From the NCBI RefSeq assembly GCF_001194135.2, contig NC_068982.1, positions 28,833,426 to 28,897,425 on the forward strand: DNA of 64,000 nt. Reading direction: 5' to 3'. The position numbers were made by a program, and so were the translations under genes. The notes under the pieces are model-generated. The model worked only from the letters and a program-made list of their open reading frames with translations. It was not told the origin of the DNA and did not search any database. Origin of the DNA: Octopus bimaculoides. Taxonomy: Eukaryota. Every line of letters starts with the position of its first letter. Positions within the stretch are counted from its first letter, which is position 1. Of this stretch, positions 1 to 64,000 are shown piece by piece.

Positions 1-878
1 GTGATGTACCTGTATCTTGCATACTTCATACTGGGATGTTCAAGTACTATTTAAGTACGTCGACCTCTACACCCTGGAGATTTTTCACGGTTTCTGGAAG
101 TATTCTAAATAGAAGTCGCTCTTTAATCACCAATAAATACTAAATCTCGTCACAGGTGAATATAGGTTAGGATCTTTGCGAATTATCTAGAGGCCGCCTA
201 TTTGGTGTTTCCATAGCCTTTAATATCAAATTTTGGTGAAATTTCCAAAAAACATTAAAAAAAATATAAATGACTACTATTTCCTCTTCACGCGGTCCGG
301 TGTCTTGAAACTTAATGTTTTTTAAAAGCTCAACTGGTGTATATAAACACTCATCTTTTTTATGGGACAGTTTAATTTATCCACCTCAGTAGTGAAATTT
401 CTAGAAGCAATACTAATTGACTAAGATGTGTCTTCCACAAGATTTAAATTACTTCTTGTCTATATGTTTTTGGAATATAGCCAGCTAGTTAATATATACC
501 TAACTGCCATGTTAGCAATATGCATATGAAACGATACGTCGTTATTCACTTTATTCTCAAATCTCATAAAATGTCGCTGTAATTTATTCTATCCGGATAT
601 ATCAAGATGGCAGAATGTTAGCGGGTGGGATAATAGCGAAGTGCATTTAATGGCCAACACTTATTTCTTCTATAGATTTAATTTCATATTATGTTATTAT
701 TAACAAAGTCGTAAGGGTACATCATATTATAAGAGATCCTGAGCGATAGATTGATAGAAATTTGACAAAACAAAAGCCGAGTGACTTGTGGTGTTTGTTG
801 AGACTCTCTTCATAATTGCCACGCCCTACTTCAGTAGTAGGCCTAGTCCATGAACAGATTGAACTTCACCATCTCACA

Positions 879-1021
879 CTATTGAGTATCTTTAACGGAT
901 TGTTGAAAGGAAGTTGGCCAGTTCTCCGGCGTTAGGTTACCGTCTCCCCACCTTCTCTTCCAAATGTCTTCAACGGCCTGCAAAGAGTCATCGGTACTAC
1001 CTTTCCTTCTGGTAAAAAAGA
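879..1021 (-). CDS. Candidate terminal coding exon of an unidentified minus-strand host gene (FFTRRKGSTDDSLQAVEDIWKRRWGDGNLTPENWPTSFQQSVKDTQ*)
   Basis: Minus-strand acceptor atttattttcag at 1022-1033, followed by 46 open codons of non-repetitive sequence to TAG at 879-881. No homology recognised. Confidence 0.25.
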
Positions 1022-1341
1022 CTGAAAATAAATTACAAAACGCAATAGCTTCAAGACAGTTTCCTAAGGTACTTTACACTGAATTTTTCATCATATTTGA
1101 AAAGGTATAATTCGCTTCAACACATTTCTGCCTCTTATAAGATTATGTAACCAGTTTCCTAAATTTCAAGCTATGTCGGAATGACGTAGCTTATTAGTTA
1201 ACTTTATAAGACGTCTTCGTAAAATCTCACTTTATCATATCTAAGTTTATCCGATTAATCGAGCAAGTGTTCTATAGCATCTAATGTTAATTATATAGCA
1301 GCTGAGTGTGTGAGCCTGTATGTGTGAGAAAGAGAGCGATA

Positions 1342-1575
<234 letters not shown>

Positions 1576-2064
1576 ACTTGAAAAGAAAACGTCTCCTCTA
1601 AGTAAGTAATCAGATATTTCATGAAGCACACACGGAACAGCAAGAATCTTAACAATAACGCATGAATTCATTCTTGATATGTTCAGGTAGATTTGAACAG
1701 GAACATCTAATCATTAATATTTTACCTCATCAGAGACACCTCCTCCCTTTCGAAGATGTTCATAACACACGTGATACGCCAGTAGAAGCGGATTCTAGAC
1801 ACCGCGGTGTTTTGACGTTGTGAATCTCCTCAGTCAAAGCTACTCCACCAGACTGATGAATATGCCAAGAATACGAGTGCTTGTTTATAGACAGCTGCAA
1901 ACAAAAGCGATCAGTTATTCACGTTCAAATCTAGCAGAACTTAGAGATAATGAATAGATATGTTAATGTAATCATATTTTCCTTTCTAATAATTCGTTTC
2001 ATGATATTCCTGTGAAGCGAAGTGAACATTTTAGCATTCCTTTGACTTCCTGCAAATCTTAATA

Positions 2065-2160
2065 TATGTATGTGTGTACGTACGTACATATGTATGTATG
2101 TTTGTATGTATGTATGTATGTAGGTAGGTATGTAGGTAGGTAGGTAGGTAGGTAGGTAGG
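2065..2160. repeat. (TATG)n/(TAGG)n microsatellite
   Basis: Visible tandem repeats. Confidence 0.9.
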
Positions 2161-2693
2161 TTGGTAAATATATAGATTACGTATGTGTACATACATACAT
2201 ACATATAATTTACATACGTATATAATCTATAAATACAGGCAGATAAGTATGCGCATACATATATACAAACACACAAACACATAAATTCATATGTGTTTGC
2301 GTATTCATTCTTAATTGTATGCACGTCTATGTATGAGCATTTTGGGGATGTGTGTTTGTTTGTGTGTGAATGTGTGTGTATAGGTATACTTGCTGATCAG
2401 ACGCCTTCGTTGTAATAATCTAACTATCCTTTGTTATCTTCCAATCATTTGAATTCTCCAATCATGTAGGATCCATTGATCATCTCATTAGTATTTGGTG
2501 AAGTAAGCAACAGACGTCTCGTTTCACTGAAATACAATCTTCGATACGACAAACTCAATTTACATGAGCAAAAAAACAAAAACAAAACATAAACTTCTAG
2601 TTTTTCAAACAAATTAACTAACCTCACACATGTGTGAGTAGAAAGACATCTACGTTTGTATGTACATACGCATATATGTAAGTATTCATATTC

Positions 2694-3116
2694 AAACACA
2701 CACACACACACACACACACACGCCGCACACACACACACACACACNNNNNNNNNNNNNNNNNNNNNNNNNNNNNNNNNNNNNNNNNNNNNNNNNNNNNNNN
2801 NNNNNNNNNNNNNNNNNNNNNNNNNNNNNNNNNNNNNNNNNNNNNNNNNNNNNNNNNNNNNNNNNNNNNNNNNNNNNNNNNNNNNNNNNNNNNNATATAT
2901 ATATATATATATACATTCATACAAAGACGTACATATATAGTTATACTTATATGCACACTACACACAAGCATATAGACACTAATATGCACATACATACATA
3001 TATAAACAAATATATATTTGCACACAATTATATACAGATATATACGCACACTGTATACACACCCGTGTATATATATATATGTGAGTGTGTGTATGTGTAT
3101 GTGTGTGTGTGTGTGT

Positions 3117-3147
<31 letters not shown>

Positions 3148-3148
3148 A
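2694..3148. repeat. (CA)n, gap, (TA)n, (GT)n microsatellite cluster
   Basis: Visible dinucleotide runs flanking an N gap. Confidence 0.9.
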
Positions 3149-3262
3149 TATAAATGTGCATAAAAATATTCAAGAGTATTCAATTACGCCACCGACTAAA
3201 GTTAGATTAATCAAACCATTTCTGTTAAGGACTAGTTTGTGACTGATTTATGTAGCAATTAC

Positions 3263-3359
3263 AATGAGCTTCTCGTCGAGGGCAGATGGGTGGCGTATGT
3301 TTGCTTCTGCAGATAAGCCAGCGAGCCATGAATCCTGCTTGGACAATTTCTTTATTCTT
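3263..3359 (-). CDS. Candidate internal exon, minus strand (RIKKLSKQDSWLAGLSAEANIRHPSALDEKLI in one of two open frames)
   Basis: Strong acceptor tattattctctttgtccacag and donor att|gtaatt; 97 nt; no recognised homology. Confidence 0.2.
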
Positions 3360-4813
3360 CTGTGGACAAAGAGAATAATATATTATATTTAACGATGCAC
3401 GGCGTAGGTGTAGTTTAACAATCTGAAATTTCACCTAAGTATTAATTTAATAATGTGAAATTTCATTTAAATACTAGTTTGTAACTTACTTATAGAGCGA
3501 TTGCTATGAAGTTTTTGTCCTAGGTATTTTGTTCCTTGTATCTACTGTCGTGAATTGAAATATATCTAGTGTCAACTTCACCTTTAAAACTATTTGATAA
3601 AATACACACCAGTCACTTATTCGGCCAATGCTTGGTCATAATGTGGGGACAGGGGACAAATTACCACGTCTAATAAGTGTGGTGATTCTAAGCCTTTTAA
3701 AATTTTACTTCACAGCATGGCAAAGAAAGAACAGTTTTATGTATGCAAATTCTATTTCGTTTCTTCATTAATAAAGAGGGTAGGTGAACGAGAGAGAAAA
3801 ATGTCTTCACTAATGTTTTGGCGCAGGATAGGATTTGTCAATTCCAGATTAAGTCACATAGTTATATTTTTTTCTTTTTAATGTTTTTCGACTTGTATCA
3901 AATGGTTGGCAGAATCGATAAAGCAACAGAAAAAATGCTTCGCGTTGTGTGTTTGCCTACAGTTCATTAAACTCTAATATCAGATTCCGGTGAGACCCTT
4001 CTGTTATTCATTTAGTACTAGTATCAATCTAATTGGTTATACACAACGCCTGCATTTGAAGTCTTGTACCTATATATGAAACCACTATTATTACAACCTG
4101 GGTTTTGCAGTGAGTTGGTAGCAAAATAGAGTAGCGATCAAATGTCCCACAGCATTTGGCTTCGGCTACTCAAATCTCTCCAATTATGCTTTCCCAGCCC
4201 CGGGTTTAATCGAATATGTACTATAAATACTATAGGGTCGATTTATTGGCTATATCCTCACCCTCGAATTATTTAGCTATAAGCAAAAGCAACAAACAAA
4301 ACGACATTCTTGTACTTTGACCATATAGCTGAAATAATTTTCAATGGTTTGTAGGTGTGTTAGTAGGCCAGTAACTACTAGCAGAGCATCTAATTGTTAC
4401 TACCTGGCCTATTTAGTATGGTTGTTGCGTCAACTCAACGCCGTTTTCAAAAGTGTCTGAAATATGATATAGGCCACACACGAACTGGGTTGATGGATAT
4501 ACTACACATTGATGTGTGTACTTGATAGATGTGCTTTAATCTGGTTCTCGTTTCGTTTGTGCTAATATATGAATCGATATCTCATATACACTGGCTACTT
4601 GAAAGAGCTCATATGTACATATTTTAGTATTTTAAGCATAGTAAGATTGTGAATTATATTTTTATGTGTCTCACGCATTTAAAAGAAATTGTAAAATTAA
4701 TACCCAGGAGTGTAACAAAATAGTACTAGTAAGGAAACTAATTCTTCAATTTCTAACTGAAGGAGACAGAAGTAAAAAAAATGGGGAAGGTTGTTAAAAG
4801 GAGAGAAGCTATA

Positions 4814-5031
4814 CGACGGTGTGCTGAAAAGTTCCTGGCTTTGGCTAAAAGAAAATAGAGAAGGTTCAGTTAATTATGATTCTACTCAACATATTCCCTT
4901 CTCCGATTCACCCACTTATTGCAACAGCCCTTCATTTTGTTCTAATCCTTGTAAAAGAACTCTGAAGGTTGAGCTTCCAAACAAGTCTTTTGTGATTCCC
5001 TTAAAGCCAGGAACTTTTCAGCACCCCCTCG
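4814..5031 (-). mobile_element. Mariner-derived MITE / internal-deletion derivative (218 bp)
   Basis: 29-bp TIRs (4814-4842 CGACGGTGTGCTGAAAAGTTCCTGGCTTT; 5003-5031), 27/29 match, TA on both sides. Minus strand 4962-4882 reads EFFYKD*NKMKGCCNKWVNRRREYVE*, like a mariner transposase C-terminus. Confidence 0.9.
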
Positions 5032-5336
5032 TATATGTAACATTATGAAAAAAAATGAAGTGTTAAGAGGTGAGTCAATGTAATAGCAAATTAAATGCTA
5101 GAAAAAGTTATGTTTGTAAGATTATTTACATATAGATGTCTGGTTCGCTTAATGAAAAAAAGATGGGGATTCGACGAAATATAGAGGTTGACGTAATGTG
5201 TTTTATATCAACTAATCTGAAGTCACAGGAGATCTCAATGACTTGGTGGTCCTAAATATTTTAAAATCTCTATAAACCAGATTTCCGTATGTTTTGTTGA
5301 ATGGCGAGAATTTAGTAATGACATTTTTTTAATTAT

Positions 5337-5995
5337 TTGGTAGAATCGTCAGCACGCCAGGCAAAAATGATTAGTTGCATTTCGTCCGTCCTCATGTTCT
5401 AAGTTCAAATTCCGCCGAGGTCGACTTAGCCTTTCATCATTACGGGATCGATAAAAATAGATACCAGTGAAACACTGGGCTCGATGTGTTCGACTAGTCT
5501 CCTCCCCCGAAATTCCAGGCCTTGTGCCTATAGTAGAAGGAACTATTATTATTATTAAGGCGGCGAGCTGGCAGGAGCTTTAACACGCCGGGCTTAGCGG
5601 TATTTCGTCTGTCGCTACGTTCTGAGTTCAAATTTCGCCGAGGTCGATTTTGCATTCCATCCTTTCGGGGGTCGATTAAATAGGTGCCAATTATACACTG
5701 GGATCGATGTAACCGATTTAATCCCTTCCCCCAAATTTCAGGCCTTGTGCCTATAGTAGAAAGGATTATTATTATTAAGAAGAAGACGGTGAGCTGGCAG
5801 AATCGTTAGCGCGCCGTGCAAAGTGCTTAGCAGCATTTCGTCTGTCGCTACTCTACGTTCTGAGTTCAAATTCCGCCGAAGTCGACTTTGCCTTCCATCC
5901 TTTCAGAGTCGACAAATCAAGTGGCAGTGAAACACTGGGGGCGATGTTATCAACTAGTCCCTTCCTACCAGATTTCAGGCCTTCTGTCTTTAGTT
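5337..5995 (+). mobile_element. Head-to-tail array of 3 tRNA-derived SINEs (octopus OK/Nin-type) joined by (ATT)n
   Basis: Units start about 5337, 5559 and 5785 with head GGCGGCGAGCTGGCAGAATCGTTAG, B-box-like GAGTTCAAATTCC, core GAGGTCGACTTTGCCTTTCATCCTTTCGGGGTCGATAAA and tail GGCCTTGTGCCTATAGTAGAAAGG. Confidence 0.9.
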
Positions 5996-6779
5996 GTTCA
6001 GACCCAGTTTTGGTAGTAATCTATACATTCAGGAAGAAGTCACTTGATGGGTATCGGCAATGAAACCGATCCGAATGATACGTATATGTATATATTGGGT
6101 TAAAGCATAAACCCGGTGTTATGGAATTTTTCTAAATAGGCTACAGTCAATTGTATGAACCTTAGTTTTTTGATACTGTATTTCATCGGCCGTTGACAGG
6201 ATGAAAACAAACACGACCGTGGTAGGTTTCGAACTCAGGACTGAATCGGCCGGTACTTAAATGATTCTGTCCCATGTTTTGTAAATATTAATGAATGGTT
6301 CATCCCCCATGTTATATAAATATTCATGAATGGTTCATCTTTAAAAATTAGGTTAATCACCCGATCTTACATATTTAGTTAATTATATAATTGCGTGTAT
6401 TTTTTCGTGAATGTTTGTGAATGTGTGCCCATGTATGTATACACACACAAATACACATTTATAAAAAGTCAATTACTTCAGCTTATGGAAAGATATAGCG
6501 TATATTTTAGCCTATTAACATTATTGTCATTCATCAATGTTGTTATTATTGTTGCTGTTAATGTTTTTATTTTATACGCACGTCATTCTTAAATCGGCAG
6601 GGTTATAAATGGAAGCATTCATAACCGTGACGAGGTCATGATTTAGACAGTTTATATTAAACCCCATTATCTAATATCCTTTTATTACAAGACAATACAG
6701 TGTGATCTGAGAGAGAGATTTCGTTCCCAGTTTTAGATCGAGTAACGACATTGAAGTTTTCTTATTAGTTTTTGTAAAG

Positions 6780-7255
6780 ATTCGTTGATGTTAAAAGTAG
6801 TAAAGCGCCAAAGTTATTTGCAAAGTTCGTTATCTCTATGTTCTGAGTTCAAATTCTGACGAAATCAGCTTCAATTGTTGTTAGTAAAGTAGAGCTGTTC
6901 ACGACTCGCAAGAAATAACTTGCGGTTTTAGTTTCGACAACTAAGAGCGTTGATTTTTCATTTTACCTTCTGGAGTCAATGAAATACAGTAACAGTTGTG
7001 AGATTGATTTAATCAAGTAACCATTCCCCTTAGAATTGTTGGACTTGTCGTTATTTAACAATTATTAAGGATAGCGGGTTAGCAGAATTGTTAGAACCTT
7101 GCGCTGTGTAACTTTGGCTATTTACTTTTTTGGTTTAAATGCTACTGAGGCATCCCCTGGATTCGATAAAATAAAGGACCAGTCAGGTACTGAGGTAGCT
7201 ATAATCAACCGTTCCCTCTCCCACACGTTTCTGGTCTTGTGTTTAATATAAAAAC
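6780..7255 (+). mobile_element. Degenerate OK/Nin-type SINE copies
   Basis: ttctgagttcaaattctg and ttcgataaaataaaggaccag remnants. Confidence 0.6.
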
Positions 7256-7359
7256 TATTAGACAGTCGACTGGAAGAATTTGCTAGGGCATCAAAAAGAT
7301 GCTATGCAGTATTTATTCTAGTTCTTTAACTTCTGAGTTAACTAGTTCTTTAACTTCTG

Positions 7360-9924
7360 CACCCCAGATCCGAACACTGACACCTGATTGACTATGTCAT
7401 CACACACGCTCGAACCTGCAGGATGTGGAAATCACCAGAGTTATGCACGGTACCAACTGTTGGACCGACCATCGCTCGGTCCAATTTCGGCTACGCTTGC
7501 GAATTCGTCCTCCTATCCGCAACCAAAAGCTTAAGCAGAAGCTAAATGTTGGAAACCTGCAATCGCGTGAAGCCCGCCAGAGACTGGCAGTAAGACTGGA
7601 ACAGTAGTTTGCCGAACTCCCTGATGTCGGGACCGGACCAAATGATGGACAAACTCTGACGTCAGAGTGGGACACTCTAGCAACCACTATCACTAACGCT
7701 GCCAAAGATATACTTGGTGTTCTGAATAGACGTCATCAGGACTAGTTTGATGACAACTCGACGGAGATCCACTCGCTCCTACGTGAGAAGAATGCTGCAC
7801 ACAGTAGACATCTCCGTCAACCAACAGCAGCCAACAACAGACATTGAGTAAGCCTCCGTTTTAAGGTCCAGCGAAAACTTACGACAATGCAGAACTGGTG
7901 GAAGACTAAAGCACAAGAAATACAAGGCTATGCTGACAAACAACATCCAAGCTTTCTAAGAATTCATAAAGACTGCATACGGTCCACTTAGAGGATCCTT
8001 CTACCTCGTATGGAACAATGATTCAACATCACTCATCAAGGACCGAGATGGCATTCTGTCACGATGGGATGAGCATTTCAACATCATCCTCAACCGTAGA
8101 AACCCCATAGAAACCCCTTCTTTTCTTGACAACATCCCTTCACTGCCACTCATCGATTGTCTAGATGATACACCAACCTTTGGAGAAACTGAATCTGTGA
8201 TAAATGGCCTCAAGTTGAACAAGGCATCCGGCATTGACCATCTGCCAGCCGAGATCTTGAGATATGACGGCCGGTCCCTCAAAACCTGTATCCATGATTT
8301 CATCTACAGACCATGGACTTCCCACTGCGTGCTTCAACAACGGAAAGATGCCAACATTGTTGCCATATATAAAAACAAAGGTGACAGAGCAGGCGGTAGA
8401 AATAGCCGAGACATCTTGATTTCACTTGCTGGTAAGGTCCTTGCTCGAGTCCTCCTATCACGCCTTCTGAGGCATGTGGCCCATGTTGCAGTGCCTGAAA
8501 CCCAATGTGGTTTCCGAAGCATCCGCTCGACTGTTGACATGGTCTTTGTCGCACGTCTTCTCCAGGAGAAATGCCGTGAACAAAACCACTCCCTTTACAT
8601 GACTTTTAACCAAAGCCTTCGACACCATTGACCGTGATGTTCTGTGGGAAACCCTGACAAAATTTGGCTGCCCACCAAATTTTCTTGCCATTTTGAAGGA
8701 CTTACACAACGGAACGATAGCCAGAGTCGTCTATAAAGGCACCCAGTCTGACTTCTTCCCGTTCCAAGTCGGTGTCAAGCAAGGGTGTGTACTTGCCCCG
8801 GTCATCTTTCAACTTCTACATGGCATCCGTATCCCTCCACGCCAGGCATTCATTGAAGCTGAAAGATGCAATAACTATCAGGTACCGGCCGAATGGCAGC
8901 ATTTTCAATCTGAGGCGCCTGAAATCTGTAACAAAGACGTCATCTCAACACATCTTCGACTTGCAATATGCAGATGATATAGCACTTGTCAGCCATAGCT
9001 CTGCTGGCCTTCAAAGTCTCTTGGACTATATACCAGATGCATACAGCCATGCTGACCTAGACATCAATACCAAGAAGACGGAAATCCTCCAACAGCCTTG
9101 TTCCTCCGACACCAACCCATGCGCCTTCCATGTTGAAGATGCGACAATTGCTAATGTAAACCAATTCACTACCCTGGCTCATTCTTCAACAACACCGTCG
9201 ATCTGACAGACGATAGTCAGTGCTGTATTCGTCTTGCCTCTGCTGCGTTTGGTCGGATAAGTACTCGCGCCCTTCTCAACAAAAATATCACCATCAGTTG
9301 CTATATGGCTGCGAGTCTTGGGTGTCCTACCGGCGTCATATCAAGACGCTCGTGCGGTTTCATATCTCTAGCCTTCAACAACTCCTTGGCTTACACAAGG
9401 GGAACAGGATCCATCATGCTGAGATACGTGACCGAACAAGCAGCCAGTCATTGGAGGTAACCATCGATAACCGCCAACTCAGATGGGCAGGGCATGTCAT
9501 TCGAATGTCTTCAACTCGATTGCCCCACTTTGTTATGTACGGTGAACTTGAAGATGGAAGACAGCTGTGTCGGTGGCCAGCACAAGCGCTTTAAAGATCA
9601 CCTGAAGGCAACGCTGAAAAAGTGACATATCCCTCCCGACAGTCTCGAATCAATGGCTGCAGATTTCACTAGCTGGTGCGACTCATTCAAGACTAGCACC
9701 ACCAGAATCCAAGAAGACCTACTGCAGAGTGAAGTGGCACGCCGCGCCCGGCGGCACGTGCAGAACCTTGGAAGTCAACAGCAGCCAGGCTTTACATGCT
9801 CCACCTGCGGACGTATCTGTCTTTCCAGAATCGGACTTCATAATCATCAGAGGTCACATAACTATAAATGTTGTTCGGGAAAAGTACTCATCGCTTCGCG
9901 CTGTTCACGAAATGATGAATGATG
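7360..9924 (+). mobile_element. 5'-truncated, frameshifted RTE-clade LINE (APE C-terminus, RT, C-terminal C2H2 finger) inserted into a SINE
   Basis: Motifs HPRSEH.HLIDYVI..CWTDHR (APE); TQCGFRSIRSTVDMVF, GVKQGCVLAP, LQYADD (RT); FTCSTCGRICLSRIGLHNHQRSH. Tail aatgatgaatgatg. TSD aacttctg(a/t)gtt at 7328-7339 and 9925-9936. Multiple stops and frameshifts. Confidence 0.95.
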
Positions 9925-10004
9925 AACTTCTGTGTTCAAATCTCGTTACATCAAATTTGCCTTTCATCCCTTCGGGTAAAAATAATAGTGGCTTCAAATG
10001 TTGG

Positions 10005-11155
10005 CCCAAAACCGGCGATTTGGGGACGTGGGGAGAGTAAGCTGATTACATTGACTCCAATGCTCAACTGGTACTTATTTGATCGGCCTCAGTTCTTAAC
10101 TGGTAGTTATTTTATCTTCCTGGAAAGAATGTAAAGCAAACTCAACATCGATGGAATTTGAAGGCAAAGAGCCAGAAGAAATTATGCTAAGCATTTTGTC
10201 TGACGCACTAACGATTCTGCCAGCTCACCACCTTAATAATTTTTTCTAATTTCCACACAATTCCAGCAATTTTAAATTGGTGGGAGTCCATTACAGTGAT
10301 CCTAGCATTCAGCAGGTACTTTATTTTATCGATCCCGAAAGGATGAAAGATAAAGTTAATGTCGGCAGAATTTGAACTCAGTACGTGAAAAAACCGCTAA
10401 ACGCGAAGAAATGCCGCTAAGCATGTTGTCTGTAGCACTAACGGTTCTGCCAGCTTGCTGCTACCGCTAATAATAATAATCCTTTCTACTATAGGCTCAA
10501 GGCCTGAAATTTGGGGGAGGGGGACATTCGATTACATCGAGCCCTGTGTACTGGTACTTAATTTATCAACCCTGAAAGGATGAAAAGCAAAGTCAACTTC
10601 GGCGGAATTTGAACTCAGAACGTGAAGACGGACGAAATGCCACTAAGCATTTTCTCCGGCGTGCTAAAGATGTTGTCCGCTCGCAGCCTTAAAAATTATG
10701 GAACGTTTCACAAATTTGTGTGTAACTTTTGCGCAGGGGTCATGCTAATCTTCTCTGTATCCTCCCAGTTTTGTCGATATCCTCGACAACTTTATTTGAC
10801 TAATTAATCATTTTATCGAATCCGGAGGGATGAAAGGCAACGATGAGAGCAGCGTGATTTAAAATCAGAGCGTAGAGACGGAGCAAATGTCATGAAGCAT
10901 TTTGTCCGACACTTTAATGATACTACCAATCCACCGCCGTTGATGATAATTGGTTCTAATCTAGGCACAAGGCCAGTAATTTTTGGGGAAGGGATTAATC
11001 GATAAACAATTGAACCAGTGCTTTATTCGTATGTTCTTTTATCAACTCTGCAAGAATGTAAGGCAAAATTGACCTCGGAAAGATTTTAACTCAAAACGTA
11101 ATGTATCAGAGTTTTGTTCGACGCTCTACCCATTTTGCTAATCGACTACTCTAAT
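10005..11155 (-). mobile_element. Array of about 5 OK/Nin-type SINEs on the minus strand, containing a U6 fragment
   Basis: Reverse-complement head/core motifs repeated (e.g. gaatttgaactcag, ggatgaaaagcaaagtc), with taataataat linkers. Confidence 0.85.
10691..10772 (-). pseudogene. U6: 5'-truncated U6 snRNA retrocopy fused to a SINE body
   Basis: Minus strand AAAACTGGGAGGATACAGAGAAGATTAGCATGACCCCTGCGCAAAAGTTACACACAAATTTGTGAAACGTTCCATAATTTTT aligns by eye to roughly nt 26-107 of canonical U6 (11 mismatches, 1 indel); ACAGAG box intact, 5' stem-loop absent. Confidence 0.93.
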
Positions 11156-12891
11156 AATTGTTTTAAGGGAGATTAATCGAAACTAGTGATCCCAAAATTT
11201 TATATGTATATGTTATTACTGCTGTTGTTAATCTTATTGTTATTATTCATATTGTTGCTGTTTTTTGTTTTGCTTTGTTTTCTTTTTTTTCTTCTTCCTG
11301 TTGCCGCTGTTTGTGATGAACGGGTACTTGTAACACAATTTTCTAGGATAAAGTGGATTTTTACTACGTTGACTTGGAAGGAAAAGTTTCTCTGTACTTA
11401 TTTTATTTTGTACTTTACAGCATTTAAGCGTTCATTCCATTGCCTTCGGGCAGGAAAATTGTTTTCTAATTGGCTTGCAAGATTATCGATGCGAAATCAT
11501 GAATTGAAACATGTTTCATTGTATCTCGAGAGGGTCTTTATGCCAATAATAAACACATGCACTGTTTCTTTTTCAAGTCTTAATTTTATTTGTCATTCGT
11601 TTAACTATTTTATAATTAAACTAAATAATCAATCAGTTAATTGGTTAAATAGTTAACCGAATGTCAAATATAGAAATAAAGAAGTGAAATAGAACCAGTA
11701 CATGTTATTATTATTAGCATAATGACCTTCCGAGATAGAACGAAAAATAGTTTCCCTTAGATGTTTAGTATATTTTTGCTAATATTGTTTACTATTTCAA
11801 CTGAACTAAATCCGGATGAGCCAGAGAAAACGTGTTAGCTATAAACGTGTTTGCAACAAATGCGCCTCACCGCAAAAAAAACAGAGATTAACAGATAAGA
11901 AAAATATATTGAAAAATTCAAATTTAGCATACAACAACAGTTCTGAAACAAAGACCTTTATACTTCGACAAGAAAAAACGAGAGGAAATTATAATGCAAT
12001 GGAAGCGTTAATCTTAACAAAAGACAGGATGTATGAGAGAATGTGGGTAGGCTAAAGTTGTTTAGCGAAGAGGATGTATGGTGCATCTCGTTTTAACTGA
12101 AACACTAGAAGTCCATGGACACTTTCAGAATTTACGAGGTTGAAGAATTCAGAGCAGAATTCGGTAAGGAATGGGGCATGGCCGCATCTTAACTAGATTG
12201 CGGTTTATCAATCGTGAGTTGGTTGTCTAAATTTATTTTTTAATTCTTTGTACTAATTTATTATTAGATATATTCTGCTGAATACACGAATAATTTCTAG
12301 ACTTATCTTATAATTTTATTAATCATTTTTTTCTTCGTTCCCGTATAAGTTTCTTGCAGTAAAGCTCCTAAATCCATCATCAATGTTTCTAGACTTTCAT
12401 CGCAATGAAAAGAAGTTAGTATACGTCATTTCCACGTTATGGCTGGGAGGGCCAGTGTCATTGGTGTAGACGTTACAGTCGGAATTTGAAATTTCACTGT
12501 TTGTAGACATACATACATGCATGCGTACATACATTAACATACGCACGTGTGTATGCATGCATGCACAAATGCATGTATGTATATACGTATATATATACGA
12601 ACAGTAATTTCACAATGTCTCTTTTTCTGTAAGGCCTTATCCTAATTTTTGGTAACATGCCACAATGCCCCAATCCTCAAAGCCATACCATGTCTGTCTT
12701 TGAAAAATACTGTCCTAATGATGTCACTTTGAAGATTTCAACGGTAAAAAAAAAAATAGTTGTTAACAATCACTAACTTGCTTCATCATTCTTAACCTAA
12801 CTCCTATTTCTGTCTCAACCAATATGTTGTCTTCGTATAACCAGATGTATTACAAACTTATTCGTATATACCTTTCATATAGTAGATACAG

Positions 12892-13185
12892 TGGAGGTGC
12901 AATGGCCCAGTGGTTAGGTCATAGGATCGCGGTTTCGATTCCCAAACCGGGCGTTGTGAGTGTTTATTGAGCGAAAATACCTAAGCTCCACGAGCCTCCG
13001 GCAGCGGGTGGCGGCGACCCCTGTTGTACTCTTTCGCCCCAACTTTCTCTCACTCTTTCTCCCTGTTTCTTGAGTAACGCTGCGATGGACTGACGTCCCG
13101 TCTAGCTGGGGAGAACACATACGCCATAGAAACCGGGAAACCGGGCCCACGAGCCTGGCTAGTCTTTGAAAGGCGACGTTATAAA
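12892..13185 (+). mobile_element. tRNA-derived SINE (OR2-like head/body, 'X' tail) with 8-bp TSD
   Basis: Head GGAGGTGCAATGGCCCAGTGGTTAGG, GGTTTCGATTCC B-box; TSD agatacag at 12884-12891 and 13186-13193. Confidence 0.88.
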
Positions 13186-13589
13186 AGATACAGCTTGGCG
13201 AACTCGGACGGAAGAACGTTGCTGCAACTGACATCAGTAAATGTTCGACTATTTTGGCATAAGAACCAGCTAGAGAATTGAAATTAGAATTTATAAGCAC
13301 TAATTTGAAATATTATAAAGATGCCCACAAACAGGATTTACGCGTGTATGATTTACGTATGAAATACTTATGTATATACCACTTGCCCGTAGACATAGTA
13401 ACGGATTATATTACGGAGCTCGTGCCATTCCATTTCCTCAATTTTAGACTTTGTAATGTATTTCTGCCAGTTTAACTGTACTAACTAACATTTACAGTGT
13501 AATTCCTCAGGCATTTAATGTTATATTATATTATCTGCAATGCTTGCTGTAAATCTGCCTCACTTCTTTTAAATGTGAAGTTAACTGTT

Positions 13590-13925
13590 AGAAAGCACCA
13601 TTACAGCGGGTGCCGATAAAGTTTCGTCGACCCAGACTCTATTAGCTTTGGTAAAACCAACGTTCTGGGATGTCCCTTCGTCCACCACCACTGCAACCAT
13701 ATTTCTTTCTGCACATTAATGACCTACTTGTCGCCTTCCCTAACAATTCAAACTCTTATTCAGTTATTACTATCCTTAACTATTCTGCAGATAACCGTTA
13801 TCCACATGTAATCTTAGCAACTCACGCCTGACGTACAATGCATCTCTGAACAATGACCATGAGAAAATTTTTCAACAGGTACACGATAACCTACTCCCTT
13901 TCAACACTTTAGATAAACAATGACA
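13590..13925 (+). mobile_element. CR1/Jockey-group LINE RT remnant
   Basis: Translation FFLHINDLL..SYSVITIL (degenerate YADDSTL), then ASLNNDHEKIFQQVHDNLLPFN. Confidence 0.6.
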
Positions 13926-14049
13926 ACACACATTGAGGCAGCGGTTTTGTGCGACACCTTCTCTAGACATGAACAACGGCACACAAATAAAAATTCAAAG
14001 CTGCTATAAATTCTATGTAGCAGAATTTGTAATTTCTAACCACTACACA

Positions 14050-14170
14050 TATAGGTGCGGGTATAGTCGAATGGTTAAGGAGTTCGCTTGCAACCACGAT
14101 GTTTCATGTTCGTTCCTGACTAATAGCCTTGTGAGTGAATTTGATAGAGGGAAACTGTGGAAATTCCTCG

Positions 14171-14204
<34 letters not shown>

Positions 14205-14450
14205 GCGGGGTATATGTATGTCAGTTTATGTACATAGATATGTACGTGTTTGTGGCTGTAGGCAGTTGTTGTCTTCACTATTTGACAACCGGTGTAGACA
14301 CACCCAAAATCAGACGGTTCGGAAGAATTGATGCATAGAGTAAGTTGCAGATTTAAAATAAGTATTGGGATCGGTTCGATCCACTAACCCCAGAATGTAT
14401 TACTCCAGCATGGCCTGAGTTCAATAATTAGCTCAAATAAAACTCTAAAA
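14050..14450 (+). mobile_element. Degenerate OR1-like SINE with internal (TA)/(TG) run
   Basis: Head gtcgaatggttaaggagttcgcttg; agccttgtgagtgaatttgatagagggaaactg; cttgacaaccggtgt-like segment. Confidence 0.65.
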
Positions 14451-14838
14451 GGTACATTTATATATACATATATCTGTGTGTGTGTGTGTGTGTATATATA
14501 TATGTATATGTATATATGTATATGTATATATATATNNNNNNNNNNNNNNNNNNNNNNNNNNNNNNNNNNNNNNNNNNNNNNNNNNNNNNNNNNNNNNNNN
14601 NNNNNNNNNNNNNNNNNNNNNNNNNNNNNNNNNNNNNNNNNNNNNNNNNNNNNNNNNNNNNNNNNNNNNNNNNNNNNNNNNNNNNNNNNNNNNNNNNNNN
14701 NNNNNNNNNNNNNNNNNNNNNNNNNNNNNNNNNNNNNNNNNNNNNNNNNNNNNNNNNNNNNNNNNNNNNNNNNNNNNNNNNNNNNNNNNNNNNNNNNNNN
14801 NNNNNNNNNNNNNNNNNNNNNNNNNNNNNNNNNNNNNN

Positions 14839-14905
14839 GCCTCGGGCCGACTAAAGCCTTGTGAGTGTATTTGGTAGGCGAAAACTGAAAGAAGCCCGTC
14901 GTGTA
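14839..14905 (+). mobile_element. OR1-like SINE body fragment after gap
   Basis: gcctcgggccgactaaagccttgtgagtgtatttggtaggcgaaaactgaaagaagcccgtcg, matching 32560-32620. Confidence 0.75.
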
Positions 14906-15001
14906 TATGTATATATATATATATGTATGTGTATATGTGTCTGGTTCCTGTTAGAAGCCTGCGAAACTTTAAGACGCATAGAACCGAATAAAACTGTTTT
15001 A

Positions 15002-15041
<40 letters not shown>

Positions 15042-15049
15042 CAGCATCA

Positions 15050-15560
15050 CAAGTACTAGGTTCCTCCAATAGAGCAGTATAATACTTCAGCCCTAACTCT
15101 TTGTGAAGTACGGGGAAGATCTGAATTAGAACAATGCTTTTGCTTATACTTCTGAACAAATATACATCTCATACTACAGCAAATAGACGGTTGTTCAACT
15201 TATTTCGCTTAATCCACTCATCGACATACTTCACCAATGACTTCAGAGAAAATATTTATGTCTGTTCGCATCTTCAAAACAGGCTCTGCTATTTCGAAAT
15301 GGTTATATGAATCGCATCTGCATCAGCATCAACCATAGCCTCCAGCTTCTTCTTCTTCTTCTTCTTCTTCTTCTTCTCGAGTTATTTTCTGTCTCTTTCC
15401 TCCCAGAATCCGCCTGCTACACGCACACATACTCGCGCGCGCACACACTTGTATACACACGCACATTATACACACACACACACACACACACACATAAATA
15501 TGCATTTATATCATTTATACAAATGTATCGATATATTGGATATATGTAGATGGGTGAGCG

Positions 15561-15631
<71 letters not shown>

Positions 15632-15640
15632 GCGCGCACG

Positions 15641-15692
<52 letters not shown>

Positions 15693-16350
15693 GGTGAGCA
15701 CACAAGTACAAAACAAGGTGGAAAAAACTCTACTCGAATACCAAAGGTAGCTTATTCGTACGGCTTGGAATGTTTAATAAAAGTATACGTGTGTGTGTGC
15801 GTGTGTGTGTGTTTATCATGTATATATTAATAATGTGTACATATATATGATACATAATATCATGTATATATCACGTATATATGTACATGCATATATCATG
15901 TATATATTTATATGTATCATGCACATCATGTATATATGTAAATGCACACGCGTGCGCATGTGTTCACGTGCACAGACGCTCAAACATGCAATTCAACCAT
16001 ATATATTACACGGTTGCTGAAAACAATAGCAACTATAGAACATTTACATTCTCATAAGAGGGTGATCTAAACGACATAAAGTATGGTATTTAATGTGGGT
16101 CTGCTACGGCGGGCTTCTCTTCTTTACTCTCAAAGGGCTTCATATACGAATCCCGTCCAGAAGTTCAATGTCCTTTATATAGAGCATTAATTCTCCAGCT
16201 TCTATAAGCAGACGATGAATGTGAATAAAGGCCTCAGATTCGTTTGTATGACAGTCTCAGATTTCGCTTCAAAGTGTTTTTATAATATTTGAGAAGATCC
16301 CCAGCAGTAAGATTACAAATTACAGACTGCTTTGGGAATGCAGTCATTTT
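15050..16350 (-). mobile_element. Ancient CR1/L2-like RT remnant interrupted by microsatellites
   Basis: Minus-strand degenerate motifs in the expected order: AF..H.RLL and LLDGIR (16350-16140), then DADA and SLVKYVDEWIKRNKLN (15340-15190). Confidence 0.4.
15465..15690. repeat. (CA)n/(TA)n/(CA)n microsatellite cluster
   Basis: Visible repeats. Confidence 0.95.
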
Positions 16351-17050
16351 GCATACAATCTATAACACCATATCAGCGAAATTGACATCTTATTAGTGAT
16401 GCCTACTTGTCTGTGGTTTACGGCGCCATAGAAATTTTGCATTGGGTATCATGCATCTCTACATACAAAGACAATTGTACGTACACTTTGTGTGCGTGTG
16501 TGTGTGTGAACAAAAGTACTTCTCGAAGCAATAACATTTTTAAAGAACATATATTAGCGACAGAGGCAGTATTAATACCAAGAGGTAATAATATCTATCC
16601 CGACTTAAATGTGGATGTTCTGTTAAAACAGACTATACTGCAGTAGATACCATGAGAGAAATTTTCATGTTGTCTTTTGATGCGGAATGCACTCTTGTTT
16701 ATCTAGCGTGGGTATAAATCTCTAGTGGTCAAGCGCTCATCATTGACAAAACCAAAGAAGATCGAAATCATGTGATTTGGTGGTCTCGACACTGGAGATG
16801 GCGGAGATTTATCTCCCCGCTAGCGATATAAACGAGAGTGCATTTTGCACCAAAAACCAATATGAGTTTCTCTTAGGGTAACACACCGCAGTAAAGTTTA
16901 TTCTAACAGAACATCCACGTTTAAGTGGCGATAAATAAAACTCCTGTACTGGGTCTTTTATATTACTGGTTTACTTAATCGACTGATTAATATAACTAAT
17001 CTGATGCATAAGTGTGTGAGCATGTGCGAATTTATGCACATGCACATACA

Positions 17051-17053
<3 letters not shown>

Positions 17054-17103
<50 letters not shown>

Positions 17104-17114
17104 GTGTGTGTGTG
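17054..17114. repeat. (GT)n microsatellite
   Basis: Visible repeat. Confidence 0.95.
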
Positions 17115-17363
17115 CATTTGCACGTATTGTGCATCGTATTGCAGCACTCCTCCACTGTTCTCAATCAGTTGCTTCATCCTATTTTCAGTTCAAAACATTT
17201 AGATCCTCCTGAAATGCTACTCACCGCGTGGCCTGTTCTCTTCACGGTTAATAATATTTGTGTTTAACATTAATAAATTTGTACTTTACATAAGTTATAG
17301 TGTAACCCATCAGATTAATGTAAAATTCCTTTCATTACAACTGAACATAAAAACAAACATTAG

Positions 17364-17399
<36 letters not shown>

Positions 17400-17977
17400 T
17401 AACACGATTGGATTCCATCCAACGCGAGTTGTCCCGCCTGGCCTAACACTTACGTATGAAGAATAATGATCATTTTTACAATTTAATTTTATCAAAACTT
17501 CTACCCACATTTTTTATTTCATTCCACCCACACTTTTAATATTATGTAGTCTGTAACATTTTATTCCTTCCCGACGATAAGTACTCTGCGATATTTTTTC
17601 AATGAAATAATCCCCTTCATAGCTTAAACATACACCAAAATACATATCTAAATAATAAGCTCTGGTATGTAAGAGGTTTATATATGTATACACGGAAACA
17701 CTAACGCAACGCGCATGATATATTTACTGATATCCTTACATACAGATGCGTGTAGTGAAATATTTATCTCTATACTTAATATATATACACAGAATAACTT
17801 GGAAGAATTTCAAAGCAGAAATAAGAGAAGATATTAAGTGACACGCTGCTTGATTTTAATCCCGTAGATGTTATCAACCCAGGAAACTATTACGTAAATT
17901 TGCTACCCAAACTAACAATATTCTGTTGCTTTTGTTGTTGCTTCTGTGTTGCCCTGATCTGATCGGATCGTGCTGAC

Positions 17978-18077
17978 CTATAGCATGCAATTTATCGGTT
18001 GGCTGACTTGATACGATCCTCAGATCTAGTGCTACAGATATAGAAACTCCCCGCTTGTCTGAGGACTCAGAGCCCAT
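17978..18077 (-). CDS. Candidate first coding exon (MGSESSDKRGVSISVALDLRIVSSQPTDKLHAI)
   Basis: ATG in strong Kozak context (aaccATGg), the only open frame of three, donor tag|gtcagc, adjacent to a CpG-richer motif cluster. No homology recognised. Confidence 0.3.
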
Positions 18078-18079
18078 GG

Positions 18080-18320
18080 TTTAGCGTAAAGAGGAAGTTT
18101 TTATCGCAAACAAACTGACTTATGATACACGTGTTCTCCACCTCTAAAGTTATCGTTATATCGTTTATGAGTACTGTTTCCTTATGAGAAAATATAATTA
18201 AGCTGGTCGAAAGTGTAATGTAATCTTTCACGTGACGTCGGTTCAAAAAAAGAAAAGAGAGGCCGGCGGACTACATTTTATTTCTCGCAATCGAGAAAAG
18301 AATCTGACGGTATTTAGATA
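18080..18320. promoter_or_regulatory. Promoter-like motif cluster
   Basis: Overlapping E-box/CRE TCACGTGACGTC (18228-18239), GGACTACA (18268-18275), inverted repeat TTTCTCG-CAAT-CGAGAAA (18281-18298), locally CpG-enriched and non-repetitive. Confidence 0.35.
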
Positions 18321-18384
18321 TGGCCCTTTACGTTTTACGTTCAAATCCCGCCCAATTTAACTTTGCCTTTTGTCCTTCAATTGG

Positions 18385-18435
<51 letters not shown>

Positions 18436-18621
18436 NNNNNNNNNNNNNNNNNNNNNNNNNNNNNNNNNNNNNNNNNNNNNNNNNNNNNNNNNNNNNNNNN
18501 NNNNNNNNNNNNNNNNNNNNNNNNNNNNNNNNNNNNNNNNNNNNNNNNNNNNNNNNNNNNNNNNNNNNNNNNNNNNNNNNNNNNNNNNNNNNNNNNNNNN
18601 NNNNNNNNNNNNNNNNNNNNN

Positions 18622-18686
<65 letters not shown>

Positions 18687-20454
18687 TATATATATGTCGC
18701 ATTTGTTTGAACTTTGAGCCTATATCAAAAATCGATGTAATATGAAAATCAAGCATATAATCATAGTTTCTCATTTAGGCAGAAAGCCAGCAGTTTTGAG
18801 GAGAGGTTGTTAGCGAATGCTATTTACCCCAACACTTGACCAGTACTATGTTTTAGCGATCGGGAAAGGATGAATGGCAAAGTTGATCTCGATGGGATTT
18901 GAACTCAGAACCTAAAGAGTCGGAAACCCAGCGCATGAAGAGTGAAAAATAAAGTGTCATTGTAATGTTAATCTCACAGGCGAGAGACGAAATGAGAAAA
19001 AGGAGGCTTTTTATAGAAAAGGTCTTCTTTTTCTCCTTCATTTCTCACCTGTCTCCAATGTTATTATTACAATGGCACTTTACCTGTTGGTAAATTCTTA
19101 TAAGCAATGTATAATACAAAATAGCTATCATAAGTTGTGTAATGAATCGTAGCCATTGTAAGATAAATTGTTTTCTAGCGATTCGTGACTTCTGCCGTAT
19201 AGATTTTCAGTTATATATACCGTTGAAGCTTAAGCATCTTATAAGAATCTGCGCACCAGGCGGGTTTGAGAATCAAAAGAAAGTCTGGTATTCGAATCTG
19301 TTAAATATCATTTAATGTCTAATGTCATTGACTTCACATGAATTCGCGGAACCAAGGTTGAGTTCAAAAGGTAGGTTTAACTGACACCTTTTCATACTTA
19401 ACAGCATTTAGAATAAATGTAGTAAATCTAATCACGTTACGCATCGATGACTCTTCTGTCACCGCCAAAGGTTTCATCTTTATGCAGTGTTTAGTTTAAA
19501 CCAGCCTAGCAGTGTCTTCCTACAAGCTAAAGACTGCGTCTGAAAACTATGAAAATAAGATGAAATACAAGATAAATAAAGTAAACTGGTTCAACCTAGA
19601 AACAAATCTGCTGCTGATTCCGCTTGTCGAAAACACGTCTTCGCCTTAAGAAATTTAAAAAAGCTAAAGACAAAACTGATATAAACCAAGCGTAATTGAT
19701 AATTACTATATTGTTTACTTTAAATATTCAATGTCAGTAAAAGATAGTATTTAGAGAACAGAAGGCAAAATTTATGAAAGAAAAAAAATCAAATAAATAA
19801 TTTAGTTTTGAATTCGATAGGTGCTCAATTCTTATGATAGTGGCATTTTGTAATTTGAGTGTATTAATAACTTGGGTATATTACTTACTATAACTATGAG
19901 CATCACAATTTCACTCTGCCCTTGAAATTATAAGTTTATTTAACCAATCCTTAATGTTGTTTCATTTCAGTCTCTACAGGCTTGTATTTTGTATATTATG
20001 GAATTTTCGGAAAACCATATTATTATATAACTTGTTAATTAGAGTAAAGTGGTTTATCTTGTTCAATCTATATAAAAAATAACACAAACACTGTTGATAT
20101 TAATTCATTTTTCTATAAAAGAAAGCGTGTTCTTATTCTGAGAGAACGCTAACAGATGTTACACACAGTATTATTACTGTTGTTCATAAAGTTCGTACTA
20201 TTTTCGAGCGGAATTTCTTTATCTCTGATCTATTATGTAGGTTCTGGCTTCATAAAATTTATTTAAAGTGTCTTATCTAACAATCTGTTCTTTGAAGTGG
20301 ATCAATCTGGACTTACTTCAGTTTGAGCACCAGGATCATTGAAGATCGTAATTATTATGAAACAGTAAAAAAATAAAAAAAGGAAAAAGACAGAAAGATA
20401 AAGCAAAGGGTTTTTAGTATATATATATATATTCTATTTTATTTTTTCCTATGT

Positions 20455-20675
20455 GAATATTGGTTTCAAGTTTTGGCACAAGATCAGAAGTTTCAGGGTA
20501 AAGGGTGAGTCGATTACATCGACCCCAGTAATCAATTGGTACTTATTTCATTGAACCCCGAAAGGATGAAAGGCAACTCGACCTCGGCGGAATTTGAACT
20601 CAGAACATAAAGATGAATGAAATGCCGCTAAGCATTTCCCCCGCCGTGCTAATGGTTCTGCCAGCTCGCTGTCTT
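20455..20675 (-). mobile_element. OK/Nin-type SINE, single copy
   Basis: cgacctcggcggaatttgaactcagaac and ctgccagctcgc in reverse orientation. Confidence 0.88.
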
Positions 20676-22459
20676 AGGACCCACAATATTTGATAAAGAT
20701 TATGTCGTTGATGTACACTGAACGTGTGTCTGAACGTATTCCAGCCTACACTAACTTGTCTTTTTTTTAAGGTTGTGTATGAATACACAGCCTTAAATAT
20801 TCCTAAACGCTGAAGTATGATTGAAAGCAAATTTGGCTGCTCTGGCCTAAAATAGTGTTATTTCGTTGACTCACTTCGAATCTAGTTAAACTTAAATGCG
20901 ACAAACACCTGATTAAATTATTCTCAGATTGCTGTATTAAGTTAACAGATTGGAAAAATAAAAGCATGGAAGAATTTTAGTGAACGTCATTTCAGTTCCG
21001 TAGGGGACTGAGTAGATTAATTGTTTACTAAGGAGGATTGAGATATGAGATCCAATAAAAGCAAAGAGAAGGATAGAAAGCAAATGCCTGGATCGATTTT
21101 ATACTAGACATGACTAAAGTACCATCTAAGAACGCTCGAGCTGTATAGGTAAGGTAGATCTGGTCTGGCTTTACGGAAACCATAAGCTGAGAATAAGATT
21201 CAGTATAGTTTTAACTGTCAACATAGTCTTCTTTTCTTTCTTCACATTTTAGATAAGCGGTTTGAGATTATCAAGGAATGAACATTTATTTCAATAGCCT
21301 GAAGACTACAATATCTTAAAGTTTTCAGTAAAGATTTATCAGTAGGTAACGAGATCTCCGCCAATAATTAGGATTATGCGGATTCAAATATATCTACACG
21401 AACATTCATTGTTCTTTGAAGTGTCATATCTTGCGTGTTTCGGGTCAATCTACTTTTGATAATCATTGACTCGCTTCGTTCCTAAGGCAAACTTGTTTTC
21501 ATCAACAAAGGCAGAAAGAATCACAATACCTGACGTTTCTAGTCATAATTCTGTTTTCATTCTAGAACGACAAGTTGTTTGATAATTATTCAACACTCTT
21601 TTTGAAAGAAAAAGAACTGATGTTTACTGCATAATCCGATAAATGTCGATAACAAAATCAGTCAGTTCTAAGTAAACTACTTTAAAGATGAAAACTTGTT
21701 TTTACCTAGACCTTATAACCAAATACTTGACAGTAAAAGTCATCTCATATAACAACTTTTCATAATAGAATTATATAGATCTTAGTGTAATGGTGAACCT
21801 CGCTATCGTTGTTTATCAACGTGAAGAATGTATTGTTAAGGATCACATTTGATTTATATAGAATACTGTAGGTGTGACGTCTTCATTCGGAACCTGACCT
21901 CCACCACGCCCACTCACACGTACACGTGAAGTGATTTGAACAATGCGAGCCCTTTTCCGTTGTTGTTTAGTTCAGGTCAACATTGAAAGAACAAAACTAA
22001 GATCAAAGACATATAGGAATATACTATCTAAATGCATCCTCTCTTGTTTAAGGTGATGGCTTATGATTTGAGGTAAATTTAGCTTCTATGCCAGGCACGC
22101 AAGCATGATGTTACCTCGTTGTCTCGCCTTGTGTCTAATAAAACGCGAATACAATGTATACTGATGAAAGGTTAGTATGTAAACCTACGCAAATATGTGC
22201 CTACAGAATGGTTTTCATAGAGTAATGGAAATATTTTAGACTTTCCAACAAAACGTTTCCATTACCATGATTTCTTTTATACTGATTACTAAAAACACAT
22301 AGAGTAAGGGTTTGTAGCGAAGACATATCGGCTCCGTTATTTATTACTGTCTGAGGTTATAAGTTTCTTCCTTTGTCATTTGAACTGATCACAGTGTCCT
22401 CTCGTTCGCTTGTTAAGGAAGGGACACATCTCACTGCTCATGAAATGCATCTGCTGCCT

Positions 22460-23200
22460 ATACACTCTGCACAAAAGGCTCGCTGTACATGACTAAAATT
22501 TCAGATGCATGTTTAGAGGCCGCGAGATCTGTAGCGGTACTGGATGGTATAGTAAGTCATTCAGGTTGTCATTTGTCCACCACGTTTCCCCACAACTTGT
22601 CTCTTTCATACATCAGTGCTGGATTAGGCGAATACCAACACTGGGTGCTTGACATTTGGAATGTTATTTGTTTTTCATAGTTACTTATGCGTCTGGCAAC
22701 ACGGTTGTTTGTACGTTACCCCTTGCGTTCTATAATTGTTCGCATTTGGCAAAAATGACTAGGTCCTCGGCGAGACTCTGGGTCAACGATGATCAGTTGT
22801 TCAGCCTAATCGGATAGAATTTCAGCCTAGCAACAACGGAAACCTCCAAAATTCTCTGATCCACTATTGATCCCACAGGTATTGTCTGTTCGGGATGAAC
22901 TCTAGAGGCACACTGACGCCGCGAATCTGGATTGTTCGTGCTTCGTGCAGGGTAGCAAAACTGTTCTATAATTAGTTGTCCTCTGTTTATGCATTACTCA
23001 TCTGCGATGGTAAGTTGTACAGCTGTTATTGTGTGTAGGAGAGATCCAGTCATCAGCTCAATTTATCGTGAGTTTCTACCCAACTACCTTCTTTGGCCGG
23101 GGTGAATAGGCAATTTTCCTCTATGTGGTGATCATGTCAAAAGAGATTGCTTGCATGATTGACAAGACTGAAAGTATTAAAGTCACTACTTTTATCGATG
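22460..23200 (-). mobile_element. Possible very old APE-domain LINE remnant
   Basis: Scattered minus-strand motifs SDFN, NRGQLIIEQFC, VHP, TDHR in APE order, but spacing is atypical and there are many stops. Confidence 0.3.
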
Positions 23201-23486
23201 AAGCAATCCTCTACTTTTTTTAAATTCTACTTAGAAAGATGATGTTGGAGAGAAAAGTTTGTCCTTCACGTGATATTCATGAGACTGGCGAAAATGGCGC
23301 ACTTGAATGGGACTGCTTTGAGAATCTGTGTTAGTACACAGTGTAGTTATAGTTTAGTGGAGTTCTTTAATAGAATCTAGAAACCTATCCTCCAGTTGAG
23401 ATTTCTCATTTCATAGCTTTTGGAAACATTTGTTTCCTATCACTGCTCTGTTTCTGCGTTCACACCACCGTTTTTATAATTAAACC

Positions 23487-23487
<1 letters not shown>

Positions 23488-23527
<40 letters not shown>

Positions 23528-23711
23528 AAGGCGCCGAGCTGGCAGAATCGTTAGCACGCCTGGCGAAACGCTTAGCGGTATTTCGCCAGCCGCTACGTTC
23601 TGAGTGCATTCTTCGGGGTCGATAAATTAAGTACCAGTGAAACAATGGTGCTGATGTAATTGACTAGTCCCCTCCCCAAAAATTCCAGGTCTTGTGCCTT
23701 TGATAGAAAGG

Positions 23712-23758
<47 letters not shown>

Positions 23759-24380
23759 GAAGGCGGTGAGCTGGCAGAATCGTTAGCGCGCTGGACGAAA
23801 TGCTTACCGGTATTTCGCCCGTCGCTACATTCTAAATTAAAATTCCGCCGAGGTCAACTTTGCCTTTCATACTTTCGGGATCGATAAATCAAGAACCAGT
23901 GAAACACTGAGGTCGATGTAATAGACTTAACCGCCCCCAACAAAAAAAAATGTCAGGCCTTGTGGCTATGGTAGAGTAGAATATTATTATTATTGTTGTT
24001 GTTAGGCGGCGAGCAGGCAGAATTGTAAGCACGCTGGGCGCAATGCTTAGCGGTATCCGTCCGTCTTCACTGCTAAGGTCGACTTTGCCTTTCATCCTGT
24101 AATCGACTAATCCCCTCCCCCAAAATTGCTGCTCTTGTGGCAAAATTTGAAACCAGTATTATCATTATTGATGTTGTTGTTATTGTTAAGGGCGATGAAT
24201 CGGTAGAATCATTTATGGCTTGGATAAAATGCTTTGCCTAACTATTCCGGCTCTTTATATTTTGAATTCAAATCTCCTAAAATCAGCTTTGCCTAAAATA
24301 AAATAGAATAGCGCTCAACGACTAAGCTCGATTTAGTCGACTAATCTCTCCTCCGAAATTTATGGCTTTTTGTCTATGTT
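23488..24380 (+). mobile_element. (ATT)n-linked array of about 4 OK/Nin-type SINEs
   Basis: Heads at about 23529, 23761, 24003 and 24188, each preceded by an ATT/GTT trinucleotide run. Confidence 0.88.
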
Positions 24381-26079
24381 AAAAAGAATAATTCCTATTG
24401 TTATTTGGGTGGTAAATTTAATCTGTCGCCTGGTGTAATACAATTAATTACCTTCCACCTTGGGTGTGTTTAGCAGAGTTAATCCTGTTTCAAGTATTCA
24501 GGCTAGGTCTTCAGCTTCATGATACCTTCGTCTCTATCTCCCACTAGTCTAGGTGACCCTTTGAAGGAACATGTGTACTACTTTCCTCATTGCAAAGAGA
24601 AAAAAAAACTGCAATTGTTAACCCATATCTAGCAATATCGTAAAGCTAACCTTTAGGATTGGGTAATTAATCTCCGCAAAATTCTAATGTGTTGAGTACT
24701 TCCATATTTTTATACGGCAGAACATGAACACACGTTCGTACACACCCATATATGCACCCATTCACCCAAAACTTTAATGCATAAAAGAAGAAAAACAGAG
24801 GAAGAAACAAACAAGTAGATAACAGAAAAAACTTGGATGTTTTTTATATCTATTATGATTTCCATTAATAACAGTATATAATATTTTTTTGTCGGCATGT
24901 TTGTATAATTCAAGGTTTTGAGGCTAAAATAATACACATGTGGAATTTTAGGTCATCTAAATAAGAATAATGTTTTTTATTAAAATAATTTTGAAAATGT
25001 TTCAATAGATAATAATCTAAAGGAGCAAGATAAGAATAATAAGGAGGGTGTGGAAGGCTTTTTTAAAGTTAGCTTTTGAATATTTGCAGAAGCGATTTTA
25101 GCAGCACAGAACCAGCATACAGATATAGTGGAAATTCCTCTGTGCAAAGCAGTATTTAGTTGAATTAGTTGTGTATGAAATAGCTCCGACGTTGAAGAAT
25201 TTTTGCCCTAGATCATCTGTATACGGGAAGAGCTTATGATGAAAGAAATTCCAACACGACTATCACACTCTTTTTTTTATAAACTACGGGAGACCTAGTG
25301 TATCCATGATTGTATTCGGTTGATTCGGTTTCATTTTTCTAGCAAGTCAAGTGCTTAATTACGTAGAGATTTCTTCAATGCTGATGCTGATGAAAATAAT
25401 AAGGAGAGGACAGGTGGAGAAAAACATATATATGTTGTGCATCTACTACATTATTTGCTGATTGTAAAATGATTTCAGGTTATTCAGTTGAACAAACTAT
25501 TGATTTCTCACTGTATCAGAAAACCATAATTTAAAGTGTGGGACAGAAGCAATCCATTAATATTGGTATCTTTCAATATATAACTAGTATTTAGGCGACG
25601 AGATGGTAGAACTGTTACTTCGCCAAACAAAACCCTTAGTAGCTTTTCTTTCCCTTGAGCTCGACTTTTCCTGCCATCCTTGTGCCAAAATTAGAAAGAA
25701 ATATATACTTAGTATTCCTTTTAGAGGCTCTTTAAGAGCAATGAAAGGCAGAAAGTCTGGAGTGTTAAATGAACGATATTTAAACTTGCGTTTAACCGTC
25801 TCCAAAACTTCAGTGCAAAAACATTTCACTATTGGCATAGAATATAATTTCCAGAGTTAATAAAAATCAATGGTTTTTCTGTTTGAAATCCTAAGTGGTT
25901 ATAAAGAAATTTCAAATTATTAGCGTTGAATCTTTGGGAGTGTTAGAAACGTTTTCTATACATGTTTTCTAGAAGTATCATTGCTGATACTTGTTAAATA
26001 TGCAAATATTTTTCAGTCGGTGGTTTGGTAGTGAAGCAGAGCATTGACGACGAGGAGGATGGATACATGGATGTATTTC

Positions 26080-64000: not shown

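What the first reader, a model, noticed from the sequence alone, without database searches (positions are those of the whole stretch)
10691..10938. SINE-U6 snRNA chimera: U6 replaces the SINE tail
Seen (minus strand): a SINE head and core (10938 to 10773) run to ...GATATCGAC, the point where other copies in this window switch between alternative tails. There the sequence joins the 3' 82 nt of U6 (ACAGAG box, 3' U-tract), which abuts the head of the next SINE. Established: mammalian U6-L1 chimeras have full-length U6 at the 5' side; this has the opposite polarity. Inference: RT primed on U6 RNA and switched to SINE RNA, or this is one copy of an unrecognised SINE subfamily with a U6-derived tail.
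Basis: partly seen in the sequence, partly recalled or inferred. Interest (0 to 1): 0.7.

Follow-up and report, generated by a model that had tools for sequence, protein, structure and literature searches.

The report
U6 pseudogene fragment between two octopod SINEs
A decayed 82-base copy of the 3' part of U6 spliceosomal RNA sits between two SINE repeats in an octopod genome; it is most likely an ordinary by-product of retrotransposition (U6 copied onto the front of the downstream SINE), not a new reverse-polarity chimera or a SINE family with a U6 tail.

Summary
On the minus strand, a tRNA-derived SINE head and core (10941-10773) stops at the core hairpin ...GTCGAGGATATCGAC. It is followed by U6 nt 27-107 plus its T-tract (10772-10691; Rfam U6, 66.4 bits). 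The T-tract touches the first base of a full-length SINE (10690-10468).

The evidence fits the downstream pairing better.
- The U6 oligo-T joins the exact 5' terminus of SINE B (AAGG..., fixed by target-site duplications of solitary copies).
- U6 decay (12/81) matches SINE B (18/162). It is lower than the upstream SINE (49/165; Fisher p=0.012), whose Pol III boxes are also decayed.
- 5'-truncated U6 upstream of SINEs or LINEs with simple-repeat tails is already described in platypus, lizard and opossum (PMC4476161).

The upstream junction is then either a DNA join into an older SINE that lost its tail, or a second template jump. The upstream SINE keeps 9 of 16 CpGs, and the junction lies at the core/tail boundary, so the second option stays open.

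The family hypothesis could not be tested, because no octopod genome was searchable. Within the window this is 1 of 42 SINE matches. Verdict: a new member of a known kind, of low to moderate interest.

The parts
10773..10941 (-). SINE X: full 5' end, tRNA-like head and conserved core. It ends at the core hairpin and lacks the ~60-nt LINE-type tail and the (ATT)n.
   Evidence: Alignments; nhmmer 71.5 bits over HMM positions 7-176. Identity to consensus is 70.3% (49/165; 26 transitions, 23 transversions). 9/16 CpGs are retained. A box has 3/11 and B box 4/13 positions changed. Its variants are mostly private.
10773..10787 (-). Core hairpin GTCGA-GGATA-TCGAC (consensus GTCGAT-GTA-ATCGAC). Its 3' base is the last SINE base before U6.
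   Evidence: Read directly from the sequence. RNA fold gives -8.2 kcal/mol with z=-3.8 for X, and -8.8 kcal/mol for the consensus.
10691..10772 (-). U6 snRNA retro-sequence, nt 27-107, with ACAGAGA box and terminal T5. It is 5'-truncated (no 5' stem-loop) and decayed.
   Evidence: Rfam RF00026, 66.4 bits. Local alignment to human U6 covers nt 27-107. 12/81 mismatches, 9 transitions and 3 transversions, 2/5 CpGs kept.
10468..10690 (-). SINE B: full-length copy starting at the family's true 5' end (AAGG...), with type-1 tail and (ATT)4. Its first base touches the U6 T-tract.
   Evidence: nhmmer 230 bits, HMM positions 3-232. Identity to consensus 88.9%. The family's 5' terminus is defined by target-site duplications of solitary copies.
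10942..11139 (-). SINE A: older copy upstream. Its degenerate tail ATTATCATCA precedes X.
   Evidence: nhmmer 90 bits; 71.7% identity to consensus.
9978..10467 (-). SINEs C and D: the downstream members of the same head-to-tail array.
   Evidence: nhmmer matches 10461->10234, 10237->10081 and 10088->9978; 79% and 78% identity.

Best explanation
The U6 piece belongs with the downstream SINE.

Inferred mechanism. A LINE reverse transcriptase that starts at (AUU)n tails was copying SINE B RNA at a nick in the (ATT)n tail of an older SINE (X). It reached the 5' end of the SINE RNA and jumped end-to-end onto the 3' oligo-U of a U6 snRNA. It then copied U6 back to nt 27 and stopped.

Inferred resolution. 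The 5' end of this U6-SINE cDNA was joined to the target DNA upstream of the nick, at the 3' base of X's core hairpin. About 60 bp of X's tail was lost in the process. This happened either at integration or through a later small deletion that also removed U6 nt 1-26.

Result. The product is a dead, decaying composite with no function: [old SINE X without tail][U6 27-107][SINE B](ATT)n.

Shown: the three segments, both junctions to the base, the relative divergences, and the family's 5' terminus, target-site duplications and tail.

Inferred: the order of events, the template jump, and the deletion.
For: (1) The U6 T5 is followed with no spacer by AAGGCTGCG. The SINE RNA 5' end is AAGG. This is fixed by solitary copies with 7-18 bp target-site duplications at 40408, 49320, 58640 and 60004. 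An independent insertion into an (ATT)n target would be expected to leave repeat units or a duplication between U6 and B. None is present.

(2) Decay. U6 has 12/81 mismatches (non-CpG 9/71). B has 18/162 (12/130); the difference from U6 gives p=0.41. X has 49/165 (41/133); the difference from U6 gives p=0.012, and 0.004 for non-CpG sites.

(3) X's A and B boxes carry 7/24 changes, including invariant bases of both boxes. That matches the other old copies; young copies carry 0-2. Any transcribed source must have had intact boxes, so these changes occurred after insertion.

(4) X's variants are private. No window copy is closer to X than the consensus is.

(5) The SINE/LINE system here is of the simple-repeat-tailed, tail-sharing ('stringent') type. 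SINE tails end in (ATT)n. The type-3 tail is shared over ~55 nt plus (ATT)n with the sequence 130-280 bp downstream of the LINE zf-RVT ORF at 48570-49085.

(6) Precedent. With L2, RTE and CR1 LINEs and their SINEs (Mon-1, AnolisSINE2, RTESINE1), U6 chimeras have a 5'-truncated U6 upstream of the element and small or no target-site duplications (PMC4476161 sec. 10).
Against: (1) X keeps 9/16 consensus CpGs. That resembles young copies (10-14/16) and not the other old copies (about 24%). X could therefore be young and derive from a divergent source.

(2) The X/U6 junction sits at the end of the conserved core, where tails differ between SINE families. A DNA-level join makes this a coincidence, unless the hairpin or the short ACTAAAA-like microhomology set the end point.

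(3) No target-site duplication flanks U6+B, and an extra ~60-bp loss must be assumed.

(4) Only one locus was seen. No orthologous empty site or second example could be fetched.
Confidence: 0.45

Rival explanations
1. Tripartite chimera from two template jumps in one retrotransposition event. The RT copied SINE B RNA, jumped to the U6 3' end, left U6 at nt 27 and jumped onto a SINE RNA that ended at, or was entered at, the core hairpin. It then copied that RNA to its 5' end. The whole X-U6-B unit landed in SINE A's (ATT)n tail. The U6-to-B pairing and the standard polarity still hold, and the X/U6 junction is an RNA-level recombination.
For: The junction lies exactly at the 3' base of the core hairpin, the place where LINE-derived tails start in other families. 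X keeps 9/16 CpGs, as young copies do. X has a complete 5' end preceded by A's tail, and B is followed by (ATT)4, which is compatible with an (ATT)n target duplication and needs no deletion. Double jumps are documented in Magnaporthe and mammals (PMC2104539).
Against: X is 30% diverged against 11-15% for U6 and B. X's Pol III boxes are decayed (7/24), which a freshly copied SINE RNA should not show. No related copy of such a divergent source family appears among the 37 other aligned copies. An internal or truncated acceptor RNA is required.
Confidence: 0.2
2. The RT primed on the U-tract of U6 RNA at an (ATT)n nick just upstream of a pre-existing SINE B, then switched to SINE RNA. This gives a reverse-polarity SINE-U6 chimera.
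For: The U6 3' end (ATAATTTTT) resembles the (ATT)n target or primer, so mispriming is conceivable. The junction is at the core/tail boundary, and X retains many CpGs.
Against: The nick would have to fall exactly at B's first base, with no target duplication; the family makes 7-18 bp duplications. X would have to be younger than B, yet it is far more diverged. Tail-recognising LINEs are not expected to start on U6; PMC4476161 finds no stand-alone U6 retrocopies where only such LINEs act.
Confidence: 0.1
3. One copy of an unrecognised SINE subfamily whose tail is U6-derived. It would be transcribed from the SINE's Pol III boxes and terminated at the U6 T-tract.
For: X differs from every other copy in the window, as a separate family would, and it retains CpGs. 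Tail exchange at this boundary has occurred repeatedly in octopod SINEs.
Against: It is 1 of 42 SINE matches and the only U6 match in 64 kb. There is no LINE-type tail or (ATT)n after U6, so no handle for the partner LINE. The Pol III boxes are decayed. There are no target-site duplications. The exact abutment with B would be a coincidence.
Confidence: 0.08
4. Independent neighbours. Either a 5'-truncated U6 retrocopy inserted on its own next to B, or B later inserted at the (ATT)n-like U6 3' end (ATAATTTTT against the ATTATTATT after B, 7/9 identical). In the second case U6 may originally have been fused to SINE C. A purely DNA-level deletion between a SINE and a nearby U6 pseudogene is also possible.
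For: The SINE's targets begin with AATATT-like motifs. U6 decay is also statistically compatible with C and D (p=0.2-0.5).
Against: More separate events and exact coincidences at two junctions are needed. A stand-alone U6 retrocopy is unexpected with a tail-recognising LINE.
Confidence: 0.12

Closest known systems
U6 chimeras made by simple-repeat-tailed ('stringent') LINEs and their SINEs: platypus U6-L2 and U6-Mon-1, Anolis U6-AnolisSINE2 / L2 / RTE, opossum U6-RTESINE1, turkey U6-CR1 (Doucet et al. 2015, PMC4476161)
   Same: A 5'-truncated U6 lies upstream, its 3' end fused to the retroelement. The partner ends in a simple repeat. Target-site duplications are small or absent. The origin is attributed to a template switch from the element's RNA to U6.
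   Different: This is a mollusc (octopod) rather than a vertebrate. The partner SINE is full-length, so the jump was from its very 5' end. The upstream junction falls inside another SINE. Only one example was seen, and recurrence was not tested.
Mammalian U6/L1 chimeras (Buzdin et al. 2002; Moldovan et al. 2019, PMC6789731)
   Same: The polarity is the same: U6 at the 5' side, joined through its oligo-U end to a retrotransposed sequence.
   Different: In mammals U6 is full-length, L1 is 5'-truncated and polyadenylated, and 12-16 bp duplications are present. RtcB ligation of U6 to RNA fragments is proposed there. Here the partner begins at its native 5' end, which in my reading fits a template jump better than ligation (inference, not tested).
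Bi- and tripartite chimeric retrogenes from multiple template jumps (Gogvadze et al. 2007, PMC2104539)
   Same: Directly fused copies of different RNAs in one orientation. This is the model for the SINE-U6-SINE reading.
   Different: Those cases have shared target-site duplications and coeval parts. Here the upstream part looks older.
SINEU, SINEs with snRNA-derived parts (Kojima 2015, PMC4494074)
   Same: snRNA sequence is incorporated into SINEs by template switching.
   Different: SINEU uses U1 and U2 as heads and is a proven multi-copy family. Here U6 would be a tail, and no family has been shown.

Membership tests
U6 / retroelement template-switch chimera | The U6 segment runs to its native 3' oligo-U end | tested here: met
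   ...GTTCCATAATTTTT at 10704-10691 aligns through U6 nt 107.
U6 / retroelement template-switch chimera | The U6 3' end is fused directly, in the same orientation, to a LINE or SINE sequence lying 3' of it | tested here: met
   The junction reads T5|AAGGCTGCG. AAGG is the SINE's true 5' terminus, fixed by target-site duplications of solitary copies.
U6 / retroelement template-switch chimera | The 3' partner ends in the tail used by its LINE (poly(A) or a simple repeat) | tested here: met
   B ends in the type-1 tail plus (ATT)4. A LINE 3' end in the window also ends in (ATT)n.
U6 / retroelement template-switch chimera | Target-site duplication flanking the whole chimera | tested here: inconclusive
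   No duplicate of ...GGATATCGAC appears after B's tail. Microsatellite context and a presumed target deletion hide any signal. Doucet et al. report small or no duplications for non-L1 chimeras.
U6 / retroelement template-switch chimera | U6 and its partner are of the same age | tested here: met
   12/81 against 18/162 mismatches, p=0.41. Statistical power is low; C and D are also compatible.
U6 / retroelement template-switch chimera | Independent examples elsewhere in the genome with variable U6 5' ends | not testable with these tools
   No octopod genome can be searched. The SINE probe gave 0 hits in metagenome contigs and genome contigs.
SINE (sub)family with a U6-derived tail | Several copies with the same junction in different flanks | not testable with these tools
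   Within the window it is 1 of 42 SINE matches and the only U6 hit. The junction scan of metagenomes gave 0 hits but has no power.
SINE (sub)family with a U6-derived tail | A 3' end that the partner LINE can use (LINE-derived tail or terminal simple repeat) | tested here: not met
   U6 is followed directly by the next SINE's head, with no tail and no (ATT)n.
SINE (sub)family with a U6-derived tail | Head with usable Pol III A and B boxes, allowing for the copy's age | tested here: not met
   A box has 3/11 and B box 4/13 positions changed, including the C of TGGC and the G and C of GTTC.
Functional U6 snRNA gene | Complete RNA with the 5' stem-loop and intact conserved core | tested here: not met
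   Nt 1-26 are absent. There are 12 substitutions, several of them in the internal stem-loop region. The Rfam score passes its threshold on the 3' 81 nt alone.
CORE-SINE superfamily (octopus OR1/OR2, MIR, Mon-1) | Central domain homologous to the CORE sequence | tested here: inconclusive
No curated SINE library was available.

The most novel reading that the evidence does not exclude
The hairpin that ends the octopod SINE core is a preferred acceptor point for template switching, because it acts as a stable 3' end of processed SINE RNA. Any RNA being copied there, U6 included, can become a new SINE 'tail'. This locus would then be either a snapshot of that tail-exchange process or one member of an unrecognised U6-tailed SINE lineage.
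Probability: 0.12. Interest if true: 0.55.

Novelty: new member of a known kind. Interest (0 to 1): 0.25.

Why it matters
Read in the ordinary polarity, this locus is evidence that the (ATT)n-tailed LINE machinery of octopods jumps between templates at RNA 5' ends, as vertebrate L1, L2, RTE and CR1 do.

In the literature I could search I found no report of U6 chimeras in cephalopods. U6 chimeras could therefore serve there as datable markers of LINE activity, as they do in mammals.

The locus also gives a practical lesson for the scan. In head-to-tail repeat arrays, a foreign segment must be tested against both neighbours before a new polarity is claimed.

The locus has no likely function.

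Tried and rejected
(1) Finding other copies through spurious ORFs across the junction. The 61-aa ORF 10622-10807(+) is not on record. A 40-aa junction peptide found no candidates. Neighbouring ORFs are not on record either.

(2) DNA scans. The junction pattern gave 0 hits in metagenome contigs. The positive-control SINE 20-mer has 6 exact hits in the window but 0 hits in metagenome contigs and genome contigs. These nulls therefore carry no weight.

(3) Sampling octopod DNA through LINE proteins. RT hits come from non-octopod contigs that lack the SINE. Only one octopod locus was obtained, Argonauta hians L005 (20.8 kb). It has 12 SINE core/tail matches and no U6.

(4) A functional U6 gene is rejected: no 5' stem-loop, and the sequence is decayed.

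(5) A simple U6 insertion into a SINE is rejected: the rest of X's tail is not found after U6 or after B.

(6) B's tail being X's old tail is rejected. From the alignment, B's tail is close to the consensus, as the rest of B is.

(7) CORE-SINE membership tested against a remembered MIR sequence gave no significant result.

(8) An X-like subfamily in the window was sought and none found. X has no match in the Argonauta locus.

Full report
WHAT IS THERE. All coordinates refer to the minus strand. The region 11139->9978 is a head-to-tail array of five copies of the window's dominant repeat, here called A, X, B, C and D. That repeat is a ~227-nt tRNA-derived SINE. Its consensus is AAGGCGGCGAGCTGGCAGAATCG...GAGTTCAAATTCCGCC...TTGCCTTTCATCCTTTCGGGGTCGATAAA.TAAGTACCAG...CTGGGGTCGATGTAATCGAC T..CCCCTCCCCCAAAATTTCAGGCCTTGTGCCTATAGTAGAAAGG(ATT)n. 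An HMM built from 13 copies finds 42 matches in the 64 kb window.

Copy X (10941->10773) follows this consensus from its first bases to ...GTTGTCGAGGATATCGAC. That is the core hairpin, a 5-bp stem in X and a 6-bp stem in the consensus. X has none of the ~60-nt tail.

The next 82 nt (10772->10691) are U6 nt 27-107, with the ACAGAGA box and a T5 end. Rfam U6 scores 66.4 bits against a gathering score of 44. There is no other U6 match in the window, even at E<=10, and no U6 5' sequence anywhere. Rfam's extension of its alignment to model position 1 is forced onto the SINE hairpin.

The base after the T-tract (10690) is the first base of copy B, which is full-length and ends in (ATT)4 at 10469.

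HOW THIS SINE BEHAVES. Solitary copies carry target-site duplications of about 7-18 bp. These begin with an AATATT-like motif and fix the SINE's 5' terminus at AAGG. Examples are the copies at 40408, 49320, 58640 and 60004. Many copies sit in same-orientation arrays separated by (ATT)n, at 5338-6001, 23525-24399 and 52472-53711. This is what is expected if new copies prime in the (ATT)n tails of old ones.

The conserved core, up to the hairpin, is shared in three places:
- a second SINE family in the window that has a different head;
- a copy with a different tail at 37410->37176;
- SINEs of Argonauta hians (locus L005).

That alternative tail is shared over ~55 nt plus (ATT)n with the sequence 130-280 bp downstream of a LINE zf-RVT ORF (48570-49085, minus strand). 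The system is therefore of the tail-sharing, simple-repeat-ended type.

The LINE-derived part starts within 5-11 nt after ATCGAC.

WHICH NEIGHBOUR DOES U6 BELONG TO? Four results point to B instead.

(i) The U6 oligo-T is joined, without a single spacer base, to the exact 5' terminus of B. This is the signature of an end-to-end jump from the 5' end of one RNA to the 3' end of another. An independent insertion into an (ATT)n target would be expected to leave repeat units or a target duplication between the two.

(ii) Decay. U6 differs from canonical U6 at 12/81 positions (9/71 outside CpGs). B differs from the SINE consensus at 18/162 (12/130). X differs at 49/165 (41/133). U6 against B gives p=0.41. 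U6 against X gives p=0.012, and p=0.004 outside CpGs. Human U6 was used as the reference, so any octopod-specific U6 bases would only lower the U6 figure.

(iii) X's Pol III A and B boxes carry 7 changes in 24 positions, including invariant bases. The other old copies look the same, whereas young copies carry 0-2. A transcribed source must have had working boxes, so this is decay after insertion.

(iv) X's variants are private. No window copy is closer to X than the consensus is.

PRECEDENT. Doucet et al. 2015 (PMC4476161, section 10) surveyed U6 chimeras in vertebrates whose LINEs recognise their own 3' tail and start at a simple repeat. Those LINEs and partner SINEs are platypus L2 and its SINE Mon-1, Anolis L2/RTE and AnolisSINE2, opossum RTE/RTESINE1 and turkey CR1. 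In the platypus L2 set the U6 segment is almost always 5'-truncated and lies upstream of the element. Target-site duplications are small or absent. Stand-alone U6 retrocopies are not seen there. The arrangement U6(27-107)-SINE B-(ATT)n matches that description. It is the ordinary polarity.

THE UPSTREAM JUNCTION. Two readings remain.

(a) DNA-level join. The U6-B cDNA was joined into an older SINE X whose (ATT)n tail was the target, and X's tail was lost. A later small deletion that also removed U6 nt 1-26 would give the same result. From my own knowledge, target deletions and microhomology at 5' junctions are well known for L1. U6 nt 24-30 (ACTAAAA) resembles the sequence after the hairpin in some copies (GACTAAAAC / GACTTAAC).

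(b) Second template jump. The RT jumped from U6 nt 27 onto a SINE RNA at the hairpin, giving a tripartite X-U6-B insertion in A's tail. Double jumps are documented in PMC2104539.

Reading (b) is kept alive by two facts. X retains 9 of 16 consensus CpGs, like young copies (10-14 of 16) and unlike the other old copies (about 24%). The junction coincides with the core/tail boundary. Reading (a) is favoured by X's overall divergence, its decayed boxes and its lack of relatives.

My estimates are:
- (a) 0.45;
- (b) 0.20;
- a U6-tailed family 0.08;
- independent neighbours or a plain DNA deletion 0.12;
- the remainder unassigned.

The statement that U6 was acquired in the ordinary polarity from the downstream SINE therefore carries about 0.65.

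WHAT COULD NOT BE DONE. The decisive test is a count of the two junctions in octopod genomes. The public DNA collections on hand contain no octopod SINE: the control probe gave 0 hits. The earlier null for the junction is therefore uninformative. Attempts to reach octopod assemblies through ORFs or LINE proteins gave only one 20.8-kb Argonauta locus.

The window's organism is an octopod other than Argonauta. This rests on the shared SINE core and on the LINE ORF being 58% identical to an Argonauta hians protein.

VERDICT. The feature is real and correctly located. The striking part of the interpretation, reverse polarity with U6 as a SINE tail, is probably an artefact of pairing U6 with the wrong neighbour. 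The most likely reading is a decayed, non-functional U6-SINE template-switch chimera of a kind already known in vertebrates, here in a cephalopod. It counts as a new member of a known kind, of low to moderate interest. The family or hot-spot reading keeps a probability of roughly 0.1.

Noticed in passing
window 48290-48440 (-) with 48570-49085 (-); 37176-37262 (-); L005 12080-12190, 4640-4760, 15150-15260: The sequence 130-280 bp downstream of a LINE zf-RVT ORF shares ~55 nt plus (ATT)n with the alternative ('type 3') SINE tail. It also shares them with the tails of Argonauta hians SINEs. This looks like a LINE/SINE tail-sharing pair conserved across octopods.
   Followed up: partly
window 45340-45640 (-), 49420-49720 (+), 32700-32900 (+), 34900-35100 (+), 14300-14480 (+), ~40570 (-): A second SINE family has an unrelated head and a ...CCCAGCATGGCCGCAGTCAAATGACTGAAAC... 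tail. It shares only the ~50-nt central domain (CGATAGAATAAGTAC.AG...CTGGGGTCGAT..TCGACTAAAAC) with the main SINE. This suggests a modular SINE superfamily.
   Followed up: partly
window 5338-6001, 23480-24399, 46547-47149, 52440-53711: SINEs lie in same-orientation head-to-tail arrays separated by long pure (ATT)n. In two arrays the most diverged copy is the last one (24190, 53509), not the first. Arrays therefore do not simply grow downstream from a founder.
   Followed up: partly
window 10237-9978 (-): SINE D gives two overlapping HMM matches (positions 3-164 and 125-231). This points to an internal duplication of about 40 nt around the core.
   Followed up: no
window 53509-53711 (+): Like X, this copy is strongly diverged (72.5% identity) yet keeps 10 of 15 consensus CpGs. 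CpG loss is therefore not a uniform clock for these SINEs.
   Followed up: no
window 7400-10040 (+): A degenerate, frame-shifted LINE lies next to the array, with RT ORFs at 8197-9594. Its closest database relatives (50-64% aa identity) are on ENA and JGI metagenome contigs that lack the octopod SINE.
   Followed up: partly
protein P0047: A protein that NCBI labels as from a Herbaspirillum MAG ('zinc-binding domain-containing protein', 1.8-kb contig) is 65% identical to the octopod LINE zf-RVT ORF. It is probably animal LINE contamination in a bacterial bin.
   Followed up: no
window-wide, e.g. 2470-2940, 14530-14850, 18430-18640, 37400-37800, 55980-56290, 62570-63110: The window holds 2318 N in many gaps, nearly all flanked by microsatellites (TG/CA, TC, ATT). 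The numerous sub-threshold Rfam 'mir-297 / mir-3149 / mir-466' matches fall on such simple repeats and are noise.
   Followed up: no
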